Part shown: piece after piece, positions 1 through 64,000 of the stretch
How the letters are laid out: each line of letters starts with the position of its first letter
Numbering within the stretch: position 1 is the stretch's first letter
DNA from: a virus
Reading direction: 5' to 3' (one strand)
Virus record (IMG/VR): IMGVR_UViG_3300020048_000012
Length of the DNA: 64,000 nucleotides
The notes under the pieces: generated by a model
Seen by the model: only the letters and a program-made list of their open reading frames with translations
What the model was told of the DNA's origin: nothing
Database searches by the model: none
Made by a program: the position numbers and the translations under genes

Positions 1-62
1 TACGCAAAGCCATACTTATTCGATAAATGGATTTTTGATATCACAGATCCTTATAGATCTTC

Positions 63-218
63 TTAATCAAGTTCACCCGACATCACACGATCAAACATGA
101 TGATACCGCGAGTTCGACCATAAAGTTTATCTCGCGGTGATCGTGTTGGATCTGTGAAAATAGAATACCACACATCTGAGACATATAGCGCAGCAAATAG
201 TCGTTCAAGATGTGTCAT
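63..218 (-). CDS. small hypothetical protein (51 aa, MTHLERLFAALY...)
   Basis: Translated by hand (below the ORF-track cutoff); ATGA overlap with the stop of 215..604. Confidence 0.5.
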   Translation of the reverse strand: MTHLERLFAALYVSDVWYSIFTDPTRSPRDKLYGRTRGIIMFDRVMSGELD

Positions 219-604
219 TTCAATCCTTCGATAAACATTAAATGATCTAGTTCTTCTAGAAGATTTGAGACTTTATCAAAATCGCGTTCAATTAGTGCAA
301 CGTGCATTTGCGTAATCAATACGCGAAATTCTCCAAACACTTCTTCGATGACTGCGCGCTTGACTTTTCTAATTGCAAAGTCAAGCGCGTGTTCAGTTGC
401 GTTAGTTGGCGTATTTGGTACATACACGGCCGCACCAAATCTAACGCCAATTTCATATTTGATTGAATCATATCCCAATGTGTTAAATTCATTTGAATAA
501 TGTTCTGTCACTTTCGAGAAATTAAGTTTATTTGATAATCGCTTAACATCAATTGGATGTGATTGTTGCGCCATAATCAATTTTACAATTTTACTCATAG
601 ACAA
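215..604 (-). CDS. hypothetical phage protein
   Basis: 129-aa ORF in a tightly packed minus-strand run; no motif recognised. Confidence 0.7.
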   Translation of the reverse strand: MSMSKIVKLIMAQQSHPIDVKRLSNKLNFSKVTEHYSNEFNTLGYDSIKYEIGVRFGAAVYVPNTPTNATEHALDFAIRKVKRAVIEEVFGEFRVLITQMHVALIERDFDKVSNLLEELDHLMFIEGLK

Positions 605-837
605 CTATTCTTGAATTGTTCAATAAGTGTCTTTGACGCAAGATAGATTTGTTCAAGTTCTTCGAAGTCTACTCGCACTTCACCTTCTTTACTTTCATCA
701 TGACATTGAGATAACACAATAAATGGACCACCGGCGTCATCTTCAATACCAACGTGTGTCACCGTCTCGCCAAACACAGGATTCATATCTTCTGTATGAA
801 TCGCAATTTTCAAGATAGTTGATTTATATTTGCTCAT
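595..837 (-). CDS. hypothetical phage protein
   Basis: 80-aa ORF overlapping both neighbours. Confidence 0.7.
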   Translation of the reverse strand: MSKYKSTILKIAIHTEDMNPVFGETVTHVGIEDDAGGPFIVLSQCHDESKEGEVRVDFEELEQIYLASKTLIEQFKNSCL

Positions 838-1064
838 TTCTTATTACTCCAAACAATTACTTTATCACCAGCATACAGTGCATAACTAAATGTGATTATG
901 ATATTGATCACAGGTAGCACACCAAATAATAAACTTAATAATATCGAGTTTAATGTTAGTTGGCATCGCCCATCGTATTGTTTAAACTCATGAGCGGATA
1001 GCACCAATATAAGCGGAATGCAAACAACACATGATGTAATATAAAACCATATTGCTAAATTCAC
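834..1064 (-). CDS. small membrane protein, hypothetical
   Basis: 76 aa with two hydrophobic segments; ATGA coupling to the Nampt-like gene. Confidence 0.6.
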   Translation of the reverse strand: MNLAIWFYITSCVVCIPLILVLSAHEFKQYDGRCQLTLNSILLSLLFGVLPVINIIITFSYALYAGDKVIVWSNKK

Positions 1065-2782
1065 ATTGATTCCTTTACACGATTACGAATTGTTTCAATC
1101 GATTCGTTGCGAAATAAGTATCCGTTCAAGAACACAGTCTTCAATTCTCCGCTCATTTCTTCCTCAATTGATACATCGGATGTTAGGACATATTCACCGT
1201 CAACTTTATCTACACGTAGAAGTCCTTTAGCAGACTTCTTAGTTCCAGAATCAGTCTTTGGATCTTTGAAGATTGCTTGACCAACACCATCAATCTCAAC
1301 ATAAGTTGCTTTCATCGCAAAACCGAGTGAGTCTCGAGTAGTGTACTGGAACGTATAAGATCCAATGCCAAATACGATGTTATCAGATGCATAGCCTTTT
1401 TCTTGCAAACGCATTAGAATTTCTTCAGCACGGGCTGGAGTAATCGAGTCGCCGTAAATCAGACCAACCTTAGAATTTAGAGTCTTATATCCTTTATCGT
1501 TTGTAGTCGTTCCAAAGATTTCAGCAAGACATTCAACAGCGCCTTTTTCTGCAGGAGTTAGTTCCACTTTGTCAATAGAAGTAACATTAGATCCGTCTAC
1601 AAAATAATATTGTTTGTCATAGCGATTCCATTCAATTGATACTTTAACTTCGTAGTGTTCACCTGCGTATCGCATAATGCCACTGACTTCTGAATTGCCG
1701 CATTCACCATGACCAGCCTCTTCAGCTTCTGCCTCAACCAATTTTTCTCTCATCCATGCACCTGCATATTGCAATGTACCTGCTTTAGTCATATCCGGAA
1801 ACCGTTCACCACAAATAATCAAAACTGGGTCACCAGAGTCTGGACGAAACACAGTCTTAGCAAGACCAAATTGATCGGGTGTTCGCGCAAGAATTTCTTC
1901 TTTTAGTTCACGGGCTGTATTAGTGATAACATTCCAGAAGTCCCAAGTATCTGAAACAATCGAGACAACACCAGATGGATAAGTTTTCAGCAAGCGGCGG
2001 AATGTTTCAATTTCAGATTCCTTACCGCCTGCACACATTACACTATGCTCAGTTGCAGGAACTGAACCACCAATGAATGTGTTTTTGCCTTGGTATGCAT
2101 CACGAATATACTTTACAGCAGCAATGTTGTCGGTACCAGTAAAACTAAGCAAGTGACCAGCGCCAGACTTAGCAGCATCTTGTACACCCGACATACCGCG
2201 CATTGAGAAGTCGTGCCCTTGCCAATCGATGAACTCTTTGGAACCACCTGTCAATTCAGCATAGCGATTGATAATTTTACGATATACATAAGATGTCGAT
2301 GCCGACGTAGTAGACTTCCAAAGTTCAGTCGACAACCACGTTTCCATGAAGTTGGGCAACCAAAAGAATTCTGGCAACGTGTTAGTAATCGTCAAACATG
2401 GCACGCCAATTGGAATTCGTGAGCCTTCTGGCAATGCTTTAATTTCCAATGGCAAGTAACCAAGTTTATGCAAAGCCTTCAAGCGACTAGTATCAAATCC
2501 ATTGGGTCCACAGAATGGCGCATAGATTTCTTCAATTTCAGCGATAGCATCTTCCAAGTTATGAAAGAAGAAAGTCTCATTCCAAATGTATTTCATTTCT
2601 TGCAAGAACCCCTGCAAGCCAAACCATGTGATATGGCCATCCTTGTAACGATCTGGCACGTTAAAGTGATATTCAGATCGTGGAGTAAAGTTAGAGTAAA
2701 CTTTAGTTGTGCCTGCAGGATATTGATCTGCATGCCCGAGTTTGTAACTGTCAACGGAGGTAAGCGCGGTTTGTTTAAACAT
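1061..2782 (-). CDS. nadV: nicotinamide phosphoribosyltransferase-family protein (Nampt; probably Namat of NARP1)
   Basis: Motifs DSYKLGH, DFSMRG, PATEHSVM, VSDTWD, RPDSGDP, IYGDSIT, GIGSYTFQ; 573 aa with a ~75-aa insertion after RPDSGDP. Confidence 0.95.
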   Translation of the reverse strand: MFKQTALTSVDSYKLGHADQYPAGTTKVYSNFTPRSEYHFNVPDRYKDGHITWFGLQGFLQEMKYIWNETFFFHNLEDAIAEIEEIYAPFCGPNGFDTSRLKALHKLGYLPLEIKALPEGSRIPIGVPCLTITNTLPEFFWLPNFMETWLSTELWKSTTSASTSYVYRKIINRYAELTGGSKEFIDWQGHDFSMRGMSGVQDAAKSGAGHLLSFTGTDNIAAVKYIRDAYQGKNTFIGGSVPATEHSVMCAGGKESEIETFRRLLKTYPSGVVSIVSDTWDFWNVITNTARELKEEILARTPDQFGLAKTVFRPDSGDPVLIICGERFPDMTKAGTLQYAGAWMREKLVEAEAEEAGHGECGNSEVSGIMRYAGEHYEVKVSIEWNRYDKQYYFVDGSNVTSIDKVELTPAEKGAVECLAEIFGTTTNDKGYKTLNSKVGLIYGDSITPARAEEILMRLQEKGYASDNIVFGIGSYTFQYTTRDSLGFAMKATYVEIDGVGQAIFKDPKTDSGTKKSAKGLLRVDKVDGEYVLTSDVSIEEEMSGELKTVFLNGYLFRNESIETIRNRVKESM

Positions 2783-2793
2783 AATATATTTCC

Positions 2794-3627
2794 TTAAAGA
2801 TTGACAGATGGGTTCATGTTGTTGATTGCAAACACTTTGTCGTAAACAGACAATGACTCGATTCCTTTACTAAAGATTCCATGTGTGACGCACAATACCA
2901 ATTCTTTATCATATCCTCTTTCTCGAATAGCTTTGGCTAGTTCAATAAAGGTGCGACCTCCATCGCAAATATCATCAACGACATATAATACTTCAAATTG
3001 ATCCAAATTGCCATTTACGTAAGTTTTGACAATTTCGCCAGTCTCTGAGTCGCGATGCTTTGAAGCATTAATCACTGGAAGAATGACTTTTCCAAATGAC
3101 ACTTCTCTGATGAGCGATGCCAACTTATAAATTTTCTTTTGAGCGCCGGCGTCTGGCGCTACAAGTGCGACATTTCGATTACGTATATTTTGCATAATCT
3201 TACCTGCCCACAAACTCCATTGAGGAACCACATTTAAAAGACCAGGTTCAAACATACCCGCCAGCACATCGCTGTGTGGGTCCATGATTGTTACAGTCTT
3301 AAATTTGCATGCCTTAATAAGCTGAACAGCGACTTGCAATGCAAACGGCTCACCTTCAGTCATTACTCGATCTTGTCGAGCAAATGGGAAGTATGGAATA
3401 TCCAGGAAAATATCAGGTCGTGCAGAACCAATAATTTCGACGTTTCGAATTGCGTTGACAAGTAAAAGCATGTCAATCAAATCATTCGATCCTTCAAACT
3501 TGCAAGTAACAAACAAATCTCGACCATCAATGTCGCCGATGTCAATAATTTTGACATTGCGTTCGCCGCCAGGAAATGTCCACCATTTCAATTCAACTTC
3601 ATGTGTTCGTGTTTTGAGAGTAATCAT
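2794..3627 (-). CDS. prs: ribose-phosphate pyrophosphokinase-family protein (probably Adps of NARP1)
   Basis: FPGGE, PYFPFARQDR, DPHS, APDAGA and the PRPP-binding loop VVDDICDGGRTF. Confidence 0.92.
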   Translation of the reverse strand: MITLKTRTHEVELKWWTFPGGERNVKIIDIGDIDGRDLFVTCKFEGSNDLIDMLLLVNAIRNVEIIGSARPDIFLDIPYFPFARQDRVMTEGEPFALQVAVQLIKACKFKTVTIMDPHSDVLAGMFEPGLLNVVPQWSLWAGKIMQNIRNRNVALVAPDAGAQKKIYKLASLIREVSFGKVILPVINASKHRDSETGEIVKTYVNGNLDQFEVLYVVDDICDGGRTFIELAKAIRERGYDKELVLCVTHGIFSKGIESLSVYDKVFAINNMNPSVNL

Positions 3628-3646
3628 AATATATTCTTTCTATGAG

Positions 3647-3967
3647 TCACCAACTGATTGTAAAACCGTAATTTTGAAACAATGGTCCTGTCCCATCGTC
3701 TTCAGCAAGTCCTCGCGGAACATATTTCTCACCGAAGTTGACATACATCACACGATATTCTAATCGTTTAAGTTCTGCCATCACACCCTCTAACAAAGGA
3801 CTTAGTTTAGGAGGTTCATACTCACAACTTCCAAGATGGTGTGTATAATATCGCTCACCGGATTCAGATCTACTAACAATTTGCTTTTCTATATTGTGGG
3901 TCAGGTAATCTTGTACCTCACTACCTGACTTGTCATATAGTACTTTGGCTTCTTGTGCAGTAATCAT
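3647..3967 (-). CDS. hypothetical phage protein
   Basis: 106-aa ORF in the early operon. Confidence 0.7.
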   Translation of the reverse strand: MITAQEAKVLYDKSGSEVQDYLTHNIEKQIVSRSESGERYYTHHLGSCEYEPPKLSPLLEGVMAELKRLEYRVMYVNFGEKYVPRGLAEDDGTGPLFQNYGFTISW

Positions 3968-4113
3968 TTTACTTCATTCTTTAAGAGCTCGAGAGCTTCT
4001 TTCTTTTCGTTAATATGTTCAACACCTGTAGGATCAGTGATGTCTTTTTCGCACTGAAAAATTACCCACTGCAATGCACTAATTGCAATCCAAAGAGCTT
4101 CATTCTTTTTCAT
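3964..4113 (-). CDS. small hypothetical protein (49 aa, MKKNEALWIAIS...)
   Basis: Translated by hand; ATGA overlap with the next gene; fills the gap. Confidence 0.55.
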   Translation of the reverse strand: MKKNEALWIAISALQWVIFQCEKDITDPTGVEHINEKKEALELLKNEVK

Positions 4114-4142
4114 TATAAATTCCTTTTATTTGACTAACAAAT

Positions 4143-4490
4143 TTATTTCATGTACTTCAGAATTTCATAAGCAAAAGCCCATGCGGCCAGTGTGTAACTG
4201 TCCAATAGATTAGACGTATCACTAGAACTGTGCGGAGGGTTACGACTCTTTGCCATTACAGTTTCGTGCACCCATGTCCGTGCTGCTTCAATGTCACGTG
4301 ATTCATTCTCACCGAAGTCAGAGAAATACTCAACGAGAAGATTTGACACAGTCAGAGTTGCAACATATTCAAATACGCCATCAGCCCATGCTAAAGCGTA
4401 CGCAGGATCTTTATCAAATGCCAGTTTAAACTCATCAATCTTACTTTGAGCGTATTCTGCTCGCTCTTTGAATTTGAGAAGTGCTTTCAT
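4143..4490 (-). CDS. hypothetical phage protein
   Basis: 115-aa ORF. Confidence 0.7.
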   Translation of the reverse strand: MKALLKFKERAEYAQSKIDEFKLAFDKDPAYALAWADGVFEYVATLTVSNLLVEYFSDFGENESRDIEAARTWVHETVMAKSRNPPHSSSDTSNLLDSYTLAAWAFAYEILKYMK

Positions 4491-4621
4491 GCTTCAACCT
4501 TTTCTTTCAGAACTTCAGATGTAAAAATTACGCCACCATACGCCTGTTGGAATATTTCTGCGCAAGCCAAACCATAGAACGTAACAACTCGACCAGTAGA
4601 CGTAATCAAAGTATATTCCAT
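4487..4621 (-). CDS. small hypothetical protein (44 aa, MEYTLITSTGRVV...)
   Basis: Translated by hand; ATGA overlap; GAG-type RBS upstream. Confidence 0.55.
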   Translation of the reverse strand: MEYTLITSTGRVVTFYGLACAEIFQQAYGGVIFTSEVLKEKVEA

Positions 4622-4629
4622 ATGCTCTT

Positions 4630-4779
4630 TCATTTTACAATAGTGACATAAACAATCGCATAGTCTATTCCAAAATCTTTCGCAAATTGCGCCTCGACTG
4701 CACGCTTAGACTTGGCATCAATTTTGACAGTCCCTTGTTTCATAAAGCAATTCGTCCAAGCAATTGTAAAAGTTTTCAT
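4630..4779 (-). CDS. small hypothetical protein (49 aa, MKTFTIAWTN...), first gene after an early promoter
   Basis: Translated by hand; AAGGA RBS; directly downstream of the promoter at 4806-4834. Confidence 0.6.
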   Translation of the reverse strand: MKTFTIAWTNCFMKQGTVKIDAKSKRAVEAQFAKDFGIDYAIVYVTIVK

Positions 4780-4805
4780 GATCTATTCCTTGTCTTGATA
4801 GATCT

Positions 4806-4834
4806 ATTATACCACGAAATCTAATTAATGTACA
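4806..4834 (-). promoter_or_regulatory. early (sigma70-type) promoter
   Basis: TGTACA-17 bp-TATAAT with an extended -10 (TGGTATAAT) on the minus strand. Confidence 0.85.
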
Positions 4835-4848
4835 CCGTTATATGTGAC

Positions 4849-4869
4849 AAAAGCCCTACAAGAGGACTT
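4849..4869 (-). terminator. probable intrinsic terminator
   Basis: AAGTCCT-cttgt-AGGGCTT followed by Ts, just after the stop of 4889..5395. Confidence 0.6.
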
Positions 4870-4888
4870 TTTATGTATCAAAATATGA

Positions 4889-5395
4889 CTATCTGAACTT
4901 AATCACTTCATTTACATGAATTCGAGTCCACTCGTTGACAGAATCATCTACTGCAATGTGCTTATACACTCTACTAAATGTAAGTCCACGAATAGCATCT
5001 AGATATGCACGATCTGACATAAACCGTATGTCCGTATGACCAATTTGAATTCTATTCTTAGTGAATGTACTAATCTTTGGCTTAAGCCAAGATGGCACTT
5101 CATCGATCGCTTTTAATAATTGATCTCGAAAAGAACCAATTTCAGTGTATGTGACAAAGAATACGCAAAAACGCTTATCAGTGTTAGACATGATACATGT
5201 TTTTGCAATATCTTGAATAACGTTAATACGATTGTCGACGCATTCAAGCGCGTCTAATTCTTCACAGAATTTTCGACACGATTGAATCACGTGATATTCA
5301 GCGCTAAATCCATAATGATTGCACATGCCCTTAGTCTGTTCATCGGACATACCGCGCTGAACGCAGTCGATCATAAGTTCTTGTAATGTAATCAT
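4889..5395 (-). CDS. hypothetical phage protein
   Basis: 168-aa ORF; no confident motif. Confidence 0.7.
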   Translation of the reverse strand: MITLQELMIDCVQRGMSDEQTKGMCNHYGFSAEYHVIQSCRKFCEELDALECVDNRINVIQDIAKTCIMSNTDKRFCVFFVTYTEIGSFRDQLLKAIDEVPSWLKPKISTFTKNRIQIGHTDIRFMSDRAYLDAIRGLTFSRVYKHIAVDDSVNEWTRIHVNEVIKFR

Positions 5396-5396
5396 A

Positions 5397-5963
5397 TTAA
5401 TGATATAGTTGTTTTAGACGAGAGTGAGCAGGCAACATTGGTTCAATGAAGCGCATTTGATCTGCTAAGATACCTCTATTGCGAAGAATCAGCCCTTCTT
5501 CACGAGAAGGCACATATGGCACATACAGAAGTTCCATCTTAATTTCAGATAGAAGCAAACAATCTTTATGATTGTTACAACGCTTGCACGCAGTAACGCA
5601 GTTCATCCATGAATGGACGCCACCACGGCTCCGTGGAACAATGTGATCGTTCGTCAGTCCATGCTTATCGAATTTACGTCCACAATATGCACACGTATTT
5701 AAGTCACGTCCAAATAGATTATCATTTGTCAGCACCGGCACGATTCGTTTTGGATGATGAGTTCCACGAACAGCCATAATAGACGAGAACGTAATTGAGG
5801 ATGTTTCACCTGTTGCGCGATTCTCACCGCCATATTTCGTCCAATCGCATTCACCTGATTCCCATGCTACTAAACCTTTCGCCTTGTATGTGACGGCGTC
5901 TTGCCATGTAGCCCAATGAATAGGAGTACCGGATTCGTTTAATGCTAGAACTAGTGCTGACAT
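5397..5963 (-). CDS. HNH endonuclease (McrA-like, cellular type)
   Basis: RDLNTCAYCG...TNDHIVPRSRGG...NCVTACKRCNNHK zinc-HNH motif. Confidence 0.9.
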   Translation of the reverse strand: MSALVLALNESGTPIHWATWQDAVTYKAKGLVAWESGECDWTKYGGENRATGETSSITFSSIMAVRGTHHPKRIVPVLTNDNLFGRDLNTCAYCGRKFDKHGLTNDHIVPRSRGGVHSWMNCVTACKRCNNHKDCLLLSEIKMELLYVPYVPSREEGLILRNRGILADQMRFIEPMLPAHSRLKQLYH

Positions 5964-5978
5964 TTTCTTCTTTCTTAG

Positions 5979-6161
5979 TTATTCGTGATCGTCTTTTTCA
6001 TTTGCAATACTCTGATCTTCAGCATATGCAGAGGGGCATTGATCACATTTTTCACCATTGATTTCCCCATAACCACCATTACAAGTGTTGTTTCCACACT
6101 TGCCACAAATTACATTATCTCTCTCACACATTTCGCAATATGATCGATAATTTGGTTTCAT
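5979..6161 (-). CDS. small Cys-rich hypothetical protein
   Basis: 60 aa with several CxxC pairs. Confidence 0.55.
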   Translation of the reverse strand: MKPNYRSYCEMCERDNVICGKCGNNTCNGGYGEINGEKCDQCPSAYAEDQSIANEKDDHE

Positions 6162-6340
6162 TTATTAATCCTGTTATGTTTAAGACGCCAAAACAATCTC
6201 CATACACGAGCTTCTTTTGTACGATGTAATGATTGCGTGCCGCAGTGCAACTTACCTTCAGAAAATCGACAAAATCGTTTTGCTTTTGGCAGAGTGCTAA
6301 GCAATTTATCTGCAGTTCTCTCATATGAACTAAGCATCAT
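6158..6340 (-). CDS. hypothetical protein
   Basis: 60 aa; ATGA overlaps on both sides. Confidence 0.5.
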   Translation of the reverse strand: MMLSSYERTADKLLSTLPKAKRFCRFSEGKLHCGTQSLHRTKEARVWRLFWRLKHNRINK

Positions 6341-6867
6341 ACAAATCTTTCTACAAGAGATTTAACATATTCGTCAGAACTATCGCCAAGATCTTTATCG
6401 TTAGTAAAGACCGCTTCATCGCCGAATTTAGCTAGTTTACGACCTGCAGCGTCATTATCACAAACTGTAACGACTTTACGACCAAGGCATGCAAGAAAAT
6501 TTGCAACATCTTTTGACGGGTTATTACTTAAAACCGCCAACGCACTAACGCCGAGTTCAGTCAATCGACATGCATCAAACACGCCTTCGGTCACAAACAC
6601 AACATCAGGCGTTAGATGAAGACTTTCGACTCCAAAAACGCCGACTGTGGGTAATCCACGTAATGTGAAGTAACGACCTTCTTTGGGATGATTAGCTTTA
6701 GTTTTGTCTGCTAATGGTCGATATTGTTGATATCCAACCATTTGACCGCTCAAGTTCCAAAGATAAAATGTCACAACACCTTCAACTTCGTCCAATACAG
6801 GTCGATGAAGATTAAGATCTACGTGTCTATCAAGGAGGTGTTGTGTTAGATTCATCATTCTTTCCAA
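6337..6867 (-). CDS. stand-alone TOPRIM-domain protein (DnaG primase-like core)
   Basis: VFVTEGVFDA and VCDNDAAG TOPRIM motifs; no zinc finger. Confidence 0.8.
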   Translation of the reverse strand: MERMMNLTQHLLDRHVDLNLHRPVLDEVEGVVTFYLWNLSGQMVGYQQYRPLADKTKANHPKEGRYFTLRGLPTVGVFGVESLHLTPDVVFVTEGVFDACRLTELGVSALAVLSNNPSKDVANFLACLGRKVVTVCDNDAAGRKLAKFGDEAVFTNDKDLGDSSDEYVKSLVERFV

Positions 6868-6874
6868 TGAATCT

Positions 6875-6903
6875 ATTATACCTCAAAATCTAATTATTGT
6901 ACA
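6875..6903 (-). promoter_or_regulatory. early promoter
   Basis: TGTACA-17-TATAAT (TGAGGTATAAT). Confidence 0.85.
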
Positions 6904-7084
6904 CCGTTACTTGCAATTGTTGAACGTCAAGCGCCGCCTTTGTGTTCAACATTGCAGCTAGAACAGACGCCACAGGAGAACTTTTGCACTCCATGACAGT
7001 GATACGCCGTGCATCTTCAACAAAAAATCCACTTGATTTGAATGGAAGGGCGTATACTTTATCGCCTAATTGATATGTTTTCAT
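6890..7084 (-). CDS. hypothetical protein
   Basis: 64-aa ORF with AAGGA RBS. Confidence 0.6.
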   Translation of the reverse strand: MKTYQLGDKVYALPFKSSGFFVEDARRITVMECKSSPVASVLAAMLNTKAALDVQQLQVTVYNN

Positions 7085-7092
7085 ATTATCCT

Positions 7093-7320
7093 TTATTTTA
7101 GACCAAGTGTTCTTGGTGATTGGTCTAATATATTTCTTTCACCATCAGTATAAAAATAAGCGTCCGAATCATTAATAACAACATTCAGATCACAATGCAA
7201 TATCGTATAGTCAACAAATTCATGTTTCTTTCCGTATACTCTAAATATGTATACGCCTTCTCCAACATGTAGAATGCAACCTTCAACTCCATTTGCGGAT
7301 TTAGCTAATAAATTTTTCAT
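7093..7320 (-). CDS. hypothetical protein
   Basis: 75-aa ORF with GGAG RBS upstream. Confidence 0.65.
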   Translation of the reverse strand: MKNLLAKSANGVEGCILHVGEGVYIFRVYGKKHEFVDYTILHCDLNVVINDSDAYFYTDGERNILDQSPRTLGLK

Positions 7321-7531
7321 TTTAAAACTCCATGATGTTACACAACGTCCTCTTACCTTGATACGGTACTAAACTATAGGTTTAATTTTGAACAGAACTC
7401 CGGATTTGTAGTTCAAGAATTTAACAGAAGAATATTAATTAATAAACTTTATTGATTAATTAATCATGCCGTTGGCATACCGTTGGTAGAAACAAGTTTA
7501 AGTATAGTTGTTTTCCAGTAGTAATACTGTT

Positions 7532-7559
7532 ATTATACCACGAATAAAAATGTTGTACA
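7532..7559 (-). promoter_or_regulatory. early promoter
   Basis: TGTACA-16-TATAAT with an extended -10 (TGGTATAAT). Confidence 0.7.
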
Positions 7560-7668
7560 TAGGTAATCAAATCTAATTGCGGTTTGTTACAATTATTATT
7601 AGAAGTCTAAGAATCTCATATTTGAGTATAAACCACCACAGAATTGAATTTCATTGAAAAGGTCATTA

Positions 7669-7681
7669 TAAGTTATTGATT
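7669..7681 (-). promoter_or_regulatory. IHF-consensus site
   Basis: AATCAATAACTTA matches WATCAANNNNTTR exactly, within an AT-rich non-coding region. Confidence 0.4.
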
Positions 7682-7733
7682 ATAAAGGGATTAATACTAT
7701 AAAAATGACTATTTTGCACAATCGTCGCATACT

Positions 7734-7753
7734 AAAAAGGACCCGAAGGTCCT
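7734..7753 (-). terminator. intrinsic terminator with UUCG loop
   Basis: AGGACC-TTCG-GGTCCT followed by a T run. Confidence 0.85.
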
Positions 7754-8012
7754 ACGTTAATACATTTGGCAGTAATAATGATTTATAAATTCTTTGTATT
7801 TCAAAGTATGGCATCGCCTCCAGTTCAGATAACGAATAATCAAAACTTTTATAAATTCTAATCCAATAAATCATATCATACTTATTCACTTCAGTATGAC
7901 TGACTTGATAGAATAGAATCATTGTTTTGGCGCTAATGATTCTATTGCTTTAAAATAGTATTGCATGTATTCTATAGCAAATTTGTCAAAAATGTCGAAA
8001 AATAAGTTAATG

Positions 8013-9032
8013 TCAAACATCGATATGGTCCTTTAGTGTTATTTCTTCGCCGACTTTAATATGATAAGTTCTATTAGCAGAAATATCTTTTAGTTCGATT
8101 AATTGGTTTTGCAATGTCTGTAAGTGATCATTTTGCGTGTTAAGTGTGTCTATATCATCTTTCACTTTATTCATATTATTCGCAAATTGTTCTTGATTCG
8201 GATTAGTTATATTGCTTAATTCAACTAACTGATCTTTAAGTTCTTGCATGTTTTCTGCCATTGGAGGTGTAGTTGAACTCAAGTTAACAGATCTCATTAT
8301 TGATTGATTATACGCGATAAACATTAATACTGCAAGTGGGTCGAACGCAAAAACAATCATAAGAATGATTACACGGACGCTTTTTTCTAAGACATTTTGA
8401 TCTAAAGAATCACCGTATATTAATGCAGCAATGTATTTTATTGGACCGACTTCGGCTTCTATATTTCGAAGTCTTTTATCAGGTTCTGCTCTTGCTGCTG
8501 TGAGTTCGACAATTCGTTTTTGGCTAAGTAAAATCTCGCTCTTGATCTTCTCTCGCTCTTTATTTTGAGTTCTACGCACTGACACTGATCGCAGTGCTCC
8601 TGTTTCGGCGATAGATCTGGATAGCGTTTCATTAACTTGTGCATCAAGTTGCGCAAGTGTTTTACGATTTGCATCGATATTCTCCTTTTCGACCTGGATT
8701 TGATCGTTGAATACAGATACGGCCACGCTTGCATCGTTTACTACGAGTGATTGGTCGGCATGAGCCCGTGACAATAGGCCAAATATGCCCATACTCGTTA
8801 ACAACATTAGTGTTACTATAGCTGCAATGAAATACGTTCGAAGCATTATCGACGTATCTTTCCAATTTCGATATAACCATGACGCTACCACTAATTTGCT
8901 TACTTCTAGAACTGATCCCATAATCATAATGGGAATTGGCAATGCGCTGAATATGGCTATTAGACCTGCTATTGAGTAGTAGGCGGCCGTAGACGATAAA
9001 GCGATTGCACATAGGAGTAAAATTAAATTCAT
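8013..9032 (-). CDS. conserved phage membrane protein with coiled coil
   Basis: Three N-terminal hydrophobic helices, a long coiled coil, a further TM segment (IILMIVFAFDPLAVLM); layout common in T4-like phages. Confidence 0.75.
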   Translation of the reverse strand: MNLILLLCAIALSSTAAYYSIAGLIAIFSALPIPIMIMGSVLEVSKLVVASWLYRNWKDTSIMLRTYFIAAIVTLMLLTSMGIFGLLSRAHADQSLVVNDASVAVSVFNDQIQVEKENIDANRKTLAQLDAQVNETLSRSIAETGALRSVSVRRTQNKEREKIKSEILLSQKRIVELTAARAEPDKRLRNIEAEVGPIKYIAALIYGDSLDQNVLEKSVRVIILMIVFAFDPLAVLMFIAYNQSIMRSVNLSSTTPPMAENMQELKDQLVELSNITNPNQEQFANNMNKVKDDIDTLNTQNDHLQTLQNQLIELKDISANRTYHIKVGEEITLKDHIDV

Positions 9033-9038
9033 GTAAAC

Positions 9039-9467
9039 TTAGTCGTCTATTAGAGGTTCTGTTTTGTATTGAACAAACGTGATAGATTGTGTTGGAACTG
9101 TTAGCATAGAAATGTCTTCTTCTACGTTATTTTCACTTAGCGTAATATGAGGAATATATTCCGAATAATCATATGTTGCACCCATGTCCATCGTGTCTTT
9201 ATGTAATTCATGCAGTGCATCTGATTCTAATAGAAGAACTAAGCACTCACCGAAAATAGCGTATCCTTTTGCTTTTGCGGTAATAGGCAGGAAAGGCAAT
9301 AGCGTATACGCGTCTGGCACAGGTTTACGTGAATACATAATCGTGCAATGAAGCTTATCTTGTTCTACAGGATTTTGAACATTCAATGATGCAATCAGGT
9401 TCTTAGAATTCTGATCTAATAAAACTGAAGAATATGTACCTGATGAAAATTCGAGAAATGTTAGCAT
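9039..9467 (-). CDS. acb1: 2H phosphoesterase, T4 gp57B/Acb1 anti-CBASS nuclease homolog
   Basis: Two HxT motifs (KLHCTIMYS, YIPHITLS) and close resemblance to recalled T4 57B (NPV..K.H.TI.YSR, LVL.L.S, GAT.D...Y.PHITLS); start moved to MLTFLEF. Confidence 0.85.
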   Translation of the reverse strand: MLTFLEFSSGTYSSVLLDQNSKNLIASLNVQNPVEQDKLHCTIMYSRKPVPDAYTLLPFLPITAKAKGYAIFGECLVLLLESDALHELHKDTMDMGATYDYSEYIPHITLSENNVEEDISMLTVPTQSITFVQYKTEPLIDD

Positions 9468-9494
9468 GTGATGCGTATTAAGTGGTTGAGTTTG

Positions 9495-9502
9495 TATAAA
9501 TA
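9495..9502 (+). promoter_or_regulatory. T4-type late promoter
   Basis: TATAAATA upstream of the plus-strand HEG. Confidence 0.75.
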
Positions 9503-9505
9503 GTT

Positions 9506-9535
9506 GGTAGTCGCGATCCAGCAAGATCCACTACC
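9506..9535 (+). other. conserved homing-endonuclease leader hairpin, copy 1
   Basis: G-GTAGT-CGC-GATC-cagcaa-GATC-C-ACTAC-C; same fold at 12135 and 40497. Confidence 0.75.
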
Positions 9536-9567
9536 ACTAGACATTTCAACAATAATCGGAGACTATT

Positions 9568-10200
9568 ATGTCCAGCATTACTATTTATCCAATTAGATAT
9601 TACGTGTACGCCTATGTTAGAGAAGATGGCACACCATATTACATAGGTAAGGGAAAAGATCGTCGCGCATATCAATCTCATGCGCGAAAAGATAAAGTCC
9701 AAATTAAACCCCCGCCGCATCATAGAATTATAATCATAGAGCAAAATCTCACTGACGTTGGTGCCTGCGCGATAGAACGTCGTCTTATAAGATGGTACGG
9801 TAAGAAACACGATAACACTGGTATTCTAGTGAATATATTAGATGGAGGCAATGGCGGTGGCGTTAAAGGTTTAAAATTATCAGAAGAAACCAAAGAAAAA
9901 ATTCGACAAGCTAATCTAGGCAAAAAGCAATCACCGGAAACACTAGAAAAGAAAAGACTTAAGGCGCTAGGATCTAAGAGATCTAAAGAAGCACTGCAAA
10001 ATATGTCAAAGGCTCAATCTAATAGAATTGCGACTACAAAAGACGCTAAGCATAACATGTCTGAAGCAGCAAAAAATAGAACTAAACACGGCAATCAGGA
10101 TAAAAAGAATGCCATTGTTACATGCCCGCATTGCAATAAAAGCGGCGGAGCTGGAATAATGCAACGGTGGCATTTTCAAAAATGCAAATCTTTTAAGTGA
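9568..10200 (+). CDS. free-standing GIY-YIG homing endonuclease with NUMOD3-like repeats
   Basis: YYVYAY...PYYIGKGK..R; SEETKEKIRQANLGKKQSPET repeats; C-terminal CPHC; GGAGA RBS. Confidence 0.88.
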   Translation: MSSITIYPIRYYVYAYVREDGTPYYIGKGKDRRAYQSHARKDKVQIKPPPHHRIIIIEQNLTDVGACAIERRLIRWYGKKHDNTGILVNILDGGNGGGVKGLKLSEETKEKIRQANLGKKQSPETLEKKRLKALGSKRSKEALQNMSKAQSNRIATTKDAKHNMSEAAKNRTKHGNQDKKNAIVTCPHCNKSGGAGIMQRWHFQKCKSFK

Positions 10201-10613
10201 TTTCTGTGTATACGACCTCCTACATACGCGTTATAAAATTCAGATGGTTTAAGTAATACGTCGTATTGGCATTGTAGTTTCATTTCAATATATGAACATT
10301 CTGCTTTTGTTTTACAATAAGTAAGAATCTCTCGTCTAAAATTATCGGCGCCTAATGTTTCTACGTCTCGCTTTAATTCTTCAGATGAACCAAAGTATGT
10401 CAGCCAATCAGATTCGACTTGTGATTTTATCTTCTTTTTCTTTTTCACGCCAGATTTAAGCGTGATTGTTTTATACTTAGTTGAACTGAACGTAAGTAAT
10501 TTCTTCCCGATATATTTGCGACCATCCAAGAGATTGTGTATCATGTACACAAACCCGATAGCACCTTCAGGTGTTTCTTCTACAGTTTGTCCGTTATAAA
10601 GCCATTGTTGCAT
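10176..10613 (-). CDS. GIY-YIG family endonuclease (conserved T4-like type)
   Basis: GFVYMIHNLLDGRKYIGKK...ESDWLTYFGSS...FRREIL...E. Confidence 0.85.
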   Translation of the reverse strand: MQQWLYNGQTVEETPEGAIGFVYMIHNLLDGRKYIGKKLLTFSSTKYKTITLKSGVKKKKKIKSQVESDWLTYFGSSEELKRDVETLGADNFRREILTYCKTKAECSYIEMKLQCQYDVLLKPSEFYNAYVGGRIHRNHLKDLHF

Positions 10614-10617
10614 TAAG

Positions 10618-10625
10618 TATTTATA
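10618..10625 (-). promoter_or_regulatory. T4-type late promoter
   Basis: TATAAATA 4 nt upstream of the 10613 start. Confidence 0.65.
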
Positions 10626-10642
10626 TGCAACGTATGTATATA

Positions 10643-11080
10643 TTACGCTACAAGCTTGGTTGGATCATATTCGAATCCAACAACTTTCATCAACTTATTT
10701 TTAACGAATAAATTTGGTGATCGATATGAGTTTGTGTCATGAAACCCCATCATAACGCCAACTTCTGCGACTGCACCAGATCTATTGACACCGGCGAAAC
10801 AATGAGTTATTACGTTCATGTCTTTATTCATGGCCTTATCGAGAAGATCTATTATTTCTTTGGCTTGCTGATCGCTGATTCTGCATTCTTCGTCAAATAC
10901 TTTATCGCCTGCCTCAACATCAAGAAATTCGAATTTATGAACTTCTATGAATGCGTGCTTTGGCTCTGGAAACCAAGACCCTGGATCTGCGATCTGAATT
11001 AGCATCGAATTAGATCCAGGATCTTTGTAGAATGTGCCATTCGCGATATCTATTGCCGCACAGTTTTGGATGAATGGCAT
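10643..11080 (-). CDS. protein-tyrosine/dual-specificity phosphatase-like protein
   Basis: HCFAGVNRS = CX5R active-site loop. Confidence 0.8.
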   Translation of the reverse strand: MPFIQNCAAIDIANGTFYKDPGSNSMLIQIADPGSWFPEPKHAFIEVHKFEFLDVEAGDKVFDEECRISDQQAKEIIDLLDKAMNKDMNVITHCFAGVNRSGAVAEVGVMMGFHDTNSYRSPNLFVKNKLMKVVGFEYDPTKLVA

Positions 11081-11152
11081 TATTTTATTTGCTCGATCAT
11101 TGTTTTTAAATAACTAAATTGGTGAATCAATTGCTTTAGTCGAGTGACTCTA

Positions 11153-11305
11153 TCAATCTTCGTCTTCATACTCTTCTTCTTCGGAGATATCACCACCGCA
11201 CACAGGACAGCATTCAATCGATCCTTTTTCGGCATCGTCATTCTTTAGTGTAATTTTTCCAAATGCACCACAATGTGCACAGTCGAATAGTCTAGTTGCT
11301 GACAT
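11153..11305 (-). CDS. small zinc-ribbon protein (50 aa)
   Basis: Translated by hand: CAHCG...CPVCG plus an acidic tail; TAATG overlap with the upstream gene. Confidence 0.65.
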   Translation of the reverse strand: MSATRLFDCAHCGAFGKITLKNDDAEKGSIECCPVCGGDISEEEEYEDED

Positions 11306-11553
11306 TAATTTTCTTTCTGTAATAGACGTGCATTAAGAACCATGTTCTCGAGCACAAGTTTTGTTATAGTTGCGCACATAATCGCTTCAATCGTCTTCGA
11401 ATCTTCTAATTGAAGCGATTCATACATCTCTAAGATACTCATTGCGATCAAACGCGTTGTCGTATCTTCATCAATATTTAGGTACGCCCAATCGATCGGA
11501 TCTTCACGATCAACTTCATTCACTAATATTACTAACTCGTCAAGGTTCATCAT
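11305..11553 (-). CDS. conserved hypothetical phage protein
   Basis: 82-aa ORF, coupled to neighbours. Confidence 0.7.
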   Translation of the reverse strand: MMNLDELVILVNEVDREDPIDWAYLNIDEDTTTRLIAMSILEMYESLQLEDSKTIEAIMCATITKLVLENMVLNARLLQKEN

Positions 11554-11738
11554 GATAGTACTAACTGAATCTTTTTTAATTCAGAATTCCAAATTACGTC
11601 GATTACTCGCAAGTAACCATACTCAGTCATGACGATAGCATCAATTTGTTGAGTACGTTTATTGATACTACCGCTATTTTTATCTACATTAGCAGCCCAT
11701 AGAGCTTTCAACTTATCAGATATTTGATTAGCTTCCAT
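11550..11738 (-). CDS. hypothetical protein
   Basis: 62-aa ORF, coupled to neighbours. Confidence 0.6.
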   Translation of the reverse strand: MEANQISDKLKALWAANVDKNSGSINKRTQQIDAIVMTEYGYLRVIDVIWNSELKKIQLVLS

Positions 11739-12109
11739 TATATGGCCTTTATTAAATCATCGATCGTTGCGTTGGCGGGAATGATATTATTATATTGAAG
11801 GTGACTAATCTTCTTAATGGGGCGCACAATACGTTCAATCTTATCTATTGCACTATTGTATGTGCTCCAATTAATAGGAGTCGTCGTACCTTCATATACG
11901 CTTTCCGTTACTTCGTCGTCCCATTCGATATGAACGCTTTTTATAACCTCTTGCTTATAATAACTAGTACTCTCTGTATAACCAAGATACTTGGCTCGGC
12001 GAATGCCAGCAATGCCTTGATTATACGTAATTGCAATCACCTCATCGCCTGGATTAAACGTTGCACCATTTTTTGTGAATGGTGCAACGAGTCTTTTGCT
12101 CGTTGCCAT
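11738..12109 (-). CDS. hypothetical protein (paralog of 49863..50207)
   Basis: 123 aa; AAGGAG RBS; shares PF..G..N.GDEV, Y.GY.E, NW..YNS and LQ.N.I.P with 49863..50207. Confidence 0.75.
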   Translation of the reverse strand: MATSKRLVAPFTKNGATFNPGDEVIAITYNQGIAGIRRAKYLGYTESTSYYKQEVIKSVHIEWDDEVTESVYEGTTTPINWSTYNSAIDKIERIVRPIKKISHLQYNNIIPANATIDDLIKAI

Positions 12110-12123
12110 AATCTATTCTCCTT

Positions 12124-12131
12124 TATAAATA
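12124..12131 (+). promoter_or_regulatory. T4-type late promoter
   Basis: TATAAATA upstream of the plus-strand HEG; followed by GTTG as at 9495. Confidence 0.75.
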
Positions 12132-12134
12132 GTT

Positions 12135-12165
12135 GATAGCCGCGGAATTCCTAGTTCCCGCTATC
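12135..12165 (+). other. conserved homing-endonuclease leader hairpin, copy 2
   Basis: G-ATAGC-CGC-GGAA-ttcctag-TTCC-C-GCTAT-C. Confidence 0.75.
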
Positions 12166-12194
12166 TCTAGACTATCAACGATTAAGGAGATCAT

Positions 12195-13004
12195 ATGTCC
12201 AGCGATACCACCTATTGCACTTATCTTGTCACATATTCCGGTGACAAACTTCCCACATTTTATATTGGTTCAACCTCAACTAAAAATATTTATAATGGAT
12301 ATTTTGGATCTGTTAGCTCTAAGAAATGGAAACAAATCTATAGAGATGAACTTTTAAAATCTCCAGAAAAATTTAAAATAAAAATTTTAGAAACATTTGC
12401 ATCTAGAAAAGAGGCTTTAGAAGCAGAACTTAAACTACATATAGAAAATGATGTAGTAAAATCAAGTCAATTTATTAATGAAGCTTTAGCGACTATAAAT
12501 GGGTTCTTTGGAAGACCTATGAATGGCGAAAAAAATCCTATGCATGGAAAATCATTAAAAGACTTATTAAGTTTAGAACAAATTGAGCAATGGAAACAAA
12601 ATATTAGATCAAATTGGAAAAATGATCCAAAAATATGGATGCACAATTTTTTAAATGTAAATGCACGAATATCTACGAGTCAACTCGAAGAAGCTATAGC
12701 TCAAGGATATAGTAAAGGGTATGCTAAAGGAACTTCAAATCTTAATAGAAAAGGTATTAAACTTAAGCCACAGAAAGATAAGTTTAAATTTATAAACAAT
12801 GGTGTTATTAATAGAAAAATAAAGTTCAATGATCAATTGCCAGAAGGTTGGACTCTTGGTTGCATAAAAGGCTATAAGATGAAACCAAGAGTCGATAAAG
12901 AACCTACTATAGTTATAACAGACGAAACTTGCACTAAGAGAATTAAACTATCAGAACAAATTCCGTCTGGTTGGAAAAGAGGTAGACATTATTCTTTAAA
13001 ATAA
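12195..13004 (+). CDS. Seg-like GIY-YIG homing endonuclease
   Basis: YCTYLVTY...FYIGSTS...YFGS...F.IKILE...A.EAE...FIN; GEKNPMHGK; W..G repeats; AAGGAG RBS. Confidence 0.88.
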   Translation: MSSDTTYCTYLVTYSGDKLPTFYIGSTSTKNIYNGYFGSVSSKKWKQIYRDELLKSPEKFKIKILETFASRKEALEAELKLHIENDVVKSSQFINEALATINGFFGRPMNGEKNPMHGKSLKDLLSLEQIEQWKQNIRSNWKNDPKIWMHNFLNVNARISTSQLEEAIAQGYSKGYAKGTSNLNRKGIKLKPQKDKFKFINNGVINRKIKFNDQLPEGWTLGCIKGYKMKPRVDKEPTIVITDETCTKRIKLSEQIPSGWKRGRHYSLK

Positions 13005-13007
13005 TGT

Positions 13008-15239
13008 TCAAAAGATTACATCACAAACACCACCACCGCATGCCGCTCCAGCAAGACTATCAACATCGACATACTGTTGGGCTTGCAATTCCTCAGAGAA
13101 GTTAATATGCGTCATATTACGCTTGATATTACTCCACTTATGAAGATTGTAACAATCTTTTAGGCAAGCTGTCATCTTATCAATGTCATTACCAAAATAA
13201 TTAGATGCAAATTTAGTTGCTCGGCGAATCCAATCGCGCTTTAAAAGGTCTTCTGATTCTTCAGACAGTTTCAATCCACGGCCAATTAATGTATCACATG
13301 CAAGCCATAGATTTTCATTGTATGCTCGAAGGGCCTCGACAATAAGACCTGACGCAAACAAAGATCCTTCGCCATGAATTTTCACGATTTCATCAAACGT
13401 AAGAACTTCGGTGAACGGTGCTTGAGCATACGCTTTATCGCCTGATGCAGCAAGAAGAGATACACCAGCAAACCATTGCTTATTATCAAATAGATATTGC
13501 TCAACTTCATCCCAATCATCGACAGTGATTGTATTAGATACGTTATGGCGAAGCTCAGGGTGAACACACAATTCTACATTTGTTCCACTTTCAATCCAAT
13601 ACTGTTGAGCAAGCTTAACATAATCTAGTTGTTTAACACCTAACAATTCAGATTTATATTTAGAACCAGATTTAGTTTCAATTGGAAACGCAACAACAAT
13701 ATCAGTCCCATTAGAACTCCAAACAGATTTTTCGATCATCTTTGGATTAATCTTTTGAATGTGTTGAGCGACTTCATCATTAATATTCATTTGAACATGA
13801 CGGAAGTATTTTGGAGAATGTTCACCATGAATACCAGACGCAGTTCCAAGTAATACACTGGCGTTACCTGATGGTTTAGACACAGTGCAACGAGCAGCTT
13901 GGTTTACGCCTATCAATGCAGCAATTTCTTTGTTAACCTGCTTAATGATTGTCGCACCATCGATCATGTTTTGCTTATCGAATAAAACATCTGGGTTGTT
14001 CATCCAACCTGTGATAGAGCAACCGATGAGAGCTTCGCGATCAGTAATCTTCTTAGTCGCAGACGACAAATATTTGAAGTTCGTGTATCCCGCTTGAATC
14101 GTACCAAGAATAGCAGACGCTTTGCATGCTCTAAAGAAGATTTCTCGATCAACGCACTTGCCGCCATTAATCTCAGTGAGATTGCAAAATTGGAATCCAG
14201 ATTCGCCATCCTCGGTTTGAGGGCGCATACCAACTTCAACACAAGGATTGAAAAGGAATTCGTCAGATGCGGAGAAGATAAATCCTGGTTCGCCAAAGTC
14301 TTTTACAGACTTCATAATATCGGCCCATTCATCGCGTTTAAGTTCATCGCGTACAATTAATGCAGAATTATTAGAACGACCACGCTGAGGATTATCGATA
14401 AACCAATCGCCGGTTTTAGCAGTAAGCATATCTTTGTCGTCTTTATCGAAGATACAAATAGTTGCAGATCGACGAACACCACCACTAAGAACTGCATCAG
14501 ACATATGCATAACGAAGTCATATGCAGTAATTGAATTGATCTTATTAATTGGTTTGTCTGTCAACAAAGTTTCCAACAGATCTTCGCATTTAACTAATGC
14601 TTTGCGCAACCCGTCTGGACCTGGTGCTTTAAATCCACCAGAGATTTTTGCACCTGCGGGTCTAATCTTTGTAAAATCGAAGTGGACTTGACAGCCACGA
14701 TACTCAGGATGAATTGCATTTTCTGTAAAATACGAACTCAGTAGAACTGAGAAGGCGTCGGACCAACCTTCAATAGAATCGGGCACTTGAAAGATCTTAG
14801 CTTTCTTTTGAGAACGCCGTGCAATGGTTGGCAATTTGTCAATATATTTCTTACCAACAGAGAAACCGACGCCAACGCCACTTAGCATCAGATACATACA
14901 CTCGTTAAAAAATGCTGGACGATCGACATACGAAACAGAACAATTGTACATTCTTGATTCATGTTTAAAAATCTGATCTCCACCAAATTGCAATGCTCGT
15001 TGAGCTCCCAATACCAATTTATCAGTGTACGCAGCCTGAGCAAAATCGATCGCAGAACTTAACTCTGGAGTCATTTTATCTGCGTATTTCTGTCGATGCA
15101 TGTCCATGACTCGACTCACTGATTCGTCCCACGTTTCATATCTATCGTCTGCATCACTCCATCTAGAATATCCCATATAAAATTTTGATTCCGCTAGCAT
15201 CGCATTACCAGTCGCGCTATCTGCATTCAATTTCGTCAT
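13008..15239 (-). CDS. nrdJ: class II (adenosylcobalamin) ribonucleotide reductase, monomeric NrdJ type
   Basis: MYNC, SGGVRRSA, NPCVE, CNLTE, KPSG, C-terminal CGGGVC; no nrdB nearby. Confidence 0.9.
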   Translation of the reverse strand: MTKLNADSATGNAMLAESKFYMGYSRWSDADDRYETWDESVSRVMDMHRQKYADKMTPELSSAIDFAQAAYTDKLVLGAQRALQFGGDQIFKHESRMYNCSVSYVDRPAFFNECMYLMLSGVGVGFSVGKKYIDKLPTIARRSQKKAKIFQVPDSIEGWSDAFSVLLSSYFTENAIHPEYRGCQVHFDFTKIRPAGAKISGGFKAPGPDGLRKALVKCEDLLETLLTDKPINKINSITAYDFVMHMSDAVLSGGVRRSATICIFDKDDKDMLTAKTGDWFIDNPQRGRSNNSALIVRDELKRDEWADIMKSVKDFGEPGFIFSASDEFLFNPCVEVGMRPQTEDGESGFQFCNLTEINGGKCVDREIFFRACKASAILGTIQAGYTNFKYLSSATKKITDREALIGCSITGWMNNPDVLFDKQNMIDGATIIKQVNKEIAALIGVNQAARCTVSKPSGNASVLLGTASGIHGEHSPKYFRHVQMNINDEVAQHIQKINPKMIEKSVWSSNGTDIVVAFPIETKSGSKYKSELLGVKQLDYVKLAQQYWIESGTNVELCVHPELRHNVSNTITVDDWDEVEQYLFDNKQWFAGVSLLAASGDKAYAQAPFTEVLTFDEIVKIHGEGSLFASGLIVEALRAYNENLWLACDTLIGRGLKLSEESEDLLKRDWIRRATKFASNYFGNDIDKMTACLKDCYNLHKWSNIKRNMTHINFSEELQAQQYVDVDSLAGAACGGGVCDVIF

Positions 15240-15294
15240 TTATTTTCTTTCTTTATGTGTTGAGGGTTTATTTAGGCGTAGAAGTCGATGAAAA

Positions 15295-16155
15295 TCACTT
15301 ATAAAATGATTCTTCCCAAATTTTTCTATATTGAATCCAGCCTTTAAAATTTCCATGCATACTGGGTGATCGAGCTGGAGCATAATCATCAGGGGTTGCT
15401 TGGTGTTCAAGTGGCGATGCATGTAATGGTACGGCGCCAGCGAGTCGCATGAATAATTCTAAATCTTCATCACGTCCCGGCGATGTGCCATCCATTTTCA
15501 AGTAACTTACGCGGCAGCATCGAGCAGCAGAGATCTTTTGAAGCATATTGCGATTTGCTTCAATTTCTGTAAAGAATGGATCATTGCGCTCTTCTTCTGT
15601 GATATAAGGAAGATGCCATTCGCCTGGCGCTAGAAGCTTTGGAGTCGAATTAGCTCGTGCAACTTTCATCGTATGCGCCAATAGATGAATCTCGGGTTGT
15701 GCGTCATCATGATCACGAAGTTCATCCCAATTGTCCCATTCGGTCGAAGTGACAACGCCTTCGACATACAAATATGGTTCGATAGCACGATTGACAATCT
15801 GTTTATGAACTCCAATGTTAGCCATATACTCAGCTATATTTGCTGCAGCGTTGGCTGCGTCCATCCAAGCGGACTTAGCTTCGTCAAGATCAATCCCCAT
15901 CAACTCTTCATTGGCTTGCATGCCAGGTTGATTCTTGCCCCAATGAACAGGCATAGCAGGATCAGTGCGAACCTGCTCTAGAAGTTTTTTTGTGGGGATT
16001 GCTCGGCTTGAGCTGAAATTTCGAGAAAATACTCGATGAGTGTTAAATTCGCTCAATACAAACCTATGAAATTTAATTTGCATCGTGGTGATGCGCTTAC
16101 CTGCCTCGCTAATGCTGTCTTCGATAACTCTTGCTTTGATCATAATCACTTTCAT
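15295..16155 (-). CDS. thyX: flavin-dependent thymidylate synthase ThyX (phage type)
   Basis: EFNTHRVFSRNFSSSRAIP motif; SAARCCRVSY; HASPLEHQA. Confidence 0.85.
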   Translation of the reverse strand: MKVIMIKARVIEDSISEAGKRITTMQIKFHRFVLSEFNTHRVFSRNFSSSRAIPTKKLLEQVRTDPAMPVHWGKNQPGMQANEELMGIDLDEAKSAWMDAANAAANIAEYMANIGVHKQIVNRAIEPYLYVEGVVTSTEWDNWDELRDHDDAQPEIHLLAHTMKVARANSTPKLLAPGEWHLPYITEEERNDPFFTEIEANRNMLQKISAARCCRVSYLKMDGTSPGRDEDLELFMRLAGAVPLHASPLEHQATPDDYAPARSPSMHGNFKGWIQYRKIWEESFYK

Positions 16156-16171
16156 TATTTAATATAGTATG

Positions 16172-16200
16172 ATTATATATCACTTTCATAATCAAGTACA
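16172..16200 (-). promoter_or_regulatory. early/middle promoter
   Basis: TGTACT-17-TATAAT upstream of thyX. Confidence 0.75.
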
Positions 16201-16217
16201 CCACGAATGCAATCTAA

Positions 16218-16685
16218 TTACGAATTCATAAAGTCTTTTATATTTGATATGATAAATGCTATCACTGCGACAACACCCATAATGTACCATTTCCATCTAT
16301 CTAATATATCCAATCTTTCGTCTAAACTGGATATTTCTAATTTGATTTCATTTTTAACTGCATCATGCTGAAGTTGAGTCAATGCTGCATGCTCACGAAT
16401 ATTGGCGAATGCAATGTCTGCATTTTCGCGCATTTTATTCTCAATAGTTCTTTCTAATTGACTAATTTTATCTACGATTTCTTTTGTTTGCACTGTTATA
16501 CGAGAATGTAATTCTTTTACATCATCGCTACGAGCATCAGCGTCTTTTTCCAAGTTAATTATCCTTTGATCGTGTACAGCCAATAATTTGCCAATGCTAT
16601 TGCTTACTTCAGATATTTTCTCTAAAGATGTATCTAATTTATTAACAACGCTTTTTAGTACTTCAATTTCTGATTCAACTGCCAT
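16218..16685 (-). CDS. coiled-coil protein with C-terminal TM (lysis-block associated)
   Basis: Long heptad coiled coil ending in WKWYIMGVVAVIAFII. Confidence 0.7.
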   Translation of the reverse strand: MAVESEIEVLKSVVNKLDTSLEKISEVSNSIGKLLAVHDQRIINLEKDADARSDDVKELHSRITVQTKEIVDKISQLERTIENKMRENADIAFANIREHAALTQLQHDAVKNEIKLEISSLDERLDILDRWKWYIMGVVAVIAFIISNIKDFMNS

Positions 16686-16944
16686 TTTTATTCTTTTCGT
16701 ATATAGATTTCTGTTCTACATACCATTTTTGCCAACTCTGTAATCTATTGGCCATTTCATGGTATGTGCTATAATTTTCAATAACAATATCAAATATCTC
16801 TGATGGCGAAGAATTCACAGGGGTTTGCTTAAGTTCTTTAATAGGCTCCAAAAGTTCTGCTGGAGCATTTGGGAACTCATATCGCACTGGAAGCGTATGG
16901 CATCCAGTCAATAAAAGTACAGAAAGAATTAGTGCGGTTTTCAT
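16675..16944 (-). CDS. o-spanin (Rz1-like lipoprotein)
   Basis: Signal peptide with lipobox LTGC; Pro-rich segment; downstream of the i-spanin. Confidence 0.75.
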   Translation of the reverse strand: MKTALILSVLLLTGCHTLPVRYEFPNAPAELLEPIKELKQTPVNSSPSEIFDIVIENYSTYHEMANRLQSWQKWYVEQKSIYEKNKNGS

Positions 16945-17399
16945 GGGAATTGCGCTTCTTTCTTATTTAAAGCAGCAGCATTTAGCGCTGCGTCATTTAA
17001 AACGTCAATGACTTGATTGTCAATGACGCATTGTTTATTAAGTTTTTCTGATAAATCTTTAAGGCGTTTTTTATAAACAGCAGTATTGACTACAATTTGC
17101 TTATCTTTCTTTGCAATTTCTTCGGCTAATTTCAAATTGGCAGTTTCTGCTTCTGCTTTAGCTTCTGCGATTTGCAGTTCTGCTTTTGCTACTTTTAGTT
17201 CCCATTCTTTCTGGTTAGACATCCCGCCTTCCACAAAAACTCCAAACGCAAGAGATGCAACTAACACTAACTGAATAGGTTTAGCGTAATTGCTTATGAA
17301 TGGCACGAATGAAAAAACAAACGTCGCGAAAATGCCAAATATACTAATTAGCACAATGCCATGAACTACGCCAATAGGAATCAGTGATAGAATCCACAT
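16941..17399 (-). CDS. i-spanin (Rz-like)
   Basis: N-terminal TM helices, Ala/Glu/Lys coiled coil, one C-terminal Cys. Confidence 0.7.
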   Translation of the reverse strand: MWILSLIPIGVVHGIVLISIFGIFATFVFSFVPFISNYAKPIQLVLVASLAFGVFVEGGMSNQKEWELKVAKAELQIAEAKAEAETANLKLAEEIAKKDKQIVVNTAVYKKRLKDLSEKLNKQCVIDNQVIDVLNDAALNAAALNKKEAQFP

Positions 17400-17401
17400 A
17401 A

Positions 17402-17818
17402 TTACATACCTTCTCTAAATCCAGAATTATCCATAGGATCATCATCGTCATTACCGTCATTACGAGTATTTCTTCTAACGCTCGATGAACGATATCGCTT
17501 TGGCATATCTCTATCCCTATTGATCGATGTGCTAATTAAAGCATTTGCAACCCAAGTGCTCATATATAATACGAAATACCACTCTGTCAAACTATTGTCG
17601 ACTATAAGATAAATGAATCCCCATGAACTTATAAGCCATGTCGAAAATCGTATCAATTTGCGATCACTTAATTTACCATTGATCGCAACTAAATCTAATA
17701 AATCAATTGGACTTTTCTCGTCTCTATTTTGATTATAAAGCCATATGAAAATCGCAAATATAATAATGCTCAACGCGATATACATCACGTTTATACCTAT
17801 TATTGCGGAAATGTTCAT
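17402..17818 (-). CDS. membrane protein, holin candidate
   Basis: About three TM segments and a charged C-terminal tail; next to the spanins. Confidence 0.45.
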   Translation of the reverse strand: MNISAIIGINVMYIALSIIIFAIFIWLYNQNRDEKSPIDLLDLVAINGKLSDRKLIRFSTWLISSWGFIYLIVDNSLTEWYFVLYMSTWVANALISTSINRDRDMPKRYRSSSVRRNTRNDGNDDDDPMDNSGFREGM

Positions 17819-18318
17819 ATTGGATTAGGTATTTGCTTTTTTCTACGAACTAATGGTAGTAATTTTTTCAATGGTGTCGTAGTGGACACTTTATCGCCCG
17901 TGGTATTTGCGATAGCCGTCCCGCCTTCGCCTTCTTCTCTAATGAATCTCTCGATCATTAGTTCTTCCTCAACTAGCGTTACTCCACTATCGACCAAATT
18001 GAAAATTTCTCTTACACGACTTTCTTCAATCTGAATTTTCTTTTCATATGCTTCTTTAATCAAGTAATATGCTGCAGCAAATGAAGCAATTTTAGTCTTT
18101 CCACCTGGCAATTGGCCGAGTAAACGTTTTAAAGAAAATACAAGTCGATCAAGCATATCATACGCAGCCTTTTGTTCTGACGTTTGATCTTTAACTTTAA
18201 CTAAAATAGTGCCATCTTTATCAATGACGCCAAGTTTAAACGCGTCCGTCTGGTCAAATGGTGTCACTAACTTAGATAAAATTCTAAATGCAATAATGTT
18301 ATCGACATAATTTGCCAT
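17815..18318 (-). CDS. conserved T4-like hypothetical (probable virion) protein
   Basis: FRILSKLVTPF..TDAFKLGVIDKDG...RLVFSLKRLL motif recalled from environmental T4-like phages. Confidence 0.7.
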   Translation of the reverse strand: MANYVDNIIAFRILSKLVTPFDQTDAFKLGVIDKDGTILVKVKDQTSEQKAAYDMLDRLVFSLKRLLGQLPGGKTKIASFAAAYYLIKEAYEKKIQIEESRVREIFNLVDSGVTLVEEELMIERFIREEGEGGTAIANTTGDKVSTTTPLKKLLPLVRRKKQIPNPI

Positions 18319-18671
18319 TAAATTTTCCTTAATGCGCTTACAGTTGTCATATCTAATGGAATCTCCGAATAATATTCTTCGGGCACTCGATTAAGATATA
18401 TTAAAAAGGTGACTAATGTCGACCAATACTCTTTTTCTATTTTTAAAAAAAGCATATCAGTGACAGCGTCACCAAAAATATTATATAAAACTATGATGTG
18501 ATTCAGAATCAAACGTTCTTTAAGAATTCCATCTTTCTTATATCTATTTAGTAACTTACGAATGTATAAGAATCTCTTTAAGTCTTCTTCAAATTCTTCA
18601 ATCGTATGACATTGTGGATTATCATAATGATTCATACAATATTGAATAAAATTATCTTCAGTAAGTTTCAT
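18318..18671 (-). CDS. conserved T4-like hypothetical protein
   Basis: YDNPQC..EEFEEDLKRF.Y..LILNHIIVLYNIFG motif. Confidence 0.75.
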   Translation of the reverse strand: MKLTEDNFIQYCMNHYDNPQCHTIEEFEEDLKRFLYIRKLLNRYKKDGILKERLILNHIIVLYNIFGDAVTDMLFLKIEKEYWSTLVTFLIYLNRVPEEYYSEIPLDMTTVSALRKI

Positions 18672-18672
18672 G

Positions 18673-18699
18673 AAAAAGGTGGGGGACTTTGATGTCCCC
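18673..18699 (-). terminator. possible intrinsic terminator
   Basis: GGGGAC-atcaaa-GTCCCC, then cacc and T5. Confidence 0.45.
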
Positions 18700-18714
18700 T
18701 CTTATTATAATATA

Positions 18715-19266
18715 TTAGGCTACTGTAACAGTCAAGACTGCTGCATCGGATACAATAGGAGTTGCACTTAAGCTACCTGATACGACAACGCGATATGCGT
18801 CTGTGCTATCGTCAGCCAATACAGTTTCAGCCGTTTCATAAGTAGCAGATGTTGCGCCAGCGATTGCTGTCCAAGCGCCTGCACCGGCTTCTTGCTTTTC
18901 CCATTGATATGACAATGTTCCAACTGAAGCTGTTGCTGTCACGCTAAACAATGCAGTGAGTCCTTCAACTACTGACAACGACTGTGGTTGAGCCGATATA
19001 GTAATAGTTGCAACTTGTGGAAGAGCGTCAATATCTCCCGTTAGCGCGCCTCCAAAAGCTACAAGAGTCTCGGTTTTGTTACGAACATTGCCTTGCGCGT
19101 CCGTATAGGATAATGTCTTGACCCAACCTGGCGTTTTAATGCCAATTGCGCGATTTGCAGCAGAAAGTGCTTCATCGACGCTCACGCCAACTGTTTGTGC
19201 TGCATCAGCAACATTCAAAAATTTTGGCTTGCTTTGTTCAGCGTCTGTGTTATTCCATAAACTCAT
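18715..19266 (-). CDS. virion protein with C-terminal Ig-like domain
   Basis: ITISAQPQSLSV.EG..A.FSVTA...LSYQW...YRVVV...AVLTV I-set pattern. Confidence 0.8.
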   Translation of the reverse strand: MSLWNNTDAEQSKPKFLNVADAAQTVGVSVDEALSAANRAIGIKTPGWVKTLSYTDAQGNVRNKTETLVAFGGALTGDIDALPQVATITISAQPQSLSVVEGLTALFSVTATASVGTLSYQWEKQEAGAGAWTAIAGATSATYETAETVLADDSTDAYRVVVSGSLSATPIVSDAAVLTVTVA

Positions 19267-19276
19267 TTTGTTCTCC

Positions 19277-21796
19277 TTAGATTTTGTGTGAAGTTACAGT
19301 GCCTTTGAATTTAGGCAGTTTAACTTTGTTTGTAAATTGGCTAAAGTCAAACTTCTTAACTTCGCCTGTTTCATCACTACCCTTTTTAGGTCTTCCACGA
19401 CCACGCGATACTGTTGAAACAGGCTTCTTTGCCTTTGTGTCATCGCCGTCATAACTAGTGCCATATGTACCTTTATGTTGATACACTTTTCCTTCGACTT
19501 CGTCGAGTTCTTCAAGTTCTTCCATCAACTCGAGTGTATCACTGACATAGTCATTTACTACGTCTTGATTTTCTTCGTCGAGTGTAAGGAATTCGTCTGA
19601 TTCCATGAATTCAACGACTTGTTCAAGCGTGAAGTCTTTGAGATCGATTTCTTCTGTTACGCGAGAGCCATCTTCGTTCCCATCATTAAATTTGATCTTG
19701 CCAGCAGGGTATTTGCGACCGTATTTGCTGATTTTCTTGTCTGCACGAGCTGCTGTCTTTTTCTCGACTTCGACTTCTGCCGCCTCTGTCAAACTCTGAA
19801 TTAATTGATTGTAGGTTAACATAGATTCCTCTTTAACTGTTTTGATTAGATTATGATAAACGCCTGTTGGGTCTAACTTGTATTTACCACTCTTTTCGGC
19901 ATACTTGCCTTTTTTCCATTTCTTGTTATATTCATCTCTAGACATTGCGCCATGCATCATTCTACTAAAATCCATGTCCATTGCTTTTTTTAGTCTAGAA
20001 GCATTTTCAAAGGCAGATTCATTCATCTGTGTCTCTTCATTCTTTTGCGTATACTTCGCGTTCAATGCGTCATTGCGACGCTTATTGACTTTATCAGAAA
20101 TTTTTTCCATATCGTCAATTGGAGTTTTAACAGGTGTGTTTAGTTTTTTCACAAGAGCTTTAGCTCTATCTGCTAACGAATCATTGAAAGAGCTTTCATC
20201 AAGTTCAACGTTTTCTTTAGTCAACTTATCGACTGCTTTGCGTACACCGGCGCCTCTTTTTTCAGATTTTTTATAAAGTCTATCACCTTTATCATTATAA
20301 CCAGCATCAGCAGCACGCCCAGCATTAAATGCTCTAGATGTATCTGCTTTCTTGATGTAAGAGCCAAGAGTCTTTTTGCTTAATTCATCAAGAGTTTCTT
20401 CTTTAGTCAGTCGATCAATTGCTTTCGAGATACCATTTTGACGTTTGTTACCACGAGCATAATCGCTTTTATCGCCATAATGCTCTTGGTCTTGACCGGC
20501 TTGTTCTGCGTCTTTTGCTGCGGCCTTTACATAAGAGCCAAGAGTCTTTTTGCTTAATTCATCAAGAGTTTCTTCTTTCAATCCAACATAAGTGTGATCA
20601 TGAACTTTAAGACCCTGCTTCTTATAGTGATGCAATGCGGTATTAACTGCGCTTTCACGATCTTTTGCAGTCACTGTTGCACGACGTTGAAATGTTTCTT
20701 TGCGCTTAGATACGGCGGAATGATTAGGATCAGACACCGTAACATTTATGACGTGTTTAGCTTCGTCAAGAGTCTCTTCTCTCATCGCTGGAGATAGATT
20801 GCTTCTCTTAGTTTGCTCGAGATCACGAGTACCATGAACTTCAACGCTATCATTTTCATCGGCCCACTTTGCAAGATGATCGTAGTGCTTAAATGTTTTT
20901 CTCCAAGGAGTTGCTTTCATACCACGAATTCCATGCGCTTCAATAGTGTGGCCTTTTGGAGTAAGCGCCTCGTCGATTTGATTGCCATTTAGTTCCACAG
21001 AATCTCCCATATAGTGTCCTTGTCCATATCCTTTGTTAGATCCAAAATTCCACGATTGTGATTTACCAGATCCAGTAGTATTTATTGCTTTTGGTGTAGG
21101 CTTTCTTGTGATTTTGCTTGGCGCATCTGCGTGACGCCAATTAGCTTTATCTGCTTTCTTACTAAGCGCTGCTTTCTTTTCAGGGTCTTGTTCGCGAAAA
21201 GCCTGATCGCCGCGTTTCTTAGCGAGCGATTTTAATGTGCTTTGTTCGAGTTCATCGATTTGCTCAACTTCTTCGGCGACTCTCTTTGCAGTAGCTGTAG
21301 CGATTGCCATTTTCTTTCCCATATTCATTCCTGGATTCTCGCGTTCCATAGCTTTTGCAATTTCTTCGCGCTTCTTAAGTTCTGCAGGTGTTAATGTCTT
21401 TTCATCAATATTGACTTCTTCATCGCACTTCTCGCTCGTAAGTTTATCGCCAGTTAAACGATCAATTGCGCCGGCACGACCTTTAACTCGCTTAACGATA
21501 GTCTCAGCTTGTTTCGCACCCCGGCCTTTGATAGGTTCATTTGCTTTCTTTAAGTACGAACGAAGAGTGTCTTTAGATAATTCATCGATTTGCTCGACTT
21601 CTTCCTTGACATACACAGTTTTTCTTTTCTTGGTTGAAGTGTCCATTATTTCAAGATGTTTCCCAGGAACTACATCGCGCATAGCCTCCCATGCACCATC
21701 TTTAATCTTTTTTAATACATGTGCATGCGCGTGAACAGGTATGCCAAAACTATCTTTGGTCTCGTCAAGTGCAGTAAATTCGTTAAATGAAAACAT
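19277..21796 (-). CDS. large repetitive head-associated (internal) protein, probable protease-processed polyprotein
   Basis: CTS-like start MFSFNEF; repeated (L/I)DE-LSK.TL.SY..KA modules separated by xxEE/LDE sites. Confidence 0.6.
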   Translation of the reverse strand: MFSFNEFTALDETKDSFGIPVHAHAHVLKKIKDGAWEAMRDVVPGKHLEIMDTSTKKRKTVYVKEEVEQIDELSKDTLRSYLKKANEPIKGRGAKQAETIVKRVKGRAGAIDRLTGDKLTSEKCDEEVNIDEKTLTPAELKKREEIAKAMERENPGMNMGKKMAIATATAKRVAEEVEQIDELEQSTLKSLAKKRGDQAFREQDPEKKAALSKKADKANWRHADAPSKITRKPTPKAINTTGSGKSQSWNFGSNKGYGQGHYMGDSVELNGNQIDEALTPKGHTIEAHGIRGMKATPWRKTFKHYDHLAKWADENDSVEVHGTRDLEQTKRSNLSPAMREETLDEAKHVINVTVSDPNHSAVSKRKETFQRRATVTAKDRESAVNTALHHYKKQGLKVHDHTYVGLKEETLDELSKKTLGSYVKAAAKDAEQAGQDQEHYGDKSDYARGNKRQNGISKAIDRLTKEETLDELSKKTLGSYIKKADTSRAFNAGRAADAGYNDKGDRLYKKSEKRGAGVRKAVDKLTKENVELDESSFNDSLADRAKALVKKLNTPVKTPIDDMEKISDKVNKRRNDALNAKYTQKNEETQMNESAFENASRLKKAMDMDFSRMMHGAMSRDEYNKKWKKGKYAEKSGKYKLDPTGVYHNLIKTVKEESMLTYNQLIQSLTEAAEVEVEKKTAARADKKISKYGRKYPAGKIKFNDGNEDGSRVTEEIDLKDFTLEQVVEFMESDEFLTLDEENQDVVNDYVSDTLELMEELEELDEVEGKVYQHKGTYGTSYDGDDTKAKKPVSTVSRGRGRPKKGSDETGEVKKFDFSQFTNKVKLPKFKGTVTSHKI
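20358..20578. repeat. perfect 47-bp direct repeat (20358-20404 and 20532-20578)
   Basis: taagagccaagagtctttttgcttaattcatcaagagtttcttcttt occurs twice, 174 bp apart; encodes KEETLDELSKKTLGSY. Confidence 0.9.
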
Positions 21797-21797
21797 C

Positions 21798-22244
21798 TTA
21801 ATCTCCGGATTTTAAATATGAGCGCAATTGCCATGCATGCTTAGAGTGTACATTCAATCTTCCTGCGGCATAATCGGCAAGCCCTTGATTGTTTGCAGCG
21901 TTAGCAGATTGGAATAATCTATTTAGGGAGACTACAACCTCATCATTTGCTTTAATCAAATTCATGAACATCTCTGCTGCATACGTAGGCTTAGTCAAAT
22001 CTTCATCGATTGTCTTATATTTAAATAATTCGTCGAGACTTACTGGCGCGTATGAATCTAATGCTCGAATTTCTTCTGCTGTCGTATCAATCGATCCATG
22101 CAATTCTTCATATAGACTGCCAAAGAAACTATGATATTCGCTGAAGTTCTTTCCTTCAACGTTCCAATGATACGATTGCGTTTTAAAATACATAACAAAT
22201 GTATTTGCAAGCACTACATTCGCTATAGCGGTTAGTTCATTCAT
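21798..22244 (-). CDS. dps: Dps/ferritin-like protein
   Basis: YHWNVEG.NF..YH.FF..LYEE..D..AE.IRAL Dps signature; HAWQL. Confidence 0.9.
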   Translation of the reverse strand: MNELTAIANVVLANTFVMYFKTQSYHWNVEGKNFSEYHSFFGSLYEELHGSIDTTAEEIRALDSYAPVSLDELFKYKTIDEDLTKPTYAAEMFMNLIKANDEVVVSLNRLFQSANAANNQGLADYAAGRLNVHSKHAWQLRSYLKSGD

Positions 22245-22252
22245 CTTAATCC

Positions 22253-25141
22253 TTATTTTGTATATGTTGCATGAGCTAAACGAGTGTTTTCGATCTTACG
22301 AACTCTCGGTGCCAACTTCATTGCTAATCTATTTATTAGAGCTTTTCTATTCTGAATAGTCTTCTCGATACGTTCTTTCTCGCCGATGGATAGAGTATCA
22401 AGAGGTTTTTTAGCTAAACGAGTCTTCATTAGTTTAACGGCTAATCTGCGGGCGCGGTTATTAATGACACTCATGCTTGAGTGAGTCTTAAGAGCGATTT
22501 TGATTTTACGTTCACGTTTGGCGGAAGATCTTGCGAATCGCGCTTTTGCTTTAATGCGTTCCATGCGAGATAAGACTTCATTCAACGCCTCTTCTTTGAG
22601 ATCATCGACATGTTCGCCAGTCTCGTCGTCAATCAAGGCGAGTTCATCGTCATCGTATACATCAAGAATATCATCTTCGTGATTAATCGAATTCACGATA
22701 TCGTCCATGTCTTCATCGGACATATCGTCTTCGTCGTCTAGATCTTCGTCTTCAGCGGCTGATTCTTTTAATCGAGCTCTCTCGGCTTGTTGCTTGGCTA
22801 CAAGTTGCTCTTTTTCTTTTGCTTGTTTAGCGAGCAAAGCAGCTTTGTCAGTATTCTTTGAAGCTTCTTTTGCTTGATCTACTTCTTCATGGACATACTT
22901 GACTTTCATGCGACGTACAGAATCAGATTGCTCTGGACTAGTCATAGTATGGCCGACGCCTTTATCGACTGGATGTTCTACGCCAGTATTACGAGCAACA
23001 GACAATTGACGTTTCAATTCTTCGATATCTTTGCCCATGATCTTAGCATTAGATATCTCTTCTAAAATATCAGAGATAAATTCTTCTTTCTTAAGATCAT
23101 TGTCAAATTGCTTGTTCGTGGCTTTTACGATACCACTAAACTTTTTATTGGCGCGATTAGTCCAACGCTTGCCCATTTCATGCTCGCCAGCTTTATGAGA
23201 AATTTCTGCAGCCTTATCTGCCGCACTTGCGTATTCACTTGCCTTTTTCTTATAGCGGCCAAGAAGATCTGTCGATAGTTCATCAAGTGTTTCTTCTTTA
23301 ATCGAATGACGTTCAATCTTTTCAATTGAGCCACCAAACAATTTATAATGCTGCTTCTTCACATCATCATCTGTTGTATCTTTATGAACATTATATGTCT
23401 TTTTAAGAGGTTCGCTAGTCCATTTTGTTTTATAGTGCACTGTGGCTTTATGTCCGGTATCTCCAGAAAACACTTCATCAAGTTCAGTTTCTTCTGATAT
23501 CTTCTTAACTTCAGATGCTGGGTCAAATCTAGTTTTAAAATTCTTTTTACCATATTTAAACTTCGCTTCAATATGACCAGATAATTTATGCGGACCTGCT
23601 GTCACTTCTGCGTCATGCCAAACGCCGCCAAGGTGAACTTTTACTTTATCGCCGACATTATGTTGATTGACTTCTTCTGATAAAGCTTTTGGCGCAAGAG
23701 ACATATCGACTTTAACACCAACTTCCATTGCAAGCGCGAGCATCTTCTTAACGACTACGATTAAATCAGGTGTCATTCGCTTATTCTTAATCTTGCGTAA
23801 CCCAGCATTTACGGCTGAATCGGGTGACATAGACTCGGCGTTTTCAACACCAAGAACATCTGCGATCATGCGAGCGACTTTGATTTTATCACCAGACTTA
23901 ATAGTCTTGTCGGTTAGTTCTTCTTGTATCATATCATCCTTAATTTCGTATGAATCTGCCATTTCGACAGCTGGACTATCGGGAGCGTAATTCGTTAGCA
24001 TGTCTTGAATTTCATGCTCATGAGTATGCCAATAATCAAAATGGTGCATAAACTCACCAATTCTATTCAATGAATCGCGCGCTTTGTCATGAGCAATATG
24101 CCAAGATTTTACTTCATCTTTCTCGGGCGCTACACTATCTTCAAGATGCATATCATTAATTTTCATGTAAGCGTCTGTTGCTTTTAACGCATTCAGCACA
24201 GCAACAGCGTCTGTTATCTCGCCCTTATTATACTTTTCGATCGTAGATTGAAAAGACTTTGCTGCATCAGCAGAGTGATGTAGATTCTTTGTTGTATAGC
24301 CTTTAAATGATACTTCTTCTGGCACATAACCCGAAGTCACATCTTCTTTAATTTTTACTTTATGAATAGCATCAAGCCATTTCTTACTGATGTCACCCGA
24401 CTCATTGACGACAGAAACGTAATTTGGACCGCGGTCAATGATTTCAAAGATATTTGTTCCGTCACTTACTTTATCACCAATGCTAAAAATCTTGCCTGCG
24501 TGGTATTTTTCACGCAATTTATTTGTTTCGAACTTAATGCTTTCTTTAACAATCTCAAGACCTAGTCCTTGACGAATCTCATTCATTAGACGCTTACCAT
24601 CTATATCCAATAGAGTGCGAGGCAGACCATTTCTAAACGCTGCGTAATCACCCTTCTTAGCTGCTTCTCGCATCTTGGTGCCGGACATGCCACTTGCAGT
24701 ATCAGAGTCGGGATCTCTTTCACCCGCTGATACAACTTCGACTGTATCAAACTTAAAGACGTCGCCGTTGTATTTGTGTAGGATTTTTGTGTATTCTGGA
24801 ACTCGATCAGATCCTGCGATCATGATGACGTTCTTGTATTTCTTTGACAGGAGAGTTGCAACTTCAATGAAAGTGCGAATTTGGTCATTCGCAGCAACAA
24901 AGTTAGTCTTTGGAAACATCTTTTCCAAATAATGGACTTTGCGATCTACAGGAAGAGGATTTGACTTTTTGTCGTGGCTGCGAGAAGCAAAAATGATATG
25001 ATCTGCTTTCTGTTGAGAAGCTATCTTTTTGACTGCACCAATAAGTATGGCGTGGCCATTTGTAGGAGGTTGAAAACGGCCAAAAGCAAATACTACTGTT
25101 TTTGAAGGCAGTTCTTTAATAAGACTCTTATATTGTTTCAT
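22253..25141 (-). CDS. HxGH-superfamily nucleotidyltransferase (cytidyltransferase/NMNAT-like) fused to a long head-protein polyprotein
   Basis: N-terminal FGRFQPPTNGH, AGSDRV, SAGERDPD, MSGTKMR; the remainder has xxEE-delimited modules including EETLDELST.LL.RY. Confidence 0.8.
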   Translation of the reverse strand: MKQYKSLIKELPSKTVVFAFGRFQPPTNGHAILIGAVKKIASQQKADHIIFASRSHDKKSNPLPVDRKVHYLEKMFPKTNFVAANDQIRTFIEVATLLSKKYKNVIMIAGSDRVPEYTKILHKYNGDVFKFDTVEVVSAGERDPDSDTASGMSGTKMREAAKKGDYAAFRNGLPRTLLDIDGKRLMNEIRQGLGLEIVKESIKFETNKLREKYHAGKIFSIGDKVSDGTNIFEIIDRGPNYVSVVNESGDISKKWLDAIHKVKIKEDVTSGYVPEEVSFKGYTTKNLHHSADAAKSFQSTIEKYNKGEITDAVAVLNALKATDAYMKINDMHLEDSVAPEKDEVKSWHIAHDKARDSLNRIGEFMHHFDYWHTHEHEIQDMLTNYAPDSPAVEMADSYEIKDDMIQEELTDKTIKSGDKIKVARMIADVLGVENAESMSPDSAVNAGLRKIKNKRMTPDLIVVVKKMLALAMEVGVKVDMSLAPKALSEEVNQHNVGDKVKVHLGGVWHDAEVTAGPHKLSGHIEAKFKYGKKNFKTRFDPASEVKKISEETELDEVFSGDTGHKATVHYKTKWTSEPLKKTYNVHKDTTDDDVKKQHYKLFGGSIEKIERHSIKEETLDELSTDLLGRYKKKASEYASAADKAAEISHKAGEHEMGKRWTNRANKKFSGIVKATNKQFDNDLKKEEFISDILEEISNAKIMGKDIEELKRQLSVARNTGVEHPVDKGVGHTMTSPEQSDSVRRMKVKYVHEEVDQAKEASKNTDKAALLAKQAKEKEQLVAKQQAERARLKESAAEDEDLDDEDDMSDEDMDDIVNSINHEDDILDVYDDDELALIDDETGEHVDDLKEEALNEVLSRMERIKAKARFARSSAKRERKIKIALKTHSSMSVINNRARRLAVKLMKTRLAKKPLDTLSIGEKERIEKTIQNRKALINRLAMKLAPRVRKIENTRLAHATYTK

Positions 25142-25166
25142 GGAGTTCCATCGATAATTAAATGTA

Positions 25167-25337
25167 CTACTTATTTATTCGCTCTTCAATTTCAATCTCA
25201 AAATCTTTTAATGGTTCACTGACGACCAATGGCATGTGAGGAGTCATCTTTGTCCAAGTGCGAGTAAGTTTGTCGGTACCAACTTCGCCTTGCGTGTTCT
25301 CTTCCTTTAACCATTCTTTAAATGTAATTTTATTCAT
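25167..25337 (-). CDS. small CTS-bearing protein (56 aa, MNKITFKEWLKEE...)
   Basis: Translated by hand; absent from the ORF track; T4 capsid-targeting-like N-terminus. Confidence 0.65.
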   Translation of the reverse strand: MNKITFKEWLKEENTQGEVGTDKLTRTWTKMTPHMPLVVSEPLKDFEIEIEERINK

Positions 25338-25899
25338 ACGGCTTCCATGATTTTAAGAATCTCCATCCCGCCTGAGGGCCCATTCGCTTTTCATTTTCAT
25401 CGGGCTCTCTCTTGCGAAAGTACTTCTCTGCCTGAATTACTGAACGCCCAGAGTAACTAAGTGTAAATCTTACCATGATCTCAGGACGAATCTTACCCGA
25501 TTCTGTGGTATGAACAGAACGATGAAATGCGTATACTTCTACTGACTCAAATCCTGCTCTCGATACAGCATACTTAAATGCATGTTCGTAGTTGCTTATC
25601 TCTCTAAAGAATGGATTCTTTGATATAGAAGTCATTTTGGCCTTGCCAAGCAACTTAGCCAATTCTTGATCAGAAACCTGATGAAGTTGTACGACTTCTC
25701 TTTCTTCTTGCAATTTTACGCCCGTCACTTGTTGCACAACTTCCCATGCAGCTTTATTGTTTTTCGCAGCAATGCACGCCTTCAGTTTCTTTACAAGATC
25801 AGGCGTGGCTTTCTCATAGAACTTAATAAGCTCCATTATGCCAATGTTACCCGCATAAGCGAGCTCATTAAGTTGTTCGAAATCTTTATACTTAATCAT
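25330..25899 (-). CDS. probable internal head protein
   Basis: Start MIKYKDFEQLNE (CTS-like); ELAYAGNIGIMELIKFY motif; internal LQEE site. Confidence 0.6.
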   Translation of the reverse strand: MIKYKDFEQLNELAYAGNIGIMELIKFYEKATPDLVKKLKACIAAKNNKAAWEVVQQVTGVKLQEEREVVQLHQVSDQELAKLLGKAKMTSISKNPFFREISNYEHAFKYAVSRAGFESVEVYAFHRSVHTTESGKIRPEIMVRFTLSYSGRSVIQAEKYFRKREPDENEKRMGPQAGWRFLKSWKPYE

Positions 25900-25900
25900 T

Positions 25901-27409
25901 TTACGCAAACATCTTAACGAATTTCATCCATTCTGTCTGAGAACCACCTTGTGATTCAACACCTGCACGAGTATTAAGACCACGAACCAATGAACGTAAG
26001 TTAGCAGTCTTATCCGAAACTTTACGAGAACGTAGAACTTCGACGACTTCCATACGAGCAGCAGTATCAAGAGGATAATTTACATCCAATGGAATCTTAT
26101 CGACGATCTTCAACATGAAGTCATAAATTTCTTCGTTAGTTGGATCAACGTTAATAACGAATCCACGAGTACGAAGAGCGCCGTCTGGATCTAATTTATT
26201 GAGTGACATATTAGAAATGAAGATAATCTTACCCGTGAATTCGAAATAACGAGGTAATGTATCATTGTCGCCATCTTCATCATACTCTGTTGGATCAACA
26301 AAGTTCTTGCCGCCTTTCATCCATGAAATTTTTCTGCTTTTCTTTGTATCAGATGCAGCTTTAAATAGATTACGACCTTCTTGATCGGCTAACGCAGAAT
26401 CAGAGTCATCGAACAGGACAATGTCTTTGCGGTGCGTATACAATATGCGATAAATGCCAGTTGGAGTGGCAGAACCAGTGATTTTAAAATATCCTTCGCC
26501 ATCTGATTTGCCTGCTGCATGTAGCATGTCTTCGACTGTTTGTGTCTTACCCGTACCACCTCGACCACCAAGGAAGATCGCGTTGGTTGCATTCGACATC
26601 AATAACTTCATACCTGTCTTAAGAGCATCAAGTTGCTCTTCGTATGTCATACGATCTAGATCTTGAGTAGAAGCACCTTCGACCTCAACTGTCTCTGTCA
26701 CGCCTGGAGAAATATCAAACTTCATTGAACCTTTAGTGGCGCTCACGGCAGCTAAAATCTTATTATGATCTAATTTTGCTGCATCATCAATATCGATGAT
26801 AATCGACGTACCCGACTTCTTAAATAAATTTGGGTAAAGATCCTTTGCCGCCTTCTGCACTTCATCCCAGCGAGGACCGTATTTCTTTTTGCCGCCAGCG
26901 GCGTATTGCTGACGCACTTGAATTCCACTCTTAAACGCATTGATAACGTTAGCAACAGTCTTGGAAATTTCTTGTTGCGTGTATACGGCTTCAGTCAAAC
27001 GATTGTCATTGTCGTTTTCGACATACACACCCGATTCAGTCACTTTGCCATCAACAAAGTCGACAATAAACGGTAATACTGTTGCTAACGATTGTGTTTC
27101 ATCGAATTGGATATGACGACTTGGGCTTGGTTGGGGCGATTTGCTTCCATCCCAATAATCGATCGATGAAAGGCCTGCCGACATTTTAACGCCTGCGCGT
27201 GTCCAGTTCAATCGCACAGCTTTATTGCCTTTTACAAAAAACTTAATGCCGACTTGATTGGAGCCATTGCGTGAAGAAAATACTTCAGGCAATGGAAAGA
27301 AATACGTCTTACCAAGATGCTTAGTAAAGTACTTATGAATTAAATTGGCAGCCTTAGGAAAATCTGCTTGACGAATCGCTTCAGTGACATATTCTTTAAA
27401 TGTTATCAT
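25901..27409 (-). CDS. AAA+ ATPase with large N-terminal domain, CTS-like start
   Basis: Walker A GGRGGTGKT, Walker B VLFDD, IIFISN, R-finger LRTR; start MITFKEYVTE. Confidence 0.8.
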   Translation of the reverse strand: MITFKEYVTEAIRQADFPKAANLIHKYFTKHLGKTYFFPLPEVFSSRNGSNQVGIKFFVKGNKAVRLNWTRAGVKMSAGLSSIDYWDGSKSPQPSPSRHIQFDETQSLATVLPFIVDFVDGKVTESGVYVENDNDNRLTEAVYTQQEISKTVANVINAFKSGIQVRQQYAAGGKKKYGPRWDEVQKAAKDLYPNLFKKSGTSIIIDIDDAAKLDHNKILAAVSATKGSMKFDISPGVTETVEVEGASTQDLDRMTYEEQLDALKTGMKLLMSNATNAIFLGGRGGTGKTQTVEDMLHAAGKSDGEGYFKITGSATPTGIYRILYTHRKDIVLFDDSDSALADQEGRNLFKAASDTKKSRKISWMKGGKNFVDPTEYDEDGDNDTLPRYFEFTGKIIFISNMSLNKLDPDGALRTRGFVINVDPTNEEIYDFMLKIVDKIPLDVNYPLDTAARMEVVEVLRSRKVSDKTANLRSLVRGLNTRAGVESQGGSQTEWMKFVKMFA

Positions 27410-27455
27410 TTCACTAACCCTTTGAAATTTGTGTATTAAACTATTTATGTAGCAA

Positions 27456-27962
27456 TTATTTTATCATGTATCCAGCAATAAACTTTGCTGGCACTGCTGT
27501 CTTAACTCGTAATTCGCATAGCTGATAATATTGCTGATCATTTTGTTTCCATTCATCATATAGAGTCTTATCTAGTAATCTATCTTTATGAGTCTCATCA
27601 TTACCACCGAGATCTTCATCTGCATGCTGAGTAATCCATGCTTGAGGAATGTCAAATACAATAACAACTCTCTTATTCTCTGGCACAGCAAGTGCCTTAG
27701 ATTTTGCTGCAACGAATCGAGCTTCGCCGCCCATGACAGCAAATGCTCGAGCGGTAAATGGTTCGAACGCAAGAGAGAAGAGCTTTGTTCTTGGATCGGG
27801 CACGCTTAATCCTGTCTTAGCAAAACCTTCGAGATTATCGATGTTTGTGCCGTGATACATACGAAGTTTCTTTGCATCTTTCCACCAACCAATCGTTGGA
27901 TTAGCATTCCACGGAATTTGCTTTAACGCTGCAGCTTCACTAAACTCTCTGAATGATATCAT
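27456..27962 (-). CDS. ADP-ribosyltransferase-fold protein (candidate), CTS-like start
   Basis: MYHGT...GL...FSLA.EP..A..FA...IVFDIP...CELRV; start MISFREFSE (ATGA overlap with the upstream gene). Confidence 0.55.
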   Translation of the reverse strand: MISFREFSEAAALKQIPWNANPTIGWWKDAKKLRMYHGTNIDNLEGFAKTGLSVPDPRTKLFSLAFEPFTARAFAVMGGEARFVAAKSKALAVPENKRVVIVFDIPQAWITQHADEDLGGNDETHKDRLLDKTLYDEWKQNDQQYYQLCELRVKTAVPAKFIAGYMIK

Positions 27963-29188
27963 CGCGTCCAACCTTTCACTATCGTTGGATCGAAATTCGC
28001 TTTACTGAATTCCATTCTATCTACTATCTTAACGGCGCCACCAGTCAACTTATCAATTGCAACAAATCCTTCAACGCCTGTTACTTTAAATCCATTTGGA
28101 GTCTTTAAGAATGTATTGATGTTGCCTGCTTGATTCATCTTTGCGATGATCATATTTTTTGCTTCAACCATAATGTTCATAAGATCAAAGATCGATGCAA
28201 TCTGATTCTTGTCGTGATGAGCAAAGAACGAAAGAATCTTTTTACGAATGTCTTCTTGCTTACTCTTTCCAGCTTCAGTCTTTTTCTTCTCGATCTCTTT
28301 TTGATACTTATCATAGATCCAGTCAAACAATTGCTGGACATGAGCATGTGTATCAGTGATAGTCTCTGATTTTCTAATCTTTGAGTTGTTAAATGTATTG
28401 ACTGCCATCAAAAGATCTTCGTCTTTATGAATAGCGTTAAGAGTCGTTGCGTCCATCATTTGAAATAGAGTGCCTACTCTTGTAAGAACTTTATTCAATT
28501 CTGCTGTCTCTGCAGCTGTGAAAGTAGCGGTGCCAGAATAGTCTTTGTACGTTGCATCATCTTGCCAGACGTAAGGCAATTGATTGAATCCATCTACGAT
28601 TGGTTTACCGAATGTAGCGCGCATTGTCTCAAATGAATCGCCTGTGTATGATGTATGCCACACTACACCGATCTTACATGTTCTGATTCTCTTACCAAGT
28701 GGAGAATCATATGGCACTGCGTATACAATCGTGTTTGGATGGAACGTAACGTATTTCTGATCATCGATGGTTTGTATCTTCTTATCACTAGTGAACATTA
28801 AATCACCTTGATACACACCATGTTTAATGCCAAGCTTAGAGAATTGCTCGAGTGCAACTTTAAACTTAGTAGCAAGATCGCCAGATAACTCAGAATCAAT
28901 GTCTTCATCTGTCTTGTATACTTTAGGCTCTTTATTGAATACGCCCTTCTTAGCAACAAAGAACTTTCCATCTCGTGGATCGATGCCGGCAAAGATTGCA
29001 GGAGCTCCGTCCCACTTAATAGTCGCTACGTTCTTCGACTTACTATTGCCGGCAAGCATATCGCGTAGATCACGTAGGAAGTTAATTGCTTTACGAGTAC
29101 CATTGACACCTTCGTTGAAGATCAAGTCCTCAACGTGAGTCATATGCACATTCTTCTCTTCGTTGAGAAATTCTTTTAAGTTTAACAT
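27959..29188 (-). CDS. ligase-like covalent nucleotidyltransferase-fold protein (conserved T4-like hypothetical), CTS-like start
   Basis: KWDG (motif I), QGDLMF (III), EGFV (IV), VKIV (V); start MLNLKEFLNEE. Confidence 0.6.
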   Translation of the reverse strand: MLNLKEFLNEEKNVHMTHVEDLIFNEGVNGTRKAINFLRDLRDMLAGNSKSKNVATIKWDGAPAIFAGIDPRDGKFFVAKKGVFNKEPKVYKTDEDIDSELSGDLATKFKVALEQFSKLGIKHGVYQGDLMFTSDKKIQTIDDQKYVTFHPNTIVYAVPYDSPLGKRIRTCKIGVVWHTSYTGDSFETMRATFGKPIVDGFNQLPYVWQDDATYKDYSGTATFTAAETAELNKVLTRVGTLFQMMDATTLNAIHKDEDLLMAVNTFNNSKIRKSETITDTHAHVQQLFDWIYDKYQKEIEKKKTEAGKSKQEDIRKKILSFFAHHDKNQIASIFDLMNIMVEAKNMIIAKMNQAGNINTFLKTPNGFKVTGVEGFVAIDKLTGGAVKIVDRMEFSKANFDPTIVKGWTR

Positions 29189-29189
29189 A

Positions 29190-29921
29190 TTATTTGAGAA
29201 ATGGATTTAGTTTCTTAGTTCCGGGTTTCACGGAATATTTACTATCTGGCATATTCATAATTTTAATTTCTGCTTGCACTTCATAAAATTCTGATCTAGT
29301 TGAAATTCTAACTTTAAAATCGCCGACGCCCTTTAAGAGCGGAATTCCGGCACCAAGTTTGAATGGATCTTTTGATGAAATTTTATAGAAATCATCACCT
29401 GCTTGCATGTAATACGCAGGTTCAGCTTTACCTAATGTGTAATGATCAGTGACAATCTTACCAAGATCCATTCTTTCCTTATTAGCGATATATCGATTAA
29501 TACCGGGTTGAGCAAAAAACCTCTTCATTGTCTCCAATGGGACAGCACCAGGCTCTTTCAAACCACTCTTCGTGGTTGGTATTTTAATATCTTTGAATGG
29601 AATTCCACAAAATTTCGCAAGAGCCTGAAGAAATGTTTTTGTCTTAGGATCTGCATTAAGAATATCGATCGCAGCTTTAGCAGATGGTGTCTTATATGTT
29701 GTTTGCCAGATGCCACTGTGATAGTACACACGTGGATTTGATAAATTATCAGTATGATTCATCTTTACCTCCATCCATGCAGTGACGCTTTTATACGTGA
29801 TTTTTACGTCGGCGTACGCCGTATCACCTGGAGGACGTACGGATAGCACACCCGGAATCTTATTCACGTTATCTGCTACGTCTTTTTCATACTTGTCTGA
29901 TACTGCACTCATAGTTTCCAT
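29190..29921 (-). CDS. PD-(D/E)xK nuclease-like protein (late)
   Basis: E near the N-terminus, ADVKI...WMEVK pattern; late promoter upstream. Confidence 0.55.
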   Translation of the reverse strand: METMSAVSDKYEKDVADNVNKIPGVLSVRPPGDTAYADVKITYKSVTAWMEVKMNHTDNLSNPRVYYHSGIWQTTYKTPSAKAAIDILNADPKTKTFLQALAKFCGIPFKDIKIPTTKSGLKEPGAVPLETMKRFFAQPGINRYIANKERMDLGKIVTDHYTLGKAEPAYYMQAGDDFYKISSKDPFKLGAGIPLLKGVGDFKVRISTRSEFYEVQAEIKIMNMPDSKYSVKPGTKKLNPFLK

Positions 29922-29943
29922 CCATAATAGTTATCACCATCTA

Positions 29944-29951
29944 TATTTATA
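29944..29951 (-). promoter_or_regulatory. T4-type late promoter
   Basis: TATAAATA heading the 19-30 kb late cassette. Confidence 0.75.
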
Positions 29952-29959
29952 ACAAACGG

Positions 29960-29981
29960 AAAGGGTCCTGAAGGACCCTTT
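29960..29981 (-). terminator. intrinsic terminator hairpin
   Basis: AAAGGGTCC-ttca-GGACCCTTT right after the stop of the C5-MTase-like gene. Confidence 0.7.
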
Positions 29982-29982
29982 A

Positions 29983-31173
29983 TTACAAAAATGACTCTAA
30001 ACTCTGAGGTGGATCGAAGCTTCGCATCTCATATGTCTGATTGTTATTGAATTGATATAGAAGATCTACATTCAACCAATCTCGTTCACCGTTGAGCACC
30101 GCTTTAATCTCATTGGCCATGTCAGTTGCAGTCGTAACTGGAACGTTCTGACAAATGTGATTCAGATTAGCTTTAGGATTAAGCAACTCGAAATCATATG
30201 GAAGAGCCATAATGCTCATGGCTTCACGATAAGTGATGTAGCGATCTTCGTCAGGGTGAGTAAGATACATTGGCATATGACCAACGAAAGCACCTGTATA
30301 TCCTTTACCGATCACAGAGTATCGACGCATGATGTTTCCGCCCGCATCAAGCTTATCTTGAATTCCATCAAGCTTTCCTGCGATCTTATCATATCCGTTT
30401 GCACTCATCCACTTCTTTACATCACGATATGACACACCTTTGTTTTCGATGTACGACATCGTATCAACTGTCTTCTCAATCATATTAAAGAAGTCTTGAT
30501 GAGTAATTCCACCATGCATTTCCTCAAGAATATAACGATAGAATGGATCATCCTTCGAAGGAGTCTTAGTGTTCGTGAGTTCGTTTTGAGTAAGACCTTT
30601 TGGAATCTCGCGTAGAAGTGTTTCAATAGACTTGCGTGGTTTATCGAACCACTCGAATATTGGAACTCTATCACCTTGCCAGAAGAAATAGAAACTGCGT
30701 TCTCGCACTTGACTCAGTCCATGCAATAGTGACTTAGTTCTATAAATTGACATCGTGTAACCATTGTCTCGCGCAATGGCATGTAACTTCTTTACGATAG
30801 GTTTTCCCATCTCGCCTGCAAACCGAGGGGCATTTTCGCCCCAGAAGACTTTAGGCTTCATCTCTTCAAGAACATACTTCGCAGTCGTAGTCAACCAATC
30901 GTTAACTGCTGCGTCCGAGTTAGCCGATGGAGATAGAGAAGACAAACCTGCGCATGGGCAGACGCCATTCACTACATCTACATGGTGTGGATGACGCCCA
31001 CCCTCATCTAATAGAATATATGGTACATTCTGCAAGTGATGCACTAGGTGCGAATCGTTATTGCTAAATGGTGAATATGATAAAAGATAGTCTGGTTTAG
31101 ATCCAAATGAAATCATCTGCCCTATAGTTTCTCCGCCAATCAATGGTACAATTGATGCATGCGTAATATTCAT
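29983..31173 (-). CDS. C5-cytosine DNA methyltransferase homolog with divergent SAM-binding motifs
   Basis: Motif IV CPCAGLS, VI GENAP, VIII QVRER, IX HP..RYITYREA; motif I reads SIVPLIGG and motif X reads HICQNVP. Confidence 0.8.
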   Translation of the reverse strand: MNITHASIVPLIGGETIGQMISFGSKPDYLLSYSPFSNNDSHLVHHLQNVPYILLDEGGRHPHHVDVVNGVCPCAGLSSLSPSANSDAAVNDWLTTTAKYVLEEMKPKVFWGENAPRFAGEMGKPIVKKLHAIARDNGYTMSIYRTKSLLHGLSQVRERSFYFFWQGDRVPIFEWFDKPRKSIETLLREIPKGLTQNELTNTKTPSKDDPFYRYILEEMHGGITHQDFFNMIEKTVDTMSYIENKGVSYRDVKKWMSANGYDKIAGKLDGIQDKLDAGGNIMRRYSVIGKGYTGAFVGHMPMYLTHPDEDRYITYREAMSIMALPYDFELLNPKANLNHICQNVPVTTATDMANEIKAVLNGERDWLNVDLLYQFNNNQTYEMRSFDPPQSLESFL

Positions 31174-31760
31174 TGAATTTCCTTGTGCTTTCTTTTTATG
31201 TGAAGAGCTACATTCCCGACATTATTTTCGAATTCGCAATGTGGACACTTTTTCATTTTATGAATAGCATTTAAACATTTTTGTTTCTTAATTGGATCTG
31301 CCATGTGCTCGATTGATCTCTTTTTGCGTAATTGTTGCGATTCTTCATCAGAGTAATAGTTCTCTTTAAACGATTCACCCTGCTTCTTTTTTAATTCTTC
31401 ATCTTTCATTCTTTCGCTCTGAAACATCGATCTAAATTTAGATACAGCACTGGCGCTTTCATCCCAATTGTATCCAACTCCGCCTGCGGCTAAATTCCAT
31501 CCTATATTTTCATATGGTCGAAGTTTATGTTCTAGTTCATAACAATATAACATATCAGCATAGCATAAAATCTTAACATGATCATCAAAATTTATTTTGT
31601 TAATTCTGATGATCGTATGCATATGTCTAGATGAATTCTTATGACCAACAAATCGGCGTCTAACTCCTCTTTTGGAGTTAGTGACACCAATATAACCATG
31701 CTCTAGAGAATTTGGATACTCAGGATTGATGATATGATATACCATCCATCTTATTGTCAT
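31170..31760 (-). CDS. GIY-YIG homing endonuclease-like protein
   Basis: WMVYHI...GYIGVT...RRRF..H...ELE...GWNLAAGG; C-terminal CPHC; ATGA overlaps on both sides. Confidence 0.8.
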   Translation of the reverse strand: MTIRWMVYHIINPEYPNSLEHGYIGVTNSKRGVRRRFVGHKNSSRHMHTIIRINKINFDDHVKILCYADMLYCYELEHKLRPYENIGWNLAAGGVGYNWDESASAVSKFRSMFQSERMKDEELKKKQGESFKENYYSDEESQQLRKKRSIEHMADPIKKQKCLNAIHKMKKCPHCEFENNVGNVALHIKRKHKEIQ

Positions 31761-32962
31761 AGATTTTCTTTGATTTGATTCATCATTTCTTCAAATACAT
31801 ATTGTGAATCTTGATGAGATTTATAAAATTCGAAAGCTTGTTCACGGTATTCATTACGCATAACAGAATCTTTCGATAGCTTATTTACCAAATCTAGAGC
31901 GGGTTGCATATTGTCATCGTCTAACCAAATCGTACCCGTGTCTTTGCAGTTGATAAGTCTATCACCGTATTTGCGGTGAGTGCAACGTTCGCCGTATGCT
32001 TTACGAAACACTGGGACTACGCCGGTGCATGCAACTTCGCAATGAGTGTATTCAATGCTACGTTCGATGAAACGCTCATTGAGTAAAGACAACTGATATC
32101 CAAAGCCAGATTTGCTCATACGTTCAAGCATCTGATCATTAATGAATGGACCAAAAACATACACCGGTTCGTTCGATTTGAGATGAACTGTGTTGATATC
32201 TTGATCGATCATACCATGAAACTCTGACAGTTCACGGAATCCTAGATACGCAGGCGATTTTTCGATGCCTTCGAATGTAGTGATGTAACCATTTGGACGA
32301 AGAAATTCGTTATGGAATTTGAACATCTGAACATAACCTTTCCACGAAGTAGTGCGACCAATCCATTTGTGATAGAGTGGAGCAGTTTCATCGATGGGTT
32401 TCCAATACTTAGCACGAACAGAATCAAAGTCCATGCCGGGTTGGAAGTTCAAGATCTTCTTAGAATTGTCTTCTTCGAAGAAGTCTGTTAAGGCGCCACC
32501 ACCAGTTGAAGACTCGACAAGACGAGCAAAATCATTGTTGCGACTATGGCCAAAAAGAATATCAGCTTTTGCGATAGACTCGTCGATTGCAGCATTGCGT
32601 TTAATTGACAGCGAAGAGTGATCATGCTGGACGAGTACAACTGGTTTAGTGACTTCATTTAGAAACCTCTTAAATTGAATAATAGAATTCTCGGGATGAC
32701 CGGCTGATGGAAGACTATTGATGATGATAACATCCGATGCATTAGCGCCATCGATCATCTTCTGCATTTCTTCGGGTTTAGCGAATTTCAATTGAACTAC
32801 GTGCGCCACGTCATGTGCATTCTTTCGAGTCCACGATTTATCTTTTGACGAATAAACAGTAAAGTCATGACCATTCTTTGCAAGCCATTTAGTCTGCTCA
32901 ACTGTAAATTTTGTGACACCACAACCTTCGATGCCACGACCCATGATGATAGCAATTTTCAT
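31757..32962 (-). CDS. a-gt: DNA alpha-glucosyltransferase
   Basis: GRGIEGCGVTKF..EQ..W..KNGH...KDKS.TR, QHDHS..S..RN, WIGRTTSWKG, EYTH.E match recalled T4 alpha-gt. Confidence 0.92.
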   Translation of the reverse strand: MKIAIIMGRGIEGCGVTKFTVEQTKWLAKNGHDFTVYSSKDKSWTRKNAHDVAHVVQLKFAKPEEMQKMIDGANASDVIIINSLPSAGHPENSIIQFKRFLNEVTKPVVLVQHDHSSLSIKRNAAIDESIAKADILFGHSRNNDFARLVESSTGGGALTDFFEEDNSKKILNFQPGMDFDSVRAKYWKPIDETAPLYHKWIGRTTSWKGYVQMFKFHNEFLRPNGYITTFEGIEKSPAYLGFRELSEFHGMIDQDINTVHLKSNEPVYVFGPFINDQMLERMSKSGFGYQLSLLNERFIERSIEYTHCEVACTGVVPVFRKAYGERCTHRKYGDRLINCKDTGTIWLDDDNMQPALDLVNKLSKDSVMRNEYREQAFEFYKSHQDSQYVFEEMMNQIKENL

Positions 32963-33435
32963 TATTCAGACACTCCTTCAATGTATTCTGTAGTCGGCGT
33001 GTATGGAAATGTCACGTACACACGACTTTTACTGCATGTGTAATATGACTTGAATTTCTCACCATCTTCTTCATTCGTGCACCAATCATAGAACACTTTG
33101 CCTTGAATGTCGTAAGCACCGTCTTCATCTTTAAACACATGACTGCAACGTTTGTTTTGAAAACAGACTTTACCTGGACTGTATTCAGACATATCATTCC
33201 ATTCCCAATCTTCGCCCGTCAATGGAACGATTGGCTCGAACTTTGCAAGCTTAGCGAACAAATTAATCGCGTACGGCGCAGAAGATCCAGAATGACCCTC
33301 GCCGTCGAACACTTTCAATAGAGCTAAGACGTGTTCACAGATCATCTTCTGCATGTCGTCTGTATAGTTGTCAGTTTCATCGATCCAACCTGCAGCGCGA
33401 AATTCATTCAATGCATGTGTTTCATAGTTACTCAT
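32962..33435 (-). CDS. conserved hypothetical phage protein
   Basis: GHSGSSA...PLTGED.EW...QNKRCS.VFK pattern seen in many phages. Confidence 0.7.
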   Translation of the reverse strand: MSNYETHALNEFRAAGWIDETDNYTDDMQKMICEHVLALLKVFDGEGHSGSSAPYAINLFAKLAKFEPIVPLTGEDWEWNDMSEYSPGKVCFQNKRCSHVFKDEDGAYDIQGKVFYDWCTNEEDGEKFKSYYTCSKSRVYVTFPYTPTTEYIEGVSE

Positions 33436-33793
33436 AAATATAGTCCTTACAATGTTTTACAATAGTTTTTTCAAATGCTTTATCGTTCAATAGACGATTC
33501 AACGGCGATGGATGCGGCATCTTAAAATGTGATATGTTTGCTTTATCGAGTGCAGTCGAAACAAATCCACCCAATGCTATAATTTTATCATAATCCTTTG
33601 ATAATGTACATAGCCTTTTGTAATCTATTTTAGAAGTTCTTGCTTCAGATGGATCATCGAATGTATTGACAAATGAGAAGTATTTGATTTCGCACTGTGT
33701 CATCCATTGTTCTAATTTAGAAAATGTAGCATTACGCTTATTTTTCAAAGTAGGCTTAGTCGATGGATTCATTCCTACAACTAGAACTTTCAT
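33428..33793 (-). CDS. uracil-DNA glycosylase-like superfamily protein
   Basis: VLVVGMNP (motif A-like), IIALG, MPHPSPLN (motif B). Confidence 0.65.
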   Translation of the reverse strand: MKVLVVGMNPSTKPTLKNKRNATFSKLEQWMTQCEIKYFSFVNTFDDPSEARTSKIDYKRLCTLSKDYDKIIALGGFVSTALDKANISHFKMPHPSPLNRLLNDKAFEKTIVKHCKDYIYE

Positions 33794-34045
33794 TCAATTC
33801 CTCGAGTCATTTTTATATAAGATAGAGACTAACATAATCGCTTCATAGTGAAGTTTTATAGTAGTTTTTCTCACTGAATCTAGCATGCAATTTTTAATCA
33901 GACTTTCTTTTGTATTAGGATTAACATCAGGAAATTTTATGTCATGAATAATTTTAAATGAGTCGGAACATGATTGAATTGCTTCTCTATTTTTGTCCCA
34001 TGCTTTTTGATTTTCTTTATTAAATGTTTTCATTGTGTATAGCAT
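33794..34045 (-). CDS. hypothetical protein
   Basis: 83-aa ORF filling the gap inside the operon. Confidence 0.45.
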   Translation of the reverse strand: MLYTMKTFNKENQKAWDKNREAIQSCSDSFKIIHDIKFPDVNPNTKESLIKNCMLDSVRKTTIKLHYEAIMLVSILYKNDSRN

Positions 34046-34047
34046 CT

Positions 34048-34491
34048 TTATGAAATGAACTCATATTCTATTTCTGCCTCATCTAGCATATCACATGTGT
34101 TCTTCCATGAGGCAGCCCATGTTTCAGGCACTTCTTCATCGACTCGACAGATGATCTTCTTTGCACCGATCTGAATCAAACCCTTTGCGCATTCACTGCA
34201 CACCGGCAATCCATATACGTATATATGAGAATTGTCGAGTGAGATTCCACTATGACATGCATTGAAAATCATGTTCATTTCTGCATGTACAACGTACTTA
34301 TATTTCGTAGGACGATCGTTCAATCGTCTTGGTGTATCGACGATGCCACGAGGAAAGCCATTGTAGCCTCCGCTCAAGATAATTTTCTTGAATGGATCGA
34401 CTGCAACAGCGCCAATTTTACGAGATGGATCTTTGCTAAACGTAGAATATTGTTTAGCAAATTCCATGAAACGAGAATCCCAAGTGTTCAT
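34048..34491 (-). CDS. cd: dCMP deaminase
   Basis: SKDP..KIGAV, GYNGFPRG, HAEMN, PVCSECAK. Confidence 0.93.
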   Translation of the reverse strand: MNTWDSRFMEFAKQYSTFSKDPSRKIGAVAVDPFKKIILSGGYNGFPRGIVDTPRRLNDRPTKYKYVVHAEMNMIFNACHSGISLDNSHIYVYGLPVCSECAKGLIQIGAKKIICRVDEEVPETWAASWKNTCDMLDEAEIEYEFIS

Positions 34492-35171
34492 GATGTAAAT
34501 GTACCAATTTTTAATATTTCATATCTGCTCAAATCGAGTATTTTCATTGCTTCTTTAATACAAGAATATAATACGCCATTAATTTGCACTTTCTTAGCAG
34601 AAGGATTACCTCCTCCTGTATTTGCTTTAGATGTCCCAGGTTTTCTAATGTTCAAATTTGCTTTTCTAATTTTGCGTGCAATCTCTGTTGCTTTTTCTTT
34701 TCCAAAAAATTCTTCATTTGATACTCCAATTCTATCTTTACTATATTTGACTAATCCGTGTGTTTGACCGGATTTTCCATACATAGGATTTTTTTCACCT
34801 TTCATTTTCTCTGAATGATCAGGAAACTTTTTGCCTCGTCGAGCCGATCCGCATTTATATTTTTCTTCGTCTGTATGTGTTTTTCCAAACATGCCATTTG
34901 CTTCACCGAAAAATGTTCCACCAAGAGCTTGGTTTTTCATATTATATGACATTGGATCGCGCGCCGCGTTTAATTCTATTAGAAGCTTTTCTTCTTCTCT
35001 AAAATCATTGCCTTCATACAATATTTCGCGATCAAACGAATCAATGCCATACTTTTCCTTTGCATACTTCCAGATTAAACCAGATCCATTATAGTTTTTA
35101 TCGGCGCCATTATGACTGCCGATGTACCATTTTCCAGTTTCTTTATGCGTGTATTTGTAAACATATCCCAT
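34488..35171 (-). CDS. Seg-like GIY-YIG homing endonuclease with NUMOD3 motifs
   Basis: GYVYKY...KWYIGSH...YNGSG, FDREIL, YNMK...GG, GEANGMFGKTHTDE, KNPMYGK. Confidence 0.88.
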   Translation of the reverse strand: MGYVYKYTHKETGKWYIGSHNGADKNYNGSGLIWKYAKEKYGIDSFDREILYEGNDFREEEKLLIELNAARDPMSYNMKNQALGGTFFGEANGMFGKTHTDEEKYKCGSARRGKKFPDHSEKMKGEKNPMYGKSGQTHGLVKYSKDRIGVSNEEFFGKEKATEIARKIRKANLNIRKPGTSKANTGGGNPSAKKVQINGVLYSCIKEAMKILDLSRYEILKIGTFTS

Positions 35172-35193
35172 GACATACTCCTTATGATATAAT

Positions 35194-35201
35194 TATTTAT
35201 A
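35194..35201 (-). promoter_or_regulatory. T4-type late promoter
   Basis: TATAAATA upstream of the HEG at 35171, followed by AAGGAG. Confidence 0.7.
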
Positions 35202-35220
35202 CCCAAAGACCACATCATTA

Positions 35221-35979
35221 TCATTTAAATACACTTTCAGGAAATTTATTTTTGTATTCGTCCTTTGAGATATTATTTTCGCCAGTTTTAGCATAATGAT
35301 CAATTAAATAGAACTGTCTTTCGTATATGTGTAAAGATCCTGCGCTCCAGTAAATTGGGCCAGATGTATAATCTTTGGATCCTTCAATGAAGGCATCTTT
35401 ACGCCACGTATTAAGGCGCTTTAATAGTTCATTATGAACGAATTTAATCCATGCCAAATCATTTCTATATCCTGCCCATGCATCATTGCTTCTCATATTC
35501 ATGCACGTAATCAATTGATTATTGCGAATAAAATGTTGAGTAGAATATGTGCACATGAAGTCGCTCATACCATTTTTGTTATAGTCGACATGCATTGATG
35601 GTCGATTATAAATCATTGTGGCTCGGCGAGAAAATGGATTCGCAATCAATTCGTTTGCTGTTTGCATAAACTGATTGCCATTCTCTTCAGAGAAAACACA
35701 CCAACCATAATTGCTATTAATGAATCCATTCTTATCGGCGACTTGTTTCCAAATTGCAGGAGCACCACCAGGAATATCATTGACATTAAGACTCTTCGAC
35801 ATATACCACATCAACTCACGGCTAATGTAGTCGTAATTTGGTTCACCAAAGATCGCTTCTTCGTCAGCAATAAAGTGTGCGTCAATAATCTCGACTGTCT
35901 TAACGCCCGACTTATCGATTACAAATTCTTCGTTATTCAAGAGACGAACAAACTCTGTGCGAATATCATTGACGTTCAT
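35221..35979 (-). CDS. 42: dCMP hydroxymethylase (thymidylate synthase family, T4 gp42 type)
   Basis: NSNYGW, SRRA.MIY.RPSM, DFMCT, MRSND...G.RND.AW with Asp at the specificity position (Asn in ThyA), AGSLHIYERQF. Confidence 0.9.
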   Translation of the reverse strand: MNVNDIRTEFVRLLNNEEFVIDKSGVKTVEIIDAHFIADEEAIFGEPNYDYISRELMWYMSKSLNVNDIPGGAPAIWKQVADKNGFINSNYGWCVFSEENGNQFMQTANELIANPFSRRATMIYNRPSMHVDYNKNGMSDFMCTYSTQHFIRNNQLITCMNMRSNDAWAGYRNDLAWIKFVHNELLKRLNTWRKDAFIEGSKDYTSGPIYWSAGSLHIYERQFYLIDHYAKTGENNISKDEYKNKFPESVFK

Positions 35980-36401
35980 GACTTGACACCAACTACACCA
36001 ATTTGTTCTTGTTCACCGTGCATTTTTGGTTGAAATTTGACAGGAATGAGACTTAGATTGGTCTGACCACGACGATTGAAGATATCTTTGCCGGGTTCTT
36101 GACCATCGATATCGCCGCGAAGATATGCAACGACAAACGAAAGATAGTTGATTGCATCAAGCGCCGAATCTTCGACAGATTCAAAATTGATCTTGCCGCC
36201 GGACTCCATTGTTTCAAGAACTGAATACATACGAAGAAGCTTACCATTCACAGTATCAAGAATAGTGTATACACCGCGTGGATAATGATCTACTTGTCGA
36301 ACACGACTCAATGGGTTCTGGTAATCATCCCCCTTGCGCTGCTGAATTTCTGCCGCTTCGAGAAGGATGTTGGCTGATTCGCGTTTAAATTGTTTTGTCA
36401 T
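35976..36401 (-). CDS. nucleotide-modification-associated all-alpha protein (Nmad1-like)
   Basis: K..DY...K..R...ESVEDS.LD.INY pattern; immediately upstream of gp42. Confidence 0.5.
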   Translation of the reverse strand: MTKQFKRESANILLEAAEIQQRKGDDYQNPLSRVRQVDHYPRGVYTILDTVNGKLLRMYSVLETMESGGKINFESVEDSALDAINYLSFVVAYLRGDIDGQEPGKDIFNRRGQTNLSLIPVKFQPKMHGEQEQIGVVGVKS

Positions 36402-36991
36402 TAATTGTTTCCTTTATAAGTGCATTCTCTCATATTAATTATATCACATTGTCCGTATTTTTTTGCAATATCATGATTGAAATACGGCAGTTGTCTAGGG
36501 AATTTCGATTGCATAAAATAATTAAAAAATGTTTTTGCATTAGCAACTAAAGCAAAATCGACGATGTATGCATCACCGTATGTTTCCATATAGCCACTGA
36601 CAAAATAATCTAAAGTCGATGCATATTTTCTAAACGTTTTCATTCCATCATCTGGGTATGAAAACCATTTTGTTCCAAGTGCATGGCGTTTAACTTCAAA
36701 ATATGTGTCATCGACGCGAACATCCCATCGAAATGTTTCCGGATTATACATATCCCATTTATTTGGATTTCTTTCGCCGCCAAGAATTTTAGCTAGTGCA
36801 TACTCAATTGCAATTCTAGAACAATCATTAAATACTTGATCGTATGATCGCCTGCGAGCATTACGTCGTGGGCAAGGGTATATCGCCCTAGTCATTTGTG
36901 TGATATCGTCAAAGATTTCGTCTTTTTCAACCACTATTGTATTAGTGTTAGAAAGTATCGTAGATACTTGTTGTAATGTCAGTTTAGTCAT
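36401..36991 (-). CDS. putative PD-(D/E)xK nuclease
   Basis: IAIEYA...WDVRVDDTYFEVK pattern; first gene after an early promoter. Confidence 0.45.
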   Translation of the reverse strand: MTKLTLQQVSTILSNTNTIVVEKDEIFDDITQMTRAIYPCPRRNARRRSYDQVFNDCSRIAIEYALAKILGGERNPNKWDMYNPETFRWDVRVDDTYFEVKRHALGTKWFSYPDDGMKTFRKYASTLDYFVSGYMETYGDAYIVDFALVANAKTFFNYFMQSKFPRQLPYFNHDIAKKYGQCDIINMRECTYKGNN

Positions 36992-36996
36992 AATTT

Positions 36997-37025
36997 ATTA
37001 TATCAAATCGACGAATTAAAGTACA
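36997..37025 (-). promoter_or_regulatory. early promoter of the DNA-modification operon
   Basis: TGTACT-17-TATAAT. Confidence 0.78.
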
Positions 37026-37026
37026 A

Positions 37027-37989
37027 TTAAATATTTTTATAAGCAAATTCAATTGCGCGTGAAGCTTCTACGTTAAGCGGTCTTCGTGCGTATCTATTTG
37101 AAGTTGCTCGATCTAGGCCGCGCACGATATCCACAATTTCGTATTCAGTAATTGGATAATGCTTTTTAACTGCATTACATGCAATTGATGTCATTATTTT
37201 ATAAAACATACTATAACGACCCGAGCCGTCTGTTCTTGATATCGCAGTATAGTCACTCACAAGAGATTGATTGACAAATGGACAGTCTTTATAAGAAGTC
37301 CATGACAAGTTGCTTGTATTTTCTTGCAATTTAGCTTTGCGATGAGCTAGTACTTCTTTTTGCAATGACTCTGGCAATCTATCGAAAAAGTTATCCGAAC
37401 TAACGGGCGCAGTCCATGGATGTTTTTCCATCAATAATGAAGGATCAATATGTACACCAATATTACTGAAGATAAAATTAAAAGCACCAGGGTATTGCGC
37501 AGGGACGTAATACATTCTACTGAGGTCTTTAGTTTGCAAATCTCCCATGCATCCAAATTCAGTGTTGAGCGCGTACCAGAAATGTTTGATTTCATCCGAT
37601 CTAACAGTTCTTGTAAGTGGGAACACGAGCCTAAACTTTGGCCGTGAAGCAGTGCTGCTCGCACTGCTATAGCAAATGTAATACCAATTACCAAACCTAG
37701 AATGAAGCTCATCTTTAAGATCCCCTTTAAATACGTGATTATCAACATCCAACGCCGCCCAACCACCCCAGTTGATCACATTCGCATTTGAGCGAGTTGA
37801 ATCTGGCTTATATGTCGCAGGCGAAATAAGAGGTGAAGCGTTTTTACTCGATTCACCTCTCTTTGGCTTATAACCAGGAATGGTCGCAAGATGATATAAC
37901 GATTTTTCAAACTGAGTGAACGTGTCGAACTCGACTTTCACATCAGTCTTATTATCAAAAATACTTGAAAAAACCGTCAATTCATACAT
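37027..37989 (-). CDS. archaeo-eukaryotic primase (AEP)-like protein
   Basis: LISPA, ALDVD, YSSASS...PKFRLVFPL, KDLSRMYYVP; C-terminal helical PriCT-like region. Confidence 0.7.
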   Translation of the reverse strand: MYELTVFSSIFDNKTDVKVEFDTFTQFEKSLYHLATIPGYKPKRGESSKNASPLISPATYKPDSTRSNANVINWGGWAALDVDNHVFKGDLKDELHSRFGNWYYICYSSASSTASRPKFRLVFPLTRTVRSDEIKHFWYALNTEFGCMGDLQTKDLSRMYYVPAQYPGAFNFIFSNIGVHIDPSLLMEKHPWTAPVSSDNFFDRLPESLQKEVLAHRKAKLQENTSNLSWTSYKDCPFVNQSLVSDYTAISRTDGSGRYSMFYKIMTSIACNAVKKHYPITEYEIVDIVRGLDRATSNRYARRPLNVEASRAIEFAYKNI

Positions 37990-37991
37990 GA

Positions 37992-39017
37992 TTATTTTAA
38001 AGCCTGCGTTAGAAGTCCATGATTATCTGAGTGTGATGGTGGAATCCAATCTGGATTCTTAATTAAATCTGGAAGTTTCCATGGATTTGGTCGACTTGCT
38101 TTTACACCAACTTCTTTATTCATATTTGCTTTAAGTACTTCATACCAAGCTTTCTTAAAATCTACTTGATAAAGATCTAGTGTACCAATTGCGACGACAA
38201 TTAAATCGATTAGTGCGTCGCATACTTCTTCAGGATCTTTTGCGTCAATTGCAGCAACGCCTTCATTTAGTTCTTCTTGTAGGAATCTAAATCTAAATTT
38301 AAGATATTCTTCCAAATGTTCTTTTGGAAGCTTAGCCATAGCTTCGTGAATCCCATAAAAATCATGCATCATACGAATATCATCTGAGATAATTGGTGTT
38401 TTACTAAACGTTTTGCTTAGTGCGCTCCAACGATTTTTAGATTTTTGTTTATTTGATTTAGATCCCATCATTACTCCGTTCATTTTAATGTTACTGACAA
38501 GTTTATTTCTACCAATCGACGAAAGATTAAGCGGTTTGCCACGCTTAGCCATTGACATTTTTGTTTTAGCCACATCTGTATGATGCTTTCCATACATTGG
38601 ATTGTGTATTCCAATTTTATCATATTTGCCTATATTCGTGTTATCTCTTTTATAGAATGCGGCGATATATTTCTTTCTTTTATCAGAATTTAACCATGCT
38701 TCTTTTGTTTTTGTTGATATAATCTTTCTAGTTTCTATTCCATGAGAACCGTCATATCCACCATGACGCAAATTATAAAAATCTTTAGAATTTGTCGCAT
38801 CATAGTATTCGATGTAGCGCTTCTCCATTTCAGATGCTTCTTCTATATTTCCTTCAAATAAATCGTGCCGTATGAAAAAGCATTTTCCATATTTCTTTAA
38901 TGCTCTTGTTATGATTTTTCCAGAACCGACATACCCACTATCAATTGATTTACTAGTCACGCCGATGTAGCACTTATAATTTATCATATTAAGTGTAATA
39001 TAGACGTAATATGTCAT
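37992..39017 (-). CDS. fusion: Seg-like GIY-YIG endonuclease (N) + MazG-like NTP pyrophosphohydrolase (C)
   Basis: N: YVY...CYIGV...YVGSG...YNL..GG, NPMYGKHHTD. C: FLQEELNE...EEVCDALIDL..VA.GT...V.KANM.K. One uninterrupted frame; AAGGA RBS before MTYYV. Confidence 0.82.
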   Translation of the reverse strand: MTYYVYITLNMINYKCYIGVTSKSIDSGYVGSGKIITRALKKYGKCFFIRHDLFEGNIEEASEMEKRYIEYYDATNSKDFYNLRHGGYDGSHGIETRKIISTKTKEAWLNSDKRKKYIAAFYKRDNTNIGKYDKIGIHNPMYGKHHTDVAKTKMSMAKRGKPLNLSSIGRNKLVSNIKMNGVMMGSKSNKQKSKNRWSALSKTFSKTPIISDDIRMMHDFYGIHEAMAKLPKEHLEEYLKFRFRFLQEELNEGVAAIDAKDPEEVCDALIDLIVVAIGTLDLYQVDFKKAWYEVLKANMNKEVGVKASRPNPWKLPDLIKNPDWIPPSHSDNHGLLTQALK

Positions 39018-39027
39018 ATTATTTTCC

Positions 39028-40428
39028 TTAAAATTTAAAATCATTCATTCCTTCGCCCGATTGTTTCATCCTCTTTCCAAAAGATGATTTATCGAACATC
39101 GGCCCATCGTCTTTAGCAACTTGTCCTGTGTCGCTAATATTCTTTTGAGCGGATTCTTCTACATCATATAGTTTCATTCTCGCTCGATCAATCCCAATTA
39201 CGAATCGTTTATAATATCCCGGATCATTGTAACGATTCTTAAGTTGCTTAACCATAATTTGATTAAGATTTTCAAGTTCTTCAGTGGAGATCAATGCAAA
39301 CATCAAGTCGCATGTCTGAGGAAGACCGATACTTTCGCTCGTGTTTGTCATATCAATATCACTATTGCCCATACCTGAACGAGTTGTCTGTGTAGCGCTA
39401 AGCAGTGGGACATCATATTCTTGTGCTAAACCACGAAGTTCTTCTGCAATAGACTTAACGATTGTATATGAATTTGCAGTTGAATTTTTAACTCGTGATG
39501 ATGCACAAATATTCAAATAGTCGACAATAATAATGTCAGGTGCAAAGTCTTTCTTAATCTTCAGTTCATCTAATAGCGATTTAAAATGACCTGCATGCCC
39601 ACAAGCAGTGGGATATTCTTTAATGACTAATTTGCCTGAAGTCTTTTTAATAAGCTTATTGATCTTAGTTTCATAGATGTCTTTACTTACATTCCCAAGT
39701 TCATCCATCGTAAGATTCAACAGATTTGCATCGATACGTTCAGCGATACGCTGTTCTGACATTTCTAACGTAATGTACAAAACATTTTTATTTTGCATTA
39801 GAGTGGATGCAGCCACGTGGCACATAAACAAACTCTTACCGACGCCAGTAGATGCCAATGCAACAGTCAATGTTTTCTTTGCAATACCGCCTTTGGTAAT
39901 CTTATTAAAGATATCGAGATCGAATTCTACTTTCTCTTCAACTCTATGGTAAAAATCAAATCGCTCTGCAGAATCATCAAGATAATCATGACCTACGCTT
40001 GTATCGAAACACACACTCAATGCTTCGGACATCATTGATGGAATTGCTTCTTCTGTATGAACTTTGTCCTTACCTTCAATGATATCGAATGCATCAAGAA
40101 TAGCATTGGTGATTGCGCGTTGTTTGCACCATTTCTCTACATTTTCAAGTAACCACTTTTCGTTGTCAGTCTTAAACGTCAAATCATTAATATATTTTTC
40201 AATACCAGAAACTTGATCACTATTCAATTTACGCTGGGACAATTGAATAGCGAGAATATCTAACGAAGCAGGTTTATTATACGTGTTGAAAAATGTTAGA
40301 AGTTCTTCAGCGATGACACGCTCATAATGATCTTGAAAATACTCGTTCTTTAAGAATGGAACCACCTTACGACAAAATTCTTCATTGTGGATCAAGTTTG
40401 AAAGGATAGTCTTCTCTATTTTGCTCAT
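39028..40428 (-). CDS. 41: replicative DNA helicase gp41
   Basis: Walker A ASTGVGKS, YITLEMSE, IKEYPT, IVDYLNIC, SATQTTR, QLKNRY. Confidence 0.97.
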   Translation of the reverse strand: MSKIEKTILSNLIHNEEFCRKVVPFLKNEYFQDHYERVIAEELLTFFNTYNKPASLDILAIQLSQRKLNSDQVSGIEKYINDLTFKTDNEKWLLENVEKWCKQRAITNAILDAFDIIEGKDKVHTEEAIPSMMSEALSVCFDTSVGHDYLDDSAERFDFYHRVEEKVEFDLDIFNKITKGGIAKKTLTVALASTGVGKSLFMCHVAASTLMQNKNVLYITLEMSEQRIAERIDANLLNLTMDELGNVSKDIYETKINKLIKKTSGKLVIKEYPTACGHAGHFKSLLDELKIKKDFAPDIIIVDYLNICASSRVKNSTANSYTIVKSIAEELRGLAQEYDVPLLSATQTTRSGMGNSDIDMTNTSESIGLPQTCDLMFALISTEELENLNQIMVKQLKNRYNDPGYYKRFVIGIDRARMKLYDVEESAQKNISDTGQVAKDDGPMFDKSSFGKRMKQSGEGMNDFKF

Positions 40429-40444
40429 CGATAACCTTAAAATA

Positions 40445-40452
40445 TATAAATA
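40445..40452 (+). promoter_or_regulatory. T4-type late promoter (probably for the HEG at 40552)
   Basis: TATAAATA on the plus strand, 44 nt before the leader hairpin. Confidence 0.55.
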
Positions 40453-40454
40453 CT

Positions 40455-40483
40455 ATTATAACACATTTATTTGTTTTATAACA
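40455..40483 (-). promoter_or_regulatory. possible early/middle promoter for gene 41
   Basis: TGTTAT-17-TATAAT. Confidence 0.5.
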
Positions 40484-40496
40484 TCTAATTAAAAAT

Positions 40497-40526
40497 GCCC
40501 ATCGCGATACGGGAATATCCATGGGC
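40497..40526 (+). other. conserved homing-endonuclease leader hairpin, copy 3
   Basis: G-CCCAT-CGC-GATA-cgggaa-TATC-C-ATGGG-C then TCTAAC. Confidence 0.72.
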
Positions 40527-40551
40527 TCTAACACTATTAGCGAGTATCAGC

Positions 40552-41304
40552 ATGAATATCTATACATCGGAAAAAGTTCTGCCATATGTTTACATGTGCG
40601 TCAATAGGCATACAAATAAAGTATACATTGGATCAAGGACAACAAAGTATCAAAAAGATCCATCTCATATCGATATACAAAAATATAAGACATCATCGTC
40701 TATTGTCAGACCGGATTTTAGCAATTTCGATTGGATCATCATTGCAGAATTTTTCGATAAAAATGACGCATACGATTTTGAACAACAATTAATTTTTGAA
40801 CAATGGCAGACGTCTAAAGAGCATTCATTGAATAAAGTGCACTATTTCAATAAGAAAAGATGCAACAATTTTGACGCAGAATCAAGAAGAAAAATATCAC
40901 ATGCTTTGATGCATCGCCCAGTAAGTGAATATACTAGAAGAAAAATATCTAACTCCAATATTGGAAAACATAACATACACCATACGTCTGAAGTTAAACT
41001 GAAAATATCAATTGCATCTAAGAATAGACCGCAAATATCAGAAGAGACACGAAACAAAATTTCTTCTTCAGCTAAAAACAGAAGGACTACGAATTATAGA
41101 AAACAAGGCGAATTTGAGCACTCTTCTAATGCTAAGGGAAAGATAGCGAATGCAATTAGCATAAAAGCGAATAGAGATTCAGTCAAAAGAATAATCGAAT
41201 TGAACGGATATCGCGCTAATCGAAAAATAGAACTGCAAAAGGGTTGGTGGCAAAAATCAGAAGAATATCTTTTAGACTTATACAACCAACTACTTTTGTT
41301 ATAA
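40552..41304 (+). CDS. Seg-like GIY-YIG homing endonuclease with NUMOD3-like repeats
   Basis: PYVY..VNRHT.KVYIGSR...Y.TSS...IIAEF...A..FEQ...LN; SEYTRRKIS and SEETRNKIS repeats; start moved to MNIYTSE. Confidence 0.85.
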   Translation: MNIYTSEKVLPYVYMCVNRHTNKVYIGSRTTKYQKDPSHIDIQKYKTSSSIVRPDFSNFDWIIIAEFFDKNDAYDFEQQLIFEQWQTSKEHSLNKVHYFNKKRCNNFDAESRRKISHALMHRPVSEYTRRKISNSNIGKHNIHHTSEVKLKISIASKNRPQISEETRNKISSSAKNRRTTNYRKQGEFEHSSNAKGKIANAISIKANRDSVKRIIELNGYRANRKIELQKGWWQKSEEYLLDLYNQLLLL

Positions 41305-41309
41305 AGTGT

Positions 41310-41615
41310 TTAGACCATTCCCATGCAATCTTTTTCAAGACCGTAGTATAAAAGTTCAACTATAAAGTCGCCAAGCTCTTGCTCGAACCCTTCTTTATTA
41401 TAACCAATTTGCGAATAAGGGTTTTCGTGAATTAGGTACTCAAAAGATATCTTAAGTTTATCTTCGTTGTCGACTGCTTCTTCTTTAAAGCTAACAGAAG
41501 TGTATGAAAAGATAATACCTGCGTATGGTCCTTCAGTGAGAACCAACGCATGAGTATCACCATCAAGCCCAGCTTGTCCTAAGACTTTATGAGGTCGTAA
41601 TGGTGTCGTTTTCAT
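41310..41615 (-). CDS. 40: head vertex assembly chaperone gp40
   Basis: L.EGPYAGIIF.Y..V.F...LKISFEY...F...GD...EL; located between uvsX and 41 as in T4. Confidence 0.7.
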   Translation of the reverse strand: MKTTPLRPHKVLGQAGLDGDTHALVLTEGPYAGIIFSYTSVSFKEEAVDNEDKLKISFEYLIHENPYSQIGYNKEGFEQELGDFIVELLYYGLEKDCMGMV

Positions 41616-41616
41616 A

Positions 41617-42684
41617 TCAATCCTCTAGTGCTGCTTCAAATTCGGCGACAAGAGCGTCATCTTTAATCATTTCGCCATGAGACACTTGATATCGTTCTTT
41701 GATCCAATCTCTGAATGTAGAATCCATTAAGATTGAACCCCAGAACTCTTTACTATCGGTGTCCTTGATACGCCATTTCTTTGCGTCGACTTCGCCAGTC
41801 GTTGGATCTACTTTCGAATACCAACCATTGCTTGGCTTGACAACGTGTTTAGATTCAAGTGCCATATCAAGCAAACCAGACCACTTACTTAGACCGCCTT
41901 CATACTTAACGCAAATTGGAATCTTCGATTTTTCGCGAACATAACGAGACTTCTCAACATTAATAATGAAGTTATATCCAATAACATCAGTGCCATCTTT
42001 TTCCTGTTGACGGCCAATGATAAAGATATTATCAGACGATAGATAAATGCCTGTACCGCCACTGACGATTGCCTTTGGATACAATCCTTGTTCCATATAG
42101 ATGTGATTAACTGCAACCATTGGGATATCAAGGCGATTCAGATATGGCGTGATCATGCGGAAGATAGACTTCATCTGCTTAGCGCGACTCATATCTTGTA
42201 CAGACTTACCTTCAATTGCATCTTCCATTTCTTTCTTGGACGACATATTACCGAGTGAGTCTACAACAAATATGACACGATCGCCACGCTCAAGATTTTC
42301 GAGTTGTTTGATGCAATCAAACTTGAATTCTTCCATGTTCATAACAGGAACGTGTAGAATGCGAGATGTATCCATTTGCAATGAAGTGAAGTATGCAGTG
42401 GGGGTGCCAAATTCGCAATCGTAAAATACCATGACTGCGTCAGGATATTTGTCCATATAAGATTTAGCCATGATCAAAGAGAACATAGACTTAAAGTGTT
42501 TAGAAGGACCACACCACAACGTAAGACCTGGAACAAACCCACCGTCTAGTTCACCCGATAACGCAACGTTCATTGCAGGAATCGCAGTCTGAATCATATC
42601 TTTCTTATGAAAGTATTTTGACGCAGACACAAGAGCTGTATCTTTGATTGTGCTGTTCTTTTTGATTTTTTCTAATAGACTCAT
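41617..42684 (-). CDS. uvsX: RecA-like recombinase UvsX
   Basis: NVALSG, GPSKHFKS, YDCEFG, VVDSLGN, DMSRAK, VNH.Y, VSGGTG, KSRYVREK. Confidence 0.97.
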   Translation of the reverse strand: MSLLEKIKKNSTIKDTALVSASKYFHKKDMIQTAIPAMNVALSGELDGGFVPGLTLWCGPSKHFKSMFSLIMAKSYMDKYPDAVMVFYDCEFGTPTAYFTSLQMDTSRILHVPVMNMEEFKFDCIKQLENLERGDRVIFVVDSLGNMSSKKEMEDAIEGKSVQDMSRAKQMKSIFRMITPYLNRLDIPMVAVNHIYMEQGLYPKAIVSGGTGIYLSSDNIFIIGRQQEKDGTDVIGYNFIINVEKSRYVREKSKIPICVKYEGGLSKWSGLLDMALESKHVVKPSNGWYSKVDPTTGEVDAKKWRIKDTDSKEFWGSILMDSTFRDWIKERYQVSHGEMIKDDALVAEFEAALED

Positions 42685-42693
42685 GTAATATCC

Positions 42694-42942
42694 TTATTCT
42701 GCATTAATGAATTTGCTGAACTGCACTTCAGTCATAGAACCCGACTGCCGACGAATTTCGACTCCTGTATCGTCCAACAGAACACATGTTGGCACGCCAC
42801 GAATTGCATATTCAATTGCCAAATCTCTATTAGCCTCAATGTCAATAGGAGTGACCTCTACACTGAGCTCCATGTCTTCTAATACGCGACTAAGCATTTT
42901 GCATGGACCGCACCACGATGCTTCAAATTTAAGTACTTTCAT
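42694..42942 (-). CDS. thioredoxin
   Basis: WCGPC active site, cis-Pro GVPT; start moved to MKVLKF. Confidence 0.88.
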   Translation of the reverse strand: MKVLKFEASWCGPCKMLSRVLEDMELSVEVTPIDIEANRDLAIEYAIRGVPTCVLLDDTGVEIRRQSGSMTEVQFSKFINAE

Positions 42943-42997
42943 AAATATCCTTTTCAGTTTAAATTTAATTATATCACGATATCGATTTACGTATAAA

Positions 42998-45553
42998 TCA
43001 ATTTCCAAAGAAACTTTCTAATGACGCCGACTCTTCTGCTCGCCAATCTATTGCATTAAGAATCAATTTAGCTGGTTCAAGAAATGCTTTGTCGAATTGA
43101 GTGTCATTATCAATATATTGGTGCATTCCAAACTCTGGTGGAAGCACAGTAAAAAATCCAATTACGTTTTCGCGCGTTGGATTGCGCGGATTCAAATGAA
43201 TGTATTTAATCTTCTCGCCATCTTTGATCAATTCATACTTGTTTTCAAGTTGATGCGACTTTAGCATATTGTTATATAAGATCGAAGCTCGAGAGTTAAT
43301 AGGCGTACCCTTCTTGTACACAGTCTTGGCGTCTACATATTGTTTCACAGAACTGACACCACGAGGAAATGCCTTTTCTTCAACTGGTAGAGCGGCAAAT
43401 TCATTGCGGAAGTTGGCAATAAACTTTTGAGTTTCTGCTTCAGTTCCATTGATAAGAATATGAAATAACTTCTTAAATGCTTTACGGCATGGCTCAGGCG
43501 TAGACGACTTAATTGCTTCAATACCCATCATCTTTAATTTCGGTGAGCTATATCGCACACCTTCATTATCCCACACGTTCAGAATGTATCGTTTTTTCGC
43601 AGTCCAGATTCCACGATTAGAAATACCTTCTCGTTTCATGACAATGCGTTCTTTATACGCATTCATGTTTTTAGATAATTCGTTGAACGCCGGAATCAAT
43701 ACATCAGTCTCAATCTTATTAGACACTTTATCAAGAAAATCTACAACTTTGTTGACTGCAATAGAATCATTCATGTCTACTTCACCGAACACCTTTTTCA
43801 CTAGAGCGTCGAATGACACATAAGCAGAGTCAGTATCGCCTGCGATAACGTAGTCTACATCTTTTGTTTTAAGTACTGAGTTGAGATATTCATTGATCTT
43901 CTTATCGGCCCAACGAATAACAAATTGACTTGATACAGTGATGCTTTCGGCGATTTCGATTGCGTAGTAACGAAAGAATCGATTACCAGTTGCACCGAAC
44001 AAAGAGTTCAACAGAATCTTAATTGCAGTTTGAGCATTATCGTGCGTTGCGATTTCTCGTTCAATGCGATATACTTCTTTCTTATTAGTCTTATCGCACT
44101 TCTCGTATTCAGCTTTGAACACCTTTGTCTTGCTTTTCAGTGCAACACGTTCATCGTATAGTTCTTCGATAATCTTTGGAAGAACGCCCTGTTTCTTTCG
44201 TGAAAAGAACTGACCTGTGGCAGACATGGCATAATCGGTATCATTGACATACCCATTAAGCATAGTGTCAACATTCATGCCAGAGACATAATCGCCTTTC
44301 ATTAAAGTTTCAGGAGACATATTTAATAGAACAATTAAGTTCGGATGCATACTATTCACGTCAAACGAAACAACCCAATCGTGCACACCAACTTGAGGCG
44401 GTTTAACGAATGCACCTTCAAACTCTGTTTTATGATTACCTTTAGTTGGAGGAACAATGATATTATCTTTTGCGAGCCAACGATGAATCAATTGATCCCA
44501 AATTGCAGTCGTACCCATTGTATCAGAATAATTGACGCCTGCTTTGTAAGCCAATGTGAACGCAATCGTCAGCATTGCAATCTTATCTTCCATGCGATCG
44601 ACGAGAATCGTGTCTTTGATATTATAGTCTACATATAGCTGTGGATTCTGTTTATATAGATTAGCGAGAGATCCATATTCTGAATAGTCCATCTTGCGTT
44701 CGCCGAGGACTACGTTTGCGATATTATCGAGACGATAATTTTCTTGAGGACCGAATGTGTATCCAAACTTCTGGAACAAATCAAGATAATCGAGTTGGGC
44801 GACGCCAATGATGTCATATACTTGAACTTGTCCTTTACGCATAGTCACCATCTTTTCTTCGATCATTCCCCACGGTGACAATTTGTTTGCAGCTTCATCG
44901 CCAAGAATTCTGATGATTCGATTGATGATGTATGGAATGTCGAATACGCGCGTATTCCAACCAGTGATCACATCTGGTACTGTGAACTCATTATGCCAGA
45001 ATCTAACCAATTCTTGTAGAAGATCGTTCTCTGTCTTGCAATGCGTATAGCGAATCGTAATATCTTTGTGTTCAGTCAATGTTGGATCGTACTTAAGAGT
45101 AGACCAAACATAATATGCGTCGAGCACACTGTCGTGAATAGCGATGGAAGTGATAGGATGTTTTGCCTCTTTGGGCTCTGGAAACCCTCCTCCAGTATCG
45201 CCCGAATAAACTTCAATGTCAATCGTATGAACACGAATCTTTGTTCGATCGAATTTAATTTCAGAAGGAAATTCTTGCGCTAGGAATTGTGCAATGAAAT
45301 TTTGATTGCCATAGATTTTAAAGTTATCTACTTGATCATATTTTTCGCAAAACTCTTTAGCATCGCGCATAGAGTCTAGTTTAATAGGATCTACATTTGT
45401 CCCATCGAGTGCATGAAATTTAGAATCGCCTTTGCCGCGCACGTACAAAGTTGGAGCAAATTTTACTTTTTTCTTGACTCGCGTCCCATCTTGATATCCG
45501 CGATATAGAATAGAATTTCCATAGCGATTAATTGAAGTGTAAAATGTCGTCAT
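42998..45553 (-). CDS. 43: family B DNA polymerase gp43
   Basis: Exonuclease DIEV, GWN..FDIPY, YN.KD; polymerase SFDVNSMHP, KILLNS.FG, GDTDS, GIEAIKSSTP; no intein. Confidence 0.98.
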   Translation of the reverse strand: MTTFYTSINRYGNSILYRGYQDGTRVKKKVKFAPTLYVRGKGDSKFHALDGTNVDPIKLDSMRDAKEFCEKYDQVDNFKIYGNQNFIAQFLAQEFPSEIKFDRTKIRVHTIDIEVYSGDTGGGFPEPKEAKHPITSIAIHDSVLDAYYVWSTLKYDPTLTEHKDITIRYTHCKTENDLLQELVRFWHNEFTVPDVITGWNTRVFDIPYIINRIIRILGDEAANKLSPWGMIEEKMVTMRKGQVQVYDIIGVAQLDYLDLFQKFGYTFGPQENYRLDNIANVVLGERKMDYSEYGSLANLYKQNPQLYVDYNIKDTILVDRMEDKIAMLTIAFTLAYKAGVNYSDTMGTTAIWDQLIHRWLAKDNIIVPPTKGNHKTEFEGAFVKPPQVGVHDWVVSFDVNSMHPNLIVLLNMSPETLMKGDYVSGMNVDTMLNGYVNDTDYAMSATGQFFSRKKQGVLPKIIEELYDERVALKSKTKVFKAEYEKCDKTNKKEVYRIEREIATHDNAQTAIKILLNSLFGATGNRFFRYYAIEIAESITVSSQFVIRWADKKINEYLNSVLKTKDVDYVIAGDTDSAYVSFDALVKKVFGEVDMNDSIAVNKVVDFLDKVSNKIETDVLIPAFNELSKNMNAYKERIVMKREGISNRGIWTAKKRYILNVWDNEGVRYSSPKLKMMGIEAIKSSTPEPCRKAFKKLFHILINGTEAETQKFIANFRNEFAALPVEEKAFPRGVSSVKQYVDAKTVYKKGTPINSRASILYNNMLKSHQLENKYELIKDGEKIKYIHLNPRNPTRENVIGFFTVLPPEFGMHQYIDNDTQFDKAFLEPAKLILNAIDWRAEESASLESFFGN

Positions 45554-45567
45554 GTGTTCCCATAATG

Positions 45568-45602
45568 AAAAAAGCCGTGATATAGCAATTATATCACGGC
45601 TT
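45568..45602 (-). terminator. intrinsic terminator (13-bp stem) overlapping a promoter -10 box
   Basis: AAGCCGTGATATA-attgc-TATATCACGGCTT-TTTT; TATAAT at 45588-45593 with TGTAAT 17 bp upstream. Confidence 0.75.
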
Positions 45603-45618
45603 GTATTAAGATTACAAT

Positions 45619-45915
45619 CTATTTGGGCATTTGATTAGCAATAATAATTCCTGCACCAAAAATGCGATTATACTCATTTTCTACTTGTTGATCAACGTCA
45701 AACGTAGCGTTAATGCTATATTTGAAGATAGTGATATTGCCATCGGCGAATGGGACAAATGGTTGCAATCCAACTCCCATTCTGCCTGGTTCTACTTCTT
45801 GCGTGATCATTTGCGCCGCGGATTTAATAACAATCGAATCATTATTATCTGCAACTTGTTCAGCAAGAACAATTTCACCAGTGACTAGTCTAAATCCTTT
45901 AACGCTCATATACAT
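45619..45915 (-). CDS. conserved T4-like hypothetical protein (Sm-like fold likely)
   Basis: K.FRLVTGEIV.A...LQPFVPF...EYNRIFG.GII pattern common after hsp20 in T4-like phages. Confidence 0.7.
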   Translation of the reverse strand: MYMSVKGFRLVTGEIVLAEQVADNNDSIVIKSAAQMITQEVEPGRMGVGLQPFVPFADGNITIFKYSINATFDVDQQVENEYNRIFGAGIIIANQMPK

Positions 45916-45917
45916 CC

Positions 45918-46394
45918 TTATTCGTTTAAGAGTTGTTTCGAACTCTTTGTTTTCACTTCAATTTTCTTTGCTTTTTTGTGTTCAGGAATAATACGTTCAA
46001 GGAATACCTTCAACATACCATTGAACAACTCGGCGTCTTTCACTTCAATTTGGTCATCAAGGACAAACGCTCGAGTGAAGGCGCGATTTGCGATTCCTTT
46101 AAACAGGAACACATTATCGGCTTCAGTTGGTTCATCGCTCGCAGTATTACCGCGAATGATAAGTTTGCCATCAACTAATTCGATTTCAATATCTTGTTTA
46201 GCGAAACCAGCGACTGCAAGTTCAACCAAGTACGTGTTTTCACCCGTCTTTTTGATATTGTATGGGGGATAGTTCGGAATTCCTTTTGTCAAGTCGTCGT
46301 GCATTTTTGCAAAACGATTGAATTGTTCGTCGAAACCAACAAAAAATTTGTCAGCGTCTTTGAAACCAGGTCCGAAAAGTGCGAGATTTGTCAT
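45918..46394 (-). CDS. small heat-shock protein Hsp20 (IbpA-like)
   Basis: YPPYNI, ELAVAGF...DIEI, FKGIANRAFTR.F, A.L.NG.L.V.L..IIPE.KK. Confidence 0.95.
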   Translation of the reverse strand: MTNLALFGPGFKDADKFFVGFDEQFNRFAKMHDDLTKGIPNYPPYNIKKTGENTYLVELAVAGFAKQDIEIELVDGKLIIRGNTASDEPTEADNVFLFKGIANRAFTRAFVLDDQIEVKDAELFNGMLKVFLERIIPEHKKAKKIEVKTKSSKQLLNE

Positions 46395-46420
46395 GCTATG
46401 TTCTCCTATAAAAGCAAGAT
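46392..46420 (-). promoter_or_regulatory. ROSE-like RNA thermometer hairpin over the hsp20 RBS
   Basis: CUUGCU-uuuau-AGGAG: the UUGCU element pairs with the SD with a bulged G, as in ROSE. Confidence 0.55.
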
Positions 46421-46429
46421 TAAGTTTAA

Positions 46430-46726
46430 ATGTACCCCGAAGGCGTACGGTAATGTTGGTTACGATTCCAACGTAGGCATTTCGTTCCTACCGCAATCTT
46501 GATACGCTATTATTTTCGCAAGCGTGTTTGGCAGCACTCTTGGGGAGATTAGATAGTCTCCTATTACTCAGCTATAGTTACTGAGGACGCCTGAGCTTTC
46601 GCTCTAACCGTTAGCATCAACGGACCTAAGGCAGGTTTGTTTGATGTCACATTAGTCGACATCGAATTAGTTATGCGTTTTAACTTATGGCGTAGGTCGC
46701 ATCCCCTGCCACTCCCATCCCAGGGG
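46430..46726 (-). ncRNA. candidate ~300-nt structured RNA (hsp20 leader or sRNA)
   Basis: About ten hairpins, including gagc-GAAA-gctc (46593-46604) and a UUCG hairpin (46432-46448), plus long-range pairing of 46702-46710 with 46530-46546. Confidence 0.5.
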
Positions 46727-46921
46727 TTATGCTGCAACTGGTTCTTGCGGAACTTCGACTGCCACTTGGGCCGCTGCGAGTTCTGCTTGAACTCGTTGCA
46801 ATTGAGGCTCAGCTTGTTGCTTAAGCTTACCAATCAGATTGGCTACTTGTTCGAAAGGTGCTTTGCCCAATGCAGCCAAGACTAGATTGGCTTCGTCAAG
46901 TGTCAATTCAAAATGAAACAT
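46727..46921 (-). CDS. small hypothetical protein
   Basis: LTLDEANLVLAALGKAPF..VA.LI.K..QQA motif common in phages; GGAG RBS before MFHF. Confidence 0.75.
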   Translation of the reverse strand: MFHFELTLDEANLVLAALGKAPFEQVANLIGKLKQQAEPQLQRVQAELAAAQVAVEVPQEPVAA

Positions 46922-46960
46922 AGTTATTTTCTCCAAATGTTAATGATTAATTTCACGGTC

Positions 46961-47380
46961 TTAATTAGTATGAGGCTTTTTGCCAATCGAATACTTAGCG
47001 ATTAAAGACCAATCGCTCTTTTCTCTAAATGCTACTACTTTAATCTGTGACAATGATACGCGTGGTCCAATATCCCCAGTGATTTTCAGTAATCCCCAAT
47101 CTTGCAGTAATACAGCAATCGTGCTTCTACGTTCAATATCATCGATTGTGATGTTAGCCTCTTTTCCATCTAGTGCAAATAATTCTTTAAAATGCACAAT
47201 AAAATATCGACCTTGCTTATGCAAAATATGACAAGATTGATACAGTGTTTTATCTTTGCGTGATGCAATACCTATGCGCGTAAGAGTTTCTCGCACTTTA
47301 AGAAAATTATCCGGTTCAGGGAGAGACACCTCCATCATCGAATCCGGCGTCCAATCAAAGTAAATTAATTCAGTGTTCAT
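46961..47380 (-). CDS. regA: translational repressor RegA
   Basis: PDNFLKVRETLTRIGIAS...LYQSCHILHKQGRYFIVHFKELF.LDG. Confidence 0.97.
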   Translation of the reverse strand: MNTELIYFDWTPDSMMEVSLPEPDNFLKVRETLTRIGIASRKDKTLYQSCHILHKQGRYFIVHFKELFALDGKEANITIDDIERRSTIAVLLQDWGLLKITGDIGPRVSLSQIKVVAFREKSDWSLIAKYSIGKKPHTN

Positions 47381-47417
47381 TTCACAATTCCTATATTGTT
47401 ATCATTATCAACTGAAT

Positions 47418-47425
47418 TATTTATA
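47418..47425 (-). promoter_or_regulatory. T4-type late promoter
   Basis: TATAAATA upstream of regA. Confidence 0.6.
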
Positions 47426-47429
47426 CGCG

Positions 47430-47813
47430 TTATCGACCTCCTGTAGAATATTTTGCGCGAAGATCTTTTAATTGATCTTCTGTCAATATTTCTAATGCAA
47501 TCGCAGCCTTTTGAGCTGAGTATGAATACACATTCATCACAAGAGCAAGATCATCTGAGTTTTTATCTTTCTTATGCCATTTTGAGAATCGCTTCTTCTT
47601 AGGAAGAGCATGAATAAAGAAGTCAAACTGCCATGTTTTTGGTATGCTAGCGACTCTATTCATTTCATTTGCATATAGAATAGAGTCGCTATGGTATGAT
47701 AATGCTCTATTCACCATGAAAGGAACATAGTCTTTCTCGGATTGAGGATCCTCACGTATGAGATCCTTTTTCGTGTCATTGATACACGTCAGAAAATCAA
47801 AGAATGAACTCAT
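47430..47813 (-). CDS. 62: clamp loader small subunit gp62
   Basis: YVPFMVNRALS...LYANEMN...QFDF...KKKRFSKW.K. Confidence 0.92.
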   Translation of the reverse strand: MSSFFDFLTCINDTKKDLIREDPQSEKDYVPFMVNRALSYHSDSILYANEMNRVASIPKTWQFDFFIHALPKKKRFSKWHKKDKNSDDLALVMNVYSYSAQKAAIALEILTEDQLKDLRAKYSTGGR

Positions 47814-48118
47814 TTTGAAAATTCGTCCATATCAGTTTGTGTTGCAAGAACATTGATGTTTTCATATGTCTTTTTAAAATATTCTTTCATTTCTTCTAAA
47901 CTGCGCACTTGCACGATAAATGCACCAGTGCTTTCATTATACACCAAATACGAATCATGTTCTTTTCTAATTTTCACTTTTATGGTATTGGCGTCTATAG
48001 CTTCTTCGGCTTTAGCAAAATGCCTTTCGACAATAACTTGTGCTACATGTTCACGAAAGCGCCAACCGCCATAAAACGATATGCACATCAACGCGATTAC
48101 TAATAGTGCTTCGATCAT
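47810..48118 (-). CDS. hypothetical protein with N-terminal TM, inserted between 44 and 62
   Basis: 102 aa; ATGA overlaps on both sides. Confidence 0.65.
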   Translation of the reverse strand: MIEALLVIALMCISFYGGWRFREHVAQVIVERHFAKAEEAIDANTIKVKIRKEHDSYLVYNESTGAFIVQVRSLEEMKEYFKKTYENINVLATQTDMDEFSK

Positions 48119-49053
48119 TTAAATTTACAAGATGCCATGATTTCAGTGAGCGCTGCCATCGTATTAATTTCACGATCTGCTACGAATGCATTCTTAAATT
48201 GATAATCAGCAAGGATTAGGATCAATTGTGGAATGGATGGTGCTTCTACACAATCAACAGATTTGTCATACAACTTGCGAAACAACTCAGTCGGTTCTGT
48301 ATCAGAATTCTTTCCAACCCACTTACGGACTTCAGTAAAGTTCTTAGACTTAAGATTTTTAACTAACTCAGCGTACGATTCTTCGCCAACGTTAACTAAA
48401 AGGCCCGCGTCAATCGTTCCACTCACAGAGTATCGCTGTAATTCATTTAAAATACGACGATAATCTGGGAAATATTTTGATACCAATTCAACGACGACCT
48501 TAGGTTCAAAAGTAATCTTTTCGTCCTTAAGAATATGAGTAACTCGCTTATAAAACGAACTCATAATTGCAGGCTTATCTTTATTGTCTACTTTAAATTC
48601 GACCACCGCGCAACGAGAATGCAGAGGTTCGATGATTCGATTTTTAAAGTTGCACGTAAAGATGAATCTACAGTTATTACTAAACTCTTCAATAAATCCG
48701 CGTAACGCAGGCTGAGTAGAATTTGCATTCAAATAATCAGCTTCATCAAGAATAACGACTTTCTTAGAGTCTGTCAATGATACTGAAGACGCAAAGTTCT
48801 TAATTTTACTACGAAGAACATCGATACCCGACTCTTCAGATCCATTGATGAAAAGATATTCTACGCCAACTTCATTGCACAGTGCTTTAGCAACAGTAGT
48901 TTTACCAACACCTGCGCCGCCACAAAATAGAAAGTTTGGAAGTTCACCTGACGCGATAAACTCGCGAAAAGTCTTTTTCATTGACTCTGGCAAAATGCAC
49001 TCGTCAATTGATCGAGGTCGGTATTTCTCAACCCATAGGTATTGTTCACTCAT
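48115..49053 (-). CDS. 44: clamp loader large subunit gp44
   Basis: LWVEKYRP, GGAGVGKTT, ILDEAD, SRC motif, FPDYRR; start moved to MSEQY. Confidence 0.97.
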   Translation of the reverse strand: MSEQYLWVEKYRPRSIDECILPESMKKTFREFIASGELPNFLFCGGAGVGKTTVAKALCNEVGVEYLFINGSEESGIDVLRSKIKNFASSVSLTDSKKVVILDEADYLNANSTQPALRGFIEEFSNNCRFIFTCNFKNRIIEPLHSRCAVVEFKVDNKDKPAIMSSFYKRVTHILKDEKITFEPKVVVELVSKYFPDYRRILNELQRYSVSGTIDAGLLVNVGEESYAELVKNLKSKNFTEVRKWVGKNSDTEPTELFRKLYDKSVDCVEAPSIPQLILILADYQFKNAFVADREINTMAALTEIMASCKFK

Positions 49054-49121
49054 CGTAACCTTTTCCAAAACCAATGTAAATGTTAATTTTAATTAAGCTA
49101 ATATTGATCGAGATAGAGTGC

Positions 49122-49145
49122 GGGAATCTACTTGCGTAAATTCCC
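49122..49145 (-). other. 10-bp GNRA-capped hairpin in the 45-44 intergenic region
   Basis: GGGAATTTAC-GCAA-GTAGATTCCC; no U tract. Confidence 0.5.
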
Positions 49146-49194
49146 AAGCTAAATCCATCAAGAGGTGCGATTTCAAAGCGTGGGCCTGATCCCA

Positions 49195-49854
49195 TCAGAA
49201 CTCCGAATCCGCTTCAATTGCTACAAAATAAGTCAAATCAGACGTCTTAGATGTAAATCGAGAGATTTTTTTATTCGAAATGCCAACGGTATAATCGCCA
49301 GGCAACATTTTCAGATTTTCGATTTTAAGGTTTGCTTTGAATGTTTCTTCTGTCTCGCCGATATCAACTTGATATGCATTAGAGGTTGCATTCTTTTTAT
49401 CGGTCACAAACACTCTCAGCATAGATCCATCGCCTACAACAGATACGTCTGAAGCTTTAAGTGCAGAGGCGGTCTTAAGAATCATTGCAAGTTGCGCCGC
49501 ATCAATTTCAAATTCGACATCAGGGCTTGGAAATTTGATCGTCGATGGAGCTGCCTTAACGATCCCATCACCTGCAGCAAAATATTTAATTTTACTCGTT
49601 CCACCATCACTGATCATGACGTATTTATCAGAGAATTCAAGTTGCGTATTAGTAAAGATACCAATTGCACTCAAAAATTCATTAAGGTCATAAATACCAA
49701 AATCAGATGGAAAGCTTTCAGTAAGGGTCACTGTCGCCATAACATTTTTGCCCTCGCTAATAGTAGATAGGACATTGCCTTGCTTGAGGACAATAGACCC
49801 ATTAATGCTTGCAAAATTACGAATGAGCGTTAGGGTTTCTTTAGATAGGTTCAT
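49195..49854 (-). CDS. 45: sliding clamp gp45
   Basis: MNLSKETL..I.NFASIN.S, FGIYDLNEFL, ENLKMLPGDY, YFVAIE.DS. Confidence 0.96.
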   Translation of the reverse strand: MNLSKETLTLIRNFASINGSIVLKQGNVLSTISEGKNVMATVTLTESFPSDFGIYDLNEFLSAIGIFTNTQLEFSDKYVMISDGGTSKIKYFAAGDGIVKAAPSTIKFPSPDVEFEIDAAQLAMILKTASALKASDVSVVGDGSMLRVFVTDKKNATSNAYQVDIGETEETFKANLKIENLKMLPGDYTVGISNKKISRFTSKTSDLTYFVAIEADSEF

Positions 49855-49862
49855 GTGTTTCC

Positions 49863-50207
49863 TTATTGAGATTTGAGAGGTGCGATACGATTTAATTGCA
49901 ACGTTATCATTGCATTCTTAGTGACATCTTTACGAATTAAAGTGTTTTTAATATCGCTCCATGTATTACTATTATAATCTGTATTCCAATTAAATTCTTT
50001 TCCATTTGGAAAAAATTGTGCATTGGTGACAAATTCGTAACAGACTTTTACTTTTTTCTCGCCATCAGTTTCTATATAGCCTTTGTAAATCCCTTTACTA
50101 AACCTAACGCTGTGGCCATAACTGGTTGTCACATATACGACTTCATCGCCGACATTCACTTCGCCAAATTTTGACATGAATGGCTTTTCGATAAGCGCCT
50201 TTTTCAT
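49863..50207 (-). CDS. hypothetical protein (paralog of 11738..12109)
   Basis: See the shared motifs listed for 11738..12109. Confidence 0.72.
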   Translation of the reverse strand: MKKALIEKPFMSKFGEVNVGDEVVYVTTSYGHSVRFSKGIYKGYIETDGEKKVKVCYEFVTNAQFFPNGKEFNWNTDYNSNTWSDIKNTLIRKDVTKNAMITLQLNRIAPLKSQ

Positions 50208-50584
50208 TTCATTGCCTTTGTATTCAAATACGTCTTAAATTCTATTGCAAGCTTGTCGTGCTGTTCGTCGCTGCAATGTAAAGTCCATTCTTTAACAGTC
50301 TTAGTGTCTACAACAACAGCATAATTGTTTTTGTCAACGCCAGTCGTGTTAATAAAATATCCAATGATAGAAACAGGGCGTGATCCCGACATAATTCGCT
50401 CGAATGCGAATGCGTGCATTCCACTCCAGTCAATCACGAATTCAGAATCCTGAGTATGTTGTTCAATTTGTTTCAAAGTAGTTTGAGCACTCTCTAATTC
50501 ATGTTTTAGATTAGTAACGGCTTGTTCTAATTTTAGAATCTCGTCATAATCTGCTTCACACTTTTTGCTATTAAATAATTTCAT
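50204..50584 (-). CDS. hypothetical protein
   Basis: 126 aa with an N-terminal coiled coil. Confidence 0.7.
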   Translation of the reverse strand: MKLFNSKKCEADYDEILKLEQAVTNLKHELESAQTTLKQIEQHTQDSEFVIDWSGMHAFAFERIMSGSRPVSIIGYFINTTGVDKNNYAVVVDTKTVKEWTLHCSDEQHDKLAIEFKTYLNTKAMK

Positions 50585-50898
50585 TTTTCGTCCTTAGAGT
50601 ATTTTATATCATGTTCATATAGAAAGCTCAAGCAACAAAGCGCATGAGCTAAGTGATGAAGTCCTGTTTCTTGATCTAAAACTTCACCTTCTTTCCAAGC
50701 CCATGCATGTCGCATTAGCGCATCAAAGTATCGATGCTTAGAATCTTCTACGTACTTCCAATTGTCCGGTTCATATTTCTCAGCACCAAAGGTAAGCACT
50801 CTCACCATTTCTTTTAATGCTAATGGCGGAGTAAGACCATAGCGCAACTTGCCGCTATCGAATTTACGACCTATCGTTTCAGTATTATCTTTAGTCAT
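50581..50898 (-). CDS. dATP/dGTP diphosphohydrolase N-terminal-like (DUF5664-type) protein
   Basis: K.D.GK.R..L.P...V..VL.FGA.KY..DNW...RY.DA..RH...D.ETGL.HLAHA.CC..FL. Confidence 0.8.
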   Translation of the reverse strand: MTKDNTETIGRKFDSGKLRYGLTPPLALKEMVRVLTFGAEKYEPDNWKYVEDSKHRYFDALMRHAWAWKEGEVLDQETGLHHLAHALCCLSFLYEHDIKYSKDEK

Positions 50899-51237
50899 TT
50901 ATACCTCTACGCCTGCTTCGCGAAGTTCGTCAATAAATTCTTGATCAACTGGGTTTGCATCCTTTGTCAATCGACGCGCCACGACAGAAACAATATCTTC
51001 ATTTGTTACGTTTGGAGCAGGAAAAACATACGCACCTCGCCCTAGTTTTTCTCCTTTAACGAGCCACATCGGATATCCGATTTTATCACCGCCTGTTGCT
51101 CGCAATTCTTTGAGCTTGAAGTAGAGTTCTTCAACTTCAGTTCGAGTAATAGAATTTGCATTAGCCAATTCTGGTCGAATAACAATAAATGCGTCAACGA
51201 CACGTTTTTGCACAGGTGATAGATCAGTGTAATTCAT
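50899..51237 (-). CDS. hypothetical protein resembling the N-terminal domain of the adjacent CobS-like ATPase
   Basis: ITR.EV...YP.WL...K..RG.Y compared with VSRKQI...FP.WI...R..RG.Y. Confidence 0.7.
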   Translation of the reverse strand: MNYTDLSPVQKRVVDAFIVIRPELANANSITRTEVEELYFKLKELRATGGDKIGYPMWLVKGEKLGRGAYVFPAPNVTNEDIVSVVARRLTKDANPVDQEFIDELREAGVEV

Positions 51238-51252
51238 AATATAATTTCCTAT

Positions 51253-52362
51253 TTAAATAGTTGGAGTTTGATTAACGGGATCGGGTGTAATATTTTTAAA
51301 CAAATCAATGAAACACGCCCGAGTTACATCGTCGAATCTATTGCAGCATAGTTCAATAGATTTAATTTTATTTTTGAAGATAGAGAAAGTACGAATAATA
51401 TGAGTTAATCGACGAGTCGTGATCAATTCGTCAACGCCGCCGTCTGCATATGTACGACGGATTGTATCGGACCACTTTACTAGTGTTTCAGCGAATTCTT
51501 CGTCAATGCAATTGTAAGTCGCCATAAGATTTAGCACAATCTTCTTCTCTATTGCAGCAGTTGGATAATCTTGATTTAGCGTAATGGCGAATCGTTCAAG
51601 GAATGCTTCGTTCAGAATGTTAGTTCCAATGTATTGACCATCAGATCCCTTGCCTTTTGTGTTCGCTGTGGCAAAGATGTTGAAGCCAGGAGTGGGTATG
51701 ACGAGTTCATTCTTCAACTTGAAGTAGAATGGTTTACCTTCAAGAATTGGTTGAAGGCACAGGAGCACATTCGCACCGCCAGCATCAATTTCGTCAAGAA
51801 GAAGTGTAGCGCCAGTTCGCATTGCAATAAGCACAGGGCCTTCAACAATCTCGATGTTGCCATCGACGAGTGTCTTAGACCCAATCAATTGTTCTTCGTC
51901 TGTCATTGCATTCAAGTTGATGCGAATTAGAGGCTTGCGATTTGTCGCGCATGCTTGTTCAACCATCATTGATTTGCCATTACCAGTTGGACCAGCAATG
52001 TAAACAGGATAGAAAATGCCAGATTTGATGATCGCGTCGACGTCTTTGTAGTTACCAAAGACAACGTAATTCTTGTCTTTAGTCGGAATGAGAGATGTGT
52101 CAGCAGTGAACACTGTAGATTTTCCACAATTCTCTTTAGCTGCGAAAGTGATCACCTCACCAGTCTTGACGCCGGGACTTGGACTGAGCGCGTATAATCC
52201 TCGTGAGACTCGATTTTCCAAAATCCATGCAGGGAATTTTTCTCCACTGTCATTCATGATTTCAGTGATTTGCTTACGAGACACCACGCCAGTCGTAGCG
52301 ACATCAGGGAATTTGTCAGTAAGCGCTTTTGTAAATTTCGCTTGTGTATCAAGTGTTTTCAT
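51253..52362 (-). CDS. MoxR/CobS-like AAA+ ATPase
   Basis: GPTGNGKS, LLLDEID, LEGKP, ATANTKG.G, LNEAFLERF, ITTRRL. Confidence 0.9.
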   Translation of the reverse strand: MKTLDTQAKFTKALTDKFPDVATTGVVSRKQITEIMNDSGEKFPAWILENRVSRGLYALSPSPGVKTGEVITFAAKENCGKSTVFTADTSLIPTKDKNYVVFGNYKDVDAIIKSGIFYPVYIAGPTGNGKSMMVEQACATNRKPLIRINLNAMTDEEQLIGSKTLVDGNIEIVEGPVLIAMRTGATLLLDEIDAGGANVLLCLQPILEGKPFYFKLKNELVIPTPGFNIFATANTKGKGSDGQYIGTNILNEAFLERFAITLNQDYPTAAIEKKIVLNLMATYNCIDEEFAETLVKWSDTIRRTYADGGVDELITTRRLTHIIRTFSIFKNKIKSIELCCNRFDDVTRACFIDLFKNITPDPVNQTPTI

Positions 52363-52386
52363 AATATATCTGGAGTTGATGTATCT

Positions 52387-52415
52387 ATTATATCATAAGA
52401 TCTAATTAATGTACA
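52387..52415 (-). promoter_or_regulatory. early promoter
   Basis: TGTACA-17-TATAAT, preceded by AAAACGG. Confidence 0.85.
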
Positions 52416-52420
52416 CCGTT

Positions 52421-54556
52421 TTATGCAACATAATGGATAAATTTATCTAATAGAATACGAGAGTGCTTCGTTACATTCATGTTTTTAGTGATCACCCGAG
52501 CAATTGCAGCAGCACTGGCTTCACCATCAATATCAAATTCATAATCTACGATGGCTGTGCGATTGTCAGGAATAACAAAGAAGTCATCGCGACCAGTATT
52601 AGCTAGAGATCCAACACCGTCACGCTTACATTGCTCGCGTAAGTCTTCAACCATTTTATAACCAAATTTGCTGTTAGTGTTAGTATTCACCATTTTGACT
52701 ATGTCGGCTTTCCTAGTCGGAGTGATATAAAATCCAATAGAGCAAACCGCGTAACGATCTTTGATGATTGACAGTAATAACTTCGTCTGATTATTGGGGT
52801 ACTCAGTCACTTCATATGATTTTCCAGTCATAGAGTCATTGACCATATTACGATATTTCTGTATACGATAGTCGCCATCTACATATAGCCCTTTTGTCGT
52901 GGTCGGCATCACATTGAATGACGCACCTGAACTATCACCATCAGTCAGCGTAATGAATGTCAATTTTTCGATGTTGTTGGCTTTCTTATACATTGGAATG
53001 TATTTGATCATATAAATGAGTGCGTCTGTCAATGGTGTAGCACCAAGAGAGAATCTGCCTTTAAATCTGTTTGGTGATGACGTGAAATAATACGCGACCG
53101 AATTAAATTCACTTATAGTCATCTTACTAGAAAATAGATTCAGTAGAGAATAATTGCTATTGCTGTACATAACATTCTTGTCACGAGTAGACGACATAGA
53201 ATGTTCAAATGCTTTCCTCGCATTAACTACATCAGCGTCGTATTTATTATATTGGGTGCTAAACGCAAACACTTCAAATGGGATTCCAGCCTTGCGACAA
53301 AACATGACCAAATTGATAACTTGTTCGATCGTAGGCTTAATGACATTCATCATCGAACCGGACCAATCGAGCAAAAACACAAAACCATGGTTCTTGCCAT
53401 TAGGGACTACAGTGATCTTCTTAAAAATATCGTCTGTGAGTCTATATGCATGCAATTTCTTAGAGTTCAAAGAACCAGTCTTAGACGTAAGAGATCTTGC
53501 ATAATTACTCGCAGACTTCTTCATCTCAAATTCTTTGACGAGATAAGAGACGATTTTATTCGACCGTGTCTTAAATTGTTCAAAAGACTCTCGGTTGGCG
53601 TTTAATATTTCGCTAGATACATTCGATTGAATGACTTTGACTTCAGCCACAATAGTCTTGAAAGGCACGACCGGATCAACTGCAGTATTCGTCGTCAATT
53701 CGTAGTAGTGATACAACACAGATCCATCAGTCAATTTTTCCAACTCGTCGTTGAGCGCAGTATCAGTGTGCGATTCCACGTCTGGTTCTGGCTGCTCAAC
53801 TTCAGCTTCAGTTCCAGTTCCATCACTAATGTCAAGCGGTTTAGTAGGTGATGATTCGACTTCTTTGTTTTCATCTTCATCGAAGTCGCTGCCGTCGGGC
53901 GCAATAGTCTCATCTGAATCTTCATAATCAGTGTCGTACTCATCGCTGAGTATTTTCTGTACATCTTGATTCGGTGTTTCTTGTTTTTCAGTCTTAGCTT
54001 GTTTCTTGGAGAATTCGTACAATTCGACTGCGAGAGCGATAGCCTCGTCAATCGTCTCAACTGCACCAGTTCGTTTGACGTAGACCAATTCTTCATCGGT
54101 AAAATCGATGGGCTGATTCGTCTTGAAGTAAAGATTGATACGATCAATGAGAAGCATTGAATTGACGTCAACTCCTTTGAGTTTAAAAAAGTCTAATTCA
54201 ATGATGCCCTTGTATCCTACACTGAATGCACGACGAAGGCCAGGATAGCGCCGCTTCATTAGCTTTTCGATGCGAGCATCTTCAATGATGTTGGCGTATC
54301 CTTTAACAGCGAGTTTGGTTTTCATGTCTTGATATCGCGTAAACACTTCACTCCACGCCTCACATGAGGTGAACAAAGCATGTCCAACCTCATGCGCGAT
54401 GAGCATATTTTCGATATCGGGCGTCATGTTCTTCCACGCCGGAATAGACAAAATCCTATTCTTAACGTCAAAGGACGCCGTGGAAGCGTTCACTCTGACG
54501 ATAGTAAGATTTTCTGTTGCTAGGAGCCTAGCAGTGAGATCAATTTGTTCATTCAT
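52421..54556 (-). CDS. metallopeptidase-like + VWA domain protein (CobT-like partner of the AAA ATPase)
   Basis: HEVGH (HExxH), NIIEDARIEK, acidic linker, MIDAS LLDWSGSM, GATPL, LTDG. Confidence 0.85.
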   Translation of the reverse strand: MNEQIDLTARLLATENLTIVRVNASTASFDVKNRILSIPAWKNMTPDIENMLIAHEVGHALFTSCEAWSEVFTRYQDMKTKLAVKGYANIIEDARIEKLMKRRYPGLRRAFSVGYKGIIELDFFKLKGVDVNSMLLIDRINLYFKTNQPIDFTDEELVYVKRTGAVETIDEAIALAVELYEFSKKQAKTEKQETPNQDVQKILSDEYDTDYEDSDETIAPDGSDFDEDENKEVESSPTKPLDISDGTGTEAEVEQPEPDVESHTDTALNDELEKLTDGSVLYHYYELTTNTAVDPVVPFKTIVAEVKVIQSNVSSEILNANRESFEQFKTRSNKIVSYLVKEFEMKKSASNYARSLTSKTGSLNSKKLHAYRLTDDIFKKITVVPNGKNHGFVFLLDWSGSMMNVIKPTIEQVINLVMFCRKAGIPFEVFAFSTQYNKYDADVVNARKAFEHSMSSTRDKNVMYSNSNYSLLNLFSSKMTISEFNSVAYYFTSSPNRFKGRFSLGATPLTDALIYMIKYIPMYKKANNIEKLTFITLTDGDSSGASFNVMPTTTKGLYVDGDYRIQKYRNMVNDSMTGKSYEVTEYPNNQTKLLLSIIKDRYAVCSIGFYITPTRKADIVKMVNTNTNSKFGYKMVEDLREQCKRDGVGSLANTGRDDFFVIPDNRTAIVDYEFDIDGEASAAAIARVITKNMNVTKHSRILLDKFIHYVA

Positions 54557-54561
54557 GATTT

Positions 54562-54590
54562 ATTATATCACAAAGTCAAATTAGTGTACA
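54562..54590 (-). promoter_or_regulatory. early promoter
   Basis: TGTACA-17-TATAAT, preceded by AAAACGG. Confidence 0.85.
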
Positions 54591-54595
54591 CCGTT

Positions 54596-56314
54596 TTAGA
54601 TCACTGTGATCGTAGAAAAATCGTTTTGTTTGTCGACTTTGATCGTACGATCAAACTTATCAATCAGCGCCTCTGTTTTATGCGAGATAACAAATATGTT
54701 TGAATCGCCTATAATAGCCTGAAGTAATTGAATAAATGAATCAGTTCCAGCATCATCTAATGCACCATCCATAACTTCATCGAATATTAATAGATTAGTA
54801 TTTACAGAATTCTTCATCTTTGCAATTTGACGCCATGCAAATAATATTGAAAGGTCTAATCTTTTCTTTTCACCTTCAGAGAAACTAGCGTAAGTAAATT
54901 CATCGCGGAATCTAGATTTGATTATCTCATTGAAAGATTCATCTAATTCGAAATGAAAATAAGAATCCATAATATTAAGATACTTGTTGATAAGCTTATT
55001 CATCACTGGAAGATATTCTCGAATAATCGCAGTTTTAATGCCTGCGTCTTTCAATAATAGAGATGCAATATCTTGCAAATTCTTTTCTTCGATCAATGAT
55101 GTTTTAGTATTAAGCAAAACCACTGCATTTTCTGCGAGTGATTTTAATTTATTCTTTTCTTCATCGATGTTGGCAGTATCTACTTTATGCTCTTGAATCT
55201 CTAAATTCATTAAAGACACTTGTTTATTCAAAATACCAATAGTATTATTAATGGTCGATAATTCGATATTTTTAGCCGTTAAATCTCTATTTAAAACAGC
55301 GATTTTCTCTAATTTCTTATTAAATTTAACCAAACATTCATCTAAAGTAGCCTTTTCTTCCTCATATTTAGCCGCGTCGCGTTCAGCGCTCGAGATCGAT
55401 GCATGCTTATGTTCATGTGGAATCTTTTGTTGACACGATGGGCAGTCTTCTTTCTCGATCATGAAGTTAATTCGTTCTTGAACGGCATCAATTCTAGCTT
55501 CAAGTTTATTCTTAGCTGTCGTAACTTTCTTAAGATCAGCTTTAATGCTAGACTCAGTCGCAGCGGCTTCATTCAATTTTTTAACTTCTAATTGAACGAT
55601 TGATGCCTTCTCACTTGCAATTGCAACTTCATCTAGCGCTTCTTTAATCTTTTGACCTAATTTTGCGATAGTCGTTTCTTTTGCAGTGCTAATCGTGGCA
55701 ATTAGTTTCTTTTGAGCGCTGACTTTTTCGCGCGCTAAAGCAACACTATCTTCTATCCTAAGAACAGCGTCTTTTGTAATTTGTGTTTTTTCACGCAATA
55801 GCTGGTTCATTAGTGAGAAGATGCGAATGTCAAGAATATCTTCGATGACTTCACGGCGTTGCCCACTAGGCAATTGCATAAATGGTATGAATGACGCAGA
55901 CCCTAGGATAACAACCTGAGTGAATGAACGATAGTTAATCTTAATGATATGTTCTTCTAAGACTTTTTGATAGTCACGAACAGATGCGTCTTGATTCAAA
56001 AGAACATCATTACAATAAATTTCAAAGATGTTAGGTTTCATACCACGAATGATCTTATAGTTCTTAGCGTCGACACTAAATTCAATTTCGACAAAAAGAT
56101 GCTTACCATTGATGCTATTGATTAGATTCTGTTTTGTGATATTTCTAAACGCTTTACCAAATAGAACGAAACACAGTGCATCTAATAGCGTACTTTTACC
56201 GGCGCCATTAGTTCCAATAATGAGAGTCGTATTAGTCGTATTAAGTTCTATGGTTGTTGGCGCATTGCCAGTTGATAGAAAATTACGCCACGTGATTTTT
56301 TTAAAGATTATCAT
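54596..56314 (-). CDS. 46: recombination endonuclease ATPase subunit gp46 (Rad50/SbcC-like)
   Basis: GTNGAGKS, coiled coils with CPSC hook, FSEGEK, LIFDE, ISHK. Confidence 0.97.
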   Translation of the reverse strand: MIIFKKITWRNFLSTGNAPTTIELNTTNTTLIIGTNGAGKSTLLDALCFVLFGKAFRNITKQNLINSINGKHLFVEIEFSVDAKNYKIIRGMKPNIFEIYCNDVLLNQDASVRDYQKVLEEHIIKINYRSFTQVVILGSASFIPFMQLPSGQRREVIEDILDIRIFSLMNQLLREKTQITKDAVLRIEDSVALAREKVSAQKKLIATISTAKETTIAKLGQKIKEALDEVAIASEKASIVQLEVKKLNEAAATESSIKADLKKVTTAKNKLEARIDAVQERINFMIEKEDCPSCQQKIPHEHKHASISSAERDAAKYEEEKATLDECLVKFNKKLEKIAVLNRDLTAKNIELSTINNTIGILNKQVSLMNLEIQEHKVDTANIDEEKNKLKSLAENAVVLLNTKTSLIEEKNLQDIASLLLKDAGIKTAIIREYLPVMNKLINKYLNIMDSYFHFELDESFNEIIKSRFRDEFTYASFSEGEKKRLDLSILFAWRQIAKMKNSVNTNLLIFDEVMDGALDDAGTDSFIQLLQAIIGDSNIFVISHKTEALIDKFDRTIKVDKQNDFSTITVI

Positions 56315-57369
56315 AGAACCTCGTTTGTCGACGCCTCAATGTATAATGTTTTCATGTAATTCTTAATCTTTTCTTTGTCAATATCAGTCGCAATACTGTC
56401 GACATAATTTGACAATATGCTAAGCGTATCTTCTAAATCGATATTGTCATCGTTAATTTCACCAGATTGAAACTCTGACATGTCTTCTACAATTTTAATA
56501 TCATGACACTTTTTTGTATATAGCTTACTTATAAATTGATCGAATTTATAAAAGTCAGTTTTATTCACTACAACCAATTTAACAAATTTATCATTCAATT
56601 CAATTGCATCTAAGTCAATAGGGTCTTTATTCTTATCATCGTATTCTATACGAATGAACATTGTGTATGGATTCTCAATGAACACGAGTTCACGAGTACT
56701 CAAATCAAATGTATGGAATCCTTTAGGATCGGCATAATCTTGCCATGTTAATTCATATGGAGTCGCTAAATACGAGATGTTTCCCTTCGTAGATCTATGA
56801 TGATAGTGTCCTGAGAACACCAAATCAAAACGAGCAAAGATACTAGCATCTAACCCGCCTTCTGCGGTATGACCGCGATACATTTCGAAGCCAGAAATTT
56901 CTAAGTGGCCAAGACAAATATCGGCATTTGTATTTTTAATTTCGTTGAAGCATTCTTCATAATTACTAGCGCACATCCATGGAATCATTACGATAGGAAC
57001 GCCATTGACATCGATAGTTTGAGGACGATCAATGATCTTGATGCAAGAGTATTCCTGCAATAGAAGAGTCGATGAATTGACTTCGAGTGTATTACGAAAA
57101 AAGATGTCATGATTACCCAATAAAGTAATCATTTTGATATTGCGCTTTTTCAATTCGTCAAAGAAGTATCGACGACACATAAGAAGAGTGTTGAAGTTCA
57201 CATACTTACGACGATCCCATAGATCGCCCAATTGCAAAATGGTGTCAATGCCTTCTGCTTCAAGTCTATCAAATAGAAATGTGTAAAATTTTTCAAAGAA
57301 TGCGTGAAACGCCAAACTGTCGTTGCGAGCACCTAGATGTGTGTCGCCTAAAATACATACTTTACTCAT
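56311..57369 (-). CDS. 47: recombination endonuclease nuclease subunit gp47 (Mre11/SbcD-like)
   Basis: GDTHLG, LGDLWD, GNHD, GHLE, SGHYH. Confidence 0.96.
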   Translation of the reverse strand: MSKVCILGDTHLGARNDSLAFHAFFEKFYTFLFDRLEAEGIDTILQLGDLWDRRKYVNFNTLLMCRRYFFDELKKRNIKMITLLGNHDIFFRNTLEVNSSTLLLQEYSCIKIIDRPQTIDVNGVPIVMIPWMCASNYEECFNEIKNTNADICLGHLEISGFEMYRGHTAEGGLDASIFARFDLVFSGHYHHRSTKGNISYLATPYELTWQDYADPKGFHTFDLSTRELVFIENPYTMFIRIEYDDKNKDPIDLDAIELNDKFVKLVVVNKTDFYKFDQFISKLYTKKCHDIKIVEDMSEFQSGEINDDNIDLEDTLSILSNYVDSIATDIDKEKIKNYMKTLYIEASTNEVL

Positions 57370-57811
57370 GGATTGTCTTTTTTATATTTTCAGCAATTGC
57401 GAATTTATCATTAGAATCTGCGATTAATACGCGACTACGCAATTCTGTTGTGCTAAAACTGTGGCGTCGCCGATTAAAGTGCACCGGAATTGACAGTTCA
57501 TGTCCTGTAAATTTTTTATCACGATATTCTTCGCCAATGATTCTAACATCAATTGGGTAACTTTGTAGGATGTCCATTAGATCTTTTTCAGTTGCGTATG
57601 GAACTATACTATCAACATATTTGCATGCTTCTAATTGAATGAAGCGTTCAAGAATAGATTGAATAGGTTTATTCTTTTCTTTGCGATCAATGGTTGGATC
57701 AGTTTGCAAACCAACCAGTAAGTAATCGCATTGATCTTTTGCGTCTTTAAGCATCATAATATGCCCTGCATGAAATAAATCAAAACATGAACATGTGAAT
57801 CCTAATTTCAT
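57362..57811 (-). CDS. glycerol-3-phosphate cytidylyltransferase-like (TagD-type) protein
   Basis: FDLFHAGH, LLVGLQTDP, ER..QL...KYVD, R.HSFSTT.LR; start moved to MKLGF. Confidence 0.85.
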   Translation of the reverse strand: MKLGFTCSCFDLFHAGHIMMLKDAKDQCDYLLVGLQTDPTIDRKEKNKPIQSILERFIQLEACKYVDSIVPYATEKDLMDILQSYPIDVRIIGEEYRDKKFTGHELSIPVHFNRRRHSFSTTELRSRVLIADSNDKFAIAENIKKTIHE

Positions 57812-58020
57812 AACATATCGCCTTTGCTCTCCCACGCCCAATTTACCATAACCCAATCATCAATGCAATCTTGGAATGTATAATCGCTTAAATTCTTTCC
57901 AGCCTTTTGCATGTTGTCGCACCAGCGTTTCCATTCTTTTTCAATTATTTCTTGCTCTGAATAAGTTTCAATAATCTCTTTGTCATTCTCATTAAGGTAG
58001 CCAATACACCAATATTTCAT
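57808..58020 (-). CDS. small conserved hypothetical protein
   Basis: SE.EI...W..W...M...DCIDDWV..NWA pattern; start moved to MKYWC. Confidence 0.7.
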   Translation of the reverse strand: MKYWCIGYLNENDKEIIETYSEQEIIEKEWKRWCDNMQKAGKNLSDYTFQDCIDDWVMVNWAWESKGDML

Positions 58021-58021
58021 A

Positions 58022-58615
58022 TCACTCCTCAATATCAAGTTCGTCAAAATTAAATTTTGCAGGCATTTTAGCAGGACCGTCTTCAGTGTCATAAAAATGT
58101 TCAAGCGATTGAATCTTTTTCTTATCTTTTTTATCTTCTTTCTTCTTAACAAAAGAATCATCAAAACTAGAATGAAGTTGAATAAACGCAGTGTATGCAT
58201 TCTTGAAGTCTACGTCATCATCATGTCCTTGAAGATCAAAGCTTTCGAATGCCATGTCTCTAATTAGTCTACCACGGATATACGATTGTTTCTTTTCCTT
58301 TGCGATTCGACGTAGAAAAGCAAAGTAGATAACTTGAGTAAAATATGAAAATGGATTAGATGATTTTTCAGGATTAAAGCTATTCATGCACTGCATGCAA
58401 TTCTCAATTCCATCAAGAACCATATCATCACGATATGAATAATTAATGAAATTTGCTTTATGCGATAATCGCGTTGAAATTTTCAGAATACATTCACCGA
58501 GATACTCTGGAATTCTCGGTTCTTCTGTGCCATTTTCGCGTGCTTCAGTAAGTTCTTTTTTATACTTAACAATCGCAGCCAGCATTTCTGCGTTATTTAC
58601 ATAATGTGTTGCCAT
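58022..58615 (-). CDS. 55: late-transcription sigma factor gp55
   Basis: HYVNN.E...IPEYLGEC.LKI...LS.K.NFINY.Y..DM..DGIENC...FNPEKS.NPF.YFTQ..Y.AF.RRI.KEK. Confidence 0.96.
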   Translation of the reverse strand: MATHYVNNAEMLAAIVKYKKELTEARENGTEEPRIPEYLGECILKISTRLSHKANFINYSYRDDMVLDGIENCMQCMNSFNPEKSSNPFSYFTQVIYFAFLRRIAKEKKQSYIRGRLIRDMAFESFDLQGHDDDVDFKNAYTAFIQLHSSFDDSFVKKKEDKKDKKKIQSLEHFYDTEDGPAKMPAKFNFDELDIEE

Positions 58616-58680
58616 TTAGATCCTCTTATCATATTTGATATGTCTATTGTATCACATACATTCAATTCTAATCAATCTAA

Positions 58681-60162
58681 TTATTCAATATCAACTTCAA
58701 TTATCTTAAAGTCAAATTTTTCTTCGGCGTAAATTTGTACGCGATCTTTAAGGTGCCGAAGAGTATGATTCTTCCAAGATTTATGAGACATATCATCTGC
58801 AATATCGAATAGATTACAGTGCGTCTTGCCTGCGCTTAGACGCAAACCACGCCCAATAGACTGCAGATTTCTAATCTTTGATTTACTCGGTGACGCAAAA
58901 ATGACATTTTCAATTGATGGGATATTAATACCTGTTGAGAAAACACCAAAACTGGCGACAATAATTGCATCTGTTTCATTCTGAGTTAATGCACGAGCAG
59001 ATTCGCGTGCTTCGACTTCAGTTCCACCATAAACAAAGAATACTTTTCTTTTGTCATGAACTTTTGCTTTAATCATTTCATATAATGGCATTCCATGTTT
59101 TTGGACATATTGAAATAAAACTAATGTGTTGCCTTCGCATGACACAGCGAGATTGCGAATAAATCTATTACGCTTATCATGGCTTACGATAAAATCCATT
59201 TCATCTTGATAAGAATTTTTATTGCGAATCTTACGAGTTATCGCGTCATATTTCATGATCAAGCATTTTATTTTTAGATTCGCAACACTTCCCGAATCCA
59301 TCAATTGTTTTGTAGTAATAACTTTATAGACTGGCCCAAACATGCCTTCTAAAACAAGGCGATTAACCTTAGCGTTATCAAGCGTGCCTGTTGTGCCAAT
59401 ACGATATTGCACATTTGGCATCTTTTCCATAACCGATGTAAGAGACTTTGCTTTAAATAAATGCGCTTCGTCGCCAAATATTACGTCAAATTGCTTAAAC
59501 CAGTTAGTAGGTTGTTTATAAATGGATTGCCACGTAGTAAGTAATACGTTACGTTCGAAGTCTTTTGAAAATCCAGAGTACAATTTTTGACAATGCTTAG
59601 ACGCATTCCATCCATTTGCGCTCGAATAATCTTCGAAGTCTTTATGAAGTTGTTCAACAAGTGATACTGTTGGCACGACAATGATACACTTCCGACCGCG
59701 CTCGAGATGATAGCGCATTACGCTATAAATGATCAAACTCTTGCCAGACGCCGTAGGCGATAACAATAATGTTCGTTGTTCACTAATTGCTTTATGAATA
59801 GCATCGATTTGATAATCACGAATATCAATAGATTCGCCACGACCTTGCAAATCAAGACTTGCACAATATAGTTTCACGTCTTCAATGGAAACGTCGGTGA
59901 TTGCTACAACATCATTAATAAATTTGACTTCATATTCATTTCGAGCAGCGAACTCTAGCACATAGTTCAATAAACCGACGTACAAGGTTTTGCGACGAAG
60001 ATCGTATAAACGTATGAATCCGTCCCAGGCGCCAGAACGATACGCAGGCGTGAATTTATATCCTTCTACTCGAAATTGAAAAAATTCAGATAATTCCTGT
60101 TCAATTCCTGGATCAGAATAAATGCGAATATAAACTTCGCTTATCTTTTCTATTGTTATCAT
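58681..60162 (-). CDS. uvsW: UvsW DNA/RNA helicase
   Basis: RDYQ, SPTASGKS, TTWQS, GDEAH, GTTGT, FSTGINI, QSIGRGLR. Confidence 0.96.
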   Translation of the reverse strand: MITIEKISEVYIRIYSDPGIEQELSEFFQFRVEGYKFTPAYRSGAWDGFIRLYDLRRKTLYVGLLNYVLEFAARNEYEVKFINDVVAITDVSIEDVKLYCASLDLQGRGESIDIRDYQIDAIHKAISEQRTLLLSPTASGKSLIIYSVMRYHLERGRKCIIVVPTVSLVEQLHKDFEDYSSANGWNASKHCQKLYSGFSKDFERNVLLTTWQSIYKQPTNWFKQFDVIFGDEAHLFKAKSLTSVMEKMPNVQYRIGTTGTLDNAKVNRLVLEGMFGPVYKVITTKQLMDSGSVANLKIKCLIMKYDAITRKIRNKNSYQDEMDFIVSHDKRNRFIRNLAVSCEGNTLVLFQYVQKHGMPLYEMIKAKVHDKRKVFFVYGGTEVEARESARALTQNETDAIIVASFGVFSTGINIPSIENVIFASPSKSKIRNLQSIGRGLRLSAGKTHCNLFDIADDMSHKSWKNHTLRHLKDRVQIYAEEKFDFKIIEVDIE

Positions 60163-60602
60163 TAATTGCCTGCAATAAATTGTTTAAATGTTATAGCGTT
60201 TCTAATTTGCCAATCTCTTGCGCCAATTTGTTTCATGATAGATTCGAGTGCTTCAATCATAACTTTTATATACTCGATCTTCATGTTTAATTTAACAAGA
60301 TCAGAATCACCGGTGAGAAATTCTTCCATTTCTCCTTTGAGTGGCTTAACGCCTTGCCATTGCGACCAACTTCTTTCAGTCAGTTCATCCTTTGGCATTT
60401 CACCACGATAATAGCGAAATTTAGCTTGTCGAAGATTATTGTATTCTGCGCTAAGTGCAGCAATCTTCATCTTATGTTGAATAAGAAGTCTAAGATATTT
60501 GGAGTGTAATTTCGCAGTAGCGATAGATTCACGATCTAAGTGATCTTCGCTTATGCTGCAGTCAGCGTCCCATAACGCATAAAGCTCATCAATTGTTGTC
60601 AT
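60162..60602 (-). CDS. uvsY: recombination mediator UvsY
   Basis: W..D..I...LD.ES...KLHSKY...YYRGE...R.WQIRNAI.F.QF.AG. Confidence 0.93.
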   Translation of the reverse strand: MTTIDELYALWDADCSISEDHLDRESIATAKLHSKYLRLLIQHKMKIAALSAEYNNLRQAKFRYYRGEMPKDELTERSWSQWQGVKPLKGEMEEFLTGDSDLVKLNMKIEYIKVMIEALESIMKQIGARDWQIRNAITFKQFIAGN

Positions 60603-60634
60603 AATATAATCCTATCACGACGGGTTCGCCATCA

Positions 60635-61165
60635 TTAATCAATAAATTTGTATAGTGTATATCTAAATGTTGCGTTACCAACTAAGTATTGGACATCAGA
60701 TGCAGTCGATGTAAATAACATCGAATTGATAGACGTGATAACGCAGTCTTTGAAACTAATAGTCTGAATAGGTTTATTAGTGTTTCCAAGAATAGTCAAT
60801 GTAGCATCAGATGATGCTGATGCATTCTCAGATAATGGAAATTCAGATGCAATCTCAGCGAGATATTGTTGATTATTCTCAGGAAATCCTAATCCAGTGA
60901 GCCATTTGAATAATGCTCGATAATTCGACATGTCTCCATCGACAAGAAATTGCACACTAAGTTCAGAGAATTCAACATTGTCACCAGGCACAGGATAATG
61001 CACGAATGGCGTACCAATATCGACTGTCGGTAGTGTCACAGTAGGAATTGTTACTTCCTGACAGAAATATGTCAATTCGGGAATGCGTTGAAGCGAAAAC
61101 ATAAATCCATTAGGTGATAATGGATTTATATTAGAAGGTACGGGGCAAGCGAGTAATCTGTTCAT
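60635..61165 (-). CDS. 3: tail completion / sheath stabilizer gp3
   Basis: N.LSP.GF.F...P...YFCQ...IP...PGD...F..L...FLVD..M.NY...WL. Confidence 0.85.
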   Translation of the reverse strand: MNRLLACPVPSNINPLSPNGFMFSLQRIPELTYFCQEVTIPTVTLPTVDIGTPFVHYPVPGDNVEFSELSVQFLVDGDMSNYRALFKWLTGLGFPENNQQYLAEIASEFPLSENASASSDATLTILGNTNKPIQTISFKDCVITSINSMLFTSTASDVQYLVGNATFRYTLYKFID

Positions 61166-61169
61166 AGTT

Positions 61170-61177
61170 TATTTATA
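61170..61177 (-). promoter_or_regulatory. T4-type late promoter
   Basis: TATAAATA just upstream of gene 3. Confidence 0.75.
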
Positions 61178-61180
61178 TGA

Positions 61181-62653
61181 TTAAATTGTGAATTTAAGTT
61201 GCCCACAGTCATAAATCTTTATGTATCCACATCGTGTCATGTTTTGTTCTTCTGTCTCATTTGGATCAAATTTGTCGCCGAGCATGGCACTTAATTTATG
61301 TTTTTGAGTCTTAAATCTGTTTAATCGAATGGATCTACTCATATCTACCCAAAAATAAGCAGGAGTTGTCTGAGAAACAAATGTGCCAAATTTCTTGTAA
61401 ATTTCGCCCGATGAATAACGAATATCCGCGAAAGTGATGATCTCATTAGTATGAAGATCAGACTTTATCTTTGCTAGTAATTTACTAAACCCGCCTACTA
61501 CCTGTGTATTTAACTTTGTCGCAAATCGTATTAATTCTATTTCATTTTTCTTACTGAATCTAGTCTTAGAAGTCGATATCATGGCGACAATTTCATTATC
61601 ATATTTCAATGCCAGTGGACTGCCAACAGCCCAACCTTGTAAATGATTTTCTTCAAAAAAGATCTTACATTCTGTTGAACTTGGGTTATAAAACACACAC
61701 TTTCTTGCATATAATCTAGTGTCAAAAATACCAAGCTTCGACTTAATGATCGACTTGACAATATTTTGCTTAAAAGACCATTCATCTGCAAAAAATTGCA
61801 ATAATGTAACACCATGTGATTTGGCCAATTCATATTTACTCAAGTGCAACAATTTTGGATTTACGCCTTTTGATTCTAAGAGTTTATCTGAATGCCAATA
61901 CAATCCATGATACTCTATTCCCAATTGTCGGTGAGGAATATAGATATCAAGTTCTTTTTTCATGAGTTTTCGATGATTATTTAGAACAACATCATTCGGA
62001 AATAACTCTTTTACAAAATCAAATATCTCTCGTTCGCCGTGCGATGAAGCGCCCGCTTTCCAACCAGGATCGAATCCAATATGTCTAAAATGACTAATGA
62101 TAGTAGTCGGCGGCATATCGTTGAAATGTTCTTTTGCGACTTTAAACAAACCAGAGTTTTTGCAGATAGAGGCAAGCCGATCATGATTTAGAAAATCATC
62201 TCTATTCAGACCATATTTTTCAAAAGTTTCATCTCTAAATCTATTATACACTTTAAACATTTTCGGCGCAATTTTTGTTTTGACGTCTAATCTTTGTCTA
62301 ACATGCTCAACTCCATGCGTTTTCATATTAGTTTCTCGTGTTTTGCGCATACGATCGCTTGCGTTAGCTATGTTTTTAGATGAAATGATTTTTCTTGCCG
62401 GTGAATCTTCATCTGAATTCATGCAATTTAAGCTACACCATAACGAACCAAATTTGGCCAAATGATTACAGTTTTTGTTGTGGCATTTGTTATATGCGTT
62501 TTCAACTATAATATCGATTTTTTCTCGTATATTAAAGTCTTCAGTCACTAATTCGTTAATTCTGTCGTAAAGACCATGTTTTTTTAAATAAGAGGCATGC
62601 ATGCGTCTAGCAACGCCTCTGACACTTTTTAATTGTTCGATAAAATCATTCAT
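61181..62653 (-). CDS. Hef-like homing endonuclease (PD-(D/E)xK)
   Basis: ELDIYIP...GIEYHGLYWHS...H..K...LLQFF.DEW, LYARKC, H.QG, EL.RFA...VVGGFSKL, R.KTQK, IYDCG. Confidence 0.82.
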   Translation of the reverse strand: MNDFIEQLKSVRGVARRMHASYLKKHGLYDRINELVTEDFNIREKIDIIVENAYNKCHNKNCNHLAKFGSLWCSLNCMNSDEDSPARKIISSKNIANASDRMRKTRETNMKTHGVEHVRQRLDVKTKIAPKMFKVYNRFRDETFEKYGLNRDDFLNHDRLASICKNSGLFKVAKEHFNDMPPTTIISHFRHIGFDPGWKAGASSHGEREIFDFVKELFPNDVVLNNHRKLMKKELDIYIPHRQLGIEYHGLYWHSDKLLESKGVNPKLLHLSKYELAKSHGVTLLQFFADEWSFKQNIVKSIIKSKLGIFDTRLYARKCVFYNPSSTECKIFFEENHLQGWAVGSPLALKYDNEIVAMISTSKTRFSKKNEIELIRFATKLNTQVVGGFSKLLAKIKSDLHTNEIITFADIRYSSGEIYKKFGTFVSQTTPAYFWVDMSRSIRLNRFKTQKHKLSAMLGDKFDPNETEEQNMTRCGYIKIYDCGQLKFTI

Positions 62654-62706
62654 ACCTTATTATTACACAAACAATAATAAAATGTAAATCTAATTGTGGA
62701 TAAGAC

Positions 62707-62731
62707 AAAAGGACTCCGAAGAGTCCTTTTT
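62707..62731 (-). terminator. intrinsic terminator after gene 23 (UUCG loop, possibly bidirectional)
   Basis: AAAAGGACTC-TTCG-GAGTCCTTTT. Confidence 0.88.
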
Positions 62732-62759
62732 ATTTCCTAGCCTAAGCTAAGTTTATAAA

Positions 62760-64000
62760 TTACATGAGGTTCGTAACACGAACTTTTCTGTAATAGATGT
62801 TGTTACCAGAATTGATCGTTGTGAATGGGTTCGAAACCATACCATATCTGGTTTTAAATCCAATCTTTGGTTGGAACGTAGCTGGATCGATTGCGCGAAC
62901 TTTTTCCAATGGAACGTATGGGCAATAGAAAAGACCAGCATCGAATGCCGAAGTACCTTTGTAACCAACAACAAAGAATTGTGTGCTAGCTTGGTTAGCA
63001 GAATATGGATCGATATACACTTTGTACTTGCCGTTTAGAACACCAGCAAAAGTAGTAGATGCTTCGTCAACATTCAAACCAGTTTGCAATGCAGGAGCGT
63101 AGTCAAGAACACCGGCCATAGCCAATGCAGATGCCACGTCAGCAGAACAAATCAAGAAGTTACCGCGACCACGACGAGTCGTTTGGGCGATAGCATTTGC
63201 TTCACGTTCGATTTGGAACAATAGACCCTTGAACTTTTCAACAGACCAACGACCGTTTGCATCGATGTCTAAGTCAAAAGTACCTTGAACTGCAGTACCG
63301 TATTCAGCACCAGTCTTAGCAGAAGTGTAAACTGTACGAACAACTTCACGGTTGATTTCGTTCAAGATTTCTTGAGTAAGAATGTTGCTAAGTTCGCCTT
63401 CAGCATTAAGACCATGAACAGATTGCAAGTCTTGTGCAAGTTCAGTGGTGTATTCTGCTTTCAAAGCGCGTGTTTGAGCAGTAACAGTTGTCTTCTCGAT
63501 AGAGAAAGCCATTTGACCAAATGCAACACCAGCACCAAGATCTTCAGCGTTAGCCGTAGTCATACCAGTACCAGTTGTGTAAGCACCAGCGCCTGGGTTA
63601 GAACCAGCGTGAGTACCAGCACCAGAGAAGTCGGTGTCAGCTTCATTAAAGAGAGCTTCAGCGCCATCTTGAGTAGCATACTTGCTCTTCATAGCGAAGA
63701 TCAAACCTGTAGGTTGAGTCATTGGTTGAACACCAGCGATGTCATATGCGATCATCTGTGGAACAGCGCGGCGAACCAAACTGATCAACACTGGATCGTA
63801 ACCTGCCATATTAGCGTTAGTACCAGCGCCACCAAGAGCCAAACCAATACCACCAGCGTTAGCGATAGGAGTTGCTTCAGTTAGGAACTGATCGCCACGA
63901 ATCATTTCGCGTTCTTGGTTTTCCAAGAGAACAGCCGTAACTTCACGGCGATATTTGTCCTTAATTACTGGAGCTTCTGCAGCTTCAAGAATAGGGAGCC
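62760..64000 (-). CDS. 23: major capsid protein gp23 (5' end lies beyond the window)
   Basis: DPVLISLVRRA.P..IAYD..GVQPM..PTGLIFAM, RALKAEYT.ELAQDL, EINRE, G.FYCPYVPL, FQPKIGFKTRYG; the frame stays open to the window edge. Confidence 0.98.
   Translation of the reverse strand, partial: LPILEAAEAPVIKDKYRREVTAVLLENQEREMIRGDQFLTEATPIANAGGIGLALGGAGTNANMAGYDPVLISLVRRAVPQMIAYDIAGVQPMTQPTGLIFAMKSKYATQDGAEALFNEADTDFSGAGTHAGSNPGAGAYTTGTGMTTANAEDLGAGVAFGQMAFSIEKTTVTAQTRALKAEYTTELAQDLQSVHGLNAEGELSNILTQEILNEINREVVRTVYTSAKTGAEYGTAVQGTFDLDIDANGRWSVEKFKGLLFQIEREANAIAQTTRRGRGNFLICSADVASALAMAGVLDYAPALQTGLNVDEASTTFAGVLNGKYKVYIDPYSANQASTQFFVVGYKGTSAFDAGLFYCPYVPLEKVRAIDPATFQPKIGFKTRYGMVSNPFTTINSGNNIYYRKVRVTNLM

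Follow-up and report, generated by a model that had tools for sequence, protein, structure and literature searches.

A hairpin noticed ahead of three homing endonuclease genes in phage DNA is part of a portable cassette of ~90 bp that lies at the 5' end of free-standing homing endonuclease genes. The cassette consists, in order, of a late-promoter box (N)TAAATA, a gap of 0 or 2 nt, GTTG, the hairpin (HP1), CTCTAA, a second covarying hairpin (HP2) with an AGGAG ribosome-binding site in its loop, (A)YCAGC, the start codon, and TATTTAT, which is the reverse complement of the late promoter box. The substitution pattern within the stems suggests that the selected fold lies on the strand opposite the endonuclease gene and is read from there as RNA. 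We give an even chance to the reading, drawn from sequence, that the two facing late promoters would yield an endonuclease mRNA leader together with a ~70-nt complementary RNA that restrains translation, with HP1 as the 3' hairpin of the latter.

The hairpin and its surroundings in the window

The window, that is, the whole 64,000-nt stretch of DNA that was analysed, comes from an uncultured T4-like phage. Its genes, nearly all on the - strand, include those for a gp41-type helicase (~61% identical to its nearest named relatives), a gp44/gp45-type clamp-loader and clamp, and an Acb1 homologue. The three + strand endonuclease genes encode proteins that can hardly be aligned to one another. A preliminary description had assigned all three to the GIY-YIG class. 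For genes 2 and 3 this holds at about the GIY-YIG threshold: gene 3 (40552-41304) has a NUMOD3 domain as well, and gene 2 (12195-13004, 269 aa) scores 22.0 bits, marginally below the Pfam cut-off of 22.6. Gene 1 (9568-10200, 210 aa) shows a family motif only (YVYAY..YYIGKGK, as in NUMOD3-bearing members) and matched no Pfam family above threshold. Gene 1 and the SegE-type GIY-YIG gene at 10176-10613 on the - strand, which is co-oriented with the majority of genes, stand tail-to-tail with a 25-nt overlap and form a back-to-back pair adjoining the Acb1 homologue (9039-9467). The small protein encoded by the - strand ORF at 10643-11080 weakly matches dual-specificity phosphatases (28 bits, under the Pfam cut-off).

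The preliminary description had placed the same hairpin before all three + strand endonuclease genes, closing 25-32 nt ahead of the start codon, and both statements hold. A descriptor comprising a 5-bp stem, CGC, a 4-bp stem, a loop of 4-9 nt and C matched the + strand of the window at exactly three sites (9507-9534, 12136-12164 and 40498-40525) and the - strand of the window at none, compared with a mean of 0.017 matches in shuffled windows, both strands combined. One further G:C pair per stem extends HP1 to 9506-9535, 12135-12165 and 40497-40526. A covariance model derived from other phages recovered these three HP1 sites only (76.7, 66.5 and 46.0 bits), the next-best site in the window scoring 14 bits, and found nothing significant on the - strand of the window. 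Because the model matches only the three HP1 sites, the co-oriented endonuclease-like genes of the window are indeed without the element, but not all five genes that had been so described were confirmed as endonuclease-like: 10176-10613 is SegE-like, 5397-5963 is HNH, and 34488-35171 contains a weak NUMOD3 match. The sequence TATAAATA, the T4 late promoter, occurs on the + strand of the window only at 9495, 12124 and 40445, and every occurrence precedes a different one of the + strand endonuclease genes.

In copy 1, the late promoter box TATAAATA (9495-9502, + strand) faces the endonuclease gene and is followed by GTTG (9503-9506). HP1 (9506-9535) comprises a 6-bp outer stem, two single-base bulges flanking one G:C pair, a 4-bp inner stem and a 6-nt loop. 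HP2 (9537-9575) is a long-loop variant, with GGAG at 9558-9561, and its 3' arm includes the start codon (9568-9570), since GACAU pairs with AUGUC; the conserved A.C formed by 9539 and 9573 becomes a G.U when read on the - strand. The facing box TATTTAT (9582-9588), which reads ATAAATA on the - strand, is exact in this copy and lies 5 nt from CAGC (9573-9576), and the published box-to-start distance (PMC2988020) predicts a - strand start near 9576.

Copy 2 likewise has TATAAATA (12124-12131, + strand) followed by GTTG (12132-12135), and reading both sites confirmed that copies 1 and 2 come directly after TATAAATAGTTG. Taken on the - strand, the copy 2 box directly precedes AAGGAG and the start codon (12109) of the - strand gene 11738-12109; - strand transcription must therefore cross HP1, this ribosome-binding site being immediately beyond the cassette. 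The 5' side of HP1 (12135-12165) has an alternative partner, as had been noticed earlier: 12132-12139 (GTTGATAG) and 12172-12179 (CTATCAAC) are perfect 8-nt complements, and their pairing is the predicted minimum-energy fold. HP2 (12167-12202) is weak and long-looped, with AGGAG at 12185-12189, the start codon at 12195 and CAGC at 12200-12203, and the facing box is degenerate (CACCTAT, 12209-12215). Just upstream of the copy 2 promoter, within the 5' part of the - strand ORF 11738-12109, the + strand contains a 13-bp perfect hairpin with a T-rich tail (12059-12089) that is called terminator-like.

In copy 3, the only exact + strand TATAAATA lies at 40445-40452, 44 nt before HP1 (40497-40526), and the box position beside HP1 (40486-40493) is degenerate, the adjacent forward box having been lost. 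On the - strand, HP1 is directly followed by AUUUUUAAUUA (40486-40496), a terminator-like tail, and then by an extended -10-like sequence, TGTGTTATAAT (40465-40455), ahead of the gp41-like helicase gene. HP2 (40528-40550) has the short canonical form, with two A.C positions that are G.U on the - strand; CAGC (40548-40551) precedes the start codon, which is 40552 and not 40495, and the facing box TATCTAT (40557-40563) has one mismatch. HP2 touches the AUG in copies 1 and 2 only, where the AUG is paired.

Distribution and conservation of the cassette

We scanned IMG/VR with an exact pattern of promoter plus CGCG, which returned 31 loci, and 28 of these contained the same hairpin with stems that differ but compensate. 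A second scan, made without the promoter, was cleanly bimodal: true copies were fully paired and always followed (N)TAAATA, whereas chance matches were unpaired. The covariance model R1 gave 90 matches in the fetched loci, including ~10 outside the pattern selection, and altogether 88 distinct cassette copies were gathered from IMG/VR contigs. Single viral contigs carry 13 (361 kb), 7 (244 kb) and 3 (91 kb) R1 copies. The association with endonuclease starts thus extends to other genomes, where R1 copies head GIY-YIG genes (SegE-like, LEM-3-like), HNH genes of three Pfam HNH families, or NUMOD3-bearing remnants. At three loci (L014 8727-8806, L003 4397-4477 and L116 6175-6255, all on the - strand), intact, high-scoring cassettes accompany endonuclease genes that are frameshifted, truncated or lost.

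Both boxes of the cassette are conserved in sequence and in spacing. In 75 of the 88 copies, GTTG is preceded at a gap of 0 or 2 nt by an exact NTAAATA, and in 83 copies the gap lies within 0-7 nt; the late box ends 3-6 nt ahead of HP1. At the other end, an exact TATTTAN follows CAGC by 4-7 nt, usually 5-6, in 64 of 88 copies, 27% being without an exact box. The first base of the facing box varies as in the forward box ([A/C/G/T]TAAATA), and no covariation is seen between the two boxes. TATTTAT occurs in all three frames relative to the ORF (51/6/3), and the frame varies even inside one HNH family, giving N-termini such as MYL..., MIFI... and MSIY...; being kept in all three reading frames, it is a nucleotide signal. 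In the spacers of five loci (L040, L018, L026, L110 and L123), a good sigma-70-like promoter of the TTGACA-17-TATAAT type directly follows the U-rich stretch that is complementary to the forward box.

The cassette appears to belong to no named RNA family, as had been supposed from the window. A search of the window with Rfam 15 at gathering scores gave no match, and across 14 related loci the only Rfam matches were to tmRNA and Polynucleobacter-1, both elsewhere in the loci; in E-value mode, two copies returned noise only (E 0.65-8). BLAST of the window region and of consensus-like copies of the element against 50,697 phage records (GenBank phages) gave no real match, and R1 found no copy in T4, S-PM2, S-SRM01 or Melnitz-2. 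Cellular genomes contained at least 120 pattern matches, and those listed were all chance matches without the fold. The Polynucleobacter-1 RNA (L038 6708-6846, + strand, 110.5 bits) lies ~1 kb from a cassette and close to where the associated endonuclease gene ends. The tmRNA gene (L004 3463-3849, + strand, and 3095-3190, - strand; beta/permuted type, 133-135 bits) is ~270 nt from a cassette-headed endonuclease gene.

Copies 1 and 2 belong to a subfamily, also represented in L004 and L109, in which the start codon precedes CAGC and the HP2 loop is long. Members of this subfamily keep CAAC in the HP2 loop, complementary to GUUG, which could reflect a pseudoknot or a switch. Copy 2 alone offers the 5' side of HP1 a full alternative partner of 8 nt, and an exchange of arms between HP1 and HP2 in the style of copy 2 was rejected as a general rule, as only the long-loop CAAC of this subfamily recurs.

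Covariation and the strand that folds

The family bears out the earlier observation that the stems vary in sequence yet stay paired. Across 47 sequences, HP1 and HP2 were 93.3% paired, compared with 74.1% in shuffles, and 13 of the 18 pairs change on both sides. The covariation score was 0.524 against 0.160, a level reached by none of 500 shuffles, and the signal collapses once the partners are slid. The invariance of CGCG/CC reported for the three window copies proved to be an effect of the small sample, because pattern-independent copies elsewhere follow C-R-C-G / C-Y (e.g., CACG/CT).

The exceptions to Watson-Crick pairing fall very unevenly. The bulge pair, formed by the second base with the last, is G:C in 38 cases, A:U in 4 and A.C in 6, and never G.U, the series to be expected where pairing has to be maintained on the opposite strand. 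Over all stems, non-Watson-Crick pairs on the gene strand amount to 73 A.C versus 5 G.U in 82 distinct but related copies, which are not fully independent events; counted by distinct stem contexts, the figures are 38 versus 5, and for HP1 alone 17 versus 4. The conserved base of HP2, CUAA/UCAG, itself includes an A.C, which the other strand reads as G.U. Since A.C on one strand corresponds to G.U on the other, the RNA that is kept paired would be the complement of the endonuclease leader.

Predicted energies point the same way. The opposite strand gives the better fold in 58 of 59 copies, with a mean of -18.5 versus -13.0 kcal/mol. For copy 1, the values are -26.4 kcal/mol (z -4.4) on the opposite strand and -16.0 kcal/mol (z -2.8) on the gene strand; for copies 2 and 3, they are -19.6 versus -13.4 and -19.1 versus -16.4 kcal/mol, respectively. 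In the window, the folded strand is also the strand of the flanking genes, so read-through transcripts of the - strand would carry the structure irrespective of any activity of the facing box.

Several known types of fold were considered and set aside. A kink-turn has a three-base bulge followed by tandem sheared G.A pairs on both strands; the CGC/C element of HP1 was rejected as a kink-turn, its inner stem being Watson-Crick (G:C first) and covarying and its 3' strand being C-Y, not GA. Loop-loop pairing between HP1 and HP2 within one RNA was rejected because both loops are purine-rich on the + strand and cannot pair. A CsrA-type arrangement of twin GGA loops and a preQ1-like fold were likewise rejected, as the strand bias disfavours a + strand fold and no family match was obtained.

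Possible roles of the opposite-strand fold

Structure, covariation, strand bias and the two conserved boxes with their spacing are established by these comparisons. Roughly one helical turn separates the late TATA box from the start site downstream of it (PMC2988020), and the predicted starts of the two facing promoters therefore coincide with the two ends of the structured region. From the forward late promoter, a transcript would begin at the base of HP1, with a leader made up of HP1, CUCUAA and HP2 with the ribosome-binding site in its loop. From the facing box, located in the first codons, a backward transcript would begin at the G of GCUG. Its 5' part would be the complement of HP2, a hairpin flush with the 5' end and bearing an anti-ribosome-site loop, followed by the complement of HP1 and then by a U-rich stretch complementary to the forward box. 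Overlap between the two RNAs would span precisely the structured 60-65 nt, and the ~70-nt backward RNA would be exactly complementary to the endonuclease 5' UTR. Such an antisense RNA may pair with the leader loop-to-loop at the ribosome-binding site and so reduce translation of a potentially toxic nuclease, and the HP1 complement may terminate or stabilise it at the 3' end. We infer both transcripts, this 3' end and the repression. One cassette heads both GIY-YIG and HNH genes and occurs in multiple copies (13, 7 and 3) in single phages, which speaks for the antisense model; the persistence of intact cassettes before decayed endonuclease genes speaks against it, as do the inexact facing boxes of copies 2 and 3 and of 27% of the family. 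Tentatively, and at somewhat below an even chance, the cassette may be described as a self-contained and hitherto undescribed governor module, in which facing late promoters ~75-85 bp apart would produce a leader and its exact complement, the fold of the small RNA is under purifying selection, and uncultured T4-like and jumbo phages would pass the unit between GIY-YIG and HNH genes.

The predicted 3' end differs among copies. On the - strand of copy 3, AUUUUU (a U5 tract) comes directly after the HP1 complement, and the scan calls this site terminator-like; no other such site occurs in 1.1 kb, where 0.4 would be expected. In copies 1 and 2, the HP1 complement is followed by AAC and then UAUUUAUA, which the terminator scan did not call. 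Except in copy 3, the tail past the HP1 complement is AAC plus an interrupted U-run, with no canonical terminator. In many copies, including copy 2, the neighbour's ribosome-binding site follows within ~15 nt, so transcription must often pass the cassette.

Antisense control of this general form has parallels elsewhere. In IS10 RNA-OUT/RNA-IN, hok/sok and symE/SymR, the 5' UTR and ribosome-binding site of a selfish or toxic gene are covered by a small, stably folded cis-antisense RNA, and the antisense promoter of the RNA-OUT/sok type faces back out of the start of the target gene. The cassette resembles these systems in that the antisense strand is the one selected to fold, as judged from the A.C and G.U counts (73 versus 5, or 38 versus 5 by context) and the energies. 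It differs in that the genes are of another class, phage late promoters stand on both sides and the fold is unrelated, and in the cassette pairing and repression are putative. Within T4-like phages, there is a precedent in S-PM2, where the antisense RNA CfrI was experimentally detected across the 5' end of a free-standing endonuclease gene (Millard et al. 2010; PMC2984593). Like the RNA proposed here, CfrI covers the start of a homing endonuclease gene; as described there, however, it is ~225 nt long and extends into psbA, and the description mentions neither a two-hairpin cassette nor facing late promoters. R1 had no match at E <= 1 in S-PM2 (NC_006820), and no sequence or structure was found to be shared with CfrI.

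The cassette also recalls the PeSL cassettes of T4-type phages, which consist of an early promoter and a terminator-like stem-loop, are portable, occur many times per genome and lie at the borders of exchanged genes (PMC2839356, PMC4122927). PeSLs, however, have an early sigma-70-type promoter and one terminator hairpin, are found in hyperplastic regions and are not tied to endonuclease genes, whereas the endonuclease cassette has two late-type (N)TAAATA boxes and two covarying hairpins and includes the gene's translation start. Sigma-70-like promoters occur only outside the endonuclease cassette, which is therefore not a PeSL.

Among other explanations, the main rival, which we judge unlikely, is that the opposite-strand fold serves the flanking gene, either as an outward late promoter with a structured leader or as a transcript-end insulator. 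In this role, it would keep a neighbouring phage gene expressed after head-to-head insertion of an endonuclease gene. The earlier suggestion of a signal for antisense insertion keeps some merit, as about three-quarters of copies are head-to-head with a gene on the other strand. Specifically, in ~35 of ~47 classifiable copies (~3/4), the forward box is followed at a distance of 3-140 nt, often no more than 20 nt, by the start of an opposite-strand gene, and all three window copies have a divergent upstream gene. Further support comes from copy 2, in which the neighbour's AAGGAG and ATG come directly after the cassette, from the survival of cassettes beside decayed endonuclease genes, and from the coincidence in the window of the folded strand with that of all flanking genes. 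Where the spacer is 43-68 nt, a sigma-70-like promoter lies between cassette and neighbour, as would be expected after a transcript end. However, about a quarter of copies follow a co-directional gene and show the same boxes and wobble bias, and the element is always tied to endonuclease-type genes or their remnants. The neighbours, moreover, are unrelated genes, which makes a gene-specific leader function implausible. A role for the flanking gene and the antisense role are compatible and do not exclude each other.

It is improbable that the fold acts in cis in the endonuclease mRNA, with HP1 as a 5'-terminal stabiliser or protein-binding operator and HP2 presenting or masking the ribosome-binding site. 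The predicted start of the late transcript does coincide with the base of HP1, the HP2 loop contains the ribosome-binding site, HP2 of copies 1 and 2 pairs the AUG, both bulges are conserved, and the + strand fold of copy 1 beats shuffles (z -2.8). These points are countered by the near absence of wobble and the frequency of A.C mismatches on the gene strand (73 versus 5), by the conserved A.C mismatch that HP2 has on that strand, and by the weaker + strand fold in 58 of 59 copies. The preliminary description had proposed a cis-acting element that travels with otherwise dissimilar endonuclease genes; the travelling, covarying element without an Rfam match stands, but its folding in the gene's own mRNA does not agree with 73 A.C versus 5 G.U. 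Nor is HP1 a free-standing translational operator, as had been one of the options, being one of two hairpins in a fixed cassette between facing late-promoter boxes.

Late-promoter and RNA-hairpin control of homing endonuclease genes is established for T-even I-TevI, I-TevII, I-TevIII and segB and for Aeh1 mobE (PMC3014915). These systems resemble the cassette in having their own TATAAATA late promoter and an RNA structure at the translation start, with expression confined to late infection. In these systems, the 5' arm of a hairpin that sequesters the ribosome-binding site contains the promoter, and read-through transcripts are needed for control. The cassette, in contrast, has its promoter before HP1, HP1 off the ribosome-binding site, a second, facing box and a fold on the opposite strand. 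An I-TevI-type hairpin was accordingly rejected for HP1: the box is outside the HP1 arm, HP1 closes 25-32 nt before the start, and none of the three window copies has a co-directional upstream gene.

A T4-type mask of another form is very improbable. Here AUAAAUA(GU) in read-through transcripts would pair with (AC)UAUUUAU in the first codons and keep the leader closed until the late promoter fires, a mechanism established in T-even phages for I-TevI and gene e and in Aeh1 mobE (PMC3014915). Copy 1 offers a perfect 9-bp complement (9496-9504 with 9580-9588), and 8 of 22 minimum-energy folds include the helix. However, a deviation in one box is not matched by a compensating change in the other, and long-range pairing of promoter and codons is therefore a minor rival only; most copies, including all three in the window, are without a co-directional upstream gene for read-through, and HP1, HP2 and the strand bias would be left unexplained. 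Least probable of all is a DNA-level signal, that is, a single-stranded hairpin or cruciform serving homing, recombination or replication: the element lies at the border of a mobile unit, and the strand bias alone is compatible with a - strand DNA hairpin since G.T is better tolerated than A.C in DNA hairpins too, but two promoter boxes bracket the structure at fixed distances, a ribosome-binding site sits in a hairpin loop, and we know of no step in homing that requires such a hairpin.

Homing endonucleases are subject to a dosage constraint, with enough enzyme needed for spread and not so much as to harm the carrier. To our knowledge, the only worked-out phage controls of homing endonucleases are the T-even hairpins that mask the ribosome-binding site. 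The cassette described herein is common to unrelated nuclease families, is present in multiple copies per genome and comes with strand-specific evidence for a folded antisense RNA. If the antisense reading is correct, it would represent a second, apparently widespread control of homing endonuclease expression and a clean natural case of convergent-promoter antisense control in lytic phages. R1 also provides a searchable marker for free-standing endonuclease genes and insertion borders in metagenomes. If the governor reading holds, the cassette would constitute a new RNA family and a new means of keeping selfish nucleases tolerable to the phage.

Follow-up and report, generated by a model that had tools for sequence, protein, structure and literature searches.

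Organization of the MTL locus

The window analysed here, a 64,000-nucleotide stretch of DNA from a freshwater T4-like phage, contains one intact open reading frame (29983..31173; this and all other features described below are on the minus strand) that is translated into a 396-amino-acid protein of the C5-cytosine methyltransferase fold. The protein is labelled MTL, for C5-methyltransferase-like, and represents the 'PLIGG/QNVP' subfamily. MTL is encoded by the last gene of an early operon: an intrinsic-terminator-like hairpin with a 9-bp stem (29960..29981) lies directly 3' of the stop codon and marks the end of the operon, and it is followed by a T4-type late promoter, TATAAATA, read from the sequence (29944..29951), at the start of the next cassette. 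The earlier note had described the gene as ending an operon that contains gp42 and alpha-gt, and this was borne out. Upstream of MTL on the same strand are a DNA alpha-glucosyltransferase (alpha-gt; 31757..32962; PF11440 at 1.4e-91), a dCMP deaminase (34048..34491; PF00383, phrog_174), and a gp42-type dCMP hydroxymethylase (35221..35979; PF00303). This thymidylate-synthase homolog is 56-58% identical to annotated dCMP hydroxymethylases, and alignment placed an Asp at its specificity position (YRND). The Asp-bearing thymidylate-synthase homolog, dCMP deaminase, and DNA glycosyltransferase of a T4-type pre-replicative 5-hydroxymethylcytosine (hmC) module are all present in this operon. At the head of the module a homing-endonuclease domain is fused to a MazG-like NTP pyrophosphatase (37992..39044), the MazG part of which is likely a dCTPase analogue. 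A weak DenB-like C-specific endonuclease homolog was also found in the same early operon.

Between alpha-gt and MTL is a gene for a GIY-YIG-like homing endonuclease of 196 amino acids (31170..31760), with a visible GYIGVT...R...H motif and no match in Pfam or PHROG. A tblastn match to it was found in only 1 of 83 related loci, L002, a locus 100% identical to the window, and this gene is an insertion outside the conserved cassette.

Fold and motifs of MTL

Sequence profiles recognised only part of MTL. The Pfam profile PF00145 matched at 8.8e-16, and its 58.7 bits exceeded the cut-off of 22, but the match was confined to profile positions 60-323, from motif IV onward; the NCBIfam dcm model (TIGR00675) scored 24.3 bits against a cut-off of 100.65. 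The N-terminal 60 residues were unrecognised in Pfam, NCBIfam, and PDB sequence searches, and the first 66 had no sequence match to any solved methyltransferase. The AlphaFold model (pLDDT 96.5) aligned with the structures of M.HaeIII and M.HhaI at Z 25-26 and an rmsd of about 3 Å over 275-293 residues; the top matches (1dct, Z 26.3; 1fjx, Z 25.8) covered residues 1-363, which superposed on residues 10-325 of M.HhaI. The model thus indicates that MTL is a full-length, two-domain C5-cytosine methyltransferase fold.

Motifs IV, VI, and VIII had been called canonical in the earlier note. This holds for motif VI (ENA, with Glu113 in GENAP; 30829..30837), for motif VIII (QVRER, with Gln155, Arg157, and Arg159 in SQVRERSF; 30697..30711), and for the catalytic Cys74 of motif IV (CPCA; 30949..30960). 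Motif IV itself is altered: the stretch reads GVCPCAGLS, in which the P73-C74 nucleophile pair is retained and Ala75 stands in place of the Gln of the near-universal PCQ. Among 128 family representatives position 75 was Ala in 84%, Ser in 11%, and Gly in 5%.

The proposed departures in motifs I and X were confirmed. Motif I corresponds to SIVPLIGG, residues 7-14 (31132..31155). Alignment of MTL to a single Dcm sequence with hhalign was weak, and a profile of Dcm orthologs gave motif I, with low confidence for motifs II-III. In the profile alignment V9-P10-L11-I12-G13-G14 paired with F-A-G-I-G-G of Dcm (96% probability), and the structural alignment to M.HhaI agreed. V9, P10, and L11 therefore stand in place of F, x, and G of FxGxGG, with only the GG retained, and the first position has changed from Phe to Val or Ile throughout the family. 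In C5-methyltransferases a Glu-aromatic pair in motif II binds the ribose and adenine of SAM. The secondary structure of the model places S32-Y33 (31075..31080), at the end of beta2, at this pair, so Ser32 probably occupies the canonical Glu site, in a region where hhalign was of low confidence. Across the family positions 32-34 contained no conserved acidic residue, being Ser in 89%, aromatic in 95%, and then variable; position 56 was acidic (Asp 70%, Glu 9%). Motif X reads HICQNVP in the translation (residues 339-345; 30139..30159) and was located by a gapless HMMER alignment to M.HaeIII and to the phage enzyme CmoX. In C341-Q342-N343-V344-P345, Q342-N343 take the place of N-A/S of GNAVP; the Gln falls at the motif X Asn position in the gapless alignment to M.HaeIII, while hhalign gives a gapped alternative that keeps the Asn. 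M.HhaI has Gln82 and Asn304 at the altered sites of motifs IV and X; both lie beside the group to be transferred, and methylation is slower in the Q82A mutant (PMC3526304).

Conservation and extent of the MTL family

Conservation was assessed in the 128 representatives, which had 29-62% identity to the window protein. The catalytic residues were nearly or completely invariant (C74 99%; E113, R157, and R159 100%; Q155 98%), and so were most of the residues of the remodelled motifs (P10 97%, L11 96%, G13 98%, G14 96%, S32 89%, Q342 96%, N343 95%). P10, L11, G13, G14, C74, E113, R157, R159, Q342, and N343 were thus all 95-100% conserved, and the altered residues themselves were 84-98% fixed. An identical signature was found in nine additional divergent members drawn from the loci. 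The motif changes are far beyond what chance would give in these sequences, and because the altered residues are fixed across distant representatives the changes do not represent decay. The earlier question of whether the motif I and X changes are shared by homologs is thus answered by a fixed family signature rather than scattered losses.

This family is large and uncharacterised. There were 2427 matches at 90% clustering, which fell into 742 clusters at 50% identity, a spread that counts in favor of purifying selection. All four of the Atlas clusters nearest the window protein were examined and were viral, and the family is apparently viral only. Six records, and no others, were recovered from the phage collection whichever query was used, and single distant queries recovered few or no IMG/VR loci. 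Cultured carriers are cyanophage S-TIM5 and Pseudoalteromonas phage XG4 (vB_Psh_XG4). In each of four whole genomes MTL was the sole PF00145 gene. Four long fused forms (P0173, P0181, P0183, and P0261), on contigs of insufficient length to show neighboring genes, contained no extra Pfam, PHROG, or PDB domain, one member was fused to a CXXC zinc finger, and one representative, P0142, had lost the PC and ENA motifs. The literature searched contained no description of the family, of its link to these cassettes, or of any thymidylate-synthase-linked C5-methyltransferase homolog.

Linkage to gp42-type cassettes

The gene order gp42, dCMP deaminase, (alpha-gt), MTL was kept in 80 IMG/VR loci, and gp42 was visible in the retrieved stretch of 58 of the 83 loci. 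Co-occurrence with the genes for hmC, a further point of the earlier note, held for gp42-type cassettes in general rather than for alpha-gt. MTL members at 26-72% identity were found 1-7 kb from a thymidylate-synthase homolog of the gp42 type that carries Asp, and the order of the genes varied; the divergent members (26-41% identity) were 1-7 kb downstream of gp42. In phage XG4, MTL follows a gp42-like gene at a distance of 4.6 kb, in S-TIM61 an Asp-bearing 'ThyA' is about 2.4 kb away, and on contig P0233 the thymidylate-synthase homolog is 2.4 kb downstream. Every MTL-linked thymidylate-synthase homolog carried Asp at the specificity position. Alpha-gt was replaced in relatives by TAGT, other glycosyltransferases, sugar-nucleotide enzymes, or a kinase; the variable slot before MTL was also seen to hold an epimerase, UDP-galactopyranose mutase, nucleotidyltransferase-kinase fusions, a 5-hmdU-DNA-kinase-like gene, or NeuB.

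Of 41 gp42 loci whose downstream sequence ran to 7 kb or more, only 16 carried MTL, which is accordingly considered accessory. Two MTL contigs with flanks of 6-10 kb had no thymidylate-synthase homolog nearby, and three others (G005-G007) are truncated just upstream of MTL and are uninformative on this point. Within the close clade, the linkage of MTL to gp42 is partly inherited synteny rather than independent association. No conserved cofactor-synthesis gene accompanies MTL. The CmoA profile (TIGR00740) had no match in G001, G002, S-TIM61, or XG4, and control genomes were matched. No TET/JBP gene was seen among the annotated neighbors of MTL, and Tet_JBP (PF12851) had no match in four whole related genomes, yet the control genomes were also unmatched.

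Proposed function of MTL

The analysis shows how MTL folds, which catalytic residues it keeps, that its altered pocket is fixed throughout the family, and to which genes it is linked; from this we infer a substrate, co-substrate, and product as follows. The gp42-type dCMP hydroxymethylase would replace cytosine and sugars would then decorate the new base, in a cassette that ends with the MTL gene. If MTL works like M.HhaI, a flipped cytosine-type base would be attacked at C6 by Cys74 and protonated at N3 by Glu113, with Arg157 and Arg159 holding it in place. The cofactor cleft appears to have been rebuilt at the canonical contacts to SAM and to the transferred group in motifs I, II, IV, and X, with Phe changed to Val or Ile and the first Gly to Leu in motif I, and GNA changed to a small residue followed by QN in motif X. 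MTL would act on DNA after replication, and we would not expect it to methylate plain cytosine in the textbook way. It could instead transfer a group taken from an adenosyl donor that is modified or bound differently, or it could carry out an exchange at the hmC 5-hydroxymethyl group with no cofactor.

There is about an even chance that MTL is a functional enzyme, a phage-specific branch of the C5-methyltransferases with a non-standard cofactor chemistry that serves in cytosine-hypermodification cassettes. The more specific proposal, covalent catalysis that does not transfer a methyl group, is tentative: Cys74 would bond to C6 of hmC, the hydroxyl would leave, and a nucleophile held in the cleft would join the exocyclic methylene, or else a non-methyl group would come from an unusual adenosyl donor. 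The earlier suggestion of a different co-substrate or chemistry is strengthened by the conserved signature and the linkage to gp42, since the homologs gave evidence neither of decay nor of a general separation from the hmC genes, and it is still a candidate explanation. MTL is a strong candidate for an undescribed DNA-modification reaction.

An ordinary SAM-dependent 5mC methyltransferase with odd motifs, which targets residual phage cytosine or specific sites in host DNA, is a possible alternative but would not be our expectation. SAM-binding loops vary widely among methyltransferase classes, MTL has the complete fold and catalytic motifs with PF00145 above its cut-off, and no other PF00145 gene was found in any of the four whole genomes. 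The GG of motif I is kept, and the aromatic residue at position 33 and the acidic residue at position 56 (Asp56 in MTL) could still form an adenine pocket. The loss of Gln from motif IV and its gain in motif X could even be a compensating swap that preserves methyl transfer. Nevertheless, six canonical cofactor contacts appear to have been replaced and this is fixed across 742 clusters, the N-terminal cofactor half has no detectable similarity to solved C5-methyltransferases, and the score to the dcm model (24 bits, cut-off 100) is low. From T4 biology, gp42 and the MazG-type pyrophosphatase should leave little cytosine to methylate, and the reduced methyl transfer by M.HhaI Q82A (PMC3526304) also argues against a conventional reaction.

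An unlikely alternative is that MTL is directed at the host, flipping and covalently attacking unmodified host cytosines without a methyl donor and so blocking the DNA or deaminating C to U. The 5-substituent would protect phage DNA and leave the unmodified cytosines of the host open to attack, which would help to shut off the host and break down DNA. MTL retains the catalytic Cys, Glu, and Arg while its SAM contacts are changed, and the early operon is shared with the DenB-like homolog. The CXXC zinc finger reads unmodified CpG in eukaryotic proteins, and the MTL member fused to this domain would fit, but only one cluster, from a 2.4-kb marine scaffold, shows this fusion. C5-methyltransferases free of SAM do deaminate cytosine, but slowly, and no linked uracil-DNA glycosylase was found. 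The fixed place of MTL at the end of the DNA-modification genes points instead to phage DNA as the substrate.

It is very improbable that MTL methylates cytosine-5 of RNA, such as tRNA, in the manner of DNMT2. Structures of the DNMT2 type were among the matches (EhMeth, Z 21), but the structures that matched best were of DNA enzymes in complex with DNA, MTL is linked in the genome to genes for DNA-base modification, and DNMT2 keeps the canonical SAM motifs. The idea of a decaying or non-catalytic methyltransferase remnant, which the non-canonical SAM motifs I and X and the loss of the PC and ENA motifs in P0142 might suggest, is rejected on conservation and is effectively refuted by the invariant catalytic residues and the 84-98% conservation of the altered residues in the 128 distant representatives, along with the intact frame, close homologs 68-92% identical over their full length, and a fold predicted at very high confidence.

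Hundreds of phage lineages present the same paradox, a methyltransferase homolog inside a pathway that removes the normal methyltransferase substrate. Recent work has shown that cassettes built on thymidylate synthase conceal new bases, 5-hydroxycytosine being one example. In phage relatives of the C5-methyltransferases small changes in the pocket can switch the chemistry, as in carboxymethylation by CmoX (PMC12783734). If MTL does carry out a non-methyl chemistry, a cytosine hypermodification not yet described would be present alongside glycosyl-hmC in many aquatic phages, and a new base would open another route to hypermodified DNA, give phages an additional defense against restriction, and possibly supply a new tool for labelling 5hmC. 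If MTL is only a methylase, then the SAM motifs of C5-methyltransferases are far more plastic than has been assumed. The cultured phages S-TIM5 and XG4 make the function of MTL directly testable.

Comparison with known systems

Like the PF00145 enzymes M.HhaI, M.HaeIII, and Dcm, MTL has the two-domain fold, the motif order, the catalytic Cys, the Glu of ENV, and QxRxR. It differs from type II C5-methyltransferases in motif I, which is (I/V)PLIGG rather than FxGxGG, in probably having Ser rather than Glu in motif II, and in having PCA and xQNVP rather than PCQ and GNAVP.

The closest parallel in remodelling is CmoX, a phage DNA cytosine C5-carboxymethyltransferase (PDB 8YF3; PMC12783734) that matched MTL in structure (Z 24.4) and by profile (6e-15). 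CmoX moved to carboxy-SAM through a change of Asn304 to Arg (PMC12783734), and in the alignment it carries Ser at the Gln82 position. The same two positions are therefore remodelled in both proteins, with Gln82 replaced by a small residue and Asn304 changed. CmoX keeps Phe25, Glu47/Phe48, and Asp69 for adenosine, uses Arg350 for the carboxylate, travels with CmoA, and acts on plain C at GC sites (PMC12783734). In contrast, MTL lacks the Phe and probably the Glu and has Gln at the Arg350 position, and no CmoA was found in the four genomes. The SPPC motif and the Arg at the Asn304 position that define CmoX are absent from MTL, which has VCPCA and Gln342. A CmoX type of enzyme was rejected for MTL on the strength of Gln342 and the lack of a CmoA match in the four genomes, and remodelling has gone further in the MTL family than in CmoX.

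Phage C5-methyltransferases coupled to TET/5mYOX and TAGT make 5mC as the substrate of TET (PMC8256090; bioRxiv 2023.12.21.572611). These systems and MTL both combine a C5-methyltransferase-family gene with DNA glycosyltransferases in one cassette, and TAGT is directly upstream of MTL in two loci (L007 and L162). They differ in that hmC is supplied to the MTL systems before replication by a gp42-type enzyme, and in that MTL is the last gene of its cassette rather than the first. Since hmC already comes from gp42, and neither the annotated neighbors nor the four genomes gave a TET match, a TET-coupled role for MTL was not favored.

T4 gp42 and the thymidylate synthases are a mechanistic analogue of MTL rather than a relative. 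They activate the pyrimidine covalently, from Cys to C6, and pass through an exocyclic-methylene intermediate, but they have another fold and act on mononucleotides with methylene-tetrahydrofolate, whereas the fold of MTL is that of a DNA methyltransferase and includes a target-recognition domain. Reactions of C5-methyltransferases with 5-substituted cytosines are known, among them the formation of covalent complexes with 5hmC and SAM-free dehydroxymethylation (PMC11347137). The exocyclic-methylene chemistry of the gp42 type is the chemistry that MTL would need in order to exchange the hydroxyl of hmC.

Motifs and fold of the methyltransferase-like protein

The 396-aa protein MTL is encoded by a single ORF (29983-31173, minus strand). 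In its translation motif I is SIVPLIGG, motif IV is CPCA, motif VI is ENA, motif VIII is QVRER, and motif X is HICQNVP, which confirmed the altered motifs I and X described in the earlier note. The catalytic motifs had also been described as canonical, which held for motifs VI and VIII but not for motif IV, which is PCA where PCQ is the near-universal form. The Pfam C5-methylase match begins only at motif IV, the score against the NCBIfam dcm model was well under the cut-off, and no solved methyltransferase was matched by sequence in residues 1-66.

The fold nevertheless appeared complete. An AlphaFold model made with 128 homologs as input (pLDDT 96.5) superposed on M.HaeIII, M.HhaI, DNMT1, and the phage DNA cytosine C5-carboxymethyltransferase CmoX with Z of 24-26 over residues 1-363, residue 1 falling on HhaI residue 10. 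Because this structural register agreed with an hhalign match to the Dcm profile (96% probability), V9-P10-L11-I12-G13-G14 was taken as the equivalent of F-x-G-x-G-G. From predicted secondary structure, S32-Y33, at the end of strand beta2, would represent the Glu-aromatic pair of motif II, and D56 the Asp of motif III. When motif X was aligned to HaeIII and CmoX without gaps, Gln342 fell at the position of HhaI Asn304, while an alternative gapped alignment retained the Asn. In the cleft where SAM normally sits, the Phe that stacks on adenine and, probably, the Glu that binds ribose are replaced, as are the first Gly, which shapes the methionine loop, and the equivalents of Gln82 and Asn304, which flank the transferable methyl.

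Conservation of the family

The MTL family comprised 2427 hits in a 90%-clustered collection, or 742 clusters at 50% identity (235 below 1e-30), and the best three Atlas clusters were 100% viral. Among 128 full-length representatives, 29-62% identical to the window protein, E113, R157, and R159 were invariant and C74 was present in 99%. The changes in motifs I and X proved to be shared by homologs (P10 97%, L11 96%, G13 98%, G14 96%; Q342 96%, N343 95%), as did S32 (89%) and a small residue at position 75 (100%; A in 84%). The resulting signature, (I/V)PLIGG ... S(Y/F/W) ... PC(A/S)GLS ... ENAP ... HGxPQxRxR ... QNVP, was found in all deep branches of a star-like tree and in nine more members from the loci, and was lost only in rare representatives, such as P0142. 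Judged from sequence, the family forms a functional class of its own, kept by purifying selection.

At L086 678-2665, P0142, in which the PC and ENA motifs are missing, follows immediately on an Apyc1-like anti-Pycsar gene. Two other members were fusions: P0222 (L185; 598 aa, TARA ocean scaffold) has a C-terminal CXXC zinc finger, and P0183 (L186) is the N-terminal part of a protein of 1462 aa. Neither of the two short contigs carries another complete gene, and both members may be of eukaryotic or giant-virus origin.

The MTL operon

The window is from a T4-like phage of aquatic or freshwater metagenomes, and no close relative was found among sequenced phages. Directly 3' of the MTL stop codon is a hairpin with a 9-bp stem (29981-29960, minus strand), followed by a T4-type late promoter, TATAAATA (29951-29944, minus strand). 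MTL therefore ends its operon, as had been proposed, and closes an early or middle transcription unit. Its start codon shares bases with the stop codon of the preceding gene. On the same strand, upstream of MTL, are a short homing endonuclease gene (GIY-YIG-like; 31170-31760), the DNA alpha-glucosyltransferase gene alpha-gt (31757-32962; PF11440, 1e-91), a homolog of the type I Thoeris inhibitor Tad3 within the hmC operon (32962-33435; PF25185, 1e-35), a dCMP deaminase gene, a second homing endonuclease gene, the thymidylate-synthase homolog of the gp42 (dCMP hydroxymethylase) type (35221-35979), a small conserved ORF (35976-36401), a weak DenB-like endonuclease IV homolog (36401-36991; phrog_1360, 8e-6), a primase gene, a homing-endonuclease/MazG fusion (37992-39044; phrog_314, NUMOD3 and a MazG/PRA-PH-type NTP pyrophosphatase in one ORF), and gene 41, uvsX, and gene 43. 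The MazG part of the fusion heads the gp42 module in relatives and is likely a dCTPase analogue.

The ORF at 31170-31760 (196 aa, with a GIY-YIG-like start, GYIGVT...R...H) overlaps both alpha-gt and MTL. Among 83 loci its one match was in L002, whose contig is identical to the window (100%), and a recent insertion of a homing endonuclease gene seems likely. The Tad3 homolog was found in just 2 of the 83 related loci. The 141-aa ORF at 35976-36401, whose homology is to the second half of a MazG-type hydrolase PHROG with two domains, adjoins the DenB-like gene and is kept immediately upstream of gp42 in 39 loci. Elsewhere the window encodes a NAMPT/NAPRTase paired with a PRPP synthetase, a protein of 962 aa whose N-terminus resembles a cytidylyltransferase, and a thymidylate synthase of the ThyX type (together at 1061-3627, 22253-25141, and 15295-16155, all minus strand).

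Linkage to gp42-type cassettes

The order gp42, dCMP deaminase, (alpha-gt), MTL was common to 80 IMG/VR loci (MTL 52-72% identity). Within the stretch examined, gp42 was present in 58 of 83 loci and alpha-gt in 52, most of the others being incomplete contigs. Linkage within this close clade could be inherited synteny, and part of the evidence is phylogenetically non-independent; distant members were therefore examined. In Pseudoalteromonas phage XG4 (30% identity) a gp42-like gene lies 4.6 kb upstream of MTL, with a sugar nucleotidyltransferase-kinase and two glycosyltransferase-like genes between them. In cyanophage S-TIM61 of the S-TIM5 group (32%) the sole thymidylate-synthase homolog is about 2.4 kb from MTL. 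On the contig of P0233 (31%) MTL, an epimerase, and a thymidylate-synthase homolog fall within 3.5 kb in a different order. Searching from gp42 recovered MTLs of 26-41% identity 1-7 kb downstream at L140, L145, L158, L162, L166, L171, and L182. All linked thymidylate-synthase homologs have the Asp of dCMP specificity. On two contigs no thymidylate-synthase homolog was found within 6-10 kb of MTL. In the opposite direction the link is not obligatory: among 41 gp42 loci whose downstream sequence extends for 7 kb or more, 16 had MTL, and enterobacterial T-even phages are without it.

The S-TIM61 gene, annotated 'ThyA' (L001 4769-5605) and also present in the S-TIM5 group, reads GVPLD; it is probably dCMP-specific, because Asp replaces the Asn of true thymidylate synthases. 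A weak alpha-gt-like ORF (430 aa) occurs elsewhere in that genome, and the cytosine of S-TIM5-type cyanophages may be modified.

What lies between gp42 and MTL differed among relatives: alpha-gt, TAGT, an epimerase with UDP-galactopyranose mutase, NeuB, a 5-hmdU-DNA-kinase-like gene paired with an inositol-phosphate-synthase-like gene, or nucleotidyltransferase-kinase fusions with glycosyltransferases. Examples are at L056 2867-3928, L063 7035-10014, L108 1473-3696, and L097 1329-5344, and one set combines NeuB with an inositol-phosphatase-like gene. This variation suggests many different cytosine decorations, and MTL appears tied to gp42-type cytosine replacement generally and not to glucose specifically. 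The expected co-occurrence thus extended to distant members for gp42 but not for alpha-gt, which is replaced in relatives.

Possible reactions

Because the Cys, the Glu, the Arg-x-Arg, and a DNA-methyltransferase fold with its target-recognition domain are all kept, MTL is predicted to be a base-flipping enzyme: it would turn a cytosine-type base out of DNA, and Cys74 would add to C6. The ranking of what might follow was based on the pocket replacements, on the probable scarcity of plain C in a phage that supplies hm-dCTP to replication and has a MazG-type pyrophosphatase with a putative dCTPase role, and on known reactions of C5-methyltransferases, which can bind 5hmC covalently and remove its hydroxymethyl group in the absence of SAM (PMC11347137). 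In HhaI, Gln82 and Asn304 abut the transferred group, and the engineered Q82A slows methylation (PMC3526304).

We give about an even chance to a DNA-modifying reaction other than textbook methylation, with either an adenosyl donor that is modified or bound in another way, or a cofactor-free exchange at the hydroxymethyl group of hmC. Ordinary SAM methylation by an enzyme with unusual motifs is possible though less favored; adenosine could still be bound through the GG, the aromatic residue 33, and Asp56, and the Gln may only have changed place, from motif IV to X. That MTL is directed at the host and acts on C-DNA seems unlikely, and an RNA target highly improbable. Decay, the least credible reading, was rejected, as the altered residues are fixed and the catalytic residues nearly or fully invariant.

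Comparison with known systems

No description of this subfamily was found in the literature searched; 'methyltransferases' near thymidylate-synthase and glycosyltransferase pathways receive a passing mention (bioRxiv 2023.12.21.572611). That the product of MTL is a new base is less likely than not, but a real possibility. A TET-coupled methylase was set aside: hmC comes from gp42, MTL is last in the cassette, and TET was not detected in four whole relatives (two complete IMG/VR genomes, S-TIM61, and XG4), where the search controls were likewise unmatched. Each of the four has exactly one PF00145 gene. Identity with CmoX was rejected, since MTL is without the Arg and the SPPC motif and the Cx-SAM synthase CmoA was not found in the same four genomes. 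MTL is a relative of the C5-methyltransferases by fold and catalytic motifs, but departs from the canonical enzymes in SAM motifs I and X, in the Gln of motif IV, and probably in motif II. The carboxymethyl activity of CmoX arose via Asn304 to Arg (PMC12783734), and CmoX aligns a Ser at the Gln82 position; MTL is altered at these same two positions and at several more.
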